The notes beneath the pieces were generated by a model that was not told the origin of the DNA, made no database searches, and saw nothing but the letters and a program-made list of their open reading frames with translations. A program made the position numbers and the translations under genes. A DNA stretch of 64,000 bases from Nanobdellota archaeon (lineage in GTDB: Archaea; Nanobdellota; Nanobdellia; Pacearchaeales; GW2011-AR1), in the NCBI GenBank assembly GCA_049324275.1, contig JBMOLG010000006.1, positions 54,056 through 118,055 on the forward strand, written 5' to 3'. Below are positions 1 to 64,000 of the stretch, piece after piece. Position 1 is the first letter of the stretch. Every line of letters starts with the position of its first letter.

Positions 1-66
1 TTGCCAATCTTTTCCAGATGGTTGAATCAATATTACTTTGGTGGTGTTATAATTATTTACTACCAT
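1..66 (-). CDS. possible 5' end of a CDS that runs off the window start
   Basis: The minus-strand frame is open from an ATG (complement of 64-66) to position 1 (MVVNNYNTTKVILIQPSGKDWQ...). It is too short to assign. Confidence 0.2.
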   Translation of the reverse strand, partial: MVVNNYNTTKVILIQPSGKDWQ

Positions 67-160
67 AAAGTGGCATATACATATAACTATTTTAATTTGT
101 GTTGTCTGCTAAATAGACAATAATAGAAATGTTTTTTAAGCATTAAAAATTAGAAAAAGA

Positions 161-907
161 ATGAATCAAGAAATTTTAATCTCACTTGGACTTTCAAGGA
201 GAGAAGCGGAAGTTTATTATTCTCTTTTGCAGATTGATGAATCTCTAGCATCAGAGATTTCTGAAAAAACGAAGGAATCAAGAACAAATACATATGATAC
301 ACTTAATTCTCTGATAAAAAAAGGATTAGTCAGTTACGTTATTAAAAATAACAAAAAGTATTTTATTGCCACAAATCCAAAAAATCTTTTGAAATGGTTA
401 GAACTTAAAAAAGAGGAAATAGACAAAGAAAAGAGAATAGTCGATGCAATGATTCCCGATTTGTTAAAATTAAGATCGCCAAAAGAAAAAAAAGTTATGG
501 TTGAAGTTTATGAAGGCAAGGAAGGAATCAGAACAATGTTAAATGAAACAATTGATTCTTCTAAAAATAGCAATAAGGAAATTTTAATCTTTGGTGCTAT
601 TGCCGGGCATTTGCGAGAATTAGACCCAATTTATCATGAAAGATATTATAAAGAAAAGCAGAAGAATAAACTGAAAACAAGATACATCTTTATTGAAGGA
701 GAAAAATATCCTCCTGCACCAAATTCTGAATATCGTTATTTGTCAAAATCTTACAAAAGTTTCGCAGCAACTGCGGTTCATGGTGATGAAGTTTCTTTTT
801 GGCTTCTTACTAGTCCATTAATCGTTATTCTTGTAAAAAATAAAGAGTTCGCAGAAACTTACAAAAGCAATTTTGAGGAATTGTGGAAAAGCGCAAAAGA
901 AAGATGA
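161..907 (+). CDS. TrmB-family transcriptional regulator
   Basis: N-terminal winged-helix pattern LGLSRREAEVYYSLL...ASEISEKT...TYDTLNSLIKKGLVSY is typical of archaeal TrmB. It is a paralogue of 5698..6444 and 61575..62309. A TATA-like box lies about 25 nt upstream. Confidence 0.8.
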   Translation: MNQEILISLGLSRREAEVYYSLLQIDESLASEISEKTKESRTNTYDTLNSLIKKGLVSYVIKNNKKYFIATNPKNLLKWLELKKEEIDKEKRIVDAMIPDLLKLRSPKEKKVMVEVYEGKEGIRTMLNETIDSSKNSNKEILIFGAIAGHLRELDPIYHERYYKEKQKNKLKTRYIFIEGEKYPPAPNSEYRYLSKSYKSFAATAVHGDEVSFWLLTSPLIVILVKNKEFAETYKSNFEELWKSAKER

Positions 908-911
908 TTAT

Positions 912-1280
912 TTATAATATAGACTTATATCCGCCTTGGCGGATTATTCCAACTAAACCCGGGGGGATAATTCCAATTCCTTGTTTTTGAAGGGAATCTA
1001 ATTTTTCAGGATCCTGTATGTTGCCAAGATTTTGTGATATCGTTATACTATCAAGCACATAGATAGTTGCATAAGCTGCCCTGGCTACAAAATCTATAGC
1101 AAATGGCAGTGCATAATTGAAAGATTGTTTATCCATGTATTTTTTTATCCCAAGCATTGTTAAAGCAATTTCCCCCATGAACAAAAATGGCATTAATGGG
1201 TTTTTCGTTTGTACGCTCAATTCTTTAGATGTTCCAAACAGATATTCTAAGGTATCTTCAATTATTTTTTGTTGTTTCAT
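912..1280 (-). CDS. hypothetical protein (122 aa)
   Basis: Clean ORF that fills the gap between flanking genes. No recognisable motif. Confidence 0.4.
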   Translation of the reverse strand: MKQQKIIEDTLEYLFGTSKELSVQTKNPLMPFLFMGEIALTMLGIKKYMDKQSFNYALPFAIDFVARAAYATIYVLDSITISQNLGNIQDPEKLDSLQKQGIGIIPPGLVGIIRQGGYKSIL

Positions 1281-1352
1281 TTTTCCATTCAGAATTTTCG
1301 CTTTATAAATCTTTCAAAACCTATTTAAAATCCTTAAAATCTTATAGTGCAG

Positions 1353-2465
1353 ATGAATAAAAAATTTTGGGCAACAGCATTCACCTTATCTGGCACAATT
1401 ATTGGCGCAGGCATTCTTGGTTTGCCTTATGTCATCTCACAGTCAGGATTCATTATTGGACTTTTCTGGATTTTATTCTTTGGACTTATATTGGGATATA
1501 TTTATCTGTGCCTGGGGGAGATATCTCTCAGGACAAAAGAAAATCATCAATTGACTGGCTATGCACAAAAATATCTTGGTAACAGCGGAAAAATTTTAAT
1601 GTTTATGGCAATGTTGATTGGAATATATTCTGCATTGCTTGCATATTTAATGGCCGAGGGAGAAAGCTTATCTTTATTGCTTGTAGGAAGTTCTAATTAC
1701 GCATTATTATTTGGAATTTTATTTTGGATTGTACTAACTTTGATTTTAGGGAAAGGCTTGAGAGAATTAAAAAGAGTTGAGACCGGAGGGATATTGGCAA
1801 TCATATTAATAATAGTTTCAATTTTTTTCTATTTAATCCCCAATATCAAATTAACAAATTTATTATATATACAAAATGAAAATTTTTTTCTTCCAATAGG
1901 GGTTATTTTATTTTCTCTTCTTGGATTTACTTCAATTTCAGAGTTGAGGATAGAAATTAGGGGTGATGAAAGAAATTTTAAGAACGCAATTATTGCTGGA
2001 ATCATTATTCCAATTATTCTTTACATTATTTTTTCTTTGGCTTGCATTGGAACAATAGGAAAAGATATTCAGGAAATTGCAACTTTATCTTTTGGGCCTT
2101 TAGCCAGATTACTCGGAATTTTTACAATGTTCAGCGCTTATCTTATTCATTCTTTCTCTTTGAAAGATATGTTTAAGTTTGACTTTAATTATTCTGAAAA
2201 AAAAATTTTCATTTTTGTTTCAATTATGCCATTAATCATTTACTTTTTATGCTCTTATTTTAGATTATTCAGTTTTATTTCTATTCTTGGGATGGGAGGG
2301 GTTTTAGCAGGGGGAATAAATGGAATTTTGATACCCGTAATTAATTTGAAATCTAAAAAGTTGTCTGAAAGAAAACCTGAATATCAAATGCCAATGAATT
2401 GGATAATAATTTTTTTTATATCTTTAATTTTCATATTGGGAGTTTTATTTGAAATTATTATTTAA
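1353..2465 (+). CDS. amino-acid permease (Trp/Tyr-permease / Aa_trans-like, about 11 TM segments)
   Basis: N-terminus FWATAFTLSGTIIGAGILGLPYVISQSGF is typical of aromatic/neutral amino-acid transporters, and the protein is hydrophobic throughout. The track start at 1347 is GTG; ATG at 1353 is preferred. Confidence 0.7.
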   Translation: MNKKFWATAFTLSGTIIGAGILGLPYVISQSGFIIGLFWILFFGLILGYIYLCLGEISLRTKENHQLTGYAQKYLGNSGKILMFMAMLIGIYSALLAYLMAEGESLSLLLVGSSNYALLFGILFWIVLTLILGKGLRELKRVETGGILAIILIIVSIFFYLIPNIKLTNLLYIQNENFFLPIGVILFSLLGFTSISELRIEIRGDERNFKNAIIAGIIIPIILYIIFSLACIGTIGKDIQEIATLSFGPLARLLGIFTMFSAYLIHSFSLKDMFKFDFNYSEKKIFIFVSIMPLIIYFLCSYFRLFSFISILGMGGVLAGGINGILIPVINLKSKKLSERKPEYQMPMNWIIIFFISLIFILGVLFEIII

Positions 2466-2527
2466 TAAATTCAAACAAAATTGAAGCCTTCACATTATTT
2501 ATAAACTTTGAATATTAAAAAATACAG

Positions 2528-3082
2528 ATGGAAAAGAAAATTCTTGTCTCTATCGATGATGAAAGATTAAAGTATATTTCTGAAATTTTAGGAAATAAAA
2601 CATGCAAAAAGATTCTTAATTTATTGTCTGATCATGAATTGACTGAAACTGAAATTGCAAAAGAACTGAAGATCCCTCTTAACACTGTTGGATACAACAT
2701 AAAAAAATTAGTTCAATCCGGATTGGTTGACAATAAGTCTCATTGGTGGAGTGTAAAAGGAAAAAAAATGCCTACTTATCAGATTTCAAATAAAACTATT
2801 GTTATATCTCCGAAAAAATCAAAATCTCAATTAACAAAGAATTTTGTTTTAACCATTATTGTCACGGGAATAGTTTCCTTAATAATAAAAACCAAAAAAA
2901 TTTTGCCTTCTCAAAAATCTTCAGAGTTTTTGCTGTCAGAATCTCTTTCGAGAACCCCTGAAATTGTAAGTTCAGCTTCTCCTATTGCAGAAAGTTATTG
3001 GATATGGTTTTTGCTGGGCGCTGTTTTTGCTTTGGCTGTCTTTATATTATTAAATTTCATAAGTGAACATAAAAATGTCTAG
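2528..3082 (+). CDS. ArsR-like HTH regulator with C-terminal transmembrane segments
   Basis: The wHTH reads KKILNLLSDHELTETEIAKELKIPLNTVGYNIKKLVQSGLV. Two hydrophobic helices follow near the C-terminus. It overlaps the next gene. Confidence 0.6.
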   Translation: MEKKILVSIDDERLKYISEILGNKTCKKILNLLSDHELTETEIAKELKIPLNTVGYNIKKLVQSGLVDNKSHWWSVKGKKMPTYQISNKTIVISPKKSKSQLTKNFVLTIIVTGIVSLIIKTKKILPSQKSSEFLLSESLSRTPEIVSSASPIAESYWIWFLLGAVFALAVFILLNFISEHKNV

Positions 3083-3116
3083 AAATATTTTTAAAGAAGA
3101 AGAATCTTATTATAAT

Positions 3117-4688
3117 ATGAAAAATAAGATTGTATTAATTATCAGTCTTTTATTACTTCTCCAGATTATTCCTTTGATGAAAGCCGATGGCGGATATTTT
3201 CCAAAGCCAGGATATTGGGTCATGCCTGGACAGCAAAAAGCGATAATATTCTATGAAAACAATGTTGAAACCTTAATTGTAACTTCTGATTTCAGAGGTG
3301 ATGCAAAGGATTTGGTTTGGGTTATACCTACACCATCAAAGCCTGAAATTTCAAAGGCTAATGAAGAAATATTTTCCAATATAGAACAATTAACTCGGCC
3401 AGTATATGATAACGGAATTTACACAACGAGGTATGCATTGGATGAGGCTATGTCAGGGGCAAAAATAGATTCTCGAACCGTCAGCGTTTTAAGTTCTCAA
3501 AAGGTTGATTATTATGACGTTGTTACACTTTCAGCTTCTAATTCTAAAGATCTTGTTAAATGGTTTAATGAGAATGGCTATCAATATCCTGAAGAGTATA
3601 GTTATGTGCTTGACTATTATATTAATAAGGGATGGTATTTTACTGTTGCGAAAGTATCTGCTGATTCTTTGGGTTCTAAATCTGTTGAACAGGATATGTT
3701 GGAAGGCCACCCTACACCGATTAAATTAGTTTTTTCAAGTGATAAAATTGTTTTTCCATTAAAGATATCTTCGGTTGATTTTAAAGGGGGATTCAAGGTT
3801 TCTTCAAATCTAGTATTCGATAAAAAAGCAATAGAACATTTCAAAGAAATTGGATATGATGATTTAGCTGAAGAAAAATCTGCGAAAAAAATATTCAATC
3901 AGATTATTGCTGATTCGCTTTCAGATATTAAATATGAAGATTCATTTGCAAAAAATTACTCTTTAATAATCTCTTCATATGAGTATTATTCCCTAAAAAA
4001 TCAATATTGCAATTATGATTCGTGTGTAAGAACAAATTTAGAAAATGTTTTTAGAAACTACCTGGCAGAATCAGGCGTTTTTGACTATTATAATTATGGA
4101 TATGAATACACCCCTATAAGTATATATATTATCACCGATGGAAAATATGAAACAAATAATCTTTACATTAATTATGCTAACTGGGTTAAATCCAAAAAAA
4201 TAAAAGAACTCGGTGAAGATGAAAATGGAAGCCCCCTATTAGAAACTAACTCAAGAAAATATTTTGTTACATCTTTAAGCGGAAGCCTGCAAAAAAGTCA
4301 AATGGATGACGATATTTATTTCAAACAATCTGACAATAATAGCAAAGTGAATGCAGGACCTGAAAATTGGCAGATATTTCTTTATAGCTTATTGATTATC
4401 TTCATATTATTTACCGCCTGGATTTTCACTCCTTTTGGAATTTTATTTATTTTGGGTGGCTTGATATTGTTCTTAAGTTCAAATAAAACTGCAAGGGTAT
4501 TTGGATGGATTATGGAAACTTTTTCATTTGTAGTGAGCCTTGTTTTTGTGATAATATTTTTAGTTATAATCCTGCTTAATAATTCTTGGAATTACGTTAC
4601 AAATTCAATTTTGGCAGGCGGGGCAATTCTAATTATATTAATGGGATTATTTGTAATTTTAGAATTAAAATTTAGAAAGAAGAAATGA
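3117..4688 (+). CDS. DUF2330-like secreted/membrane-anchored protein
   Basis: From ATG 3117 there is a signal-like N-terminus (MKNKIVLIISLLLLLQ). DGGYFP...QKAIIFYENNVETLIV...DLVWVIPTPSKP then resembles the DUF2330 N-terminus from memory. The C-terminal block is multi-TM. The track ORF starts earlier, at GTG 3063. Confidence 0.55.
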   Translation: MKNKIVLIISLLLLLQIIPLMKADGGYFPKPGYWVMPGQQKAIIFYENNVETLIVTSDFRGDAKDLVWVIPTPSKPEISKANEEIFSNIEQLTRPVYDNGIYTTRYALDEAMSGAKIDSRTVSVLSSQKVDYYDVVTLSASNSKDLVKWFNENGYQYPEEYSYVLDYYINKGWYFTVAKVSADSLGSKSVEQDMLEGHPTPIKLVFSSDKIVFPLKISSVDFKGGFKVSSNLVFDKKAIEHFKEIGYDDLAEEKSAKKIFNQIIADSLSDIKYEDSFAKNYSLIISSYEYYSLKNQYCNYDSCVRTNLENVFRNYLAESGVFDYYNYGYEYTPISIYIITDGKYETNNLYINYANWVKSKKIKELGEDENGSPLLETNSRKYFVTSLSGSLQKSQMDDDIYFKQSDNNSKVNAGPENWQIFLYSLLIIFILFTAWIFTPFGILFILGGLILFLSSNKTARVFGWIMETFSFVVSLVFVIIFLVIILLNNSWNYVTNSILAGGAILIILMGLFVILELKFRKKK

Positions 4689-5053
4689 TGCTTAATTATT
4701 ACAGTTTTAATCAAGTTTTAATTGTAAGCCTTATTACTTTTGCAATAACCGGGTTTCTTGCTGTTTTTTCTCCATTTGGGATTGGATTTGTACTCTTTAG
4801 TATTCTAAGAATTAAGACTAAAGATAAAAAATTGAGAAAAGTTTCGTTTATATTTCAAATTGTTTTATGCGCCTTGACTTTAGTCGTTGGGACACTAATT
4901 GGGTTATTAATTTCAATAATGAATAATGAACTCTTTCTTTTATTTCCTGTTATCATTGGATTATTTTTAATTATAACTGCTGAAATAGGTGTAATTATCT
5001 GGCAGAGTTTTTTAATAAAAGAGAAAAAATCTTTTTTTGGCATTAGAAGATAA
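4685..5053 (+). CDS. small integral membrane protein
   Basis: ATGA overlap with the upstream gene. About four hydrophobic helices. Confidence 0.6.
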   Translation: MMLNYYSFNQVLIVSLITFAITGFLAVFSPFGIGFVLFSILRIKTKDKKLRKVSFIFQIVLCALTLVVGTLIGLLISIMNNELFLLFPVIIGLFLIITAEIGVIIWQSFLIKEKKSFFGIRR

Positions 5054-5244
5054 ACTTTTGAATATTCAATTATAAATTTTATTTGATTATTTTCAACAAA
5101 AATTCCTTACTATCTTCTCTCGTTAAATCTAATTTGAATTTTAATATATAAACAAGTAAAGTCTATTTATTTTCTTATTAATCCTTTTTGATAATAATTA
5201 ATTTATGCAAAGTTATTTGAACTGACTGTTGAAACACATTTGAG

Positions 5245-5589
5245 TTACCAGCCTCCGCCTATTCCTGTCTCTAAAAAATTGAAACGGCCATAATGTTTAC
5301 TAAATTTATTTAATTCCGGCCAGGTTGCTGAGACTTGAGTAGTAATATGTAAAAATTGATAATCTGTATCTTCACGAACAATTTTAAAGTTGTTTTGATC
5401 ACCAAATTCATACCATCCAATACACTCTTCAGGAAGTTTATTGTAATAATAATGCGTCGTTGTTGTGATGCTGGGAACTTCTAAGTGATGCTTATATTCA
5501 TTTTCCCTATTGCCGATTTTACAACCTGCTATAATTGCCAATCCTGCAAAAGTAATTCCCATCTTAATTAATAGATTATTTTTTGCCAT
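5245..5589 (-). CDS. putative lipoprotein
   Basis: From MAKNNLLIKMGITFAGLAIIAGC there is a signal peptide plus a lipobox-like Cys. The track ORF extends to 5625. Confidence 0.5.
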   Translation of the reverse strand: MAKNNLLIKMGITFAGLAIIAGCKIGNRENEYKHHLEVPSITTTTHYYYNKLPEECIGWYEFGDQNNFKIVREDTDYQFLHITTQVSATWPELNKFSKHYGRFNFLETGIGGGW

Positions 5590-5668
5590 TTTTTTTCTAT
5601 TGTTTATCAAATAAATTAAAAACAATTTATATAATTTTGGTGTAAAATTTTTTATTACAATAATAAAA

Positions 5669-5676
5669 TTTAAATA
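5669..5676 (+). promoter_or_regulatory. TATA-like box (tttaaata), 26 nt upstream of the TrmB ATG
   Basis: The spacing is consistent with a leaderless archaeal transcript. An AT-rich background raises the false-positive rate. Confidence 0.35.
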
Positions 5677-5697
5677 GGGTTTAATACAATTTTAGCT

Positions 5698-6444
5698 ATG
5701 GATAGTAAGTATTCAATGCTCCAGGAGATTGGATTAAATCCGCAGGAGATAAATGTTTATATTAATACATTAAAGTCGGGTCTGGCAAAAGCTAGCGAAA
5801 TTGCAAGAAAATCCGGTGTTAAAAGGGAAGCCGTTTATTATACACTCGGTTCTCTAATCGAAAAAGGAATGATTAACGAAGTATTGAAATCAAGTGTTAG
5901 GTATTATTCAGCTATTTCTCCAGATAGAATTCAAGGATTACTTAATGAACAAAATGAGAATAAAAAACGGATTATAAAAGAGCTTCTCCCTGAGCTACAA
6001 TCAATAAAAAATAGTTTTTTAACAACTCCCAAGGTCGAGATTTACGAAGGAGATATGGGCTTTAAAAATATCGCTTCGATGATGTTAGACAAAAGAAATT
6101 CGGAAATTTATTGTTATGTGCCTTTTTGCATATTTGATAAATTTCCTTTTTTTCAGGAAAAGTTTAGAATGTTGAGAAGGAGCAAAAAGATTAAATTGAG
6201 GGGTATTACAGAGGATTGTGATGAAATGAGACAAATTGCAAAAAGCGATAAAAAAGAACTAAGAATTACTAAATATAATAATTTAATAAGAAATAAACAA
6301 ATAGCATTGTATATTTTAGATGATCGACTAATAATACTAGAGGTTAATAATAATGAAAAAATTGGAATCTGCATACATGATAAAACAATATGTGCATTAC
6401 AAAAAGAAATCTTTAAAATCATCTGGGAAAATTCTATGGAGTGA
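5698..6444 (+). CDS. TrmB-family transcriptional regulator
   Basis: The wHTH reads IGLNPQEINVYINTL...ASEIARKSGVKREAVYYTLGSLIEKGMI. Length and C-terminal domain resemble the other two TrmB paralogues. tttaaata at 5669-5676 is centred 26 nt upstream of the ATG. Confidence 0.8.
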   Translation: MDSKYSMLQEIGLNPQEINVYINTLKSGLAKASEIARKSGVKREAVYYTLGSLIEKGMINEVLKSSVRYYSAISPDRIQGLLNEQNENKKRIIKELLPELQSIKNSFLTTPKVEIYEGDMGFKNIASMMLDKRNSEIYCYVPFCIFDKFPFFQEKFRMLRRSKKIKLRGITEDCDEMRQIAKSDKKELRITKYNNLIRNKQIALYILDDRLIILEVNNNEKIGICIHDKTICALQKEIFKIIWENSME

Positions 6445-6613
6445 AAATCTCTCTCTGTGGCAAGAAACGCTTTAAATTTGCTATTATCAATAATGACTTT
6501 TTCCAGTCATATATAGCTATTTTCTCAAAATTTAGCGTGAAAATGAAAATTAGATACTGGATAAAGACCGAGAAAATATGAAAAGAGCAAAATATCAAGA
6601 CTAATTAATCCAA

Positions 6614-7996
6614 TTATACCAAAATCTTCTCTAAGTAATTTTTGGCAGTCTTAAAATCGGCTCTTCTATTTGAAAGGTTCATGACTTGCCCCACTAAAAA
6701 ATTTAAAGATTCCTGCTTTCCAAACTTAAAATCTTCGACGGCCCTTTGATTTTTGTTTATTACTTCTCTGCAGATTTTTTCAATTTCAACAGATGAAATT
6801 TTTGAGATATCTTTTTTTTCTTTTATTGAAAATGATTTTGGAATAAATTCATTCATAATTTGTTTTGCTTTTAATTCAGTTAAATTTCCTGCATCAATTG
6901 CTTGGATCAATTCTGCCAAATGTTCAGGCTTTATGTCAATATCTGAATCTTCTAAAGTTTTTTTATTGTAATTTAAAATTCTTAATAATTCAACTGTTAT
7001 CCATGAGATATATTTCTTTGCATCAACTAATTTTTCAAGAGCTTCAAAAAAATCCACAAGCTCTAAATTTTTTGTCAAGACATCTGCATTATATTTATCA
7101 ATCTTGTATTTATTTAACAATTTTGTCAGCTTTTCTTCAGGCATTTCAGGAAGATTTTTTCCGATTTCTTTAATTTCTTTTTCTTCTAAATTTATCCGTG
7201 GCAAATCTGGCTCTGGAATAAATCTGTAATCTTGTGCCTGCTCCTTATCCCTCATTTTAATAGTTTTTCCCTTATTCTCATCATAAGTTAAAGTTTCTCT
7301 ATCTTGTTCAAGGCCGTTCTCATGATTTTCTATCTGTCTTTGTATTTCGTATTCAATTGCATTTTTTATGTTTTCAATTGAGTTTAGGTTTTTTATTTCA
7401 ACTCTTTCCCCGTAAGTTGAAACGTTGACATCCACTTTTATTCCTGCTCCTTTTTTTATGGCTTTCATGTAGGATAATGCATGAATCAAATTCTTTAGCC
7501 AGGCTGAAACTTGATCCGCTGAATGAAAATCCGGTTCTGTTACAATTTCGATTAAAGGCAGTCCACTTCGATTATAATCAATTCCTCCTGTTAATGGATT
7601 CCAGCGTGCTGGGTCTTCTTCGAGATGCGTTTCTGTAATCTTTATTTCTTTGAATTTTCCTTTTTCTGCGCATGGAATAGAGTATGCTCCAGAAATTGTA
7701 TTTTGAAATCCTTTTGGCAAATCCGGCCATGAATAATGCTTTCTTTGCCAAACTAATCTTGTATTTATCTTGCAATTTAAAGCCAAAGAAATTAAAATCA
7801 ATTTTTTCATTGCTTCTTTGTTAGGCAACATTGGCTTTGAACCCGGCTGGCCTGTACATATCGGACATACATTGAGATTCGGCTTAATATTCATCTCGGA
7901 ATTATTTTTACATTTACAGAATAATTTCTCTTTTGTATTTAAGTAACCATGAATTTCCAATCCAATTTTTATTGGAAAATTTTTTTTGATTTCCAT
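6614..7996 (-). CDS. gatB: Asp/Glu-tRNA amidotransferase subunit B
   Basis: IGLEIHGYLNT..KLFCKC, THLEEDPAR, IPEPDLP and a YqeY-like tail (LVGQVM...RADFK) form the classic GatB pattern. Confidence 0.9.
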   Translation of the reverse strand: MEIKKNFPIKIGLEIHGYLNTKEKLFCKCKNNSEMNIKPNLNVCPICTGQPGSKPMLPNKEAMKKLILISLALNCKINTRLVWQRKHYSWPDLPKGFQNTISGAYSIPCAEKGKFKEIKITETHLEEDPARWNPLTGGIDYNRSGLPLIEIVTEPDFHSADQVSAWLKNLIHALSYMKAIKKGAGIKVDVNVSTYGERVEIKNLNSIENIKNAIEYEIQRQIENHENGLEQDRETLTYDENKGKTIKMRDKEQAQDYRFIPEPDLPRINLEEKEIKEIGKNLPEMPEEKLTKLLNKYKIDKYNADVLTKNLELVDFFEALEKLVDAKKYISWITVELLRILNYNKKTLEDSDIDIKPEHLAELIQAIDAGNLTELKAKQIMNEFIPKSFSIKEKKDISKISSVEIEKICREVINKNQRAVEDFKFGKQESLNFLVGQVMNLSNRRADFKTAKNYLEKILV

Positions 7997-8095
7997 CTTT
8001 AAAATTAAAAAACAAAGGTTTTTATTTGTTTTTACTGAAAGAAAAGCTTATGTGATTATATAAAACTTTAAAAATAATTTAATTTTTTCATAAAA

Positions 8096-8344
8096 ATGAT
8101 ATTTAATATAAAAAAATCAGGCGATGATTATTTTGTTAAATATAAAGATAAGCAGGAGCAATTCTCTGGAGAATATTGCAATTGTCTTTTTCAAATTTTA
8201 GAAATCAATAAGAAGGTAAACCCCTTGGAGAAATTAGAAATTAAAATAGAACATTCTTCTGTTTTTCCGGATGGAGCAGTAGCATTAACTAAAAAAGTTT
8301 GTGAATTATATAATGAAAATTTTAGATATTCATTGGCTCCTTGA
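8096..8344 (+). CDS. hypothetical protein (82 aa)
   Basis: ORF in the gatB-gatD intergenic space. No motif recognised. Confidence 0.35.
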   Translation: MIFNIKKSGDDYFVKYKDKQEQFSGEYCNCLFQILEINKKVNPLEKLEIKIEHSSVFPDGAVALTKKVCELYNENFRYSLAP

Positions 8345-8404
8345 AATAATTTTGATCTATATTTGAATAACAAACCTTTTATATTCACTATTTTTATAAG
8401 GTTA

Positions 8405-9685
8405 ATGAAGGAAAAAAATCTTAATCCAGGGGATAGAGTAAAATTAATTACGAAGCAAAAAGAATTTGAGGGATGGGTTTTGGAGAGTTATGATCCTAAA
8501 ATTGTTTTGATTAAATTAAATTCAGGCTATAATATCGGAATTAAAGAAAGCGACATTATTGATGTAAAAATTTTGGAGTTGAATAAAACAAAAGAAAGGA
8601 AAGTTGAATTATCAAAAAAATCTGGGTTGCCAAATATTGCGTTGATAATTACTGGGGGAACTATATCTTCGAGATTAGACCCAAAAACAGGAGGAGTAAT
8701 CTCTACAGATGAGGAAGAAATTTTGAATATTTCCCCGGAGATTTCGAAGATTTGCAACATTGCAAGAATAGAAAAACCTTTTATGAAATGGTCTGAAAAC
8801 ATGGCTTTTAAAGATTGGAAAATCTTGGCAGATGCTTGTGAAAAATTATTGAATGATAAAAACATTTCTGGGGTAGTTATAACTCATGGGACTGATTTTT
8901 TACATTACACCTCGGCAGCACTGTCTTTTTTTTTAAGAAATTTAAATAAGCCAGTAGCTTTAACTTATTCACAAAGGAGTATTGATAGGGGTTCAACTGA
9001 TGCATCCTTAAATTTATTATGCGCAGTTAAATATGCTATTTCAGATATAGCAGAAGTAGCTATTGTTGGCCATAAAGATTTGAATGATGCTTATTGTCTT
9101 GCAATGCCTGGAACAAAAGTAAGGAAAATGCATTCATCACGAAGGGATGCTTTTAAAATTATAAATGATTCATCTATTGCAGAAATTTCAAAAACAGAAT
9201 TTAAAATTTTAAAAGGGTTTAATGCCCGAAATAAAGAAAATGTTTTATCAGATTCTGTTTACAATGATAAGGTTGCATTAGTTAAAATTTATCCCGGGCA
9301 AAATCCAGACATTCTTGATTTTTATATCAAGGAAAATTATAGAGGAATCATTTTAGAGATTACTGGAATTGGTCAGGTTCCAGGAAAAGATGCCAGTGCA
9401 TATAATTGGCTTCCCAAAATTAAAAAAATAATACAAACAGGAATTACTATTTGTGCGGTTCCCCAAACTTTATATGGGAGATTAAATCCAAAGGTTTATG
9501 AAAACGGAAGAGAACTTGAAAAAACAGGAATCATATTCTTGGAAGACATGCTTCCTGAATCGGCATTTGTAAAACTTGCCTGGATTTTAGGCCACAAGGA
9601 ATGGAATAATCAAAAGATTATTAAAGATAAGATGCTGGAAAATTTTGCCAATGAAATCAATTTTAGAGTTGGATTTGAGTTTTAA
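8405..9685 (+). CDS. gatD: Glu-tRNA(Gln) amidotransferase subunit D (asparaginase-like)
   Basis: ITGGTISS, HGTD and the asparaginase-type fold length match GatD, and the N-terminal GatD-specific domain is present. ATG 8405 is preferred over TTG 8363 because ttttatat at 8377-8384 sits about 25 nt upstream. Confidence 0.85.
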   Translation: MKEKNLNPGDRVKLITKQKEFEGWVLESYDPKIVLIKLNSGYNIGIKESDIIDVKILELNKTKERKVELSKKSGLPNIALIITGGTISSRLDPKTGGVISTDEEEILNISPEISKICNIARIEKPFMKWSENMAFKDWKILADACEKLLNDKNISGVVITHGTDFLHYTSAALSFFLRNLNKPVALTYSQRSIDRGSTDASLNLLCAVKYAISDIAEVAIVGHKDLNDAYCLAMPGTKVRKMHSSRRDAFKIINDSSIAEISKTEFKILKGFNARNKENVLSDSVYNDKVALVKIYPGQNPDILDFYIKENYRGIILEITGIGQVPGKDASAYNWLPKIKKIIQTGITICAVPQTLYGRLNPKVYENGRELEKTGIIFLEDMLPESAFVKLAWILGHKEWNNQKIIKDKMLENFANEINFRVGFEF

Positions 9686-9720
9686 AAAATTATTTAAAAT
9701 GAAGGAGCTTATTACTCAAT

Positions 9721-10194
9721 ATGGTTTACAAGATTGAATTGATAGACTATTCCGCCAACCATAGGCACAATTATATTCTAAAAAATAAAACAGGAAATGA
9801 CATGCTAGATAGTTATGCTTTAGCATTAGCTCATTCTATGAATCGTTGGTGGAATGCAAATCCTAATACAAATCAATTGAATCATTTGTATGAAGAAGCG
9901 GACTTATTTTTACAAAATCATAGCAAAGTGAATTTTGAGTATCTTTTACAGGAATTTGAAAAAGCTGAAGAAAATTTTCAAAATAAAGAATATCAAATAC
10001 TTACTCTTCCTTTAAAAAAAAGACTGTTTAGATATAGGGTTACAATTTATTTAAGTGCTTTGTATTCATTAGAGCAAAAAGAACCTATAGATCTGTATCA
10101 ATATATGACCAACATTGAAGAATCAGAAATATCGCCAATAAAACGTGAAAGGCTTGAACCTACCTGGAAATTTTTAAAAGATTATTTGGCATAA
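9721..10194 (+). CDS. hypothetical protein (157 aa)
   Basis: Clean ORF. Its 3' end overlaps the convergent gene 10182..10832 by 13 nt. Confidence 0.45.
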   Translation: MVYKIELIDYSANHRHNYILKNKTGNDMLDSYALALAHSMNRWWNANPNTNQLNHLYEEADLFLQNHSKVNFEYLLQEFEKAEENFQNKEYQILTLPLKKRLFRYRVTIYLSALYSLEQKEPIDLYQYMTNIEESEISPIKRERLEPTWKFLKDYLA

Positions 10195-10832
10195 GGCATT
10201 TCAAATTTAGCTCCTCCATTAACGCTTTTCCATCCTGCTTTATTAGCGAAATGCATAAAAACATACTTTGATTGTTCATTAAACATTATAACATCATTAA
10301 AATCAATGTAATGGCATGATGCGGAGTTATAGGCTTTTCTTAATCCCCCTTCTACTAAGGCCTCACCTGAACCATAAACTCTTTTTCCCATTGCAACAGT
10401 TGCATGAGGCAATTTATGCAACCTGTGAAAATAATCTATTTTTTCTTTATTCATTTGATTCATTTCATGAAGAAAAGTCTGCCTATTTCCTAAAATAAAT
10501 TCCTCCTCTTCGGTCACGACCCAAAGATATCTTGAATTTGCAGGCTGGCCAAAATGAACTAGTCGTCCTTTATACTCTCCTTTTTTTGCGATATGACTTT
10601 CAACGTCAATAATTCTTCCGCCTTTAGATGCATGTCCTTCATAAAACTGCTGCTTATAAAATTTTTTTTTATTGGGAATCTCTATTAAATTTCCATAGAT
10701 ATTTAACTCTATCAATTTTTGGAAGGGGGTTCTTTTATATGCATATTTTTGCTTTGATAGATATCCCAATTCAATGTCTTCAACAATCACATCAACATTA
10801 ATTGTGAACTTCTTTAAATTTTTAAGAATCAT
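10182..10832 (-). CDS. hypothetical protein with a conserved-looking H..A.G..V..SGE / S.CHY core
   Basis: 216-aa ORF. The motif LPHATVAMGKRVYGSGEALVEGG...SASCHYIDF looks like an enzymatic core, but I cannot name the family. Confidence 0.5.
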   Translation of the reverse strand: MILKNLKKFTINVDVIVEDIELGYLSKQKYAYKRTPFQKLIELNIYGNLIEIPNKKKFYKQQFYEGHASKGGRIIDVESHIAKKGEYKGRLVHFGQPANSRYLWVVTEEEEFILGNRQTFLHEMNQMNKEKIDYFHRLHKLPHATVAMGKRVYGSGEALVEGGLRKAYNSASCHYIDFNDVIMFNEQSKYVFMHFANKAGWKSVNGGAKFEMPYAK

Positions 10833-10886
10833 TAAATTTAAGCTTATTAAAAAATAAAAATCTTAAAAGTCTTTTTTTAAACTACC

Positions 10887-11354
10887 TTAAAATGAAGAAA
10901 CCACTTTTTTGTTAAATCCTAAGTATATAATTACAACCACACTTAAAATTACAAAAATTGCTTCTCCAAAATATCCCTGAAGTAATCCAATTAAAGAAGT
11001 TATTCCGATATATGCATATAATATTAAATGAGCTATCCTAGACCAATTTTTTAATTTCCAAAGGTTAATAGATATGATAATAAATATTGCTCCCAACAAT
11101 ATGCTGGTTAAAGCCATTGATGCAAATGTTTGAGCCGTAATGCCCTGAAATTCAAGCGATGCCTGCAGATCTGTTGGCATTGAAGAAATTTTTTCCGGAT
11201 TTATATAATAATAAAAACTTGCGATTGCGGCTATTATTAATATTGCGGCTAAAAAATATTCAATTATTGAAATTACTTTTACGCTTATTGGAACGTTTTT
11301 ATTTTTCACGGAAACTGATTTAACATTAGATTTCTGTTTCACCTTTTTTCCCAT
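10887..11354 (-). CDS. integral membrane protein (4 TM)
   Basis: Basic N-terminus followed by four hydrophobic helices. Confidence 0.55.
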   Translation of the reverse strand: MGKKVKQKSNVKSVSVKNKNVPISVKVISIIEYFLAAILIIAAIASFYYYINPEKISSMPTDLQASLEFQGITAQTFASMALTSILLGAIFIIISINLWKLKNWSRIAHLILYAYIGITSLIGLLQGYFGEAIFVILSVVVIIYLGFNKKVVSSF

Positions 11355-11474
11355 TTTATTATTTAATGTCTTTTATTTTTAAATGTTTTTATTTTAGTTT
11401 GAGTTATAATCTTTTATAAGAGAACTATTTTAATAAATAAAAAGATTTTAATAATTAATAATCAATATACCGAT

Positions 11475-12518
11475 ATGAAAGGGAAGAAATTTTATTTAAC
11501 TCGTTATCCAAATGATACTGATGCCAGGCCAATTTTAATCCCTCGTAAAAATATTGCCTGGGAATCAAAAGCAGTTTTTAACTGCAGTGTCATAAAAGAT
11601 AATAATATTTTTAGAATGCTTTATCGCACTTATCCGAGCAAACTTGAAGAAACTACCCTTAGATTAAATCGTCCTGGATTTAAATTTTCTAATCAAATTT
11701 CATATATTGGTTATGCAGAAAGCATGGATGGGAAAAAATTTATTCAAAGAAAAGAGGCATTTATTTCTCCGGATATTGAATTTGATAAATTTGGTTGCGA
11801 AGACCCAAGAATTACGAAATTTGGAGATACTTTTTATATTACTTATACTGCAATTGATGCTCCTATTGGAGATAAAAATTATAAACCAAATATCCGTATT
11901 GCATTGGCAACAACAAAAGATTTTGTTTCAATAAAAAAACATGGAATAATCGGCCCGCCTACACAATCTAAGGCTGCAGCTTTATTTCCTGAGAAAATTA
12001 ATGAGAATAAAATTGGTTTGGCTCTTACAATTGCGCCTGATTCTTCAAATTCTTACGTAAGCATTAGATATTATGATTCAATTGAACATTTGCTTAACTT
12101 TTCAGAAAAAGAATGGGAAAATTTTCTTCGGCATTCTAAAAAAACAACTTTATTAGAAACGCAATGGTGGTTGCATCGAGGCCCGGAATTAGGTGCTGTT
12201 CCTATAAAAACTAAGAAAGGTTGGTTATTCATTTATTCAGCAGAATCCATGTCTGATAGCTGGACAATTTCGGCTGCTCTTTCGGATATAAATCAACCGC
12301 ATAAATTAATCGCAAGGACACCAGGTTATATTTTACAGCCGTCTATGGATTATGAACTGCAAGGTCTTGTTCCAAATGTAACCTTTCCTTCTGGCGCGGT
12401 AATCTTAGAAGATGAACTTTATGTTTATTACGGGGCTGCAGATAGCGTAATCGGGCTTGCAACATGCAAAGTGGAAGAATTGCTTGATTATCTTGAAAAT
12501 TTCAAATTAAAAAAATAA
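11475..12518 (+). CDS. GH130-family glycosidase/beta-mannoside phosphorylase-like protein
   Basis: FNCSVIKDNNIFRMLYR, GCEDPRITKFGDTFYITYTA and YYGAADS match the GH130 (DUF377) beta-propeller signature. Confidence 0.75.
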   Translation: MKGKKFYLTRYPNDTDARPILIPRKNIAWESKAVFNCSVIKDNNIFRMLYRTYPSKLEETTLRLNRPGFKFSNQISYIGYAESMDGKKFIQRKEAFISPDIEFDKFGCEDPRITKFGDTFYITYTAIDAPIGDKNYKPNIRIALATTKDFVSIKKHGIIGPPTQSKAAALFPEKINENKIGLALTIAPDSSNSYVSIRYYDSIEHLLNFSEKEWENFLRHSKKTTLLETQWWLHRGPELGAVPIKTKKGWLFIYSAESMSDSWTISAALSDINQPHKLIARTPGYILQPSMDYELQGLVPNVTFPSGAVILEDELYVYYGAADSVIGLATCKVEELLDYLENFKLKK

Positions 12519-12553
12519 TATCTATTTTAGATAACTCTTAGCATAACAGCAAG

Positions 12554-12561
12554 TTTATTAA
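12554..12561 (+). promoter_or_regulatory. TATA-like box (tttattaa) about 26 nt upstream of the gatE ATG
   Basis: Same spacing as at the other genes. Confidence 0.3.
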
Positions 12562-12583
12562 ATAAAATTTATTTTCTTCTTGT

Positions 12584-14014
12584 ATGATTGATTATAAAAA
12601 AATTGGATTGAAAGCAGGGCTTGAGATTCATCAGCAATTAAATACTGGAAAATTATTCTGCAATTGCCCTTCAATTTTAAGGCAGGATGAGCCTTTATTT
12701 AAAATTAAAAGAGTGCTAAATCCTGTCATCGGCGAAATGGGGAAGGTTGATGTTGCGGCAGAATATGAAAAGTCTAAAAATAAAAATTTTATTTATGAGG
12801 TTTATGATACTAACTGTCTGGTAGAATTAGATGAAGAGCCTCCTCATGAAATTAATAAGGGCGCAATGAAAATCGCAATTCAAATTGGACTGCTGCTAAA
12901 TTGCAAATTTTTTCCTGTTGCTCAGGTCATGAGAAAAAATGTTATAAATGGCTCAAATACTTCAGGATTTCAAAGAACTGTTTTGATTGGTTATGATGGA
13001 TTTATAGAAACTTCTCAAGGTAATGTGGGAATTGAGACAATCGCATTGGAGGAGGATGCTGCAAGAGAAATGTCAAGAGATGATCAAAAAAATGAAGTAA
13101 CTTTTAGATTAGATAGATTGGGTATACCCTTAGTTGAAATTTCAACCAAGCCTGACTTAAAAAGCCCTGAACAAATTAAAGAGGCTGCATTAAAAATTGG
13201 AGAAATTTTAAGGGCATGCAATGTTAAAAGAGGAATTGGCACAATAAGGCAAGACTTAAATATTTCAATTAAAGGAAGCAACAGAGTCGAAATAAAAGGA
13301 TTTCAAGAGCCTAAAATAATGATTCAAACAGTCTTAAATGAAATTGAAAGGCAGCAAAAACTTGTTGAAGGCGGAAATTCAATTCCTGAAGTTAGAAAGT
13401 CAAATCCAGATGCAACTACTAGTTTTTTAAGGCCACTTCCCGGTTCAGCGAGAATGTATCCTGAAACAGATCTGTATCTATTGCAGATATCGAAAGAATT
13501 AATTGATGATGCAAAAAAAAGCCTTCCAAAACTTAAACATGAATTGAAAGGTTACTTGAAGGAATTTGGGTTAAATGACGAATTAATCAAACTTATCCTG
13601 GAAGAAGGCAAGATTGAAGAATTTAAATCATTGTTAAATGTTATAGATAACCCTAATTTAATTGCTAAATCTCTTGTAATCTTCCCTAAGGAAATTTCTT
13701 CAAAAGAAAAGAAGCCAATAGAGGAAATAAACAATATATTGAATTCGGATGTAATTGAATCAATTTTGACTGAAATAAATAAAAGTCTTTCTGAAGATGA
13801 TGTAAGGATTGTGATGCAGGAAATTGCAGTTGGAAAGCCATTAGCTCAGGCGTTGCAGAGAGAAAGAATTAATATCAGCGAAGAAATTGATAAGTTGATA
13901 AAAGAAAAACCGGGATTAAGCCCCAATGCTTACATGGGATTATTAATGGCTAAATTCAAAGGAAAAGTTTCCGGCAAAGAAATCATGGAGGAAATCAATA
14001 AAAGAACAAAATGA
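12584..14014 (+). CDS. gatE: Glu-tRNA(Gln) amidotransferase subunit E, short form
   Basis: GLKAGLEIHQQLNTGKLFCNCPS, SGFQRT, ALEEDAARE, RPLPGSARMYPETDL and a YqeY-like tail are present. At 476 aa it is shorter than the roughly 600+ aa I recall for GatE. Confidence 0.85.
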   Translation: MIDYKKIGLKAGLEIHQQLNTGKLFCNCPSILRQDEPLFKIKRVLNPVIGEMGKVDVAAEYEKSKNKNFIYEVYDTNCLVELDEEPPHEINKGAMKIAIQIGLLLNCKFFPVAQVMRKNVINGSNTSGFQRTVLIGYDGFIETSQGNVGIETIALEEDAAREMSRDDQKNEVTFRLDRLGIPLVEISTKPDLKSPEQIKEAALKIGEILRACNVKRGIGTIRQDLNISIKGSNRVEIKGFQEPKIMIQTVLNEIERQQKLVEGGNSIPEVRKSNPDATTSFLRPLPGSARMYPETDLYLLQISKELIDDAKKSLPKLKHELKGYLKEFGLNDELIKLILEEGKIEEFKSLLNVIDNPNLIAKSLVIFPKEISSKEKKPIEEINNILNSDVIESILTEINKSLSEDDVRIVMQEIAVGKPLAQALQRERINISEEIDKLIKEKPGLSPNAYMGLLMAKFKGKVSGKEIMEEINKRTK

Positions 14015-14289
14015 AATTAATTTTTTTATCAGTCTTGATCTTGGCATTTCTTTCAGGGTTTTTTCTTAACAGATTTGTATTTACAGGCAAGGCAATCAGC
14101 GAAGAAAATTTTTCAGACGATTATTCATGGACTAAAGCAATATGCAATGCCGAAAATGAATGTGTTGATGTGTACATTGAATGCAGGAATGGAAAAGCAG
14201 AGAAGATTGAATTAGCTTCGGGATTAGTTATTCATGATTTAAACTGGACAGATCCACGCGGGAATTTTTCCGACGAATTATGCAAATAG
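14011..14289 (+). CDS. small secreted/membrane-anchored Cys-containing protein
   Basis: ATGA overlap with gatE. A signal/anchor helix is followed by the FTGKAI motif and four Cys. Confidence 0.5.
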   Translation: MKLIFLSVLILAFLSGFFLNRFVFTGKAISEENFSDDYSWTKAICNAENECVDVYIECRNGKAEKIELASGLVIHDLNWTDPRGNFSDELCK

Positions 14290-14317
14290 AAGAACTTATA
14301 AATTTTGATCATATTTA

Positions 14318-14938
14318 ATGTTTATGAAAAAAGATACTAATAAAAAAAAATTGAGGATTTTGGCAGCAGGGGATTTGCATGGAAACTCCGCAATTTCCGA
14401 AATGCTTGCAAAGAAAGCTAAAGAAAATGATGTTGATTTAGTAATTTTATTGGGGGATATACATGGCATGAATAATTCCGATAACTTAATTGGCCCATTT
14501 AAGAAAGCAAATAAAAAAGTAATTTTCGTTCCGGGAAATTGGGACAGCACTTTTGAATCAAACATGATTGAAGCTGTTTATGGGATAAAAAATATTAATG
14601 GAAAATATGTTATTTATGAAGATACTGGAATAATTGGAATAGGCAATCCTGATTTTCAGCTTTATTTAGAAGAGGAAAGTGTTTTTCTTAAATTAAAGTC
14701 TAACTTTGAAAAGGTTAAAACAAAAAATAAAATTTTAGTTTCTCATCTTCATGCTTATGGAACAAAGACTGAATTTTCCGGTTTTCAGGGGAGCTTAGCA
14801 TTAAGAAAGGCTATTGATAATTTTCAGCCTGATTTCTTTTTATCTGCCCATATACATGAGGCAGAAGGCATAGAAGAAAAAATAGGAAAGACAAAATTAA
14901 TCAGCGTCGGAAAAAAGGGGAGGATTATCGAGATTTAA
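14318..14938 (+). CDS. metallophosphoesterase
   Basis: The calcineurin-like motifs are present: AAGDLHGN, LLGDIHG, GNWD, SHLH and SAHIHE. Confidence 0.8.
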   Translation: MFMKKDTNKKKLRILAAGDLHGNSAISEMLAKKAKENDVDLVILLGDIHGMNNSDNLIGPFKKANKKVIFVPGNWDSTFESNMIEAVYGIKNINGKYVIYEDTGIIGIGNPDFQLYLEEESVFLKLKSNFEKVKTKNKILVSHLHAYGTKTEFSGFQGSLALRKAIDNFQPDFFLSAHIHEAEGIEEKIGKTKLISVGKKGRIIEI

Positions 14939-15265
14939 TCCTTTAGAATACATGAACCAGCCTTTCTTTTTTATATCCCTTAATTTTAAAGGAAGCTTAA
15001 ATTCTTTTAGATAATAATTTGTAATAAAATTTTCCAATTGATTAGCCCCTCTCTCATCTAATCTTTTTGCTCTTTGCATGTATATTGTGTGGTGTTTTAT
15101 TCCAGGGACTTTTGTATACAAAATAAATAACTTTTCAGGCTGGCACCATAAATAGATTGTTTTATCAATAAAATTTTTATTTGACTGATGGGCGGCAGTT
15201 GCACTAACTTGGTACCATTGTTTTTTGTTTTCCATTTTATTCCATTGGAACCAGCAATTCTCCAA
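14897..15265 (-). CDS. hypothetical protein
   Basis: ORF immediately downstream of 15237..15833. An internal ATG at 15235 would remove the overlap. Confidence 0.4.
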   Translation of the reverse strand: MENCWFQWNKMENKKQWYQVSATAAHQSNKNFIDKTIYLWCQPEKLFILYTKVPGIKHHTIYMQRAKRLDERGANQLENFITNYYLKEFKLPLKLRDIKKKGWFMYSKGLNLDNPPLFSDAD

Positions 15266-15833
15266 TATTGTTTAGAATGCCTTTTGGCGTTTTTCTGAAT
15301 CTTAATTCTATTGACATATCTGAAACGATAATTTGGCCATTTAAATTATAATGGATTGCTATAAATGGCAATAATGGATATGATGGATGATTTTCATTTA
15401 ATAGAAATGATCTTTTTTCATATTCGAAAACTGCATCTGTCGGCATTGTCACTGCCGTCCGATTTAAAAAGTTGGTTTCAGCTTCCCATGTGCTTATTGT
15501 GTAAAAAGCTTCACTTAGGCATTTAGTGAATTCACCTCCTAATAAGGTGATTTCTATATTTGTGGCTTCCTCGGGGTTTATTTTTTTGATTTTCAAATAT
15601 TTGTCAATGTTCTCCCGGTCAAATTTTCCTTCAGTTGTACTTTCCCAAATGTGTATAGTTTTGAAAATAGGCTTTCCATATCCTTCAACTACCAACTGAA
15701 CTGAATTTTCTGAATCAATATATTTTTGAATATTTGATATTTTCGGATGAGTTGTATAACTAAAATTTTTCTGCGCATGCACTAATAGAGATAAATTTAC
15801 TGTTTGCATTTTGTCAAAATTGTTTGGAAACAA
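15237..15833 (-). CDS. hypothetical protein (198 aa)
   Basis: Clean ORF with no recognisable motif. Confidence 0.45.
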   Translation of the reverse strand: MFPNNFDKMQTVNLSLLVHAQKNFSYTTHPKISNIQKYIDSENSVQLVVEGYGKPIFKTIHIWESTTEGKFDRENIDKYLKIKKINPEEATNIEITLLGGEFTKCLSEAFYTISTWEAETNFLNRTAVTMPTDAVFEYEKRSFLLNENHPSYPLLPFIAIHYNLNGQIIVSDMSIELRFRKTPKGILNNIGELLVPME

Positions 15834-15969
15834 TGACTTCGATTTTTAAGGTTATCTGTGTTAAATTATATTAATTCTTTTTGAATTCAAATCATAAATG
15901 TTAATTTTTATTTATTTCATGAATATTTTAAAACACAAAATATAAATTAAAGCAGTCTTTATTTTTACA

Positions 15970-16779
15970 ATGATAATAAAAGAAATCAATGCAAAAAATT
16001 GCCTGACCAAAAGCAAGATAACAGATTACGTTATCAATCCGTATATGGGGTGTCAGCATGACTGCAAATATTGTTATGCAGTATTTATGAAGAGATTTCA
16101 GAACATAAATGATGACTGGGGAAAATTTGTTTATGCAAAAATAAACTGCCCTGAATTATTAAAGAAAGAATTAGAAAAAAACAAACCCGGCTACATATGG
16201 ATGTCGAGCGTTTGTGATTGCTATCAACCGATTGAATCTAAATATAAATTGACAAGGAAAATTTTAGAAACAATAAAAAATTCTCCGGCGAAAGATAAAT
16301 TTGAAATTGGAATTCTGACAAAATCTGCATTAGTAAAAAGAGATTTTGACATAATGAAGGATTTGAATGTTGAGATAGGGTTAAGCATTAATACATTAAA
16401 TGAAAGTTTTTCTAAAAAAATTGAGCCATCTGCATCCCTGCCCAAATTGAGGATTGAAACTCTAAAGCAAGCCAAGGAGTCGGGTTTTAGGACTTACGGC
16501 TTTATTTCCCCTGTTCTTCCGGGAATTACTGATTTAGAAGAACTATTCAGAGAATTGCAATTTTGTGATTATGTTTGGATTGAATTATTAAACACAAAAA
16601 AATCTGTTTTGGATAGATTAATGCCAATTATTAAAAAAGATTTTCCAGATAAGATGAAGAATTTCGAACTTATGTTAAATAATTATGCTGATTATTATTC
16701 AACTATAAAAAAACAGGCGCGAGAATTAGAGAAAGATTATAAATTGAAAATTAAGGAAATAGTTGTTCATAATCAGTAA
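15970..16779 (+). CDS. radical SAM protein (SplB/COG1533-like)
   Basis: The CxxxCxxC cluster in INPYMGCQHDCKYCYA, together with length and layout, resembles the so-called DNA repair photolyase radical SAM family. Confidence 0.75.
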   Translation: MIIKEINAKNCLTKSKITDYVINPYMGCQHDCKYCYAVFMKRFQNINDDWGKFVYAKINCPELLKKELEKNKPGYIWMSSVCDCYQPIESKYKLTRKILETIKNSPAKDKFEIGILTKSALVKRDFDIMKDLNVEIGLSINTLNESFSKKIEPSASLPKLRIETLKQAKESGFRTYGFISPVLPGITDLEELFRELQFCDYVWIELLNTKKSVLDRLMPIIKKDFPDKMKNFELMLNNYADYYSTIKKQARELEKDYKLKIKEIVVHNQ

Positions 16780-17579
16780 ATCTGCTTTAATCTTTTGAAT
16801 ACATAATCTTCAACAACTTTAACTTTATCTTTGGGAATAAATCTTTTACTTTCTGATTCTCCGAATGAGCGTGTGATTGTGATTAAATCGGGTTTTCTTA
16901 AATTTTTTATATAATTAAAAGATTCGTTTATTCTTTCCCTGAATTTTAAAACGCTTTGCCAATTTTCTTCTTTAAAATAGATATATTTATTGCAGCAAAA
17001 TCCATCTAAATCAATGTCGACTAAAAAGTATTTTCCATTAATCGGAATCTGTTTATTTGGATTCAGAATTTTTCCCTTGCCATGCTTTAATGATTCTATT
17101 CCCAAAAAATACCAAACAATAGTATTGCTTAATGTATAGGAAGTTTTAAGTTTTCTTCTGAACAGATTACAAAAGGAAACATATGACGGATTACAGCCCA
17201 TATCCTGCAATCTTCTTTTTTTTGAGTGAGGATTCAGCCAAAAAATTTCGTAAATATAATTAGAATGGATTCCTGCACAATTGAAGTTAGCAATTCCTAA
17301 TTCTTTAAAATAATTTTTTTTAGAATTAGATGGTATCCAATCTAACATATCTGGATGCGCATCAATTCTAAGCATTGTAGCACGTTCTAAACATTGCCAA
17401 TAATAAAATGATTCATTATGATTGTTAGTAATTGTAGTAGGGATATCCTTTATTTCGGTTAACTTGCTGAATATTTTTCCTCCCTCATTGTATAAATCTA
17501 AAATGTTTTCCATTAATCGGGTCATGAATTGAAAATTATTTCTTGATTTAAAAATTAATCTTTCTGGATAAAGTCTCAA
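16773..17579 (-). CDS. hypothetical protein (possible UPF0489/arginase-fold-like metal site)
   Basis: 268-aa ORF. The RIDAHPDM motif is reminiscent of UPF0489-type proteins. This is a weak, memory-based call. Confidence 0.3.
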   Translation of the reverse strand: MRLYPERLIFKSRNNFQFMTRLMENILDLYNEGGKIFSKLTEIKDIPTTITNNHNESFYYWQCLERATMLRIDAHPDMLDWIPSNSKKNYFKELGIANFNCAGIHSNYIYEIFWLNPHSKKRRLQDMGCNPSYVSFCNLFRRKLKTSYTLSNTIVWYFLGIESLKHGKGKILNPNKQIPINGKYFLVDIDLDGFCCNKYIYFKEENWQSVLKFRERINESFNYIKNLRKPDLITITRSFGESESKRFIPKDKVKVVEDYVFKRLKQIY

Positions 17580-17645
17580 TAAAGACTACACACGCTTTTA
17601 TTTTGTTTTGGGTTTTTTATTCAGAATTAAATTGGAGAAGTTAAT

Positions 17646-17912
17646 ATGAATGATGAAGACTGGGATGAAGAATACAATGGCGAAGATGATGATCTTGAAG
17701 AAGAGGAAATAAATGAAGAAGAAAAAATTAATCTTAATACTGCTTCAGAAAAAGAATTAGCTGATGCTCTTGGAATCTCAAAGGAAAAGGCAGGAAAAAT
17801 AATTGATTATAGGGAAAAGCATGGGGAATTTGCAGATGTTGAAGAACTTGAGAATGTTCCCGGCTTTTCGGGCAAGGTTACAGAGGAGATGTTGAATAAA
17901 TTAACAGTATAA
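17646..17912 (+). CDS. ComEA-like helix-hairpin-helix DNA-binding protein with acidic N-terminus
   Basis: INLNTASEKELADALGISKEKAGKIIDYREKHGEFADVEELENVPGF matches the ComEA HhH pattern. Confidence 0.7.
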   Translation: MNDEDWDEEYNGEDDDLEEEEINEEEKINLNTASEKELADALGISKEKAGKIIDYREKHGEFADVEELENVPGFSGKVTEEMLNKLTV

Positions 17913-17925
17913 TGTTAAAATTAAA

Positions 17926-18366
17926 ATGGCAGATTTTATTGAAGATATACGAAAATTGCAAAGAGAAATAAATCAAAGTTTTAGCAATGTTTTTCGAGGG
18001 ACTAGGGAAAGGTGGCGAGAGGGCGGGTTTGGTGAAGAGGGCTTGAAAACTCCTTTAATTGATTTAGTAGAAGATGAAAAAGAAATAATTGCAATCCTTG
18101 AGCTTCCTGGGGTAGAGAAAAAAGATATACATCTAAATGTTTTTGAAACTCATCTTGAAGTTAAGGTAATACGAAAAAAAGAAGCAAAGATTGAAAAAGA
18201 AGGAATGATACGAAGCGAAAGGAATTATCTGGGTTTTTATCGGGCAATGGCTCTGCCTGAAGAAATTATTCCAGAAAAAGCCGAGGCAAAGTATGAAAAT
18301 GGGATCCTTCGGATAACCCTGCCCAAAGCAAAAAAAATCAAGAAAGGACTGATTGAAATTAAATAA
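17926..18366 (+). CDS. Hsp20/alpha-crystallin small heat-shock protein
   Basis: PLIDLVEDEKEIIAILELPGVEKKDIHLNV...AEAKYENGILRITLPK matches the alpha-crystallin domain. Confidence 0.85.
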   Translation: MADFIEDIRKLQREINQSFSNVFRGTRERWREGGFGEEGLKTPLIDLVEDEKEIIAILELPGVEKKDIHLNVFETHLEVKVIRKKEAKIEKEGMIRSERNYLGFYRAMALPEEIIPEKAEAKYENGILRITLPKAKKIKKGLIEIK

Positions 18367-18397
18367 ATTGCTTAAATCTATATTTTACAAAATAAAA

Positions 18398-18405
18398 AAT
18401 TTTAT
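18398..18405 (+). promoter_or_regulatory. TATA-like box (tttataaa) upstream of groES
   Basis: Centred about 40 nt upstream of ATG 18441, implying a short leader. No CIRCE element was seen. Confidence 0.3.
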
Positions 18406-18440
18406 AAATGCTAAATTGTTTTTTCAGTAATTCTATTACT

Positions 18441-20320
<1,880 letters not shown>

Positions 20321-20357
20321 TAATTAATTATTTATATCTAATTCTACTTTAATAATT

Positions 20358-20690
20358 ATGCCGGAGATCATTCATATCAATGGAACTAAGGATTTAAGTA
20401 AAAAAGAAAATGAATTTGCGAATGAATTAACTCTTAAATATTATAAAAAGTTAAGCAAGATTCGAGAAATTAAAAATTCAGGCATTGCATCTTTGGATGT
20501 GAATGTTAAAGAGTATAAAACGCAAGGCAGGGCAAAAAAATTCAGCATAAAAGTAAGCCTTTTTTTGGGAAATAATAAAATAGAATCAAATTATTCAAGC
20601 TGGAATTTTGCAAAAACTTTACAGGAATCCTTCGCACGGCTAATGGAAGAGATTGAACATAAGTTAAAAATCAGTGAAAATAATAGATAA
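20358..20690 (+). CDS. possible ribosome hibernation factor (HPF/RaiA, S30AE-like)
   Basis: Size and pattern (IHINGTKDLS..., LDVNVKEY...KKFSIKVSLFLGNNKIESNYSSWNFAKTLQESFARLMEEIEHKL) align by eye with the S30AE fold consensus. Not verified. Confidence 0.35.
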   Translation: MPEIIHINGTKDLSKKENEFANELTLKYYKKLSKIREIKNSGIASLDVNVKEYKTQGRAKKFSIKVSLFLGNNKIESNYSSWNFAKTLQESFARLMEEIEHKLKISENNR

Positions 20691-20716
20691 CAATAAAATC
20701 TTTTGAGTCTTGAGCT

Positions 20717-21412
20717 TTATTTTATGTCCTTTCCACTTAATTTGTCAAGAATTGTACCATAAATTTTTAATACATCTTTATTGTCTTTTGCAAGACTGTC
20801 CGATAGTTCATATTTAAAATTCCCATACTCATCAAGAAAGGTAATTTTTTCAGGCTCATCGAGACCATAGTTTTGTATGACTGTTGTTCCATTACTATCC
20901 TTTTGTGAAACAATCAAAGAATCTGTTAAATAATTTGTTTTGGTTAGAGTAGGCAATAGCTCCTTCTGTGGCAATCTATTTTCATCAACATCAATTAATC
21001 TTGCCCAATATTCCGTCCCATTTTCTGTTCGACTTAGTTCATAATAATTATTCTGATTAATAAAATTTTTTCTGTTAAATGTTGTTGTTAAAAATCCTGC
21101 AGTTTCTAATGTTTTTTTAGCTATTTCTGAAAGCTGAGGATGATAAATGCTTTTTTGCATTCTTCCATCATTGTGAATTATCCATGCATCATCTTTACTA
21201 ACCAAATAAGGTTGCCCATAATTTCCTTGAATTACATATGCGCAAATAGTATCTGTTGGTATCGTATCACTTTGGACTTTTTGTTCAATTTTAAAATTTG
21301 CTGGAATTTTCCCATGATATTTATTTGCGCATCCAAAAAAGCCTGCTAATCCTGTTCCGATTAAAACAGAAGCAGTTAATCCTGCTAATCCTTTTTTTAT
21401 TTTTTGTTTCAT
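20717..21412 (-). CDS. putative lipoprotein
   Basis: Signal peptide with a lipobox-like LAGFFGC. Confidence 0.55.
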   Translation of the reverse strand: MKQKIKKGLAGLTASVLIGTGLAGFFGCANKYHGKIPANFKIEQKVQSDTIPTDTICAYVIQGNYGQPYLVSKDDAWIIHNDGRMQKSIYHPQLSEIAKKTLETAGFLTTTFNRKNFINQNNYYELSRTENGTEYWARLIDVDENRLPQKELLPTLTKTNYLTDSLIVSQKDSNGTTVIQNYGLDEPEKITFLDEYGNFKYELSDSLAKDNKDVLKIYGTILDKLSGKDIK

Positions 21413-21519
21413 ATTTATATAACAAAATTTAAGTTTATAAACTTAACTATTTGTTACTACTATTTAATTATATTAATTTTTTAGAAAATTTAAAATAGCC
21501 AATTTTCTACAAATTTTGA

Positions 21520-22203
21520 ATGAAAAAAGATTTATGGGTGATAAGCCTCGGAGGAAGCAGGATTATTCCAGAGGATGTTGATTATAAATTCATAGAAGAA
21601 TTTAAGAGCTTAATAGAAAGGAATAAACATCATAAATTTGCTGTTGTTACGGGCGGGGGTTCTACTGCTAGGAGATATATGAAAGCTTTGAAGAAAATTG
21701 GAAAGAGAACAAAAGACCAATCTCTTGTCGGCATTAGCATAACAAGATTACACGCTAGCTTTCTCGCACGCATATTTGGAAAAGAAGCAAACGAAATAAT
21801 TCCGCAGAATATGAAAAAAGTAGAAAATCTTCTAAAAAAGAATCAGGTAGTTTTTTGCGGTGCCCTGCGATACAAAGATGAAAATACTTCTGACGGGACT
21901 GCGGCAGACCTGGCAGGATACCTAGGATGTTCTTTCATTAATATAACAAATGTCAAGGGTTTATATGATAAAAATCCGAAAACAAATAAAAATGCTAAGT
22001 TTATCAAAAAAATTTCTTGGAAAAGTTTTTACCAAATGGCTAATAAAATTAAATTTGAAGCAGGCCAGCATTTTGCATTAGATCAGCAGGCATCTAATAA
22101 GATAATGCAGAAAAAAATTCCTACTTATATTATTAATAATCTGAATGATTTGGAGAAAATTATCAATGGAAAAAAATTCAGCGGAACCTTAATCCAAGAT
22201 TAA
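21520..22203 (+). CDS. pyrH: UMP kinase, archaeal type
   Basis: ISLGGSRI, VVTGGGSTARRY, ITRLHA, TSDGTAADLA and the roughly 225-aa length match. tttaaaat at 21489-21496 is centred about 27 nt upstream. Confidence 0.85.
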   Translation: MKKDLWVISLGGSRIIPEDVDYKFIEEFKSLIERNKHHKFAVVTGGGSTARRYMKALKKIGKRTKDQSLVGISITRLHASFLARIFGKEANEIIPQNMKKVENLLKKNQVVFCGALRYKDENTSDGTAADLAGYLGCSFINITNVKGLYDKNPKTNKNAKFIKKISWKSFYQMANKIKFEAGQHFALDQQASNKIMQKKIPTYIINNLNDLEKIINGKKFSGTLIQD

Positions 22204-22578
22204 TTACTTTAATTTTTCATAGATCTTAGTTAAAATATCCGGATATTCTATTGGGCTATTATATGGAACAGATTCCCAAATTAATCTGTCATCTTTAAAT
22301 TCATCAGCGATGCATATTGTCCTGCCTGTTAAATTTATTTCAATATGGAGAATATTATGATCTGAAATATAAGTTATTTTTACGGGCTTTGAATTTAGGT
22401 TCAAACTTATTGGCTCTAAACTTACTCGTTCAATTATTCTTTTTCTTTTTTCACATAAATCTTCTATTGTATAATTTTTAATTAGATTAGTTTGACATAA
22501 CTGTTCAAGCATTACCTGTCTTCTTCTTTCTTTTAAAATTTTTTCAGCAATTAAGTTGTATAATGATATGGTTAGCAT
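22204..22578 (-). CDS. hypothetical protein (124 aa)
   Basis: Clean ORF abutting the pyrH stop. Confidence 0.4.
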   Translation of the reverse strand: MLTISLYNLIAEKILKERRRQVMLEQLCQTNLIKNYTIEDLCEKRKRIIERVSLEPISLNLNSKPVKITYISDHNILHIEINLTGRTICIADEFKDDRLIWESVPYNSPIEYPDILTKIYEKLK

Positions 22579-22674
22579 TTATTTTTTAATAAATGTAATT
22601 TTTTAAATTTTATTATTGTAGTCTCTTTTTAATAATTACAAATATAAATAAATCTCATATTTAATTCTAATGAT

Positions 22675-23253
22675 ATGACGTATGATATAATTTTGAAACA
22701 GGGCTTAGAAAAAGATTCCTTGACATTCAAAAAAGTAAAATCAAAATCTGAAATAGAGTTTAATCCTAAAATTGACGGCTATTTAATTGAGGCCGAGGAA
22801 AAGGAGATAAGAAAAATTGTAGAATCATTAAAGCACGAAAAAAAATTGATTGCTGTTTTGGCTAGAGATAATGAACATAATCGAAGAATGCTTGAAACTT
22901 GCAAGATAAACTATCTTGTTTTTCCGGAAGGGAATTATATAGAGAAAAAAGATACTTTGAGGCAAAGGGATTCGGGATTGAATCATGTCCTGGCCAAAAT
23001 TGCAAAAGAAAATAATATTTCAATTGTAATCAATTTTTCGGAAGTTTTGAAATGGAATGAAATAGAGCGAGCAAAAATTTTGGGAAGAATAATGCAAAAT
23101 ATTCGAATATGCAGAAAAGTCCGATGCAAAATCAAAATTGCAACATTTGCCGAATCGAAAGAGCAATTAAGAAATGTTTATGATTTGAAGGCTTTTGCTT
23201 TTTCTTTAGGCATGTCGTCTCAACAAGCCAATGATGCTTTTGTTTTTCCCTGA
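22675..23253 (+). CDS. RNase P protein component 3 (Rpp30/p30-like)
   Basis: DSGLNHVLAKIAKENNISIVINFSEVL...ILGRIMQNIRICRKV.CKIKIATFAES..QLRNVYDL resembles the archaeal p30 TIM-barrel consensus, judged from memory. Confidence 0.55.
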   Translation: MTYDIILKQGLEKDSLTFKKVKSKSEIEFNPKIDGYLIEAEEKEIRKIVESLKHEKKLIAVLARDNEHNRRMLETCKINYLVFPEGNYIEKKDTLRQRDSGLNHVLAKIAKENNISIVINFSEVLKWNEIERAKILGRIMQNIRICRKVRCKIKIATFAESKEQLRNVYDLKAFAFSLGMSSQQANDAFVFP

Positions 23254-23313
23254 TATGCTTGAAAATAATTTTAAAAAATTTGAAAGAGAATTTTTGTAAT
23301 CAATTATTTTTAT

Positions 23314-23628
23314 TCAAATTTTCACTTGAGGTTTTATAACTTCAGAATAAACGCAGCAATTTGAATATGATCCCTTACAATACAGCTGAATTTCAGCTAG
23401 TTCAACGTGAGCTTGATATATGGGATTTGAGGCAGACAGTCTTTTTCTTTCTCTAGATATTTTGGGAAGATTCTTCTTGCAATAATAGAAATATTTTCCA
23501 TCCTTTCCCAGAAATGGGCAGTTTTCATCATTCTCCGAATTGAGCTCTTCTAGAATTTTTCTTTCATCATTTGGAACAATATCATCAAGAGTTTTTATCT
23601 CGTTCCATGTTTTTGGTTTCATAATCAA
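23314..23628 (-). CDS. small Cys-rich hypothetical protein
   Basis: 104-aa ORF with six Cys, including a CC pair. Confidence 0.4.
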   Translation of the reverse strand: MIMKPKTWNEIKTLDDIVPNDERKILEELNSENDENCPFLGKDGKYFYYCKKNLPKISRERKRLSASNPIYQAHVELAEIQLYCKGSYSNCCVYSEVIKPQVKI

Positions 23629-23706
23629 ACTAGGTGATTCAATCTTTTAAACTTATCTCAACAAAACTTATAAAAAGCTCAAAAAATTATTTTTTTAAGG
23701 TGATTT

Positions 23707-25449
23707 ATGTTAAGCGAATTTATTTCAAGATTTTTTTCGAGTATGGCTATTAATTTTTCAACATTGCCAAAATCAGAATCAATAATTTTTGATATAGCAT
23801 TTATCCTTATAATCTCAGCTATCTTTGCTTTTATTGCACGGCTTTTAAAACAGCCATTAATTCCTGCATATGTTATTACAGGTTTGTTAATAGGCCCGCT
23901 TGTTTTCGGAATGGTGAAAAATGTTGATTTAATTTATGCTTTTTCAGAAATAGGGATTGCTTTTTTATTGTTTACAGCAGGCTTGGAAATTTCTTTCAAA
24001 AAAATCAAGGAAGCGGATTTAAATAAAATATTTCTTATTGGTATATTGCAGGTGACTTTAGTCTTTCTTGTTTCTTTATCTGCCATTGAACTTTTAAATT
24101 TTAACTTGATTCAATCTGCTTATATTGGAATAATTCTTGCTTTCAGTTCGACAATGGTTGTTGTTAAATTGCTTTCTGAAAAAAATGAATTAGTTACTAT
24201 GCATGGCAGGCTTATACTTGGAATTCTGCTTTTGCAGGATCTTTTTGCGATTTTTGCTATTATCTTGCTGACTTCAAGCGCTTCTTCTTATTCACTCATT
24301 CTGGGATCTATATTCAAACTTGCAATCATTTTATTAATAGCTCTTCTTTTAAAAATATATATTTTGGATTCTTTGTTTAAATTCGCAGCACGCTCACAAG
24401 AATTGCTATTTTTATGTTCTCTTGCAGTATTATTTTTGTTTGTAGCTATTACAAGAATAATGGATTTGTCGATTGTGATCGGGGCTTTTATATCTGGAAT
24501 TCTGTTGGCAAATTCACAATTTAAAACAGAATTATCTTCGAAAATTTCTCCGTTGAGGGATTTTTTTTCAATCTTATTTTTTGTTGCGTTAGGCATGCAA
24601 ATTGTTTTTTTAGGAATCTCTGACAAATTGAACTTATTTCTATTTTTGATTTTTGGAGCATTTTTATTAAAGCCTTTTCTTTCTGTATTATTGTTGAGGA
24701 TATTCGGATATAAAGCTAAAACCAGCTTTCTAACTTCTCTTTCCCTTTCACAACTTTCAGAATTTTCTCTTATAATTGGTATGCTTGGATTGAACATGGG
24801 AATATTTGACCAGGCGACATTTTCAACAATCATTTTAGTAACTATCGCTTCAATGGCTTTGACAACTTACTTTATTGAGTATCAGAATATACTTTATGTT
24901 TTTTTCAAAAAGCCTATTGGAATCTTTAAGTCATTTCCAACATTAGAAAAATCAGGTTATAGCGATAATGAAGAAAAGGAAGTGATACTGATTGGAGCAC
25001 ATAGGATGGGGAGCGTTCTTCTCAGAGAACTTATTAATGAAATGGGCAAAAAAAACATTTTAGTAATTGACTATAATCCCGAAATTATAAATCATTTAAT
25101 CAACAAAAAAATTCCATGTCTATATGGTGAACTTGGGAGCCCGGAACTTTTCGAGCATTTAAAATTAAAAAAGTTGAATCTTGTTATCAGCACTGTTCCA
25201 AATTATGAAGAAAGTGATGCATTAATTAAGAAAATTAAAATGCAAAATAAGAGCGTTAAAGTTATCGTCACTGCAACAAGAATAAGTGAGGCTCTTGAAC
25301 TTTATAATTCCGGGGCAGATTACGTCATTCTTCCTAAGCTAATCGCAGGAGATGAATTTGCAAGGATATTAAGCAACAGCAAAAATTTAGAAAATGCAAA
25401 AAATGAGCACATTAAAAAATTGAATTTGGATCATAATATTCTATATTAA
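23707..25449 (+). CDS. CPA2-family cation:proton antiporter with C-terminal TrkA-N/RCK domain
   Basis: The multi-TM Na_H_exchanger-like N-terminus (QPLIPAYVITGLLIGP) is followed by a Rossmann-type ILIGAHRMGSVLLREL... domain. Confidence 0.85.
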   Translation: MLSEFISRFFSSMAINFSTLPKSESIIFDIAFILIISAIFAFIARLLKQPLIPAYVITGLLIGPLVFGMVKNVDLIYAFSEIGIAFLLFTAGLEISFKKIKEADLNKIFLIGILQVTLVFLVSLSAIELLNFNLIQSAYIGIILAFSSTMVVVKLLSEKNELVTMHGRLILGILLLQDLFAIFAIILLTSSASSYSLILGSIFKLAIILLIALLLKIYILDSLFKFAARSQELLFLCSLAVLFLFVAITRIMDLSIVIGAFISGILLANSQFKTELSSKISPLRDFFSILFFVALGMQIVFLGISDKLNLFLFLIFGAFLLKPFLSVLLLRIFGYKAKTSFLTSLSLSQLSEFSLIIGMLGLNMGIFDQATFSTIILVTIASMALTTYFIEYQNILYVFFKKPIGIFKSFPTLEKSGYSDNEEKEVILIGAHRMGSVLLRELINEMGKKNILVIDYNPEIINHLINKKIPCLYGELGSPELFEHLKLKKLNLVISTVPNYEESDALIKKIKMQNKSVKVIVTATRISEALELYNSGADYVILPKLIAGDEFARILSNSKNLENAKNEHIKKLNLDHNILY

Positions 25450-26531
25450 ACATTAACTTTTAGCTTATCGATTTCTTCTTTAAAGAAAATGCCCTTTTCT
25501 TCGTCTAAAAATTCTTCCAACACTGCAAGGTCTGAATTCAAGATCTTGCCAAGATTTCCCAACTTTGATATCAGTTCGGCAATTTCTGCATCCTGCAAAT
25601 TTGTCTTGGATAAAATTCTCCATCCGCGAATATTTGTAGTGCGTGGCATTGCTTCAAATCCAAGAGTCCTTAAGATATTATTAATATCTAAAAGATCATC
25701 ATATGATAGGATATTCAAAAAAAGGTTGGATCGCTTTAAATTAAGCTTTGTATAATCTTTTATTGAAAGATTTATTTCTTTATCAACACCGTTAATTAAT
25801 TCTTTAAGTCGCGTTTTTAGGATTGTTCCCTCACTGCCTATTTCAATTATATTCTTCTTTAATTCCCCTACGATCTTTTGGATAAGTTTTCCTTTTTGAA
25901 TCAATTGAACTGCAAGATTCAAACTTGAATGGCCTCTTAATTCGACTTTATTCAGCTTTTCCATTAAAGTGTCAAATTGCTCGCGCTCTTTTTCTATCAG
26001 CTGTATGTAAGTGCTTGTTTTTCTTAAAATATCGTCGGTATTTTTTAATGGGTATTTTATGCTTTTGTAAAACAAAGAAATTTCATGCTTTCTTTCAGAG
26101 ATTGCAATTGCCAGGCCTGCAATTTGTTTTGCGGTTCTTTCGGCAGCTTTGTGCCTGGTTCCGGTTTCTGAAGCTTTTATTTTTGCGTCTGGCGTTAAAA
26201 GGACATTTGCATATAATATTCGCTTCATGTCTTTTGCTAAAATTATTGCACCATCCATTTTTGAAAGCTCAATTAATCTTTGAGGCGTAAACCTGCAATT
26301 TACCTTAAAGCCTCCATCCAGCAATGGAAATAGAAATTCATTCTCAATTACAATTAATGCTCCTTTTCCTGTTTTAAGTGCGCCATCCAGTGCAGTCCTT
26401 AAATTAGTCCCAGGGGCAACTAACTTTAAAATACTTAAGAATTCTTCTTCGGGTATTTTTTTGATATTTTGGGAAGTAATTGTTTTTTGCACTTCTTTTG
26501 GAATAAGCACTTCCTGAACCTCTGGTGCCAT
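25446..26531 (-). CDS. disA: DisA-type diadenylate cyclase (DNA integrity scanning protein)
   Basis: The DAC motifs are LVAPGTNLRTALDG, GALIVI, MDGAIIL and ETGTRHKAAERT, followed by a helical linker and a C-terminal HhH. The length is DisA-like. The track start is 26543, but ATG 26531 fits the TATA-like box at 26553-26560. Confidence 0.85.
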   Translation of the reverse strand: MAPEVQEVLIPKEVQKTITSQNIKKIPEEEFLSILKLVAPGTNLRTALDGALKTGKGALIVIENEFLFPLLDGGFKVNCRFTPQRLIELSKMDGAIILAKDMKRILYANVLLTPDAKIKASETGTRHKAAERTAKQIAGLAIAISERKHEISLFYKSIKYPLKNTDDILRKTSTYIQLIEKEREQFDTLMEKLNKVELRGHSSLNLAVQLIQKGKLIQKIVGELKKNIIEIGSEGTILKTRLKELINGVDKEINLSIKDYTKLNLKRSNLFLNILSYDDLLDINNILRTLGFEAMPRTTNIRGWRILSKTNLQDAEIAELISKLGNLGKILNSDLAVLEEFLDEEKGIFFKEEIDKLKVNV

Positions 26532-26848
26532 GCCACAATCCATTTTTTTTTGTTTTTAAAGGTTTGGAACTTCTCATAAGTAAGAATTTTAGTATGGATA
26601 AATTTTTTTAAAGAAGATATATAAGGATTGACATACCCCATATTATTTTTTTGAGAGAGAAACATTTATAAAATAAATCTATTCAGGATTTTAATGGATA
26701 AAGAAAATCATTATGAGGATGAAAAACATAGATATAGCAGAACTGATCTTACTTGTTTAAATAATCCTGCCCCAAATTTGCAAAGTGTCTTTGACCGCTA
26801 TCATGAAAAAAGTTTAGAAGAACAGAATGGCAATCTTGAAAAAAAGAT

Positions 26849-27682
26849 TCAAAAATAAGTCAAGCCATTAAAATCAATTTTGAATTCTATGACATTGCTC
26901 TTAAACTTGGAAATTAATTTTTTTCTATCTTTGCAAAAAAATAATATGCTTCCTCCTCCTCCCGAGCCGCATATCTTTGCCGAAATTGCTCCATTTTCAA
27001 ATCCTTCTTTAATGAATTTTTCCATCTTAGGATTAACAATATCTTTGTGAAGTTTCTTTCTTTCTTCGGTCTCGCTATTTAAAAGCTCTGAAAATCTTTC
27101 AAGATTTTTCTTTGATAATGCGTTTTTCATTTCAATTGCAATTTTTTTGATGTTTATAAGATTCTGCCGATTTTTCCCTTTGATTAGATTGTCTATCATT
27201 AATTTATTTGCACTTCCTGAGAAATGTTCACCTAAATATACAATTACCAAAGAATTCTCTAGCTTATTGAGAAATTTTTTATCAAGATTCAGATGATTGA
27301 TTTTGACCTTGTCATTCTTAAACTCTAAAAAATTAATTCCGCCCAAAGCAGCTGCATATTGATCTTGCTTGCCCCCAACAAGGCCTTGAGACTGCTCTAA
27401 TTTATATACATTTTCAGCTAATTCTATTTTATTGTTTGTCTTTGATATTAATGCCAGCCATACAAGATTCATTACTCCGCTCGTCCCTAACCCTGAAGAA
27501 GTGGGGATATCTGCATGATATTCTAATTTTGTTTCTTTATCTGTTGCAACTAATTCACCAATTACATAATGGTTGATTGCGCAATTAAGAACCGCCCCGC
27601 CTTCTATTTTTGTGAATGGATAGATGTCAGTAGTTCCCCCTCCAAAATCAATCCTTATTGGAGCTTTTACTCTTTTTATCAT
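26849..27682 (-). CDS. GHMP-family sugar kinase
   Basis: APIRIDFGGGTTDIYPF..GGAVLNCAI and PTSSGLGTSG (GHMP motif II) resemble heptose/fucose-type GHMP kinases. Confidence 0.7.
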   Translation of the reverse strand: MIKRVKAPIRIDFGGGTTDIYPFTKIEGGAVLNCAINHYVIGELVATDKETKLEYHADIPTSSGLGTSGVMNLVWLALISKTNNKIELAENVYKLEQSQGLVGGKQDQYAAALGGINFLEFKNDKVKINHLNLDKKFLNKLENSLVIVYLGEHFSGSANKLMIDNLIKGKNRQNLINIKKIAIEMKNALSKKNLERFSELLNSETEERKKLHKDIVNPKMEKFIKEGFENGAISAKICGSGGGGSILFFCKDRKKLISKFKSNVIEFKIDFNGLTYF

Positions 27683-27725
27683 TTCACCTCTTTTAATTTA
27701 CTAATTCAATATTTTTAAAGATTTG

Positions 27726-28358
27726 TTATTGTTTTATCTCATTAATGCTTATCCTTTTTCCCTTGTTGTAATCGTTAAAAAATCCGCTTAATGATTTTGC
27801 AGTTCTAATGGCTTTCCCGTTGTGATAAAGTTCATTTAATTTTTGTGCAATATTTTTGACTGCTATCTTTGAACCTCTGTTGTATTCCTTATTTGTCGAG
27901 GTTGCCATGGTTAGGGCAGAAAGCTTTTCTTCCTCTGTCCAAAGAGTAAACCCGCTTGCCTTAGCTACTTGTTTTCCATTTTTTTGATATATTTTATAAT
28001 CAAGTTTAGTTCTTTTTCTTTTAAATTTCCTGTTAATCTTAGCAAGATTAGATGAGCGATGTTGATAAGCTAAATTAGAGTATTCTTCATAGGAAATTAA
28101 TCCATCATAATTCTTTAAGTTAAGAAAATCAAATCTCAATAAATATCCTTTAAGAGCATATCTTACTGCTTCAATTGCCGTAGAGGATGGAACAGAACAA
28201 TAATTTGATATTTCAAGATCTTCCACTATTTGTCTTAATGATTTTCCTTTTCTAAAGGCATCTGCCATAACAGGAAATTCTTTTTGCAATTCTTTTCCTA
28301 GCATAATTGCTTGTTTAATAGCTGAAATTTTGTTTGATGTTAAACGTACAGCTGCCAT
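27726..28358 (-). CDS. hypothetical protein (210 aa, basic)
   Basis: Clean ORF between two kinase genes. No motif recognised. Confidence 0.45.
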   Translation of the reverse strand: MAAVRLTSNKISAIKQAIMLGKELQKEFPVMADAFRKGKSLRQIVEDLEISNYCSVPSSTAIEAVRYALKGYLLRFDFLNLKNYDGLISYEEYSNLAYQHRSSNLAKINRKFKRKRTKLDYKIYQKNGKQVAKASGFTLWTEEEKLSALTMATSTNKEYNRGSKIAVKNIAQKLNELYHNGKAIRTAKSLSGFFNDYNKGKRISINEIKQ

Positions 28359-28406
28359 AGCAGAAAAATTTTTTGAGCTTTTATAAATTTTTATATGATC
28401 CTAAAA

Positions 28407-29237
28407 TCATCGAATTAACAATGAAGCGCCCATAGTTCCCGGATGTTCCAATCTTGTCCAATCAATTGGGGTTTCTTTTGGAAGAATGCAATATTCTTTC
28501 ACATATTTTTTTATTATATCCAAGAAGGTATTCCCTGTCTCTTTCAATCCTCCAGTTAAAATTACAATTTCCGGATCAAAAGCAACTATTAGCGAAGCAA
28601 TTCCCTGTCCAAGATATTTTGCAGTCTCTTCTAATATTTTTTTTGATTCTTCGTTATTTATCTCAATGAGTTCATTTATCGTCAGGGCATTTCCAAATTC
28701 TTCCGCAGTTAATTTTTTTGAATTTTGCCAGAGCTTTTCCAAATCTTTTCCATTGTCTATAATTATATGCCCTAATTCGCCTGCATAACCTGTCCCACGA
28801 TATAATTTTTTATTAATTATTATGCCTCCACCTATGCCTGTTCCTAATGTTAAAATTATGAAATTTTTTTTCTTGCAGCCTAATTTTGATTCTGCTAATG
28901 CCACACATTTTGCATCGTTTTCCACTTCGACCTTTATCTTGAATTTTTTCTTTACAGCTTTTTTTAGGTCGAAATTTTTTAACGCAAGGTTTGGCGGATT
29001 TTGTATCATTCCATTTTTCAATGGTCCAGGACAGGCAATCCCAATGCCCTTTACTTCATTGCTCATAAATTCAGAAATAGAATTGAATAATTCCTCAACA
29101 AGCACGTCCGCATTTTTTGGGGTGGATTTTTTATTGTAGCATAAGACTTTATTATTTATTACCAAGGCTGTACGCAAATTAGTTCCCCCTAAATCTACAG
29201 CAATAATTTTTTCTCCCATTTCACCTCTTAAATTCAA
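28407..29237 (-). CDS. ROK-family glucokinase/sugar kinase
   Basis: IAVDLGGTNLR, TLGTGIGGGII and GYAGELGH are ROK motifs. An alternative start lies at 29219. Confidence 0.85.
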   Translation of the reverse strand: MNLRGEMGEKIIAVDLGGTNLRTALVINNKVLCYNKKSTPKNADVLVEELFNSISEFMSNEVKGIGIACPGPLKNGMIQNPPNLALKNFDLKKAVKKKFKIKVEVENDAKCVALAESKLGCKKKNFIILTLGTGIGGGIIINKKLYRGTGYAGELGHIIIDNGKDLEKLWQNSKKLTAEEFGNALTINELIEINNEESKKILEETAKYLGQGIASLIVAFDPEIVILTGGLKETGNTFLDIIKKYVKEYCILPKETPIDWTRLEHPGTMGASLLIR

Positions 29238-29267
29238 GGAAAATTCATTTTAAATAAGTTTCTAGAT

Positions 29268-29735
29268 TTAAAAAATTTTTTCAGGAATAATACCCTTGAT
29301 TTTATAACTATCTAAATTTCTTTTTCGGTTGAAATATTTTTTAAAAGTTTCTGAAGTTGCGAATAATCCTGCTTCAATTCCTCTTATTTTCATCTCTAGC
29401 AAGGTTTCAGGCATTGTTAGGGTTTTTCTATCTATTGACAATGTGTATAGAGCTGGACCAGAATATAGATAATTAATGCCAAATCCAAAAATATGCGTAA
29501 TCTCTGGAAATGAAATAGCATAAGGTATAAAATACTTAATATTTTGTTGATGCCTCTTGTTTAATATGCCCTGGATTTGATTTTCTATAGATTCTACATG
29601 CAGTTCGCGTTTAGATTCATTCTTTTTATTAAATGCTTCAATGTTAGCAAAAAATATCAATGCCTCACAATCTTCTATTAAATGAATTTTTTTCATTTCG
29701 CTTACATATCCTTGGTATTTTTCTATTTCTTTCAT
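29268..29735 (-). CDS. hypothetical protein (155 aa)
   Basis: Clean ORF, 1 nt from the upstream gene. Confidence 0.45.
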   Translation of the reverse strand: MKEIEKYQGYVSEMKKIHLIEDCEALIFFANIEAFNKKNESKRELHVESIENQIQGILNKRHQQNIKYFIPYAISFPEITHIFGFGINYLYSGPALYTLSIDRKTLTMPETLLEMKIRGIEAGLFATSETFKKYFNRKRNLDSYKIKGIIPEKIF

Positions 29736-29736
29736 T

Positions 29737-30183
29737 TTATTGCCTTAATAAATTTTTATTGTCACGGTAAAATTTCAGATTTTCAACAACATCCATATCA
29801 GCTTCTGCAATCCTTCCAATATCGCATAAATTTATTTTTTTTCCGGTGCTGTCATAGCGAAGTTCAATTTGTCCTTCATTACAAAGATTTTGATATGCAT
29901 CATTTCCTACAAATATTTCGTAGTTCCCTACAAAATTCCAAGCACGCATTTCTTCTTTCACGCCTATGCCTAATCCATTTCCTTCTAATCTTTTTTCATT
30001 ATTCAATGATGCAGTAATCTTTCCCTGATCTTTCGGATTCATTAAATTTATAACTACTCCTTCTAATGTTTTTCCAGTCAATTTTTCTATTTCTTTATGT
30101 TCAAAATATACAATGATATCTCCTTGTGAATCTCTGCTTGCGACTACCATAACCTTAAAATAACAACCATATCTTTTAAACAA
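29737..30183 (-). CDS. hypothetical protein (148 aa)
   Basis: Clean ORF in the minus-strand cluster. Confidence 0.45.
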   Translation of the reverse strand: MFKRYGCYFKVMVVASRDSQGDIIVYFEHKEIEKLTGKTLEGVVINLMNPKDQGKITASLNNEKRLEGNGLGIGVKEEMRAWNFVGNYEIFVGNDAYQNLCNEGQIELRYDSTGKKINLCDIGRIAEADMDVVENLKFYRDNKNLLRQ

Positions 30184-30199
30184 ATTGTTAATTCAAAAT

Positions 30200-30532
30200 C
30201 TATTTTCTACCATATTTATCTTCAAAACGAATTTCATCCTTTTCGTCGAATTTCCCTTTGGCAATTTCTATGAATCTAACCACATTATCTTCAGCAATCA
30301 CTCTATGTTTCATTCTTTTTTTCACTTCAATTGTTTCGCCTGATTTTACATGAATTTTATGTTCATTAAGCTGGACAACTGCATCATCAAAAAAGTACCA
30401 TAATTCATTCCGCTTTTTATGCGCCTGCAAACTTAATTCTTCTCCGGGATTTACAACAATAACTTTTACAGTGCATTTTTCATTAAAAGCAAATTGCTTG
30501 AATAAGCCCCATGGCCTTTTTACCTCTTTCAT
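30200..30532 (-). CDS. cupin-type mannose-6-phosphate isomerase (type II PMI domain)
   Basis: RPWG.F, VKVIVVNPGEELSLQAHKKRNELWYF and EDKYGR match the ManC C-terminal cupin. Confidence 0.85.
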   Translation of the reverse strand: MKEVKRPWGLFKQFAFNEKCTVKVIVVNPGEELSLQAHKKRNELWYFFDDAVVQLNEHKIHVKSGETIEVKKRMKHRVIAEDNVVRFIEIAKGKFDEKDEIRFEDKYGRK

Positions 30533-30573
30533 CTTTTCTATTGGGCGTCTTTGTTCTTTATATTTTTTTCTTT

Positions 30574-31287
30574 TTAACCTTCAATTAAAAATTGATTAAT
30601 ACATATGTAACTCATTTGTTTTTTTGCCAATTCTTCATGAATATAAGATTTTTCCCTTATATGGCAGGCTCCTATTATTGCTAAATCAACTTTATTATTA
30701 TAACTAAAAATTACTTCTGCGAATCTTGCTTCCCTAAAAGCATGATGTTTTCTTGAACATTTGTTTGAACTAAATTCAATTCCATTTTGTTCTTCATAAA
30801 AATGACTTTCTGCATAAGAATAATCACATCCTATAATTCTTTCTAAATTTCTTAATAGCTTTGGCTTATTAAGAATCTCTCCAAGATTTCCTTCAAAGTC
30901 AAGTTCTTCATAAACTAATTCATATGAATTTAATTCATTTTTTATTTTATTTTTTTCAATCCATTCTTTAAAGTTTCCATTTGAAATATCAATAACTTCA
31001 AAATCTTTGGATTTTTTATTTGCCCATAATTTGACCTTTTCGGGGGTGATATAATCCTGATTTTCATATATCCTTTTTCCTTTCAAATCAAAGATATAAT
31101 TTCTTGCAAATTCATGCAAAACTGCCCGAGACTTTAACATCTTTATTAATTCTATCTGAGCTTCAACAATGGCTTGATTTGCATGGTTTTCTCCTAATAT
31201 TGCGAATTCTGGATTATCCCCGAAAATTCTAATATTATAATTATATTTTTTATTCCATTCATTTATATTTTCTAGTAGATTTTTCAT
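30574..31287 (-). CDS. possible ChaN/Tiki/EreA-superfamily protein
   Basis: ILGENHAN (GExH) near the N-terminus and IIGACHI near the C-terminus resemble the Tiki/ChaN superfamily signature. Unverified. Confidence 0.35.
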   Translation of the reverse strand: MKNLLENINEWNKKYNYNIRIFGDNPEFAILGENHANQAIVEAQIELIKMLKSRAVLHEFARNYIFDLKGKRIYENQDYITPEKVKLWANKKSKDFEVIDISNGNFKEWIEKNKIKNELNSYELVYEELDFEGNLGEILNKPKLLRNLERIIGCDYSYAESHFYEEQNGIEFSSNKCSRKHHAFREARFAEVIFSYNNKVDLAIIGACHIREKSYIHEELAKKQMSYICINQFLIEG

Positions 31288-31389
31288 ACAATTTTTTAGT
31301 TTTATAGATTATAAATCTTTTTAATTTACTACTATATAGTTAATTTTGATTTTGGAACACTTAAAAATATTGCTTTGTAAAAATAGGTC

Positions 31390-32739
31390 ATGGTTGAAAA
31401 TGAAGGTGAACTTAAAGCAAAAGCTCGAAAAATCAGCATTATTGAAGGTTCTGCATGTTCTGTAATGGATGGATTTGGATCAAGGTATATTACTCCTTAT
31501 GCTCTTGCTCTGGGGGCGAATAATACTCACATAGGCTTTTTAAGTTCCATACCTTCGTTAATCGGAGATTTTTCACAGCTTTGCTCAATAAGATTAATAA
31601 AAAAAGTTCCACGAAAAAAAATTGTTTTTTTTGGAGTTCTTTTGCAGGCTTTAATGTGGCTTGGCATTATTTTTGCAGGAAGCTTATTTTTTCTTTTTAA
31701 TTTAAGCTCAAACTTGGTTTTGATATTGCTTATATTCATTTATTCATGCCTAATTATTTGTGGGGGATTTGTTGAACCTATCTGGAATTCCTGGATGAAG
31801 GACATTGTTCCTGAAAAGTCGGCAGCATATTTTGGAAAAAGAACAAGAATCTGCAATTCGATTGCATTAACAAGCATGCTTATAGCAGGCTTTATTTTAG
31901 ATTATTTTAAACAAACGAAAATTTTCTTAGGATTTATCATTTTATTTTTCATTGCTTTTATTTTTAGAAGCGTTTCAGCATTGCTATTCTTAAAAAAATA
32001 TGAACCACAATATGTTCATAATGAAGAGTCTTATTTTAGTTTTAGGTCTTTCTTGAAAAAAATTCATCAAAACAATTTTGGAAAGTTTGTCATTTATGTT
32101 GCTTTGATACAATTTGCTACGGCAATCGCTTCTCCGTTTTTTTCTGTTTATGCATTGAAATATCTTGAATTCACTTATACTCAATATACTATAATGATCA
32201 TGGCTCCGATAATCGCTTCTATTCTATTAGTTTCATCATGGGGAAAATTTGCAAACAAATATGGAAATTCAAAAGTCCTCAAGATATGCGGAAGCATGAT
32301 ATGGCTGATTCCTTTTCTTTGGATGTTTTCACCATTGATTTTTATTTTAAACAAAAATCTGGCATGGTTTTATATTATTCTTGTCGAGGGATTTTCAGGT
32401 TCAGTCTGGGCGGGGTTTAATCTTTCATCGAGTAATTTCATTTATGATGCGGTAACAAAAGATAGAATTGCTTATTGCTTTACATATTTCAATATTTTGG
32501 GTTCCATAGGGACATTTATCGGAGCTATGATTGGAGGATTCATCTCATCATCAAACTTTGTCTTTTTTGGACTATCTTCAATACTTTTAATTTTTTTATT
32601 CAGTTCTATAATGCGCTTCAGCGTATTTTTAATAATGGCAGAAAGAATAAAAGAAGTTCGGGAAGTTGAAAAATTTGATTTTGATGTGACTAAATATTCG
32701 CAGATGATTAAAAAAATCTTAAGGCCGAGATGTGCCTGA
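31390..32739 (+). CDS. MFS transporter
   Basis: About 12 TM segments in a 6+6 layout with a central loop. Confidence 0.7.
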   Translation: MVENEGELKAKARKISIIEGSACSVMDGFGSRYITPYALALGANNTHIGFLSSIPSLIGDFSQLCSIRLIKKVPRKKIVFFGVLLQALMWLGIIFAGSLFFLFNLSSNLVLILLIFIYSCLIICGGFVEPIWNSWMKDIVPEKSAAYFGKRTRICNSIALTSMLIAGFILDYFKQTKIFLGFIILFFIAFIFRSVSALLFLKKYEPQYVHNEESYFSFRSFLKKIHQNNFGKFVIYVALIQFATAIASPFFSVYALKYLEFTYTQYTIMIMAPIIASILLVSSWGKFANKYGNSKVLKICGSMIWLIPFLWMFSPLIFILNKNLAWFYIILVEGFSGSVWAGFNLSSSNFIYDAVTKDRIAYCFTYFNILGSIGTFIGAMIGGFISSSNFVFFGLSSILLIFLFSSIMRFSVFLIMAERIKEVREVEKFDFDVTKYSQMIKKILRPRCA

Positions 32740-32778
32740 TTCCGCAAAGATTTTAAAGTATTTTTTCCAGATTAAAAT

Positions 32779-33366
32779 GTGAACAAAAAAAAAGTTTTAG
32801 TGATTGTAGCTCATCCCGACGATGAAACTATATGGATGGGAGGGACAATTTTATCAAATCTTAAAAAATGGGATTTGACAATATTAAGTTTATGCAGGCG
32901 TAATGATTCTGATCGAGCTCCACGATTTAGTAAGGCCTGCAAAAATTTTTATCATTCTAAATCTATGATGTCTGATTTAGAAGATGTTCAATTGAATGAT
33001 ATTCCTTTGAATGATGTTATTGGATGCATAACAAAAACTCTTTCTGAAAAAAAATTTGATTTTATATTTACTCACGGAAATAATGGTGAATATGGACACA
33101 AAAGGCATAAGGATGTTCATAAGGCTGTGAATAAAATGATTGAACAAAAATTATTATCCTGCAAAAAAATTTTTTTCTTTTCATATTTTAAGAAAGATAA
33201 GCTTTGCTATCCAAATCCGGAATCAAATAAATTTATAAATCTTGGAACACGTGTGTTTATGAAAAAAAAATTTATAATAACAAAAATTTATGGATTCAAT
33301 AAAGGAGGATTTGAAGAACAGTGCTGTAGGAATGCAGAAGCTTTTAATTTTCGAGAATTCAAATGA
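32779..33366 (+). CDS. PIG-L/LmbE-family deacetylase
   Basis: VIVAHPDDETIWMGGT and HKRHKDVH match the family. The start codon is GTG. Confidence 0.8.
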   Translation: MNKKKVLVIVAHPDDETIWMGGTILSNLKKWDLTILSLCRRNDSDRAPRFSKACKNFYHSKSMMSDLEDVQLNDIPLNDVIGCITKTLSEKKFDFIFTHGNNGEYGHKRHKDVHKAVNKMIEQKLLSCKKIFFFSYFKKDKLCYPNPESNKFINLGTRVFMKKKFIITKIYGFNKGGFEEQCCRNAEAFNFREFK

Positions 33367-34502
33367 GATGCATAGTTTTTTATGCTTATCCACCTGAACC
33401 TGATGGACAAAGTTTGCAAGGAGATCTTTTATACAAAGGAATTTTAGCTAACGGAGAAGAGGCAATCCCATGTCATTTTAAAGATAGCATTCAAAAAGAA
33501 TTTTTTCTAAAGCATTACAAGCCAGATGTCGCATTTGGAATAGGATTTTGGGGAAATGTTCCCGAAGTTGTGAAAGATCCGTTAAAATATGGAGTCCAGC
33601 CTGTGCCATGGTTTAATGCTGATGGATGGGTTGCAAATTATCATGATGAATTTGAAGCACTGCCATTAATGTTTACAACAAGCGCATGGGTAAGAAGCAT
33701 CTATGAAAGAGATGGTGTTGATGTAAGCAAAATTATTCCAATGCATATCGGCATTGACACTGATTTGTTCAAACCCTTGAACGACCCTGCATCCGCCAAA
33801 CTTATAAGAAAGATGTTAGGAATCAAGAACGGGGAAAAAATAATTCTTACAATCGGAGGAGACGTGACCTCAAAAGGAGCACAGGAAATGTTCAAAGCCC
33901 TTTCACAACTTAACAAAAAATTTTCAAATTGGAAATATATCTGTAAATCATGGCCAAGTGAATGCGCAAGAGAATGGAGAGTGATGGAAGAACAATTAGT
34001 TGAGGAGTTAGGAATTCAGGACAAAGTAATCTTTGTTGAAGATGAATTTGCCCAAGAATTTATGGTTCATTTGTTGAATGCCTGCGATATTTATGCAGCG
34101 CCTTCGAGAATAGAAGGATTTGGAATGATTCAGGTTGAAGCCATGGCCTGTGGTAAGCCTGTAATTTCCATTAATGTTGGAGGACCTGCTGAAACAATTA
34201 TACATGGCAAGACCGGCCTTCTTGCAAGGGTTGCAGAAGAGATTCAATTAACAGAAGAATGGGCATATCCGCATATGGGATTTGATGAAGAAAAGAAAAT
34301 TCAATTTGAAAAGCCAAAAACATTTGCATACAGGGCGGACATTAGTGATTTGAAGGATTTCACGCTGAAACTTCTTACTGATGATAAGCTAAGAGAGGAA
34401 ATGGGAAAGAATGCAAGAGAGCATGCTGTCAATAATTTTGATTATCGTGTCACTTCAAAGAGAATGATTGATGTTACTAAGAAGAAGCTGGGATTGAAGT
34501 AA
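33363..34502 (+). CDS. GT4-family (GT-B) glycosyltransferase
   Basis: PSRIEGFGMIQVEAMACGKPVI...G...E.I..G.TG matches. ATGA overlap with the LmbE gene. Confidence 0.85.
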   Translation: MRCIVFYAYPPEPDGQSLQGDLLYKGILANGEEAIPCHFKDSIQKEFFLKHYKPDVAFGIGFWGNVPEVVKDPLKYGVQPVPWFNADGWVANYHDEFEALPLMFTTSAWVRSIYERDGVDVSKIIPMHIGIDTDLFKPLNDPASAKLIRKMLGIKNGEKIILTIGGDVTSKGAQEMFKALSQLNKKFSNWKYICKSWPSECAREWRVMEEQLVEELGIQDKVIFVEDEFAQEFMVHLLNACDIYAAPSRIEGFGMIQVEAMACGKPVISINVGGPAETIIHGKTGLLARVAEEIQLTEEWAYPHMGFDEEKKIQFEKPKTFAYRADISDLKDFTLKLLTDDKLREEMGKNAREHAVNNFDYRVTSKRMIDVTKKKLGLK

Positions 34503-34571
34503 TAATATGCAAAAATATTCATTAAGATAAATTATCTCTTTTTCAAATTCAATGAAATGAAAAATAAATTC

Positions 34572-35720
34572 TTATACTTTCCTTAATGAGCTTAAGATTT
34601 TTTTTAGGCTAACTTTTTTTACTGTAGTCAATGAATCCCCTGCACCCGAGTATACCAAAATATTTTTCATTTGACTATCCGGAACCAATCCTGTTGGAAA
34701 GATTATTCCTCTTTCTCCAAATATATCTTTCTCATATTTTTTTGATGGAATAAATATTGGCTCTTTAGATTTTGAAATCAACTTTTCAGGGTCATTTAAA
34801 TCAAATAAAGCAGCCCCGATTGCGTAAATTGGAATTTTTTCAATTTCTTTGATTCTCATAAACTTTTTTATAAATTTGATGATAAATATTTCTTTCTTGA
34901 TTTTGCTCTTTTCAGTTATAGCGTGATAAAGCAGAAGCCATCCTTTTGCTGTTTTTATTGGAGGTGGGCCTGAACCATTCTTTCCTTCGTCCCAATCTCC
35001 AGGTTTATACAGCTCAATAGGTTTTGGTTTTCCCCAAAATTCAAGATTTGCCGAGTACGAAACCCAAATATGCGGAAGAGTAAACTGGAAGCTTCCTTCG
35101 GGCCTGTCAAATGCGATATATTTATCGTTTATCATTTCAGGGAAAAGCACAACATCTTTATCCTGCTCGCCAAAAATAATTCCTCTGCGATACCAATTAA
35201 TGCAGTCATTTGAAATTGAATAGCTTGTTGAAACATTTTCATTTCTAGATAAAGAAACATATGTCATAAAGTAAAGATTTCCTATTTTTGTTATTCTTGG
35301 GTCTTCAATTCCCAATTCGCCGTCCCATTCAACTCCAAAAAAGCTTGGCTTTTCATCGATTGAAATAATTTTAAAGCCATTTTCAGCCAAAATTACCCGG
35401 CGAAAATGCGATATGAATGTCAATCTTTTTGTTCCGTCTTTAAAGGAAAAGTCAAGCTCACTATTATCAGTAACTATTTTTTTGCTGAATTTGTCAATTT
35501 TTATTTTAAATTCATCTTTTCCCACCATTCTCGGAGAATAAAAATATTTTTTATCAGATGCTTTTTTTAATTTTTCAATTATCCTTACATAAAGAACAAT
35601 TCTCCCGTCAGAAATTCTTATTGCCCCTGGATTTATTGCGCCAATAACTTCAAAATCTTTTGAAGAAGGTTTTATATCCTCGGGCTTTATTAATACACAC
35701 TCTTTTTCCGCTTTTATCAT
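34572..35720 (-). CDS. GH130-family glycosidase/phosphorylase-like protein
   Basis: GAINPGAIR, GIEDPRITKIGNLYFMTYV and YSGAGDS match. It is a paralogue of 11475..12518. Confidence 0.75.
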   Translation of the reverse strand: MIKAEKECVLIKPEDIKPSSKDFEVIGAINPGAIRISDGRIVLYVRIIEKLKKASDKKYFYSPRMVGKDEFKIKIDKFSKKIVTDNSELDFSFKDGTKRLTFISHFRRVILAENGFKIISIDEKPSFFGVEWDGELGIEDPRITKIGNLYFMTYVSLSRNENVSTSYSISNDCINWYRRGIIFGEQDKDVVLFPEMINDKYIAFDRPEGSFQFTLPHIWVSYSANLEFWGKPKPIELYKPGDWDEGKNGSGPPPIKTAKGWLLLYHAITEKSKIKKEIFIIKFIKKFMRIKEIEKIPIYAIGAALFDLNDPEKLISKSKEPIFIPSKKYEKDIFGERGIIFPTGLVPDSQMKNILVYSGAGDSLTTVKKVSLKKILSSLRKV

Positions 35721-35837
35721 CTTTAAGCTTAAATATAAATTAGTTTATAAATTTTTTTTCTAAGATTAAATATAAATTTTTTTAAACTATCTTTTCGTAT
35801 AAAATGTGGTATTGATAACTAAACATTAAATAATAAA

Positions 35838-36140
35838 ATGGAGCAATATTCAGAGCAACAAACAGAAATAGAAAATAATGAAGTAAAAAGATTTTTCTTA
35901 CTGGCAAACGCATTCAAGGAAGTTGTAAAAACTCCCGGTTACCTTGAAGATAAAACTAAATTAAAGGACGAATATATGAAAATTTTAGATGAGCTCGAGA
36001 ATTCAAGCCGAGAGGGGCTTAATGAAAGAATTCGAGATAAAGTTAGATTGAGAAGATATGAATCTATGAATTGGCAGAAATTTTCAAAAAGTTTTGATAA
36101 GATGGGAGTCTGGCCTAAAATGAAAAGCATTAATATTTAG
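35838..36140 (+). CDS. hypothetical protein (100 aa), ends at a TAG that is in frame with the next ORF
   Basis: Clean ORF. See the finding on the in-frame TAG. Confidence 0.45.
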   Translation: MEQYSEQQTEIENNEVKRFFLLANAFKEVVKTPGYLEDKTKLKDEYMKILDELENSSREGLNERIRDKVRLRRYESMNWQKFSKSFDKMGVWPKMKSINI

Positions 36141-36224
36141 TTTACAACTGGCAATGTTGTTGAAACTGCTGAATTAATCAAGCCATTTTACAAAAAAGAA
36201 AAAACAGCAGAGCATCCAAAACTT

Positions 36225-36473
36225 TTGAGATTAATCGAACAAATCCATTCGATTGAATCCATTTTAGATTTTGTCTATCCAAATTTTCCTTTAGTTTTAT
36301 TTCCCGGAGGAGAGGTGAGGGAAAAAGATTATAATAATTGGGTGAGACAAGAAAAAAATAATGAGCCTTTCTGTAAGATTTACGATTTTGATATTGATGA
36401 TGGTTGCAGCAGGGCTGTAACCTATGCTTTAAATGGCATTGAAAATGTTTTAAGTTTTGTCGGAAGTTATTGA
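36225..36473 (+). CDS. hypothetical ORF without an ATG start, in frame with 35838..36140
   Basis: The only start option is TTG. The frame is open all the way back to the TAG at 36138-36140. Confidence 0.3.
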   Translation: MRLIEQIHSIESILDFVYPNFPLVLFPGGEVREKDYNNWVRQEKNNEPFCKIYDFDIDDGCSRAVTYALNGIENVLSFVGSY

Positions 36474-37207
36474 TTGTTTATTTCTAAACCTGTTCGATCA
36501 AGAAATTTTATATCAATCTTCTTTTCAGATTCAGAACGCTCGTCTTTTATTCTTCTGATGAAATTTAGAATGCATCCCATTTTAGAAAGTTTGAGTTCGC
36601 GGACTTTCATTTTTCCTGCATCTAATGCAAGAGGCATTAAGACTGCAATCAAGCATTTATCAAACCTATCTGCAAAAGATATATGCGGATTTTGTTCATC
36701 CAAATTCAAATAAAAATTTCCATTACCACAAGATTCAATATATTCGATTAAATAATGGTCAGCAGTTATGAAGTTATCAGAACCTTTTATGAATAATGCT
36801 TCTGCTAAATAGCCCCCTTCTAATAAGAGATGAGGCTCAGAGCGTTGAAGAGGACAATCTTCAGAAACAGGCTTCTCAAAATAATGCGGAATACATTGAA
36901 AAAAATGACTATATGCTTTGTCTTCTTTTTCTATTGGGGATTCAAGTTTTAATTTACTCTTTGAAAGAATTATTGGATAAACATTATTTTGATTTTCTGA
37001 TAACTCCCAAAATTTTTCTTTAATAAAATTTAAATGTGAATGAAATAACTCCGGATATAAATATTTTATTATTAGTCCTCTTGAATGCAAAAATAAATTT
37101 TGCTGATAGCTAATTAGATAATTTTTTTCTACATAAGATGATAAGTTGCCAGAATTTGGTCTCTTTAATATTTTATTCAACTCTCTTGACATTATTTTTT
37201 TAATCAA
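36467..37207 (-). CDS. hypothetical protein (246 aa)
   Basis: Clean ORF with no motif recognised. Confidence 0.45.
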   Translation of the reverse strand: MIKKIMSRELNKILKRPNSGNLSSYVEKNYLISYQQNLFLHSRGLIIKYLYPELFHSHLNFIKEKFWELSENQNNVYPIILSKSKLKLESPIEKEDKAYSHFFQCIPHYFEKPVSEDCPLQRSEPHLLLEGGYLAEALFIKGSDNFITADHYLIEYIESCGNGNFYLNLDEQNPHISFADRFDKCLIAVLMPLALDAGKMKVRELKLSKMGCILNFIRRIKDERSESEKKIDIKFLDRTGLEINNQ

Positions 37208-37370
37208 AGCAGGTATTTAAGAATTTTTTTGATTTGATATATAGATTATTGGAGAAATAAAATTCCATAAAAGTGGAGATATTTTAATTCTAATTTGAAA
37301 GGTATATTGGGGCAAGGATAGAGTTTTAACAATCAAAAACAAATTTAAACATAAAACTCATAAATTCGTG

Positions 37371-37979
37371 ATGGGAAAAATATCAGAGGAAGAAGTCTGG
37401 GATACGATTGCAGAAAAATGGGAAGAATTTAGAAAAAGGCCTGTTCCTGAAGTCTTGGAATTTTTAAAAGATAAGAAAGGAAAAATTTTAGATTTAGGCT
37501 GCGGGACCGGAAGGCATTTGCAAAAGATTAATGGGATAAAATTTTTTGGGATTGATTTTTCTGAAAAAATGTTAAGGTTCGCTGAAAAGAAAATTAAAAA
37601 AGAAAATATTGAAGCTGTTTTGGTAAAGTCAGACATGTCTAAGCTGCCTTTTTCCGATGATTATTTTGATTATGCGATTTTCATTAGATCCCTGCATTGC
37701 ATTCCTTCAAAAAAAGCCAGAGAGAAATCCTTAAGGGAACTTTACAGGGTTTTAAAGCCGAAAGCAAAATCATTAATTCAGGTATGGAGCAAATCACATG
37801 AACGATTGAAGAATAAAGAGAAAGGAGATTATATTCCCTGGACAATAAACAACAGGCAGATTCAAAGATATTATTATATCTATGAGCAAAATGAAATTCA
37901 AGATTTGTTGGAGAAAGTTGGATTTAAAATTTTGAAGATTAATGAAGATAAAAATATTACAATTGTTGTTGAGAAATAA
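37371..37979 (+). CDS. class I SAM-dependent methyltransferase
   Basis: ILDLGCGTGRH (motif I), then FDYAIF and LKPKA. ATG at 37371; the track starts at GTG 37368. Confidence 0.85.
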   Translation: MGKISEEEVWDTIAEKWEEFRKRPVPEVLEFLKDKKGKILDLGCGTGRHLQKINGIKFFGIDFSEKMLRFAEKKIKKENIEAVLVKSDMSKLPFSDDYFDYAIFIRSLHCIPSKKAREKSLRELYRVLKPKAKSLIQVWSKSHERLKNKEKGDYIPWTINNRQIQRYYYIYEQNEIQDLLEKVGFKILKINEDKNITIVVEK

Positions 37980-37980
37980 T

Positions 37981-38009
37981 TAATCTTTAGGATATTTCAA
38001 TAAAGATTA
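37981..38009 (+). terminator. hairpin directly after the methyltransferase stop
   Basis: Perfect 9-bp inverted repeat taatcttta (37981-37989) / taaagatta (38001-38009) with an 11-nt loop, followed by a T-rich stretch. The stem is almost entirely AT. Confidence 0.25.
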
Positions 38010-38081
38010 ATTAAGAATTAACAATTTTTCTAACATATTTTTATACAACTTATAAATTTACATAATTTGATAGATAAAGAC

Positions 38082-38377
38082 TCAAAAATTCTCACCATCA
38101 TAATCTTTACTTCCCCATGAAATAGCGATCATATTTTGATAATAAAGATAATTGCAAAAAGACTTTCCTTTTTTTGAATAATATTTTGATACTGCATTTT
38201 TAGATCTTTTAATTTTACCGCTTAATTCAAACATGCGCCTTTCAAGTTTAAAATTTCTTTTTAATCTAAATTTTTCAATAAGATTTCAAGTTTTGAGAAA
38301 TTTTTTTGTTTAAAATCTCTTATGAATATTGACCATCCAACTGCTTCATTGTAACATCTTGCTTTAACAATTTCCAT
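38082..38377 (-). pseudogene. possible frameshifted small gene
   Basis: A minus-strand 38-codon ORF starts at ATG 38377 and stops at 38261-38263. A 60-codon open frame ends at 38082. The two frames overlap around an A5 run (gaaaaat). Confidence 0.2.
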
Positions 38378-38419
38378 ATTAAGTTGAAAGCAATTGCAGT
38401 TTTATATCTGTTGGCATCT

Positions 38420-39382
38420 TTAAATCTTAACAAGAAGAAAATCATTGCCTTTTTCGATGTGAGTTCCCAATTCGCCTGATAGTGTTATTATTCTATCTGC
38501 GATTTCTTCATAATCTAATGATTGTGCAAGATTAGCGCGAAAATCTTTTATTAAGGTGGGGAATAATTTAATCTCTTTGATTTCTTTTTTCTGCAATTCT
38601 ATAATAGAGAAGAAGCTGAAATCATTTCTTAATGCAGGGTCCACCGCATAATCATCTATAAAATCTCCACAACTATAAAAAATAGGTTTGTTGTTATATA
38701 TTTCAATTCCCTGAAAAACGTGAGAACTATGCCCATGAATAATATCTGCTCCTGCATCAATCAGTTTATGAGCAAAATCCATAAAACTTTCTTTTGGCCT
38801 TAATGCCATATTCTGACCCCAATGCAGGCTTAGAATCAATATATCCAAATTTGGTTTTATTCTTTTTATCTCATTTGAAAGGTTTTCAGCATTATCATTG
38901 TTAATGTCAATAAAAAAAATTCCTGGCTTTTCATTTGCATGCCATTCGGGCATATTATCTGTCATTCCAATTATTCCTATTTTTAACTTATTGATTTCAA
39001 TTAAAATTGGTTTCTTTGCCTCAGCAATGTTGATTCCTGCCCCGCAATGTTTTATGCCCGCCTCATTGAGAATTTCAATTGTATCTTTTAATCCTTCTTC
39101 GCCAAAATCCATAATGTGATTATTTGCAATGTTTACCGCTTTGATATTAGCCTGTTTTAGGACATTTATTGCATTTGATGGCTCTGCTTTAAAATAAAAC
39201 GTCTTTAAAGTTTTGCTGACTATATTAGATTTGGTCAATGAGCATTCTAAGTTAATCAAAGACAAATTCGCTTTTTTGATTTTATCCAATGTATCGCCCC
39301 AAAAATATTCAGGAATCTTGATTTTCATTTCATTGTCAATCAGTCTTCCAAGCATTACATCTCCTATTATAGCAATTTCCAT
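38420..39382 (-). CDS. CapA/PGA_cap-family metallophosphatase-like protein
   Basis: IIGDVMLGR, NLE.S, ANNH, GAG and LHWG follow the pattern of the poly-gamma-glutamate capsule CapA family. Confidence 0.75.
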   Translation of the reverse strand: MEIAIIGDVMLGRLIDNEMKIKIPEYFWGDTLDKIKKANLSLINLECSLTKSNIVSKTLKTFYFKAEPSNAINVLKQANIKAVNIANNHIMDFGEEGLKDTIEILNEAGIKHCGAGINIAEAKKPILIEINKLKIGIIGMTDNMPEWHANEKPGIFFIDINNDNAENLSNEIKRIKPNLDILILSLHWGQNMALRPKESFMDFAHKLIDAGADIIHGHSSHVFQGIEIYNNKPIFYSCGDFIDDYAVDPALRNDFSFFSIIELQKKEIKEIKLFPTLIKDFRANLAQSLDYEEIADRIITLSGELGTHIEKGNDFLLVKI

Positions 39383-39505
39383 TTTATTAAAGCACTTTAA
39401 TCTATTAATTTCTTTTGAAGTAATTTTTTAGACGGCAAAACTTAAAATATAAAGTATGTAAAAATTTATAGTTAAATTTAAAAATCTTTTAAGGAAGATA
39501 TCGCT

Positions 39506-40024
39506 ATGAAAAAAATCAAATTGGGTTTGGCAGTTCTTTTCTCAGGCATTACTTTAAGCTTAGCAGGAGATATTGTCAATATCCAGAACCCTTACACTGT
39601 TGTAAACCATGGAGATAAAACTTTCATTGTAGAACTTGATAGGACATATCTGTATGAAAATAAAGAATTAACCCTGGTGGATTATAAGCCTTTTATTTCA
39701 GGAAAACAAATAGACGCATTAATTGCAGCAAATATAATTCGTTCAGAAGGAAAGCCTAAAAGTAATAATTCTTCAATTAGAAGGCTTGAACTTTTCGATA
39801 AAGAACAAGGGTGGCTTTATGCTTATGAACTAACTTCAAATATGATTGAAATTTCAAGCTTTTATAGAAATGATAAGGGCAGATGGAATTATTTTTGCAC
39901 ATTTAAAGATAAAAATTTAGATGGAATAAATCTTCAATATGGCGGGATTTATTTTTCAAAGAAAATTGGTGAAACAAAATATAAACAAATGCTGGATTAT
40001 TTAATCAAATCAAAAATGAGCTAA
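39506..40024 (+). CDS. secreted hypothetical protein
   Basis: N-terminal signal peptide (MKKIKLGLAVLFSGITLSLAG). Confidence 0.5.
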   Translation: MKKIKLGLAVLFSGITLSLAGDIVNIQNPYTVVNHGDKTFIVELDRTYLYENKELTLVDYKPFISGKQIDALIAANIIRSEGKPKSNNSSIRRLELFDKEQGWLYAYELTSNMIEISSFYRNDKGRWNYFCTFKDKNLDGINLQYGGIYFSKKIGETKYKQMLDYLIKSKMS

Positions 40025-40026
40025 AT

Positions 40027-41040
40027 TTATGTTCTGTTGAAAATGTTTTTAACATATAATCTAAGCTTATCATCAATGAGCTTAAGAAGTTGTTGTGAGT
40101 AAGGTAAATTGTTAACGTCGATCATTAGTGTATCGATTGCCTGATTTGCTAATTTTGTTTGGCCTGAATTTGTCAAATTTCTATTTTTAGAAATTTCTGA
40201 ATACAATATATCCTGAGTATTATCTTTGTCTTCAACGTATTTTTGAATTTCATAAAAGGAATAGCCTTCGGCCAATTGATTAAGAATCAAATTTGATGAA
40301 GCTATCCTTGCCTGAATTGTTTCTTCTTCAAATTTGATTGATTTTAAATCCAATAATAATTTGTTCACGTAGCACATAAATGGATTTGAATCTTTTTGCC
40401 AGTATAATGTGGGTTCGCATATTTCATCAAGGCAGTCCCCAATATCTGGAAATGAATTGTATATTTCAAATGATTCTCTAGCTTCAATTATTGATGAGAA
40501 AAAATCTCCCCTATTTTTATCATCAATTGCATGGCCTAAATGATGTGAAATCTCAAGAAAATTTTCAACTGCAGTGAGGTTCTTTTTTATGAATATGACA
40601 TTTTTATAAAAAATGCCTGATTCGTCTTCTTCAAAATCGTAATTTTCCGGCAGATATTGCTTTATTTCCTTGAAATTTGAATAATAAAATATCCTTAAAT
40701 TTTCAGGAATTCTCTCTCTATAAAAATTGAAGTGAGTCTCATTGAGCAGGTCTATTAATTTCGTATTAAAACTTGAAATTACTCTTTGTTCTAAAAAGAA
40801 ATCTTTAATATATTGTTTGTCAACGTAGTCATCTGGATTTTTTGCAATTATAGTGCCAATATCAAGGTCTTCATTAGCAGGCGAGTTTGGTTCCTCACAT
40901 GATTTAAATCGTGAGGTCTTAGTCCCGCATCCAAGCAATGGAGATAACCCTAAGCTAAGAAGGCTTAATCCAAAAAACTTTGAAAAATTCCTTCTATTCA
41001 TAGACATATCCTGTGATAAATATTGTGTTAATTTTTCCAT
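40027..41040 (-). CDS. putative Tat-signal lipoprotein, unknown function
   Basis: NRRNFSKFFGLSLLSLGLSPLLGCG combines a twin-arginine-like motif with a lipobox Cys. Confidence 0.5.
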   Translation of the reverse strand: MEKLTQYLSQDMSMNRRNFSKFFGLSLLSLGLSPLLGCGTKTSRFKSCEEPNSPANEDLDIGTIIAKNPDDYVDKQYIKDFFLEQRVISSFNTKLIDLLNETHFNFYRERIPENLRIFYYSNFKEIKQYLPENYDFEEDESGIFYKNVIFIKKNLTAVENFLEISHHLGHAIDDKNRGDFFSSIIEARESFEIYNSFPDIGDCLDEICEPTLYWQKDSNPFMCYVNKLLLDLKSIKFEEETIQARIASSNLILNQLAEGYSFYEIQKYVEDKDNTQDILYSEISKNRNLTNSGQTKLANQAIDTLMIDVNNLPYSQQLLKLIDDKLRLYVKNIFNRT

Positions 41041-41106
41041 TCTGATTTAAAGAATTTAATCTATTTATCAGATGAAAGTTATAATTTAAACTAAAGCTGT
41101 ATCTAT

Positions 41107-41688
41107 TTAAACAACTATTTCATAAACAAAATATTTGTCATAAGGAATTTCCCATGAACAGGCTTCTTTGGCAGATGCTTTTTCCATAATTTTTCTAAAA
41201 AGCCTTATAGAATTCCCGTGAGCAGATATTGCAACATTTGCATTTTCTTTTTTCATTAGTTTTATTAAATTTTTAATAAATTTTCTAACCCTTTTTTCTA
41301 CGTCTGCGAAAGACTCCCCTTTTGGTGGGCGTTTATAGAAATCCCTATGCCATTTTTCAAATTGATCATTGCTATATTTTTCAATTACCTTTTCATGATA
41401 TTTCCCTTCGAGATTCCCATAGCTTCTTTCAATCATTCTATTATCTTCTAAAATTCTTTTACATTCTGGATGATACTTTAAAACTTCATTTAGCGTATCT
41501 TTAGACCTGGATAATCTAGTTCTAATCGCAACTTCAAACTTTTTATGCTTTAACTTTTTAGCTAAAACTTTTGCTTGTTTTATTCCCAGAGGAGTTAGTT
41601 TTGAATCTTTAAATCCTGTAAAAATTTTGTTTTTATTGTAGTATGTTTGGCCATGCCTGAATAAATAAATTTTTAGCCTCTTTTTCAT
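41107..41688 (-). CDS. histidine phosphatase (phosphoglycerate mutase family)
   Basis: IYLFRHGQTYYN and SAHGNSIR match the family. Start moved to ATG 41688 (MKKRLKIY...), with ttttatat on the minus strand (plus-strand 41710-41717) about 25 nt upstream. The track ORF extends to 41883. Confidence 0.8.
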   Translation of the reverse strand: MKKRLKIYLFRHGQTYYNKNKIFTGFKDSKLTPLGIKQAKVLAKKLKHKKFEVAIRTRLSRSKDTLNEVLKYHPECKRILEDNRMIERSYGNLEGKYHEKVIEKYSNDQFEKWHRDFYKRPPKGESFADVEKRVRKFIKNLIKLMKKENANVAISAHGNSIRLFRKIMEKASAKEACSWEIPYDKYFVYEIVV

Positions 41689-41748
41689 TTTAGTATTATC
41701 AATGTCAAATATAAAAACATTTTTATATAAAAACAATTTGAAATTATC

Positions 41749-42063
41749 ATGATTGGCTGGATTATACTTGGAATATTCATCTTTCTTGCATTGATAATTT
41801 TCAGGCTCGAGCATTTTAATAAAAAGATAAAGCTTAGTTTTATCATCATAATCGGGCTTTTGATTTATATTTCTGCTTATCAAGTATTTTCAGCTCATAG
41901 AAACGAATTAGATTCCCCAAAGGGAATATTAAATGCTTTTTATGCTTATGTAGGTTATCTCGGAAATACAGCAACAAATCTTTGGGACATTCGAAGAGAT
42001 GTTGGCGGTCTTGTAGGGAATGCCATCAGATTAAAGAATGAAACGGGATTTAGGAAATCTTAG
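41749..42063 (+). CDS. small membrane protein
   Basis: Two hydrophobic helices. It does not overlap once the phosphatase start is trimmed. Confidence 0.45.
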   Translation: MIGWIILGIFIFLALIIFRLEHFNKKIKLSFIIIIGLLIYISAYQVFSAHRNELDSPKGILNAFYAYVGYLGNTATNLWDIRRDVGGLVGNAIRLKNETGFRKS

Positions 42064-42825
42064 TCATTCCCATTTTCCCTTGAATAATGGCTTCAATGGA
42101 TGTTTATCTCTTTCTAATTTTAATTCATTAAATATTTCAGCGCTTGATTCTGTTTCTTCTTTTGGATTTAGTTTTACCCCCAAATCTTCGTAAATTTTCT
42201 TCCCGGTTTCTATAAAAATTAATTCGGCATCTTGATAATCAAGAAAGTCAGGATTTAAATTATAAAATTGTTTTCCCTGAAATTTATTTTGAAGATCTTT
42301 TGTAAATTTTGCTTTTTGCTTATGCGCAAGCCCTGCCCTCATGGGAGAAGGTTTTTCAGGGTTTTTGATTGTTGTTATAAAATTCCCCTGCTGTTTTATA
42401 TTAAATTCTTTCTGAACTTCTCCTATTCTATTGGGCAATTCAAGATTATATATAAAATGCGTATGATTTTTATGAAAGACTATTGCATAGATGCCTTCAC
42501 CAGCTGGACGAGATACAGGAGTTTTTCTTTCTCCGCGTGTTTTTGTTTTGTATTTTTCTTCATGAAGTTCTCCTTCAATTTCCTTGACATGATTTGAAAC
42601 TTTGTAAACGAATGCCCAGTTTCTTCTATCCCCTTTAATTCTTGGAAGTTCCTTTTGTCCAACAATAAGCAATCGAAAACTCCTTTTTCTGAATGGCGAA
42701 AGAATCATGTAAAGCCTTGATATATCTTTGGATTTTTTAGGTGATGGCTTTTCTATCTTTGGCCTATAAAAGAAATATAAATTTCCTTTTTCTAATATCT
42801 TTACAGAATTCTTTTCTTTAGCCAT
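42064..42825 (-). CDS. conserved-looking hypothetical protein (253 aa)
   Basis: Clean ORF. The N-terminus KGNLYFFYRPKIE looks like a recurrent uncharacterised family, but I cannot name it. Confidence 0.5.
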   Translation of the reverse strand: MAKEKNSVKILEKGNLYFFYRPKIEKPSPKKSKDISRLYMILSPFRKRSFRLLIVGQKELPRIKGDRRNWAFVYKVSNHVKEIEGELHEEKYKTKTRGERKTPVSRPAGEGIYAIVFHKNHTHFIYNLELPNRIGEVQKEFNIKQQGNFITTIKNPEKPSPMRAGLAHKQKAKFTKDLQNKFQGKQFYNLNPDFLDYQDAELIFIETGKKIYEDLGVKLNPKEETESSAEIFNELKLERDKHPLKPLFKGKWE

Positions 42826-42946
42826 AAATACATTTAAGCACTTTAATTAAAATTAAAGAGTTGTCTTCAGAAAAACAATCTTTTGAATAAATCTTCTTTT
42901 TTCAGAAAGTAGTAACATTTAAAAATATTCTTTTATTCGGACTAAT

Positions 42947-44803
42947 ATGGACGGAAAAACCCCTGAAAATGAAGAGCGTTCAGTAGAACAGAACCTTGCT
43001 GAAGATTATATTCCCAAAGAGAAATTAGGGGACTTGCCGATTTCTAATAATATTCCCAAGGAATTAAAGGAAGAGATGGAGAAAACCAGGAAAGATATTG
43101 ACAAGTTTAAAGAAGAACTTTCAAAAAAATTCAAATTTATTGAAGGGCTTGGCATAATTCCTGCCCAGGCCGCACAAAAATTAGAAGAGGAATACGAGGT
43201 CCCTGAAGAAGAAGCCAAGAAAAAGTTAATTCATATTTTAATTGTAGTTCCAGAAGACAAGTTTAAAGAAATGGGGAAATTCAAGATGGAAGCCATTTCC
43301 ATTGCTAAAAATATCAATGAGAAGTTTTGGATTCATACTTTAACCCCTATCGATTTATGGAACTTATGTTTGGATTCTAAATTTGACATTGTTGAAGCAT
43401 TCGCAATGTGCTTCCCTGTTATTGATAAAGGAATTTTAGGAGCCTTAAGAGTCGCTGAAATTCATAAAACACTGGTTTTAAGAAAATTTGAAAAATATGT
43501 TACAACGTATGTTATTGCCGGTTCTTTAATCAGAGGGGAAGCAAAATCAACAAGCGATGTTGATGTGTTTATTGTTATTGATGATACTGATGTTAAAAGA
43601 ATGTCAAGATTGGAATTAAAGGAAAAAATTAGAAGCATTGTCTATTCTTTCATTCAGGAAGCAACTGCAATCGCAGGTGTTAAAAATATATTAAACGTGC
43701 AAGTTTATCTTTTAACTGAATTTTGGGACTCTGTCAAAGATGCGCATCCTGTCATGTTTACTTTTATCAGAGATGGTGTTCCTTTATATGATCGAGGGGC
43801 ATTTTTACCTTGGAAATCATTATTGAAAATGGGTAAAATAAGGCCTTCCCCTGAAGCTATTGATATGTTCATGTCTGCTGGCGATAAGCTGGAGGAAGCG
43901 ATTAACAGGAGGCTAATTGATATTGTTGTTTATGATATTTATTGGGGGGTTTTGACTTCTACTCAAGGTTTATTGATGTTATATGGCTTAGCTCCTCCAA
44001 CGCCTAAAGAAACAGTGAAATTAGTAAGAGAAACATTATGCGAAAAAGAAAAAATTTTAGAAAAAAGATATGTAGATATTTTTGAGAAAATAATCACTTA
44101 CTATAAAGATTATGAGCATGGAAAGATTAAAGAATCCTCTGGAAGTGAAATTGACAAATTTACAAAAGATTCTTTGGATTATATGAAGAGATTGAAGGAA
44201 TTAAGATTGCAAATTGAAAAAAGAGTTCAGAAAAAAAGCATTGAAGAAATATATAAGGAAGTATTTGACATGCTTGAAGCTTTATTGCGAAAAAATTCTG
44301 AAAAAGCTTTAATTGATGAATTTGAAGATAAACTTGTCAAGACCGGAAGATTTCCACAGAGATTTTTAGACGGCTTAAAGCTGATTGCGAGAACTAAGCT
44401 TGAGTTTGAAAAGCCTGAAAAAGAAGAGAAAAAGAAAAAGTCTGACAAGGAAAAAGAAATGAGCGGAAAAGAAGTGCGGGATGTTGAAAAAGCAAGAAGA
44501 TATGCCTCTGAAATTGTAACTGCTTTGATTGAATACACTCAAAGATGTGACTTCTTGTCCATGGATAGGGCAAGATTTATCTTGAAAACAAAAGATGGCA
44601 GTTCGGAAGTCTTTTTCCTGAATGATGTCTTTGTTGTCCAGAGAAATAAAATTTTAAAATTAAAAAATAACCAGTTGATGGATTCAAATACAGAAGAACT
44701 GAAAGATCAACTATTAGTTCATAAAGAGAAAGAAACTAAAATTGATTTTAGGGCATTAGACTCTTTGAAAAAAATTTTGGGTGAGTTTGAATTAATCTAT
44801 TAA
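42947..44803 (+). CDS. Pol-beta-superfamily nucleotidyltransferase domain protein (618 aa)
   Basis: GSLIRGEAKSTSDVDVFIVIDD is the minimal NTase signature. Long charged/helical regions flank it. Confidence 0.65.
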   Translation: MDGKTPENEERSVEQNLAEDYIPKEKLGDLPISNNIPKELKEEMEKTRKDIDKFKEELSKKFKFIEGLGIIPAQAAQKLEEEYEVPEEEAKKKLIHILIVVPEDKFKEMGKFKMEAISIAKNINEKFWIHTLTPIDLWNLCLDSKFDIVEAFAMCFPVIDKGILGALRVAEIHKTLVLRKFEKYVTTYVIAGSLIRGEAKSTSDVDVFIVIDDTDVKRMSRLELKEKIRSIVYSFIQEATAIAGVKNILNVQVYLLTEFWDSVKDAHPVMFTFIRDGVPLYDRGAFLPWKSLLKMGKIRPSPEAIDMFMSAGDKLEEAINRRLIDIVVYDIYWGVLTSTQGLLMLYGLAPPTPKETVKLVRETLCEKEKILEKRYVDIFEKIITYYKDYEHGKIKESSGSEIDKFTKDSLDYMKRLKELRLQIEKRVQKKSIEEIYKEVFDMLEALLRKNSEKALIDEFEDKLVKTGRFPQRFLDGLKLIARTKLEFEKPEKEEKKKKSDKEKEMSGKEVRDVEKARRYASEIVTALIEYTQRCDFLSMDRARFILKTKDGSSEVFFLNDVFVVQRNKILKLKNNQLMDSNTEELKDQLLVHKEKETKIDFRALDSLKKILGEFELIY

Positions 44804-44877
44804 TTTTTTATTTTGGATTTAAGCCATTATGCTAACTAAGTTTAACTATCTAAATGTTAATAAAAACAAGCTGTCTT

Positions 44878-45165
44878 TTATTCTATTAATTCTAAACTAT
44901 ACTCTAACATTACATTTGAATCGGGGCAAAGAACAGTTCCTTCAAATTTTTTATTTTTTGTTAACATTAATGTTCTTGCATAAGGCCAAATAGAATGAAA
45001 AGCAGAATAACATAATCCTTCTGGAGTTTTTCCATCCTCGATAATAAATTCATCTCCTATCTTGTGGTTTCGTGGACAATTATTTTTTCCATTTTTAAAA
45101 ATTCTGAAATTCAATTTTATCAATCTTGAAAAACTTTTTTGTAAATTCGACCGCTTTTTTTTCAT
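44878..45165 (-). CDS. TIGR04076-like small Cys protein
   Basis: C..NHKIGDEFIIEDGKTPEGLCYSAFHSIWPY...LCPD resembles the TIGR04076 family from memory. A TTG at 45123 would shorten the 71-nt overlap with the upstream gene. Confidence 0.4.
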   Translation of the reverse strand: MKKKRSNLQKSFSRLIKLNFRIFKNGKNNCPRNHKIGDEFIIEDGKTPEGLCYSAFHSIWPYARTLMLTKNKKFEGTVLCPDSNVMLEYSLELIE

Positions 45166-45451
45166 CGAAACTTTTGCAGGTATAAATTATCAAGGATAAA
45201 AATTTCTCGCTGGACCATACATAAACAGAAATTCCGGAATCAATTAAAGGGACGAATGCATCGTATCCCTGATTTATATCTTTTCCTTCGCCACTTGGAG
45301 AAAATATTATTGGATTTCCATACATTCTAAGGTTTAATGCTTTTGTAATCTGCTTAAAATAATCTTCAATTATTGATTTGTCGACTGAAATTTTATAAAA
45401 TCCTTCAATCAGAAGCCTTTGTCTTGTTATTTTTGGCGCGAGATTTTTCAT
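45095..45451 (-). CDS. S-adenosylmethionine decarboxylase-related (SpeH-like) protein
   Basis: Size and pattern (LLIEGF..., FSPSGEG, DSGISVYVW, IIYTCKSFD) resemble the small prokaryotic AdoMetDC fold, but the canonical ES cleavage site is not obvious. Confidence 0.35.
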   Translation of the reverse strand: MKNLAPKITRQRLLIEGFYKISVDKSIIEDYFKQITKALNLRMYGNPIIFSPSGEGKDINQGYDAFVPLIDSGISVYVWSSEKFLSLIIYTCKSFDEKKAVEFTKKFFKIDKIEFQNF

Positions 45452-45557
45452 TTTACCTTAAAATTTAATGATTTTAAATTCTTTGCTTAAATTAATGTTA
45501 ATACTCTTAAGTAATCACAAGAAAAAAATTTAAAAGTTTAAACATAGACTTTAGTTA

Positions 45558-46370
45558 ATGGAATATATTTGCTTGAAGAATTTGAGAAGAGATCTTTATA
45601 GGAGATCCCTTTTATTAAAAAAGTTTTTTCCAGAAAATTATGTTTTAATTCATGAAGCCACCCATTGGCATAATTGGTTAAATCCTGAATTTTCTGAAAA
45701 ATGGTTTAATAAATTTAAGAATCAGGGAATTCAAGACGTGTTTAATAAAGATTCAATGTGGAACCGGGAAAAATCAAGAGAAGAAGAAATATTTTTTAAG
45801 GTAATATGCTCTAAAAATAAGCCTGAAAATTTAGATGAAAAAGAAGAAATTTTTTGGAGTGAAAATGAAAAAATAAGGGACAATATTAAAGGCGAGGCTT
45901 ATGCAACTATTGAATTCAAACATATTAAATTGGAGTCATATAATATCGAAGATGCCTGTAACAGATTTTTAAGTGAAGAATTAGCTTTGGAAATTAACTC
46001 ATTACCTGAAACTTTATTTAAACCTATCAAGCATATAAAATTATGTTCTAAAATTTTTGAGCCATTTTTTACTTATACTGCAAAAGGCAATGAACATTTT
46101 TATAATATTGTTTGCGAAGATATTGCATTCACAAATGAGATCGCAACAATTACAGAATTAGTCCCTGAACAAATGCAATCGGCTATTAAAATAATAGAGA
46201 ATAGTGCTCTTATGAAGAAAAAACTTGAGCTTTTGGCTTTAAATGGTTACTTAAAAGAAAAATCTTCATCGAGATTGCTTGATGATAAATGGAGAAAAAC
46301 ATGGATGAATACAACAAAAGATTGTATTAATCTAGAACTAAGTCCATTTGAGATTGGTTTTTCAGATTAA
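45558..46370 (+). CDS. hypothetical protein (270 aa)
   Basis: Clean ORF with no motif recognised. Confidence 0.45.
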   Translation: MEYICLKNLRRDLYRRSLLLKKFFPENYVLIHEATHWHNWLNPEFSEKWFNKFKNQGIQDVFNKDSMWNREKSREEEIFFKVICSKNKPENLDEKEEIFWSENEKIRDNIKGEAYATIEFKHIKLESYNIEDACNRFLSEELALEINSLPETLFKPIKHIKLCSKIFEPFFTYTAKGNEHFYNIVCEDIAFTNEIATITELVPEQMQSAIKIIENSALMKKKLELLALNGYLKEKSSSRLLDDKWRKTWMNTTKDCINLELSPFEIGFSD

Positions 46371-47483
46371 AAATTCCTTAACCTTTCCCTTGGCTTCTTC
46401 TCTTTTCTTCTGATGCTCTTTCAGAAAGCTGTTGATTTTTTCAATCAAGATACTCTTTAATTCTCCGCTTAACAATTTTCCAGATTTATAATCATTGTAA
46501 ATCTTTTTCAACTTTTCATCATCTGGTTCGAACAGCATTCTTAAGTATTGGAATGAGACATCGATGTCGGGGTTTCCGCCTTTTTTCCTGTGCTCCTCAA
46601 TCGTATCCTGCCCTCCTGAAAATGCATATTTTTTTATTTTTTTTTCAACATCTTTTGGAGTATCTGAAAGCCAGATTGTTGATTCTGATTCAGAAGATGC
46701 AGACATTTTGCCTTCAGCGCCAATTAATGGAGGTAAAAATGAGCATTGAATTGAAGCAGGCTTATAGTATCCTAATTTAGGCAATATATCTCTCGTTAAT
46801 CTAAAATGAGGGTCCTGGTCAATAGCATGAGGAATTAGACAGGGAATATTTTTTTTCTTTAATATCGATGGCAAAAATGCAGGGACTGCCTGCATGGAGG
46901 TATAGAAAATGCTTCCTATGTTTGATTCATCTTTTAATCCAAAACTTGTTTTTACCATTGAGAATGTAATTTTTTTCGCGACTTTGCATGCTTCTTTATA
47001 CATCAAGTCTGCATTTTTTGTGTCAATGAGAAAATGTGTTTTAGATGGGTCAAAACCTACAGCGATAACATCAAGAATGTTTTCATTTAAATAATCCTGG
47101 ACTTTTTCAAAATCTAAATCTTTCTTAAATAAAAATTTTTCTTCATCCGGAAATTGAAACCATAATTCAACATTAAATTTATCCTGAAGCCATTTGCAAA
47201 ATATCCATGGAAGCAGATGCCCGATATGTATCGGTCCTGAAGGGGCTCGTCCTGTATATAAAAAAAATTTATTTCCTTTTTCATATTCATCCAACAGCCA
47301 GTTCAAGTCGCGATGGGCAAAAAAAATTTTTCTTCTAAGCATAAAGTGAACATCTTTTGCATGTTTTTTTATTCTCTCAATTGTTTTATCGTCTAATTTT
47401 GAAACGCCGAATTCTTTTATTAATTTGTCATAATCAATTTTTCCTGAAACTTCCCACGGCGTTACTTTCATCTCATTTTTCAT
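46362..47483 (-). CDS. trpS: tryptophan--tRNA ligase, archaeal/eukaryal type
   Basis: TGRAPSGPIHIGHLLPW (HIGH) and KMSAS (KMSKS) match. Start moved to ATG 47483 because ttttataaa (plus-strand 47506-47514) lies about 27 nt upstream. The track ORF extends to 47567. Confidence 0.9.
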   Translation of the reverse strand: MKNEMKVTPWEVSGKIDYDKLIKEFGVSKLDDKTIERIKKHAKDVHFMLRRKIFFAHRDLNWLLDEYEKGNKFFLYTGRAPSGPIHIGHLLPWIFCKWLQDKFNVELWFQFPDEEKFLFKKDLDFEKVQDYLNENILDVIAVGFDPSKTHFLIDTKNADLMYKEACKVAKKITFSMVKTSFGLKDESNIGSIFYTSMQAVPAFLPSILKKKNIPCLIPHAIDQDPHFRLTRDILPKLGYYKPASIQCSFLPPLIGAEGKMSASSESESTIWLSDTPKDVEKKIKKYAFSGGQDTIEEHRKKGGNPDIDVSFQYLRMLFEPDDEKLKKIYNDYKSGKLLSGELKSILIEKINSFLKEHQKKREEAKGKVKEFLI

Positions 47484-47532
47484 CTCTTTATATAGGTTCA
47501 AGATGTTTATAAAATTGTTGATTAAACAGAAA

Positions 47533-47997
47533 TTAATCCAATGGGATAATCCCTTCGAATTTTGCAAAATTAATCAGTAATTCTTTATAAGTTATGTCTT
47601 TAACAATCTTTTTATCGCCATTATTATATCCCATACTATTTACTAAATATTCAATTGCAAACCTTGAGCTTAAATCCTGGTTTGCCCCGAGGTTTCTTAT
47701 TGTCTTATAGATTTTCAATGCCTGGATTTCAGATCTTTGCATATCTCTTTTTTCAAAATATTGCTTAAATTGGTTAAGCTCGCTTTGTTTAATATTTAAT
47801 TGAGAAATTTCTTTTTTTCCTAAGACTATAGCCATTACATTTTCAGAATATTGTGATAAAATCTTCGACATGTTAAAAAGTTCTTGTTGTGCAAGCGGTT
47901 TGTAATCATGTTTATCTTTAACTGATTTAGAGTCTCCGGTATAGCACAAATATTTTTTGAAATCTTTTCTTCCATTTTCTCTCTCTCCTGTCAGCAT
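47533..47997 (-). CDS. hypothetical protein (154 aa), downstream partner of the AAA+ gene
   Basis: It starts 6 nt after the stop of 48004..48684. Confidence 0.45.
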   Translation of the reverse strand: MLTGERENGRKDFKKYLCYTGDSKSVKDKHDYKPLAQQELFNMSKILSQYSENVMAIVLGKKEISQLNIKQSELNQFKQYFEKRDMQRSEIQALKIYKTIRNLGANQDLSSRFAIEYLVNSMGYNNGDKKIVKDITYKELLINFAKFEGIIPLD

Positions 47998-48003
47998 GTT
48001 AAT

Positions 48004-48684
48004 CTAATGATCTCCTGTCTTTCTATAAAGTTTAATTTCATCGTCGTAAACTTTAACGCCTCTGATTTCAAATTTTGATTTATATTCTTCTGAATCCAAA
48101 ATATCCTCTAATTTAATTCCGACATTCATCAAATTAACAGCAGACCGCAAGCATGAATTATGACTTGGCAGGCTTATATGTGATACTCTATCTGCAAATG
48201 TAGGATCTAATACAGAACGTGTTTCATTTGGATTGTAAGTATAAAATAAAAAAAACTTTGATTTTTCAGGCTCTTTTATTGCATAACCATCATCCCTTGT
48301 TAATGCTGGTTCGATAATGTTATTGAAAATCGCTTTTTGATTTTCAGGTATGATAAGGTCCCCGTCATCTACTATTAATGGCATTCCTTTTTCTCTTGCG
48401 ATTGCCAATAACCCCGACGCAAATCCACTTTTAATTTTTCCATTTCCCTGCAAAGTGGGATAGCCATGATATGTGAATGTATCCTGCCGTTGCGAGGCAT
48501 CTTTTCTAATGTAATTCAAATTTTGAATATTACAAATAAGTTGACTAAGCGTAGATTTGCCAACTCCCGCAGGCCCTCCTATTGCTACCCCTTTAATATT
48601 GCTGACCATATTCAGTAAAATTGTTTGGACTTCATCGAATCCTGTAAGTTTTCCCAGATAACTAGCAATATAATTTGTTTCCAT
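48004..48684 (-). CDS. compact MoxR/AAA_5-like AAA+ ATPase
   Basis: Walker A GPAGVGKST, Walker B PLIVDDGD and a sensor-like LDPTFADRV are present. A TATA-like box (plus-strand 48706-48713) lies about 25 nt upstream. Confidence 0.65.
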   Translation of the reverse strand: METNYIASYLGKLTGFDEVQTILLNMVSNIKGVAIGGPAGVGKSTLSQLICNIQNLNYIRKDASQRQDTFTYHGYPTLQGNGKIKSGFASGLLAIAREKGMPLIVDDGDLIIPENQKAIFNNIIEPALTRDDGYAIKEPEKSKFFLFYTYNPNETRSVLDPTFADRVSHISLPSHNSCLRSAVNLMNVGIKLEDILDSEEYKSKFEIRGVKVYDDEIKLYRKTGDH

Positions 48685-48745
48685 AATTGATTTCTAACCA
48701 AATACTATATAAATGTTACTATCCTAAAATAGCAATAAGAATAAT

Positions 48746-48753
48746 TTATAAAT
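48746..48753 (+). promoter_or_regulatory. TATA-like box (tttataaa) about 25 nt upstream of the 48774 ATG
   Basis: One of two divergent boxes in the 89-nt intergenic region. The other is plus-strand 48706-48713, serving the minus-strand AAA+ gene. Confidence 0.3.
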
Positions 48754-48773
48754 AAATTTTTATCATTAAAAAA

Positions 48774-50501
48774 ATGAAAACAACAAAACTTGAAGAGATA
48801 ATTCCTGAATTAATTAGCATGAATTATTATTTATTAGGTAGAAATGTGCCAATTATTGCTGGTGATGTGCCAAAAACTAATGGGAAAATTGTAGTTCAGC
48901 CTGAATCGATTACCTTAAATTTTCTAAAGGCAAAAAGAGTCTATTTAAGCAATCAAATTCATGAGGTTGGAGGACATATTAAAAGAGGATCTTTTTGGAT
49001 GAATCCAAATGATTATTTTAAAAAATTTGACTTCCCTGGGCTTGCAGAAGAAATTGGTTATCGCCTTGAAGAAGGAAGGGTAAATCATCAGATCGTCAAA
49101 GAAGAAAATTATCTGATAGGATCATTGCTTATTGAAGGCCAATATAAATGTTTATATGGAGATTTTAATGCAATTAAAAAAGTCGATGGTAATCTTGAAA
49201 AGTTTGCTTATTATGCATTCTTAGGAATTACCCATTGTATATGTAAACTACCCAAAAAAATATTGATAAGTAGAGATAGATTCATGAAGAAAGCGGTAAA
49301 AAGTGAGAAACTTATATCCGAAGGATTTAAGACTTATGAAGATTTAAGGAAAAAGATTGAAGAAACTTTTGATTCAATCAAAGATAAAACATTGCTTCAT
49401 TGCATTAATGCTATAAAACCTATTTATGACATTATCGCAAATGAATTTACACAAGAGGAATCATTTCAAAATAAAAATCCCTTAGAGTATGATCCAAATA
49501 CCCCGAAAATTGAGAATGAAAATGAACTGGAAAAATTATTAAAGCAATTAGAAGGATTAAATAGTCAAGATAATTTTATTGATAAAAATAAAAATATAAT
49601 TCCAGTACGAATATTTCCTGAGTGGGATTTTGAACAGGATTCTTATGCAGAAGCTATTGTAATCCCTGTAACTGACAGAAGCATTGTTAAATCATTTGAG
49701 CCGGACAAGAAATATTTTGAGAAAGGCTTTAATTCATCAGCATTAAATGTCAATCAAATAAGAAACAGAATTGAAAGAGAAACCTTTAGGCCCGGTATTT
49801 TAAATATAGATTCTATAATAAAAACTATTGCACTTTCAAAACAGAAAATTTCTTATGGAAGAGGAATTTTTGATTCAAGCGAGATTACTTCTCCGCCTAT
49901 CACTGACGTATTAATTTCTTCTACTTTGTTTGATTTTTATAAGCGAGAAAAAAAGGATTATTACATTTATTCTTTTTTAGAAGGATTGGTAAAATCTCTG
50001 GATGATAACGAAATGCGTTATGCAATAAGATTTTATTTTGGGCATAAGGATTATGAAGATGGTATAACTATCGTTAACACCGTGAAGGATTATAATGAAA
50101 ATTTTGGACAATGCCCAGGTTTTCTTTATGGTCACATGATAGAAAACATTGGGACTTCTGAATTCCCTGCAACTATTCATTATTTTAACAAAGGGAGAAG
50201 AGGCGCTGCTTTAAGACATTCATTAGAATGTTTAATTAAAGAATCTTCTAATCATTTGCAAAAAAAATATATTCTCTGTTGTGATAATGAATTATCAAAT
50301 TTTGGAAGAAAAACAACCGTGCAGACAATTCCTTTTATAGATAGACCACCGATTATTGCAAAAGCTTATATGTGGGAATATGCCGATGAAGATATTAAGA
50401 AGGCATATGAAGAAGCTGAGAATCAAGGAGTGCAGATTATTGATATAAATATGCCTGGATTTTATAGTGAATCTTGTCCGGAGGGATTTATTACCCTATA
50501 A
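48774..50501 (+). CDS. hypothetical protein with an HExxGH metallopeptidase-like motif and a degenerate VWA-like C-terminus
   Basis: TNGKIVVQPE...QIHEVGGH is DUF2201_N-like. The C-terminus (DVLISSTL, YAIRFYFGH, YILCCDNELSNFG) looks like a VWA fold with an eroded MIDAS motif. The assignment is memory-based. Confidence 0.35.
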   Translation: MKTTKLEEIIPELISMNYYLLGRNVPIIAGDVPKTNGKIVVQPESITLNFLKAKRVYLSNQIHEVGGHIKRGSFWMNPNDYFKKFDFPGLAEEIGYRLEEGRVNHQIVKEENYLIGSLLIEGQYKCLYGDFNAIKKVDGNLEKFAYYAFLGITHCICKLPKKILISRDRFMKKAVKSEKLISEGFKTYEDLRKKIEETFDSIKDKTLLHCINAIKPIYDIIANEFTQEESFQNKNPLEYDPNTPKIENENELEKLLKQLEGLNSQDNFIDKNKNIIPVRIFPEWDFEQDSYAEAIVIPVTDRSIVKSFEPDKKYFEKGFNSSALNVNQIRNRIERETFRPGILNIDSIIKTIALSKQKISYGRGIFDSSEITSPPITDVLISSTLFDFYKREKKDYYIYSFLEGLVKSLDDNEMRYAIRFYFGHKDYEDGITIVNTVKDYNENFGQCPGFLYGHMIENIGTSEFPATIHYFNKGRRGAALRHSLECLIKESSNHLQKKYILCCDNELSNFGRKTTVQTIPFIDRPPIIAKAYMWEYADEDIKKAYEEAENQGVQIIDINMPGFYSESCPEGFITL

Positions 50502-50568
50502 CATTTAACTAAAAAATGTAAAAATCCAGCACTGAAATATTTAAATACTAAAAAAATTAGATAAGAAC

Positions 50569-52527
50569 ATGAAAAAGAGATTGGTGATAATTATAATCCT
50601 GATATTTTTAATGTCATTTATAAGTGCAAAAATTTCAATTGATTCGGAGCCTCAAGATGTTTACAATTTAGGGGACAATCTTTATATCACAATCAGTACA
50701 ACCCCTTCATCAAATTATGGAAATTTGAATGTAAACCTATTTTGCAATAATAAAACTATAAATTTATTAAAGTGGCCATCTCAATTTTTTGGAGAACAGA
50801 CAAATTATCCACTTCCTGTCAAAAAATTAACAAAAAAAGACTTAGAAATTGACAATATTGATGATATCGTTGGAACCTGCCAGGTTATTGCCTCTTTAGG
50901 CGAAGAAAAAGATTCTACTAAAAGTTTTATTGTAACAAAAAATGTATTGGTAACCCCGAGATTGAACAAAACTAATTACAATCCTAAAGAGCATATTACA
51001 CTATATGTTGATGCATTAAAAGAAAATAATTATCCATTAGAGGGATTTATTGAGGTTACTGGAACTGCTAATTTTAAGAAGGCAATCAGCGGGGGCAGTG
51101 TTTCAGAAACATTTGTAATGCCTGAAACTACAGAACCCAGCGAATATAAATTAAATATACTTGTATATGATAAAAGCGAGGAGGGAGAAATATTAAATCA
51201 AGGTTATTCTTCAATTAAATTTGCAATTAATCAGGTTCCATCACATATCCAGACAAGCTTGTCACAATTAGAAGTTGATCCAGGAAATAATATAAGTTTT
51301 GCATTAGATCTATTTGACCAATCAGGAAAATTGATGGAAGGTGCAATATCTGTTTCTGTAATATCTCCAACTAATGAAGAAACAAAATTAGTAGTCAACT
51401 CAGGAACCACTGGCAATCTTAATTTTCAGGCAAACTCCACTCCGGGAAAATGGAAAATAATTTCTTCCTTTAAAGATATAAGCGATACCAAGGAATTTGC
51501 ACTAAATGCTATTCAAAAAGCTGAATTTGAAATTTTGGAGGATTCTTCAATGCTTCTTGTCAAGAATGTGGGAAACTGCATTTACAATAAAACTATTGAA
51601 ATTAAAATTGGTGAAAATATCCAGAAAATAGAAAAAATTGCAATAGGCATTGGAGAGGAAAGAAAATTTTCAATTAAAGCCCCTAAGGGGGAATATGACA
51701 TCAAAATTAATGACGGGAATTCAAACGTCGAGAAAAGATTACTGCTTACTGGAAAGGCTATATCTGTAAAAGAAGCTTCTAACTTTGACGTTTTTAGCCA
51801 ATATCCTATTATCTGGATTTTTATGATAATTCTTCTTGCTTTAGTCGCAATTTTTTCGCTTATAAAATTTAAAAAAACTTCTAAGTTAAAGGATAAAGTG
51901 AGAAAATTTAATCCTGAACTTGATGCACCCAAGCCATTGCCTCTTAAGACAGGAAAAGCAGAATCTAGCTTAGTTCTTAAGGGAGAAAAGAGTAATTCTT
52001 CTATTATTATTGTAAAGCTTAATTATGCTGGTTTAAGAGATACTGCTAGGGAAGAATTGGAAAAGATGCTTGAGATTGCAAAACAGAACAAGGGAGTTAT
52101 AGAATACAAGGAAGATCATGTTATTATAATATTCAATCCCCTAATAACAAGAAGCAATTCAAACGAGTCCATTGCAGTAAGAACTGGATTTGACATCTTC
52201 AAAAGGTTGACAGAATACAACAGAAAGTTCGCAACTGCTATTCCATTCAATATAGGAATACATTCAGGAAACTTAATCTCTTCAGTTGAAAATGGAAGAT
52301 TAAAATATACAAGCATAGAAAACACAATAATCTTGGCTAGAAAAATTTCAAGTTTAAGCACTGGAAAAATGTTAGTATCAGACAGCATAAGAAACAAAAT
52401 TGTTAGAGATATAAAAGCAGAAAAAGCAGGGGTTGTAGGGAAACATAACATTTTTTCAGTTGAAAAGATTTCAGATAAAGAAGCAAACCAGCAAAAACTC
52501 GCTGATATTTTAAAAAGAATGAAATGA
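50569..52527 (+). CDS. single-pass membrane protein: extracellular Ig-like repeats plus a cytoplasmic degenerate class III nucleotide-cyclase-like domain
   Basis: A signal peptide is followed by a beta-rich ectodomain and a TM helix (YPIIWIFMIILLALVAIFSLIKF). The tail (SSIIIVKLNYAGL...EDHVIIIF...FNIGIHSGNLISSVENGRLKYTSIENTIILARKISS...GKMLVSDSI) aligns by eye to the cyclase homology domain. The first metal-binding Asp position reads Asn. Confidence 0.5.
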   Translation: MKKRLVIIIILIFLMSFISAKISIDSEPQDVYNLGDNLYITISTTPSSNYGNLNVNLFCNNKTINLLKWPSQFFGEQTNYPLPVKKLTKKDLEIDNIDDIVGTCQVIASLGEEKDSTKSFIVTKNVLVTPRLNKTNYNPKEHITLYVDALKENNYPLEGFIEVTGTANFKKAISGGSVSETFVMPETTEPSEYKLNILVYDKSEEGEILNQGYSSIKFAINQVPSHIQTSLSQLEVDPGNNISFALDLFDQSGKLMEGAISVSVISPTNEETKLVVNSGTTGNLNFQANSTPGKWKIISSFKDISDTKEFALNAIQKAEFEILEDSSMLLVKNVGNCIYNKTIEIKIGENIQKIEKIAIGIGEERKFSIKAPKGEYDIKINDGNSNVEKRLLLTGKAISVKEASNFDVFSQYPIIWIFMIILLALVAIFSLIKFKKTSKLKDKVRKFNPELDAPKPLPLKTGKAESSLVLKGEKSNSSIIIVKLNYAGLRDTAREELEKMLEIAKQNKGVIEYKEDHVIIIFNPLITRSNSNESIAVRTGFDIFKRLTEYNRKFATAIPFNIGIHSGNLISSVENGRLKYTSIENTIILARKISSLSTGKMLVSDSIRNKIVRDIKAEKAGVVGKHNIFSVEKISDKEANQQKLADILKRMK

Positions 52528-53153
52528 TTAAACTAATTTGCTTTGATTTTGATGGCACTTTAGTTGATTCTTATGATTTCTATTTTAACATTTTCAGTAA
52601 AATTTTAAAGAAGCATAATTACAAATTTGATAAAAATAAGTTGAAGATTCTTCTTGGAGAAAAAAGTTCATTTATCTTGCAAAATCTTGGCGTCGAGGAA
52701 ACTGAAATACCAATTTTAAATAAAGAAATTTTTAACGAAGCATTAACAAATAATCACAAACTTAAATTTTGTGATTCAATCACATCATTAAAGAAATTAT
52801 CTAATGACTGTAAATTAATCATTGTTTCTAATACAAATTATAAAATTATTGAAAAGATTATGCAATCTTTTAAGATAAAACAATTATTTGACAATTTTTA
52901 TTTTAATGGAAAATATTCTAAATCTTATTCTATAAAAATGATTTCTAAAAATTTTAACATTAAGCCATCTAGTATAGTTTATATTGGGGACAGATTTTCA
53001 GATATTATTGAAGCTAAAAAAGCTAGGTGTTGGTCTATAGCAATACATAATAAACTGAGCTGGTCTTCTTTAAATGAAATTAAGAAACAAAAACCAGATT
53101 TTATCATAAATAGTTTTGATGAGCTTGAAAAAGTTTTAAATATTATAAGTTAA
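52524..53153 (+). CDS. HAD-superfamily hydrolase
   Basis: LICFDFDGTLVDS (motif I), IVSNT and GDRFSDI are present. ATGA overlap with the upstream gene. Confidence 0.8.
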   Translation: MIKLICFDFDGTLVDSYDFYFNIFSKILKKHNYKFDKNKLKILLGEKSSFILQNLGVEETEIPILNKEIFNEALTNNHKLKFCDSITSLKKLSNDCKLIIVSNTNYKIIEKIMQSFKIKQLFDNFYFNGKYSKSYSIKMISKNFNIKPSSIVYIGDRFSDIIEAKKARCWSIAIHNKLSWSSLNEIKKQKPDFIINSFDELEKVLNIIS

Positions 53154-54361
53154 ATTTTCAATTCAATAATATCCGGCAGGTTGAAATATGATCTCAATCC
53201 TTTAAAATAATCTGAAGATGAAAGATATTTATTTTTAATTGCAGACGCCTCAGATTCTGACAAGCCTACTTTGCCTCCTGATACTGCAACACTTTCCCCA
53301 TCTAATATATCTTTAACAATACTTCTATGTTTTTCATTGGATATTTGATTCAAATCCTTAATTAGTATTGACTCTAACTCTTTGATTTGAACTACATCAA
53401 GAGAATTATATTGACCATCAAATTCCTCTTCCGGTACATCGTCTTCATACTTCTCTGTATTGTATATGCTATCTATTAATTCGATTGGATTTGTATCATA
53501 ATTTTTTCCCAATACTTCACAATAAAACTCCTCGAATTTAGAATCTGGAAATCCTTTTTCAACCCAAAATTTTTTGCATTCTTCTTTTGTTGGCTCTTTT
53601 TCGTTTTTATTATAAAAATCTTCAATAAATTTGTTCATTTTTTTAACGCGATTTCGCGTTACTCTTCCTAAGACATCTTCTTCTCGGGGAGCGTCAAGCA
53701 TTGCTCCCCTTATTCTAAATTCTATATAAGTCTTGAATTTAGTATTTTTTTTATGATCAAAGTTATCTACACCCTCTAAAAGCCCAATATTTCCGAGAAT
53801 TCTAAGGTCTTCTATATCCATTATGCCATGAAAATGTTTAGACATACGAAATGAAATATATCTCACTAGAAATTGTGATTCTAAAATTAACTCCTCTCTT
53901 AATAATGTATTTTTTGTCTTTGAATATCTGACTGCCAATTCGTTCATGAGTGAGCTTTCGTTTTCCTTATTAATTTCTGAATTGTCAAAAACGCAAAAAT
54001 GGATATCTGAAGCAGCAATACACAAATCTTTTTTTCCTCTTCCATCTATTACCTGCTCCTTTACAATTTTTTCTCCTTGATCATTATTAAAATTAAATAA
54101 ATCACAAAAGTCTATTCCTATAATTTCTGAAACCGGGTATGCTGAAATATATTCTAATGAACTTTTAAAATTGTATTTCCTTATAATATGATTCAATAAA
54201 AAGAATCCAAAATAATTTCCTGATTTTGTAAAAAAACGATTATATGGATCTTTTTTCAGATTTTCTAATTCTTTGCTTCCAAATCCCAAATTTACAAGAT
54301 CTTTTTCAGAATAAGAATCAAACAACGGCTTGTTTTTAATTTCACGATATAATTTCTCCAT
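53150..54361 (-). CDS. sigma-70-family (FliA/sigma-28-like) protein with a roughly 165-aa unknown N-terminal extension
   Basis: Region 2 reads DIEDLRILGNIGLLEGVDNFDHKKNTKFKTYIEFRIRGAMLD; the RIRGAMLD octamer is identical to E. coli FliA as I recall it. A region-3-like segment RVTRNRVKKMNKFIEDF...EPTKEE follows. The region 4 HTH reads LNQISNEKHRSIV...GGKVGLSESEASAIKNKYL. Confidence 0.7.
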   Translation of the reverse strand: MEKLYREIKNKPLFDSYSEKDLVNLGFGSKELENLKKDPYNRFFTKSGNYFGFFLLNHIIRKYNFKSSLEYISAYPVSEIIGIDFCDLFNFNNDQGEKIVKEQVIDGRGKKDLCIAASDIHFCVFDNSEINKENESSLMNELAVRYSKTKNTLLREELILESQFLVRYISFRMSKHFHGIMDIEDLRILGNIGLLEGVDNFDHKKNTKFKTYIEFRIRGAMLDAPREEDVLGRVTRNRVKKMNKFIEDFYNKNEKEPTKEECKKFWVEKGFPDSKFEEFYCEVLGKNYDTNPIELIDSIYNTEKYEDDVPEEEFDGQYNSLDVVQIKELESILIKDLNQISNEKHRSIVKDILDGESVAVSGGKVGLSESEASAIKNKYLSSSDYFKGLRSYFNLPDIIELKI

Positions 54362-56417
54362 TTCCTCTGCTTAATTGAAGTGCTTTAATAAAATCCCTAT
54401 ATCTAAAATGCATATAATTTTCTTCAATTCTCTTTTCAATATTGATTGACTTTTTGCTGGCATAACTTAAAACCCTTCCGACATCTAATGCTGTCAATCC
54501 TTCAGAATTTTCAGACAGTTCATTCATTGTATAAAATGAATCGCCCATCTCATCGATGCTTTTTTTAATTTCTGCATAAGCATTTTTTATTTGATGTTTA
54601 TCAATTCTCCTTTCAATACTAATTGAATTCTTTCTTGCATAATCCAAAGTTTGCGATATATCTAATGCTGTCAATCCTTCAGAATTTTCAGACAGTTCAT
54701 TCATTGTATAAAATGAATCGCCCATCTCATCAAGAATATTTTTAATCTTATCTCGATTGGTATTAATTATCTGCAATATTTTCCTGCTGCAACTGCTTTC
54801 TACTACATGAAATATGCCTGTTTTCGAAATATTATAAATAAAAGGCTTAAGATTCAGTGAAAGTAATGATGTATTAATATTATTAATTTTAAATTCAGAC
54901 TTCTCATTAATCAAATCATCAAGCCAAATAAATCCTTTGAATTGTTCATTAACTTTTATAACATCTCTGCCGTATATTTCATCATCCTGATGTGGGAGAA
55001 TTCCGAGGCTTATTAACTTGTTATAAAATTGATAGCTTCTTTCAGCAGGCAATTCAGAAATATCATAAATTCTTAATGGATTTATTTCACCTCTTCCAAT
55101 TTCTTTTGTATTCACTCCTTGGATAATTCTCCATATTTTAGCTTTTTTTTCTAAAAATGAATTTAAATCAGTTGTTCTATTTAAAGCTAAAATTTCTACT
55201 GTTGCCTCCATCATTGCACGCTCATATTTCTGTTCTGTTGTCATCGGATTTATTCTTAATTGAGGGGCCTTTAAATTAAGATAAATCCTGTTTTTTTCAG
55301 AATCATATCTTCCAATTCCTTCAGTTAATAAATCTTTAATGCACTCAATCTCAGTTTTTCTTGTTATACCTTCAATTCCAGCTTTTTCTAGTTTGCCTTT
55401 TATTTTTTTGGCAAATACTGGAATCTTTTTTTCAACTTTGCTTCTGGTCTCTCCGTGCGAAACTTCTTCAACGCATGAAGCTATCTTCGTTGTAGCATCT
55501 TTTAATAACTTTTCTAATTCAATAACACCTGGATCATCTTCCCTGAACCTCCCCCTGTCAAATAATATTGCTCTTTCTAATCCATCGGCATTTACAATTC
55601 CAATTAATCTACGAGAAAAGATTAATTTCCCTCTGGAAAATAAACGCGCTAAATATGCTCTGGGGTCCCCTATTGCTCTTTTATTTACATAAACGTAAAT
55701 TCCTGCATGCCTATCTACATTCGGGGTCACATAAAATTTTGCATTTACTTTGCCCGCATGCTCTAAATCTTTTTCAACTTTGAATTTTTTTGAGGCTTCA
55801 ATTAATTTGGGCTTAATTTTTTCATCATTAATAAATATTTCAAAATCAGGCAAAATGGGAAGGTCCCATTGAAACTGATTTTTTAACTCTTCCAATGAAA
55901 ATTGTTTTTCACTTTGAAACCTCAATCCTTTCATTAAAATTTCAGTTCCGCATCCGGAATTATCTATACTATACTCTTCTCCCAAAATTTCTTTATTTTG
56001 GCTTAATTGACCATCAAATTTTTCTTTTATTATTGTTTTTATTCCATCTTTTACAGTAACCATTTCATATTCATTACAAAGATAATTCAATAATATTGTA
56101 GCTACTCCAAATTTTCCTATTCTTACTCTTCCTCTTGGACTTATGGGCTCTTTCATTTTAGGGCTGTCTCCCAATCTAAAGAAATCTTCAAGGCCTGAAC
56201 CTTTTTTCATTCCAGAACCATTATCTTTTATAGAAAGCATATTTTTTTCTTCGTTATAAGTTAAATCGACTCTTGTAGCATCTGCATCATATGCATTCAC
56301 AACAAGCTCTTCTATTGCAGGGATTGCCCCTGTTATTACAAGTTTCGATATAAGTTCGGGAACATTCCCTCCGAGCATTCTCGATAATTTTATCTTTGAT
56401 TCAGAGTTATTATCCAT
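54342..56417 (-). CDS. GHKL (HATPase_c_3/MORC-like) ATPase with two C-terminal 59-aa HTH-like repeats
   Basis: The Bergerat motifs are EELVVNAYDA (motif I), KDNGSGM (motif II) and IGKFGVA (motif III). The C-terminus carries a tandem repeat containing DEMGDSFYTMNELSENSEGLTALD twice. It overlaps the downstream gene by 20 nt. Confidence 0.7.
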   Translation of the reverse strand: MDNNSESKIKLSRMLGGNVPELISKLVITGAIPAIEELVVNAYDADATRVDLTYNEEKNMLSIKDNGSGMKKGSGLEDFFRLGDSPKMKEPISPRGRVRIGKFGVATILLNYLCNEYEMVTVKDGIKTIIKEKFDGQLSQNKEILGEEYSIDNSGCGTEILMKGLRFQSEKQFSLEELKNQFQWDLPILPDFEIFINDEKIKPKLIEASKKFKVEKDLEHAGKVNAKFYVTPNVDRHAGIYVYVNKRAIGDPRAYLARLFSRGKLIFSRRLIGIVNADGLERAILFDRGRFREDDPGVIELEKLLKDATTKIASCVEEVSHGETRSKVEKKIPVFAKKIKGKLEKAGIEGITRKTEIECIKDLLTEGIGRYDSEKNRIYLNLKAPQLRINPMTTEQKYERAMMEATVEILALNRTTDLNSFLEKKAKIWRIIQGVNTKEIGRGEINPLRIYDISELPAERSYQFYNKLISLGILPHQDDEIYGRDVIKVNEQFKGFIWLDDLINEKSEFKINNINTSLLSLNLKPFIYNISKTGIFHVVESSCSRKILQIINTNRDKIKNILDEMGDSFYTMNELSENSEGLTALDISQTLDYARKNSISIERRIDKHQIKNAYAEIKKSIDEMGDSFYTMNELSENSEGLTALDVGRVLSYASKKSINIEKRIEENYMHFRYRDFIKALQLSRGNGEIIS
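54483..54731. repeat. tandem intragenic repeat, period 177 bp, with a 72-bp perfectly identical core
   Basis: Positions 54483-54554 and 54660-54731 are identical base for base (checked by eye). The flanking repeat sequence has diverged to roughly 50% protein identity. Confidence 0.9.
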
Positions 56418-56438
56418 TCAAAAAAGGACTTTTAGCCA

Positions 56439-56450
56439 TTTTTAAAAATT
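56439..56450 (-). promoter_or_regulatory. TATA-like box (aatttttaaaaa on the minus strand) about 28 nt upstream of the GHKL ATPase ATG
   Basis: Its position matches the pattern seen at housekeeping genes. Confidence 0.3.
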
Positions 56451-56490
56451 AGTATTGTTTATTATATCGGATGAAAAATAATTCTAAAAT

Positions 56491-56498
56491 TTTATAAA
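56491..56498 (+). promoter_or_regulatory. TATA-like box (tttataaa) about 25 nt upstream of the surface-protein ATG
   Basis: Divergent from the GHKL promoter in the same 102-nt intergenic region. Confidence 0.3.
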
Positions 56499-56519
56499 CT
56501 TAAATCCTCTGCAATAGAT

Positions 56520-59159
56520 ATGAAAAAGAGAGGAATGTTAATTTTAATCTTGATGCTTTGCTTAATCAGTTATTCTAATGCACAGATAACTGTTGGAAAT
56601 ATAAGCTTAAATCGAGTTTATTATCCCTATGAAAATATTTCGGGGGAAATAAATCTATCGATTAAATCTGAACCTATTAATCAATATTTGAACACTAACC
56701 TTAACCAAAATTTATCCTTAATTAATTTTTTTGAATTAAATGATGCAAATTATAACTGTATCCCATCTGATTGTTCGGTTAATTATAATTTAAAGGAAAG
56801 AGCTGACGAATTTCAATTGCTGGGCGATAAAACAATAGGATTTTCTCTCAAAGGAAAAAATATACAGATACAGGGAATAAGCTTTGACATGCAGAGCAAT
56901 TTTTCAAAATCACAAACAATTCCATTGAAGATAAGATTTTTTGAAAATTTAATTTGGGAATTTACAAATTCTTCAGGCGAATATTCTGCTTCAAAGAATT
57001 GGGGGTGCTATAATGATTCTCTTGGGAAGCCTGAATTTTATATTCGACAGTATTACTGTGAAAAATTTGAAATTTCAAGAACTAACTCCATAAAAGCAGG
57101 GGCAAGGCTTGAAGTGAATGGCACTGACAAATTGAAATTGCTTATCAGAGATTGGACTGGACAGAATTTAGGAGATTGCGAATTCCTCCCTGCAACTGAG
57201 AATTCCTGCATTTTTAATCGGGAAGGAGGCTATAGCGCAGGGATTTATTATGTATGCATTCTTCCATCTAATACGGAAAACGTCGCGAATATTAAGCATA
57301 AAATTTATTCGGAAAATGTCAATAAAAATTGCGGGTGGCCGAGTCTTCCTTCAACTGAAAATAGCACGAGGGATTTTGGAATATTTTTAACCACTGAATT
57401 GTTTTCCTCAGCATCTTTAACTAACATAAACAATGGAGTTGTTAAAAATTTAGAATCTTCTGCAAATTCTTTTATAAGAGGAAAATTCGACGGAGATTGT
57501 TCAAATGGCTGTATATTTCCTATATTATTTCAAGGAATTCCTCAAGAAATAGAAATTTCAAATGTCAGACTAGCTTATCAGGATAATGAAGGTTCCAAAG
57601 AACTTAATGACTTTTTTAATTTAGAGGTTAAGCCTGCAGATGTGGATTTTTCAGGCATATTAAATCTGAATTTGAGTGGATTTAACGTTCAGTCTTCTGG
57701 TGATAAAAATCTGCAGATAAAATTAGGAGAAACAATTTTATTTGATAATAACATTTCTGTTTTGGATGCTCCAATAATTCAGGGAATTTATCCTTTGAAC
57801 CCGCCTGCAGGTGTGCCGGTTATATTTACTGCAAAATTAATCAGCAAAAAAAATATCTCTGCTTATTATTGGGATTTTGGCGACGGGATTAAACAAACTG
57901 CATATATCAATTCAATCAATCATACATATAAAGAAGCAGGATCTTTTATTATCCTCTTAAACGTGACGGATTCGTCAGGAATAATGTCTTCAAAAAGTTT
58001 TGAAATATTTACTGGAACTCCTGCAGAGATTGTTGATATTATTCTAAAGATTAAACAAGATAAGCTGAAAAAGACCGAAGAAAGCATGAATAAGTTTTCT
58101 TCAGAGTGGTATTTTAATGGACTTCAGAATGTTGTAGCTCTTAATTATTATAAAGATGAATTAAAAAAAATTGAGGATGGAAAAGTGAATGCTTCAGAAG
58201 AGGAAAATTTAAAATTTGTTACAACTCTGCAAAATTTGAAATTTCCGTCTTTAATTTTTTCCAAGGGCACTTCAACAACCCCTCTTTCGACAGATCTTGA
58301 AGATATTGATGCAAGTCAAGTTGCATTGATTTCCGAGGAAGAAATTGAAAATCCTGATGCATATTCAGAACAAATAAGTAAATGGCAAAATGAAAATTAT
58401 AATTCAAGCTTAATACAAAATCAGAAGATTATGCTTCTTAATGAAGATAAAGAAGATGTTGTGATTGATATTTATGAATTAGACATTGTATCTAATTCAG
58501 ATGAAGATTCTTATTTTTTGATAAGCAAACCAAGAGAAGAACTGTTCTTTGAAAATGAAGATTCTGCTGTGGAAGGGCAGGAAGGCTATACCGTTGTATC
58601 ATTAAAGCCAAATGAGAGAAAAAAATTAAATTTTTACAAGAAAAACGACGAGGAATTGATATTCTTTGCTTCTCCCAAATTAAGCTCTCTTCAAGAGCCG
58701 ATTGAAATTAAAGTTGAGGCATGCAATTTCAATAAAATATGCGAAGAGGATTTAGATGAAAATTCCAAAAATTGTCAAAATGACTGCGGAGGCTTTTTTA
58801 GCATAAGGCTGATATTTCCAATTTTGGTGATATTATTTGGCCTGATAATTTATACTATTTTGCAGGTTTGGTACAAAAACAAATACGAAACATTTTTATT
58901 TAAGGATAGATCCTATTTATTTAATTTGCTGATGTTTATTGATAATGCAAGAATTAGGGGAATAGAAGAGGGGGAAATAAAAGAGCAATTGAAAATCCAA
59001 AAATGGTCTGGTGAGCAAATATCTTATGCATTAAAAAAATCTCTTGGAAAAAGGACTGGCATGTATGAAATCATACCTATAGAGAAAATTTTCGCCTGGT
59101 TTCGGATTAAAAAAGCCAGACAAAACATTAATAAACCACAAATCCAAGGAAATTATTAG
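56520..59159 (+). CDS. large secreted, C-terminally anchored surface protein with a PKD domain
   Basis: It has a signal peptide, the PKD signature YYWDFGDG...HTY...G.F...L.VTDS.G, many N-x-S/T sites, a Cys-rich stalk, a TM helix and a short cytoplasmic tail. Confidence 0.75.
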   Translation: MKKRGMLILILMLCLISYSNAQITVGNISLNRVYYPYENISGEINLSIKSEPINQYLNTNLNQNLSLINFFELNDANYNCIPSDCSVNYNLKERADEFQLLGDKTIGFSLKGKNIQIQGISFDMQSNFSKSQTIPLKIRFFENLIWEFTNSSGEYSASKNWGCYNDSLGKPEFYIRQYYCEKFEISRTNSIKAGARLEVNGTDKLKLLIRDWTGQNLGDCEFLPATENSCIFNREGGYSAGIYYVCILPSNTENVANIKHKIYSENVNKNCGWPSLPSTENSTRDFGIFLTTELFSSASLTNINNGVVKNLESSANSFIRGKFDGDCSNGCIFPILFQGIPQEIEISNVRLAYQDNEGSKELNDFFNLEVKPADVDFSGILNLNLSGFNVQSSGDKNLQIKLGETILFDNNISVLDAPIIQGIYPLNPPAGVPVIFTAKLISKKNISAYYWDFGDGIKQTAYINSINHTYKEAGSFIILLNVTDSSGIMSSKSFEIFTGTPAEIVDIILKIKQDKLKKTEESMNKFSSEWYFNGLQNVVALNYYKDELKKIEDGKVNASEEENLKFVTTLQNLKFPSLIFSKGTSTTPLSTDLEDIDASQVALISEEEIENPDAYSEQISKWQNENYNSSLIQNQKIMLLNEDKEDVVIDIYELDIVSNSDEDSYFLISKPREELFFENEDSAVEGQEGYTVVSLKPNERKKLNFYKKNDEELIFFASPKLSSLQEPIEIKVEACNFNKICEEDLDENSKNCQNDCGGFFSIRLIFPILVILFGLIIYTILQVWYKNKYETFLFKDRSYLFNLLMFIDNARIRGIEEGEIKEQLKIQKWSGEQISYALKKSLGKRTGMYEIIPIEKIFAWFRIKKARQNINKPQIQGNY

Positions 59160-59161
59160 AG

Positions 59162-59806
59162 ATGGTAATAAAAGTTATTAAAAACTTTGCAAAAAGGGTG
59201 TTTTCAGGAATTTTTAAAGCTAAGGGACAAATTAAATTAGGATTTTATGGCCCGCCTAACGCTGGAAAAACGAGCCTTGCTAACAGGATATGTATGGACT
59301 GGCTTGGAGAGGAGCTTGGAAGTGTAAGCAAAATACCTCATGAAACTCGTGAAATTCAATTTAAGGAACATGTTGTGATTGAAAAAGATGGCAAAAAGGT
59401 TGAACTAAAATTGGTTGATACTCCTGGCATTGCAACTAAGATTGATTTTGAAGATTTCTTGAAATTTGGAATGAATAAAAAAGATGCTCAGATAAGAGCA
59501 AAAGAAGCAACACAAGGAATTGTTGAAGCTATAAAATGGGTAGAAGATATGGATGCAGTGATAGTTGTCCTTGATTCTTCAACTAATCCTTATTCACAAG
59601 TTAATATAACGATCATTGGAAATCTTGTTGCCCGAAAAATACCTGTATTAATTGTTGCGAATAAAATAGATCTCAAAAAAACAGATATTAAAAGAATAAA
59701 AGCTGCATTTCCCGAATATGAAGTTGTCGGAATTTCAGCAAAAACAGGGAAAAATATGGAGGAATTTTATGAATCCTTGTTCGAGCTTGTTAAAAAAGTA
59801 AGGTGA
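59162..59806 (+). CDS. small GTP-binding protein
   Basis: G1 GPPNAGKTS, G3 DTPG, G4 NKID and G5 SAK are present. It starts 2 nt after the surface-protein stop. Confidence 0.8.
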   Translation: MVIKVIKNFAKRVFSGIFKAKGQIKLGFYGPPNAGKTSLANRICMDWLGEELGSVSKIPHETREIQFKEHVVIEKDGKKVELKLVDTPGIATKIDFEDFLKFGMNKKDAQIRAKEATQGIVEAIKWVEDMDAVIVVLDSSTNPYSQVNITIIGNLVARKIPVLIVANKIDLKKTDIKRIKAAFPEYEVVGISAKTGKNMEEFYESLFELVKKVR

Positions 59807-59810
59807 TAAG

Positions 59811-60221
59811 ATGGTGAAAAATAATTCAAGAACATCGGAAGAAGATGATTTAGTAATCTACTTTATGCCATTTAGTGAAATAGAGGGCGAAAGTTCAATT
59901 GGTAAAATTAAAAAGCTTTTAGGATTAGTGCTTCAAAATAAAGTCATAATTTTGCAGGGAAAACTTAGCCCGGTTGAAGAATCAAGATTAATTGAAAATA
60001 CTATGGCTTTGATTGGAAACATAAGAGATTTTAAAGGAATTGAAATTGCAAGCATTTCAAAATATAACGAATATCAAAATTTGTTTGACAAAATAAGGCA
60101 TAATATTGCAAAAATTCTTATTGGAGACCATGATATTATGACCATAATCGGGCCTGCAAACATTGTAAAGGCTATCAAAAGAAATCCAAAAAAGATTGAA
60201 TTATTGTTAAAAAGATCTTAA
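59811..60221 (+). CDS. DUF2073-like archaeal protein
   Basis: Size and position between a GTPase and a Zn-ribbon gene match an archaeal conserved trio I recall. Sequence identity to DUF2073 is not verified. Confidence 0.4.
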   Translation: MVKNNSRTSEEDDLVIYFMPFSEIEGESSIGKIKKLLGLVLQNKVIILQGKLSPVEESRLIENTMALIGNIRDFKGIEIASISKYNEYQNLFDKIRHNIAKILIGDHDIMTIIGPANIVKAIKRNPKKIELLLKRS

Positions 60222-60292
60222 TTAGATAAATATTTAACATAGAATACTTAATTTTATATATAGTCAAAATTTAAATTAAAAATTTACAGAAA

Positions 60293-60685
60293 ATGCCACA
60301 CCAATGCATACACTGCTCGAGAATAATTGAGGCGGGAAGCCATGAAATCTTAGAAGGATGCTCAATTTGCGGAGGAAAATTCTTTTTTTATGTCAGAGAT
60401 GAAGATATGGCCCGGCTTAAAGAGAAAAAATCAAATGAAGCTGTTAAAACTATTGAATTAAATCCTATTGAAAAAAAACAAGTTGAAAAGGAGATTAGGG
60501 ATATATTGAATATAGAAGATGAAGCAGAGCCAGTCATTCTCGATTTAGAATCAGTAAAGGTTTTGGGACCTGGGAAATTTGAAATTGATCTTGTGAGATT
60601 AATGAATAAAAAACCCATAGTTTTCAAGCTTGAAGAAGGGAAATATGTCATTGATTTGGAATCGGGGTTTGATAGGAAAAATTAA
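60293..60685 (+). CDS. Zn-ribbon protein (DUF2072/COG3364-like)
   Basis: The N-terminus has CIHC...CSICGGKFFFY (CxxC...CxxC). Confidence 0.5.
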   Translation: MPHQCIHCSRIIEAGSHEILEGCSICGGKFFFYVRDEDMARLKEKKSNEAVKTIELNPIEKKQVEKEIRDILNIEDEAEPVILDLESVKVLGPGKFEIDLVRLMNKKPIVFKLEEGKYVIDLESGFDRKN

Positions 60686-61530
60686 AAAACAATTCCTCCA
60701 AAGTAATCGATGTGAGTTTTAATTCCAAATTTTCCCAAAGTATTTATTACAGTCTCACAAATTTTATCTCTTTTGTTCATTAAATAATTTTCATTAAAAG
60801 GAAGAAAAAACAGAGACAATCCAAATCTATCTAAAGGAATGCTAAACTCTTTGGAGTGATAATAATCGCCATATTTATCACGATAAGTGGCTAAGTTTAG
60901 TAAAAGATCGATAAAATAATTCTCTTCACGTTTTCCGCATCTGATTGTTGAATTGATTTTTTTTATTTCTTCTGAACTAAAATTTCCTGCAATAAAATTG
61001 ATTAAATCGCTATTAGTAGATAGAAATCTTTTATTTAAGGGATTTATAACTCCATATGTAGCTTCGTCAATTATTGAATAAATATTTGATCTTTCGAGAG
61101 ATTTTTGGATGATATCTGATACTTTTGTGCACTTTTTAAGAAGATTTTGCCCTTCCCTTAGAGGAAGATAACAATCATCAGGAATTCTTTCTTTAAAGAT
61201 AGTTTTTGTTTCAAGAGAGTGTGGAATATAATAATTATATTCTTCAATAAATATAGGGGTTTTTATTTCAGCTTCAACACCATAAAATGTTCTTTTTGGA
61301 TAAATTATGCAATTCTCTATAAAAGAATATTTTCCTTCTGGATAAATGTCTTCATAAAATTTATGTTTTAGAATTTTAACATATATTTCTTTTGATTGAT
61401 AATCCCTTCTTATTGGTTCTATTAAGTCTTTAATTTTCTCTTCAATAGACTCTCCTTTTTCTTTTCTGAATATATTTTCAAATATCATAAAAATTCTTAT
61501 ATAGTCTAGATCAAAAATCTTTGTTGCCAT
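60682..61530 (-). CDS. hypothetical protein (282 aa)
   Basis: Clean ORF with no motif recognised. Confidence 0.45.
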   Translation of the reverse strand: MATKIFDLDYIRIFMIFENIFRKEKGESIEEKIKDLIEPIRRDYQSKEIYVKILKHKFYEDIYPEGKYSFIENCIIYPKRTFYGVEAEIKTPIFIEEYNYYIPHSLETKTIFKERIPDDCYLPLREGQNLLKKCTKVSDIIQKSLERSNIYSIIDEATYGVINPLNKRFLSTNSDLINFIAGNFSSEEIKKINSTIRCGKREENYFIDLLLNLATYRDKYGDYYHSKEFSIPLDRFGLSLFFLPFNENYLMNKRDKICETVINTLGKFGIKTHIDYFGGIVF

Positions 61531-61544
61531 AATATAACAACAAG

Positions 61545-61552
61545 TTTATATA
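61545..61552 (+). promoter_or_regulatory. TATA-like box (tttatata) about 26 nt upstream of the TrmB ATG
   Basis: Same spacing as at the other TrmB paralogues. Confidence 0.35.
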
Positions 61553-61574
61553 TAATTAAATATACCAATTTCTT

Positions 61575-62309
61575 ATGGAAATTGAAGCAACATTAAATGA
61601 AATAGGCTTAAATGATGATGAAATAAAAATTTATATTTGCCTACTTAAAAAAAACTCTCAATTAGCGAGTGATATATCCAGAAATACAAAAATAAATCGT
61701 TCTCATGTTTATCAATTATTGGAAAGATTAATTGCAAAAGGATTTGTTAGTTATATAATCAAAAATAATAAAAAGTACTTTAATTCTATAAATCCTGAAA
61801 AGATTCTGGAAATAATCAAGGAAAAAGAAAATAAATTGAAATTAGTAATGCCGCAATTATTAGATTTGTCATGTTCTTCCTCATTAAAGCCAAAGGTAGA
61901 AATTTTAGAGGGGAAAGAGGGAATTAAGACTATATTGAATGAAATATTAAGATTAAACAAGAATTGGTTTGCATTCGGAAGTTCCGGCATGGCTCCTGAA
62001 ATTTTACCTTATTATGTGGAAGCCTGGGAAAAACAAAGAGAAAAAAGAAAAATTTCTCTAAAAGCAATTTTAGATATTTCTGAACAAGGAAGAAAAAGGG
62101 GCAAGGAACTTTCTAAGTTGAAATATACTCAAATAAAACATATTGCTTCAGAAAATTCAAATCCTTCTTCAATATGGGGATATGGGGATAGAATTGTATT
62201 CATCATTTGGAACAAAGAAAATTCTTTTGCAATAAGAATCATCAGCGAGGAGATTCTGGAAAAATATGTAGGATATTTTAATCTTCTCTGGAAATCTGCT
62301 AAAGCATGA
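61575..62309 (+). CDS. TrmB-family transcriptional regulator
   Basis: IGLNDDEIKIYICLL...ASDISRNTKINRSHVYQLLERLIAKGFVSYIIKNNKKYF matches. It is the closest paralogue of 161..907, and both share the ending LWKSAK. Confidence 0.8.
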   Translation: MEIEATLNEIGLNDDEIKIYICLLKKNSQLASDISRNTKINRSHVYQLLERLIAKGFVSYIIKNNKKYFNSINPEKILEIIKEKENKLKLVMPQLLDLSCSSSLKPKVEILEGKEGIKTILNEILRLNKNWFAFGSSGMAPEILPYYVEAWEKQREKRKISLKAILDISEQGRKRGKELSKLKYTQIKHIASENSNPSSIWGYGDRIVFIIWNKENSFAIRIISEEILEKYVGYFNLLWKSAKA

Positions 62310-62316
62310 ATAAAAA

Positions 62317-62324
62317 TTTTTAAA
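62317..62324 (+). promoter_or_regulatory. TATA-like box (tttttaaa) about 25 nt upstream of the cca ATG
   Basis: Same spacing pattern. Confidence 0.3.
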
Positions 62325-62345
62325 CCAGGATTGTCTTAATTAATC

Positions 62346-63575
62346 ATGAAATTTGAATCTCTTTTTAATCAAATTTTGAAAAATAACTCCTTATCAGATA
62401 AAGAATTTAAGGACTTGAAAAAAAGAGCAGAAGAGATTATAAAAAAAGTGTCAAACAAAAATTTGAAATTGATAATTGGCGGGAGCCTTGCAAAATCGAC
62501 AATTATCAGAAAAGAGCTTCAGGATATTGATATCTTTGCTGTATTTGAAAAGGAAGAAGATACTTTAAATCTTGAAAAAATTCTTCGGGCTAAATTAACT
62601 TCATTTGATATAAGAAAAGTCCATGGCTCCAGGGATTATTTTCAAATCAAAGAAGGGCAGATAATTTTTGAAATAATTCCAGTTGTAAAAGTGAAAAACA
62701 AGCCAAATAATATTACTGATTTATCTTTAAGCCATGTAAAATATATCAAGGATAAAATAAAAAAAAATCCGAAATTACCTGATGAAATCAAATTAGCGAA
62801 GATGTTTTGTCACGCGCAGAATTGTTACGGAGCAGAAAGCTACATTAATGGATTCAGCGGATATGCCTTAGAAATTTTAATCAGTTATTATGGAAGTTTT
62901 TTGAAATTTTTAAAATCTCTTGATAAGAAACAAAATTTTGTTGATCCTGCGAAATATTACAAAAATAAAGAAGAAGCTAAATTAAATCTGAATGAAAACA
63001 AGCTACAATCTCCTATAATTCTGATTGACCCTACGTATAAATATAGAAATGCATGTGGAGGATTATCTTATGATACATTTGAAAAATTCAAAAAAGCCTC
63101 AATCGATTTTTTGAAAAAGCCAGACTTAAAGTTTTTTGAGAAAAGAGAACTGGATGTAGAAAAAATAAAAAAACTTGCAAAAAAGAGACAATCGAGATTT
63201 ATTTCTATTGAATTAAGGACGGAAAAGCAGGACGGGGATATTGCAGGAACAAAAATGAAAAAATTTTCTCGATTTATCCTTGATGAATTAGAAAGAAAAC
63301 AGCAGAAGGTTTTGTTTGATGAATTTGATTATAAAAATAATACTGCAAGGTTTTTTTTGATTGTCAAAGAAAAAAATGAGATTGAAATAAAAGGCCCGCC
63401 AGTCTCAAACAAAATTGCTGTTGAAAATTTTAAAAAGAAAAGAAGATATATATTTGAAAAGAATGATTATATTTATACCAAAGAAAAAATTGAATTAAAA
63501 GGCATATTTAATTTTATAAAAAAGTTTGAAAAAGATATGGACGTTGAATTTAGTATTTCTGAAAATATCTTATAG
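62346..63575 (+). CDS. cca: CCA-adding enzyme (class I archaeal tRNA nucleotidyltransferase)
   Basis: GGSLAKSTIIR...DIDIFAVF is the NTase signature. The roughly 410-aa length and the PAP/archaeal CCA-like central region (HVKYI...) also fit. Confidence 0.75.
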   Translation: MKFESLFNQILKNNSLSDKEFKDLKKRAEEIIKKVSNKNLKLIIGGSLAKSTIIRKELQDIDIFAVFEKEEDTLNLEKILRAKLTSFDIRKVHGSRDYFQIKEGQIIFEIIPVVKVKNKPNNITDLSLSHVKYIKDKIKKNPKLPDEIKLAKMFCHAQNCYGAESYINGFSGYALEILISYYGSFLKFLKSLDKKQNFVDPAKYYKNKEEAKLNLNENKLQSPIILIDPTYKYRNACGGLSYDTFEKFKKASIDFLKKPDLKFFEKRELDVEKIKKLAKKRQSRFISIELRTEKQDGDIAGTKMKKFSRFILDELERKQQKVLFDEFDYKNNTARFFLIVKEKNEIEIKGPPVSNKIAVENFKKKRRYIFEKNDYIYTKEKIELKGIFNFIKKFEKDMDVEFSISENIL

Positions 63576-63647
63576 CTTGTCAAAAGCTTTAAATATAAGA
63601 AATATTGTACAAATCTAATCTTTTAATGAAAGGAGGTCAATAAAAAT

Positions 63648-64000
63648 GAAAAATTCATATATAATTTTGGCGATTCTTTCTGTAGTCATATTAATTGGTT
63701 TAGTCAGTGCAGAATTTTCTCCTATAACCGGCAATGCTGTTTGGGGGCTTTTTCATTGTTCAACAAAAAGTAAATGTCCTGCGGGTGAAGGAGATTGTGA
63801 TAGCAACTCTGAATGTTTAACTGGATGGTGCCATTATAATGTAGGTGGAAAATATGGGCAATCTTCAGATTTGGATGTTTGCGAATGCAATGAAGGAACA
63901 ATTTGGAGCCCTTCAAGCAAAACTTGCGTTTTGAACAATTCAAAAATTCAAACACAGAATCAAACTCAAACACAGAATAAGACACAAAATGTTTCAGGAG
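63648..64000 (+). CDS. secreted Cys-rich protein, 5' partial (runs off the window end)
   Basis: It is missing from the ORF track because it has no stop. ggaggt lies 9-14 nt upstream of ATG 63648. I translated MKNSYIILAILSVVILIGLVSAEFSPITGNAV...CPAGEGDCDSNSEC...QTQNQTQTQNKTQN with no stops. Confidence 0.6.

Follow-up and report, generated by a model that had tools for sequence, protein, structure and literature searches.

The window (the whole 64,000-nt stretch of DNA analysed here) contains, on its minus strand, a gene for a GHKL-type ATPase followed by a gene for a sigma-like protein (Table 1). Both open reading frames and their overlap proved to lie exactly where a first-pass annotation of the sequence had placed them, with the same lengths. 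The overlap implies that translation of the two genes is coupled, and homologous junctions elsewhere show overlaps of 17, 23, 32, 14 or 26 nt, or 1-nt gaps. A TATA-like box had also been read upstream of the GHKL gene. The palindrome TTTTTAAAAA is found there, within a 102-nt divergent intergenic region, and since TTTTTAAA is under-represented across the window (33 seen, 70 expected) this site is a plausible candidate for a TATA box.

Table 1. Features of the GHKL-sigma locus (window coordinates)
Feature	Position	Strand	Basis or remark
TATA-like box TTTTTAAAAA	56439..56448	-	24-33 nt upstream of GHKL ATG; sequence reading
GHKL ATPase gene	54342..56417	-	691 aa, MORC/MutL-type, C-terminal HTH-like domains
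GHKL ATP-binding and S5-like transducer domain, aa 1-292	55542..56417	-	family alignment, AF2, Foldseek, phrog_6203
50-residue helix, aa 296-346	55380..55532	-	predicted structure
C-terminal HTH-like units and terminal winged-helix-like module, aa 445-691	54345..55085	-	alignment, predicted structure
Tandem duplication of 177-nt (59-codon) C-terminal module	54412..54765	-	sequence comparison
Overlap of GHKL stop and sigma-like start, 20 nt	54342..54361	-	ORF coordinates
Sigma-like gene	53150..54361	-	403 aa
Family-specific N-terminal alpha/beta domain, aa 1-125	53987..54361	-	alignment, predicted structure
Sigma region 1.2/2.1-2.4, aa 136-232	53666..53956	-	includes RIRGAMLD; best-conserved part of sigma-like family
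Sigma region 3.0-3.1, aa 233-288, and acidic 3.2-like linker, aa 289-319	53405..53665	-	
Sigma region 4, aa 320-380	53222..53404	-	
Conserved C-terminal tail after region 4	53153..53221	-	consensus FFxRTRxYLG..V..L.L

The three Bergerat motifs previously reported for the upstream gene (ELVVNAYDA, DNGSGM and GKFGVA) are all present in the 691-residue protein, and alignment of the family revealed little or no variation in motifs I-IV (E37, N41, D44, D65, G67, G69, G101, G104 and T158). The proposal that this ATPase is of the HATPase_c_3/MORC/MutL type rather than a histidine kinase was borne out by Pfam, as HATPase_c_3 matched above its cutoff (E 1e-12) whereas the histidine-kinase-type HATPase_c fell below its own (0.0022). 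The best curated family match was the N-terminus of BbrUII/HgiDII (3e-17), and the GHKL and transducer region matched phrog_6203 at 1.8e-21. Structural matches were MORC2, MORC3 and MutL, with Foldseek values for the AF2 model (pLDDT 81) of TMt 0.51 and rmsd 5.1 for MORC2 (9cdj) and TMt 0.60 for the MutL NTD (9n2k). More distant relatives are fusions with restriction-enzyme or Ymh/Abi-type domains.

The 50-residue helix in the predicted structure is probably a coiled-coil or dimerisation arm. Directly before it is a FRED(D/H)PGV motif that is kept mainly in GHKLs with a sigma partner, a paired-versus-unpaired contrast that is confounded by phylogeny. The region C-terminal to residue 445 has no match to a Pfam family. 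The two 59-residue repeats noted there earlier are real and correspond to the tandem duplication, in which a 72-nt stretch is 100% identical between copies; the duplication is recent or homogenised. It is absent from 19 GHKL homologues in the family alignment and is restricted to the window's orthologue.

The first-pass annotation had read sigma-70 regions 2, 3 and 4 in the downstream gene. Pfam Sigma70_r2 matched above its cutoff (E 9e-8), the NCBIfam FliA/WhiG models matched residues ~129-380 at 1e-24, and residues 139-378 align to WhiG (6pfv). A profile of the sigma-like family aligned from sigma2 to sigma4 with WhiG (2.7e-57) and E. coli FliA (1.6e-39). Pfam Sigma70_r4 is silent on the window copy but fires on orthologues. 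The recognition helix reads SESEASA in the window copy versus SESRxSQ in the family, and thus lacks the canonical R and Q of region 4.2. The octamer RIRGAMLD, attributed earlier to E. coli FliA, is identical in its chain 6pmi_F. Constraint within the family is strongest in regions 2.2-2.4 and 4.2; the 3.2-like linker is poorly conserved and modelled with low confidence. Outside the family, bacterial FliA/WhiG proteins come closest (~30% identity), and NCBI annotates the protein as a sigma-70 family factor. The N-terminal domain that had gone without assignment indeed matches neither a Pfam family nor a PDB entry over its ~130 residues; H121 is invariant in the family and G26, N57, R61 and D112 are nearly so. 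The C-terminal tail is not present in bacterial FliA/WhiG. The protein thus joins a novel domain at its N-terminus to a full FliA/WhiG-type sigma2-sigma3-sigma4 unit and ends in a conserved tail.

The archaeal character of the surrounding genes was upheld, as GatD, GatE, the CCA enzyme and the TrpRS are all of archaeal type. An assembly chimera, raised earlier as a concern, is rejected: the GC content of the pair (0.305) equals that of its flanks (0.304) in a compositionally uniform contig, it tracks the flanks in every other host genome as well (0.30 to 0.44), and the pair recurs in ~17 independent assemblies. Among the neighbour annotations the HAD protein was confirmed and the MoxR-like ATPase reached sub-threshold scores only, but the VWA-like and cyclase-like assignments found no Pfam support. 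The supposed NTPase/signalling island at 47.5-56.4 kb is not a unit, since none of the genes beside the pair, there or elsewhere in the window, recurs in any other GHKL-sigma locus. Pfam detected no STAS partner gene among the neighbours, and no sigma28-type promoter motif is enriched within the window.

Surveying the gene neighbourhoods revealed the same-strand GHKL-then-sigma order, overlapping or abutting, in the ~17 assemblies, nearly all of them Woesearchaeota/Nanoarchaeota, with flanks that are unrelated from locus to locus. Conservation at this many independent archaeal loci makes the operonic coupling much stronger than could be known from one sequence. Distances within the GHKL and sigma families co-vary (Mantel r = 0.82, 0/5000 permutations), and open reading frames are intact and motifs kept at identities of only 21-45%. 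Every N-domain sigma-like gene whose context is known lies behind a GHKL gene, while ~8 GHKL genes, one third of the family, stand without a sigma; the sigma-like protein is thus a dependent add-on subunit. Paralogue expansions are seen as two GHKL genes with one sigma (L017 and L107) and as one GHKL with two sigmas (L198). The module occupies variable genomic positions and has only ~8 matches among GTDB species genomes. Surroundings at other loci are archaeal (TopoVI, aEF1A, RIO1, TFIIS) and at many of them housekeeping (e.g. L090, L008). Three loci only are near mobile or defence genes, namely an integrase with an MmeI-type RM gene, T4SS-like genes with an MT-A70 methylase, or VapBC. Viral contigs did not yield the paired module, and both proteins and all conserved neighbours are free of nucleases and other effectors.

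The pair is a conserved module in a subset of DPANN archaea. Sigma-70-class factors (fam00359) are already known to be prevalent in Woesearchaeota, where mis-binning was ruled out and no anti-sigma factor was found (Castelle et al. 2021, Front Microbiol, PMC8204110). The window protein is of the same kind and from the same lineages; its subfamily differs in having the extra N-terminal domain and C-terminal tail and in its obligate link to a GHKL ATPase. Two further sigma-like forms from DPANN, a short solo protein (L092) and a giant one of 1550 residues (L093), have no GHKL. What is new here is the pair as a module: we found no report of GHKL-sigma coupling, nor any mention of a MORC/GHKL-type ATPase combined with a sigma-like protein, in the literature searched. 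With it, the puzzling "bacterial" sigma factors of DPANN archaea gain a concrete, testable partner.

The only known pairing of this sort that we found is that of the sigma-70-family MzaA and the MutL-like GHKL MzaB of mzaABCDE, a bacterial anti-phage system (Gao et al. 2020, as cited in PMC9523054). Both window proteins match the Mza models (NF041931, NF041932) weakly, with 22.6 and 20.9 bits against cutoffs of 800 and 850, and not beyond the domain level. MzaA is an RpoD-like protein of ~700 residues with Sigma70_ner, the gene order is reversed, MzaC, MzaD and MzaE (Z1, AIPR) are absent from this archaeal locus; the pair is not an MZA system. Prokaryotic MORC/paraMORC proteins and the GHKL-type restriction enzymes BbrUII/HgiDII share the same GHKL and S5 ATPase module (Iyer, Abhiman & Aravind 2008, PMC2292703). 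However, the window GHKL lacks a nuclease, helicase or methylase partner, its C-terminal half is unrelated, and its conserved partner is the sigma-like protein.

FliA (sigma28) and WhiG are the closest sequence relatives of the sigma-like family, and each is controlled by a partner encoded nearby (FlgM and RsiG, respectively). The window protein scores under every curated FliA/WhiG cutoff (87 bits versus 189.6), bears the additional N-domain and tail, has a GHKL ATPase in place of FlgM or RsiG, and belongs to a host that presumably lacks a bacterial RNA polymerase and to a window without a sigma28 promoter signal. SpoIIAB/RsbW with sigmaF/sigmaB, the analogy drawn in the first-pass annotation, likewise couple a Bergerat-fold protein in function to a group-3 sigma. 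The analogy does not extend to homology at the family level. SpoIIAB and RsbW are single-domain, histidine-kinase-type GHKLs of ~145 residues with a STAS antagonist, whereas the window protein is a multidomain GHKL of MORC/MutL/Hsp90-like type that includes a transducer, a coiled coil and HTH units; it is not a SpoIIAB-type anti-sigma kinase. In the CapK-CapS pair, which derives from those kinases and their sigmas, the partner is a repurposed one (PMC13373217).

We propose, with a probability of roughly 0.4, that the pair forms one ATP-gated, MORC-like DNA clamp with an accessory role, in which the sigma-like protein is an obligate DNA-recognition or regulatory subunit. The GHKL protein would probably be a dimer held by the long helix and the C-terminal region; its N-terminal gate would close on ATP binding, and it has HTH-like and winged-helix-like domains as well. 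The sigma-like protein, produced together with it through translational coupling, may dock by its N-terminal domain, its C-terminal tail or both. Its sigma2 and sigma4 surfaces would recognise, and perhaps open, particular DNA, with ATP binding and hydrolysis governing when the complex loads onto its targets or leaves them. Most likely the outcome would be that particular DNA is locally repressed, silenced or sensed, in a conflict-type or regulatory role and not in general transcription initiation.

The conserved arrangement, with the two genes as sole recurring neighbours, the Mantel correlation and the one-way dependence of the sigma-like genes on a GHKL argue for such a DNA-binding machine. 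The invariant or almost invariant ATPase motifs on a predicted fold like that of MORC2 and MutL, the modelled helix and HTH-like domains, and the constraint on regions 2.2-2.4 and 4.2 are consistent with it, and the Mza precedent and the restriction-enzyme and Ymh/Abi-type fusions of distant relatives may point the same way. Paralogue expansions, the window's own duplication, variable positions and few GTDB matches are typical of diversifying accessory systems. Against this reading stand the missing effector, the many housekeeping contexts, the small number (three) of mobile- or defence-flanked loci and the absence from viral contigs. A complete sigma architecture, in which region 2.2 for core binding and the acidic 3.2-like linker are both kept, would seem more than a plain DNA-targeting subunit needs, and the loss of the canonical R and Q in the window copy also counts against it.

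Adjacent, translationally coupled genes are a hallmark of sigma/anti-sigma pairs, and the two genes lie in just this way. An ATP-driven switch, in which the GHKL sequesters or remodels the sigma-like protein and frees it on a signal, is the main alternative, though a somewhat unlikely one. Sigma2 and sigma4 could, for example, be held on the GHKL coiled coil as RsiG holds WhiG, and the freed protein could be an ordinary DNA-binding regulator or engage the clamp coiled-coil of the archaeal RNA polymerase. The kinship with WhiG, which is under a coiled-coil anti-sigma (cf. the 6pfv complex), the retention of sigma2-3-4 with region 2.2 best conserved, and the helix with the paired-GHKL motif at its base all favour a switch, which would also fill the anti-sigma gap left for DPANN (PMC8204110). 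However, the GHKL is a large MORC/MutL-like protein with its own DNA-binding domains, and GHKLs occur without sigmas while the sigma subfamily is never GHKL-free, opposite to the pattern that a GHKL acting merely as regulator of the sigma should show. No sigma28-type motif is enriched in the window, and archaeal RNA polymerase works with TBP and TFB.

Dedicated immunity against viruses or plasmids, as a minimal archaeal relative of the MzaA-MzaB core acting through an unrecognised effector or by silencing, is improbable. Its sole PADLOC/NCBIfam defence-type matches are MzaA, MzaB or GHKL-type restriction enzymes, and the few defence-flanked loci, sporadic distribution and expanded paralogues would fit; the distance from the Mza cutoffs, the opposite gene order, the lack of Z1, AIPR and defence matches among neighbours and of a nuclease domain, and the mostly housekeeping contexts do not. 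That the pair does not function as an archaeal module, being instead a mis-assembled bacterial fragment, a horizontally transferred relic in decay or a canonical sigma for a bacterial RNA polymerase, could be argued from its bacterial outside relatives but is effectively refuted by its recurrence in archaeal contexts, the GC match to the flanks in every host, the intact reading frames and motifs at low identity, and an N-domain and tail foreign to bacterial sigmas.

The pair consists of a sigma-like protein and a Bergerat-fold partner, encoded by two overlapping minus-strand genes that the ORF list returns as the first-pass annotation had drawn them (see table). NCBI names their products 'sigma-70 family RNA polymerase sigma factor' and 'ATP-binding protein'. 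The sequence TTTTTAAAAA lies 24-33 nt 5' of the first ATG of the GHKL gene and is a plausible candidate TATA box because TTTTTAAA is under-represented across the window, where 33 occurrences were found and 70 were expected, about half the dinucleotide-shuffle prediction. As proposed earlier, the window is otherwise archaeal, with GatD, GatE, an archaeal CCA enzyme and an archaeal-type TrpRS; a bacterial-type GroEL (817 bits) and GatB share it with GatD and GatE. Bacterial-type chaperonins have been reported for DPANN archaea, and the GroEL of the window is in keeping with them. Within the 64-kb window we found zero tRNA genes and zero Rfam families at the gathering threshold.

Coordinates of the gene pair, of regions in its products (as predicted where a model is named), and of the other features and loci discussed in the text
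Feature	Position	Strand	Remarks
GHKL ATPase gene	54342-56417	-	691 aa, from the ORF list
GHKL and transducer domain	aa 1-292		AF2 model, pLDDT 81
50-residue helix	aa 296-346		AF2 model
Small alpha/beta region, then HTH-like units, then terminal winged-helix-like module			AF2 model
Identical 72-nt stretches	54483-54554 and 54660-54731
Sigma-like gene	53150-54361	-	403 aa, from the ORF list; overlaps the GHKL gene by 20 nt
N-terminal alpha/beta domain	aa 1-125 (53987-54361)	-	~125 residues; without Pfam or PDB sequence match
Complete sigma2-sigma3-sigma4	after the N-domain		family profile: WhiG 2.7e-57
3.2-like linker			acidic, poorly conserved, low-confidence
Conserved tail	after region 4		bacterial sigmas lack such a tail
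GroEL, GatB, GatD and GatE (as a set)	18713-20320; 6614-7996; 8363-9685; 12584-14014
Two tandem GHKL paralogues, then one sigma-like gene	L017:143-5306
Two tandem GHKL paralogues, then one sigma-like gene	L107:389-5427
One GHKL gene, then two tandem sigma-like paralogues	L198:3002-7381
Block common to the window and L007	56520-60682; L007:1-3757
Solo sigma-like gene	L092:1762-2520		GCA_964479755.1
Gene for the 1550-aa protein P0252	L093:5001-9653		GCA_030695685.1, Nanoarchaeota MAG

The GHKL protein matches HATPase_c_3 with 48.7 bits (cutoff 25, E 1e-12), in agreement with the type assigned earlier to its Bergerat motifs, and scores 18.9 bits with the histidine-kinase-type HATPase_c model, under the cutoff of 26.4. 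Residues E37, N41, D44, D65, G67, G69, G101, G104 and T158 of motifs I-IV are invariant or nearly so in 20 homologues. The AF2 model predicts an S5-fold transducer directly after the ATP-binding domain. Using Foldseek, the first ~400 residues aligned with MORC2 (9cdj, TMt 0.51, rmsd 5.1 Å over ~400 columns); the MutL N-terminal domain (9n2k, TMt 0.60) and the N-M part of Hsp90/TRAP1 (4z1i, TMt 0.57) were also retrieved, and sequence searches concur, with MutL, MORC2 and MORC3 at about 1e-7. The best library matches cover the ATPase module alone: phrog_6203, whose function is not annotated (1.8e-21), and the BbrUII/HgiDII N-terminus (3e-17). No nuclease was found in this protein, and Pfam searches returned no family for its C-terminal half or for the N-domain of the sigma-like protein. 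The two families share no domain detectable with hhalign (probability 3%).

The first-pass annotation was right about two 59-aa repeats at the C-terminus of the GHKL protein. They correspond to a tandem duplication of 177 nt, in which one stretch of 72 nt is 100% identical between the copies; 19 homologues carry a single copy of the module. The remainder of the duplication is only ~78% identical, which points to a mosaic duplication or to gene conversion that was partial and recent.

In the sigma-like protein, Pfam Sigma70_r2 scores above its gathering cutoff (32.2 bits vs 24, E 9e-8, aa 165-227), which confirms the region 2 read from the sequence. Sigma70_r4 is silent on the window copy and fires on orthologues; region 4 is covered by WhiG and FliA alignments that extend to aa 378-380, and the family profile aligns to sigma4 of WhiG. 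The NCBIfam FliA/WhiG models match at 1e-24 over residues ~129-380, each below its curated cutoff, and residues 139-378 of the single sequence align to WhiG of Streptomyces (chain 6pfv). The octamer RIRGAMLD, attributed earlier to FliA, is indeed identical in the E. coli protein (chain 6pmi_F). While word-indexed searches found zero close relatives, an exhaustive search of 1.84 billion representatives returned 13 relatives below 1e-30 and ~20 full-length proteins of 383-422 aa, which align end to end. The family profile matches FliA at 1.6e-39 to 3.7e-37, better than primary sigmas at about 1e-29, and sigma domains dominate the full-length Foldseek matches. Constraint is tightest in regions 2.2, 2.3-2.4 and 4.2 (mean pairwise identity 0.42, 0.38 and 0.36), and lower in the N-domain (0.27) and linker (0.16). 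Within the N-domain H121 never varies and G26, N57, R61 and D112 hardly do; the polar residues H121, N57, R61 and D112 could together make up a ligand, metal or interface site. The window copy departs from the family at three nearly invariant positions (A197G, R371E and Q374A); in the helix of region 4.2 it reads SESEASA vs SESRxSQ in the family, the canonical R and Q being replaced.

Scores for the FliA/WhiG subfamily fall short. TIGR02479 gives 87.3 bits vs a curated cutoff of 189.6, all FliA/WhiG equivalog models likewise score below cutoff, and the window shows no enrichment of sigma28-type promoters: TAAA-N15-GCCGATAA has 0 matches vs 0.65 expected, and a search for GCCGATAA that tolerates one mismatch at most gives 34 matches vs 32.6 expected.

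The arrangement of the two genes is conserved. A word-indexed search found about 20 full-length relatives of the ATPase (28-42% identity), and in 5 of 7 cases the next gene downstream, on the strand of the ATPase gene, has sigma-70 domains and encodes 343-405 aa. In those five loci the genes join by overlaps of 17, 23, 32 or 14 nt or a 1-nt gap, and their flanks are wholly different. All collected loci (L-numbers), among them the results of scans of GTDB species genomes, of JGI metagenomes and of IMG/VR, were searched with HMMs of both families. The GHKL-then-sigma order that the first-pass annotation had described for one locus is present in about 17 distinct loci (the window, L001, L003, L004, L006, L009, L010, L012, L014, L017, L090, L094, L096, L098, L101, L107 and L198). 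Eight GHKL members with enough downstream sequence are partnerless (L007, L008, L015, L100, L102, L104, L106 and L111), and among ~70 more distant bacterial GHKL loci none has an adjacent sigma-like gene. The nearest outgroup GHKL proteins, of ~500 aa, are encoded by solo genes in uninformative contexts.

Pairing was also traced from the sigma side. Look-ups of P0411 and the divergent P0256 placed both genes directly behind a GHKL gene, and all N-domain members of known context are paired (P0001, P0239, P0241, P0246, P0333 and P0411, together with the L101 protein, P0256 and the paralogue of P0256). P0243 and P0245 are probably paired too, with the GHKL proteins P0126 and P0124, whose contigs have the same lengths as theirs. 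Pairwise distances in the two families correlate (Mantel r = 0.82, 0/5000 permutations, 13 complete pairs). A rough NJ tree of the ATPases places 13 paired members in one crown clade and the unpaired members in more basal clades. The sequence FRED(D/H)PGV at residues ~290-301 and a few C-terminal positions are better conserved in paired than in unpaired ATPases; as the paired ATPases mostly belong to a single clade, this putative pairing-linked motif is only a lead.

No third gene is conserved across the loci. The first-pass annotation had placed the pair in an NTPase/signaling-rich island at 47.5-56.4 kb; Pfam confirmed the neighboring HAD protein and left most of the other assignments (cyclase-like, MoxR-like, VWA-like) without support. 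Because none of these neighbors recurs in any other locus and Pfam backs the HAD protein only, the island does not hold together as a unit, and a larger conserved island was rejected. The window and L007, a locus of a related genome, have in common a block encoding a PKD-domain protein, a GTPase (68% identical), OapB and OapC; L007 carries an unpaired GHKL paralogue (31% identical) near this block at a different position. The comparison suggests a variable spot adjoining a conserved segment.

In every host the pair and its flanks have equal GC content, from 0.30 to 0.44, and the genes are therefore long-term residents. Uniform composition and recurrence in independent assemblies rule out both an assembly chimera and a recent transfer of the pair, and we give almost no credence to the idea that it is an artefact or relic. 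The GTDB scan yielded ~8 hits to the full-length family, in seven MAGs labeled Woesearchaeota and one labeled Methanosarcinales. The paired locus L014 (CAYNLP010000012.1) stems from a MAG labeled 'uncultured Methanosarcinales archaeon', which could be explained by mis-binning or by a transfer involving a DPANN symbiont and a methanogen host. Viral carriage was considered and rejected: the sole full-length IMG/VR match is an unpaired GHKL gene on a 331-kb contig; tblastn against annotated phages returned nothing, although phrog_6203 nevertheless matches the ATPase module. The IMG/VR contig (UViG_3300005512_005684; L104 and L174 among our loci) is classed as viral by that database, and its sequence occurs as a JGI metagenome contig of 74 kb as well.

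Several known systems were compared with the pair. One precedent is the bacterial mzaABCDE anti-phage system, a validated defence system in which the sigma-like MzaA stands beside the MutL-like MzaB (Gao et al. 2020, as cited in PMC9523054). The window proteins score 22.6 bits vs 800 with the MzaA equivalog and 20.9 bits vs 850 with that of MzaB, the PADLOC match to MzaA spans only 50 residues of region 2, and the gene order differs. MzaC, MzaD (Z1) and MzaE (AIPR) are absent among the window neighbors, which have no PADLOC match and no such Pfam domains. Mza membership thus fails on scores, gene order and the missing Z1 and AIPR partners, and we consider it improbable that the pair is a dedicated immune system. 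The GHKL protein is not MutL proper, as only aa 27-72 match MutL models (29.8 bits vs 180) and its C-terminal half has no Pfam hit; nor is it a restriction enzyme of the BbrUII/HgiDII type (62.4 bits vs a cutoff of 550, with profile positions 25-213 of 659 matched). CapK/CapS is a different system, of the histidine-kinase type. The suggested parallel with SpoIIAB/RsbW does not extend to family membership: those kinases combine a single-domain histidine-kinase-type HATPase_c with a STAS partner, whereas the window protein is a 691-aa multidomain protein that falls below the HATPase_c cutoff and has no STAS domain among its neighbors.

We consider the asymmetry of the association to be the most informative fact on how the pair works. 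The ATPase occurs alone and the N-domain sigma subfamily does not, and the ATPase is large with DNA-binding domains of its own; this leads us to propose, with a probability of roughly 0.4, an ATP-gated DNA clamp that has recruited the sigma-like subunit as a DNA-recognition or regulatory add-on. The MORC/MutL-type ATPase would form the clamp, and the sigma-like subunit, made stoichiometrically with it via translational coupling, would serve it in DNA recognition or regulation. Physical interaction, DNA binding and the output of the pair are all matters that we infer. The main rival is a switch of the sigma/anti-sigma kind: the ATPase would sequester the sigma-like protein and later release it. 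Such a switch would account for the retention of a complete sigma architecture, region 2.2 included; WhiG, the closest solved relative, is under coiled-coil anti-sigma control, and the published survey of DPANN sigma-70 homologues found no anti-sigma partner and called their control mechanism unclear (Castelle et al. 2021, PMC8204110). The class and size of the ATPase, the direction of dependence and the lack of a sigma28-type promoter signal in the window count against it, and on balance we judge it somewhat unlikely.

An accessory, diversifying system fits better than core transcription, because distribution is sporadic (~8 GTDB hits), location varies, paralogues have expanded on either side and a domain duplication is lineage-specific. 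In bacteria sigma region 2.2 binds the RNAP clamp coiled-coil, which is universally conserved. The sigma-like protein might make the same contact with the archaeal polymerase and serve there as a factor for alternative initiation or promoter melting, the GHKL protein being its ATP-dependent anti-sigma or loader. This would graft a bacterial-style sigma cycle onto TBP/TFB-dependent transcription, and seems to us very improbable.

Archaea initiate transcription with TBP and TFB, which makes the full-length sigma-70 homologues of DPANN an oddity that has lacked an explanation since 2021. That a sigma homologue occurs in an archaeal context is not new, since Castelle et al. (2021) reported such proteins in DPANN, prevalent in Woesearchaeota and with mis-binning ruled out (PMC8204110), and the gene is already annotated as a sigma factor. 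What this analysis shows is a sigma-like subfamily that lies directly behind a GHKL ATPase in all known contexts and co-evolves with it, its previously unrecognized N-terminal domain and C-terminal tail, and the two-GHKL and two-sigma forms. In the searchable literature, outside which subscription journals lie, we found no description of the obligate, co-evolving coupling of a sigma-like protein with a MORC/MutL-type GHKL protein, or of the N-domain, tail and expanded variants of the subfamily. A vague sigma annotation becomes a two-protein system open to co-expression, modeling and assay, and the question of what sigma factors do in archaea becomes experimentally approachable. Should the sigma-like protein serve to target a MORC-like clamp, it represents a new use of sigma domains, possibly parallel to MzaA-MzaB; should the GHKL protein act as an ATP-driven anti-sigma on a factor in contact with archaeal RNAP, the boundary between bacterial and archaeal transcription would be understood differently.

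The expanded forms are of two kinds. Two tandem GHKL paralogues precede one sigma-like gene in L017 and L107, the second GHKL gene of L017 appearing split or frameshifted. L198 has one GHKL gene and, in tandem behind it, two sigma-like paralogues that share 40% identity and each contain the N-domain; they carry RpoD-like motifs (TWWVRK; TRERIRQ), not FliA-like ones. Other sigma-like forms were encountered among the homologous loci. L092 encodes a solo 252-aa sigma-like protein in an archaeal context, with neither N-domain nor GHKL neighbor, and the 131-aa ORF just upstream of it has no similarity to the N-domain. The 1550-aa protein P0252, annotated as sigma-70 family and likewise without a GHKL neighbor, contains three sigma-like segments (residues ~474-735, 1032-1081 and 1296-1523), a giant multi-sigma architecture in a DPANN archaeon.
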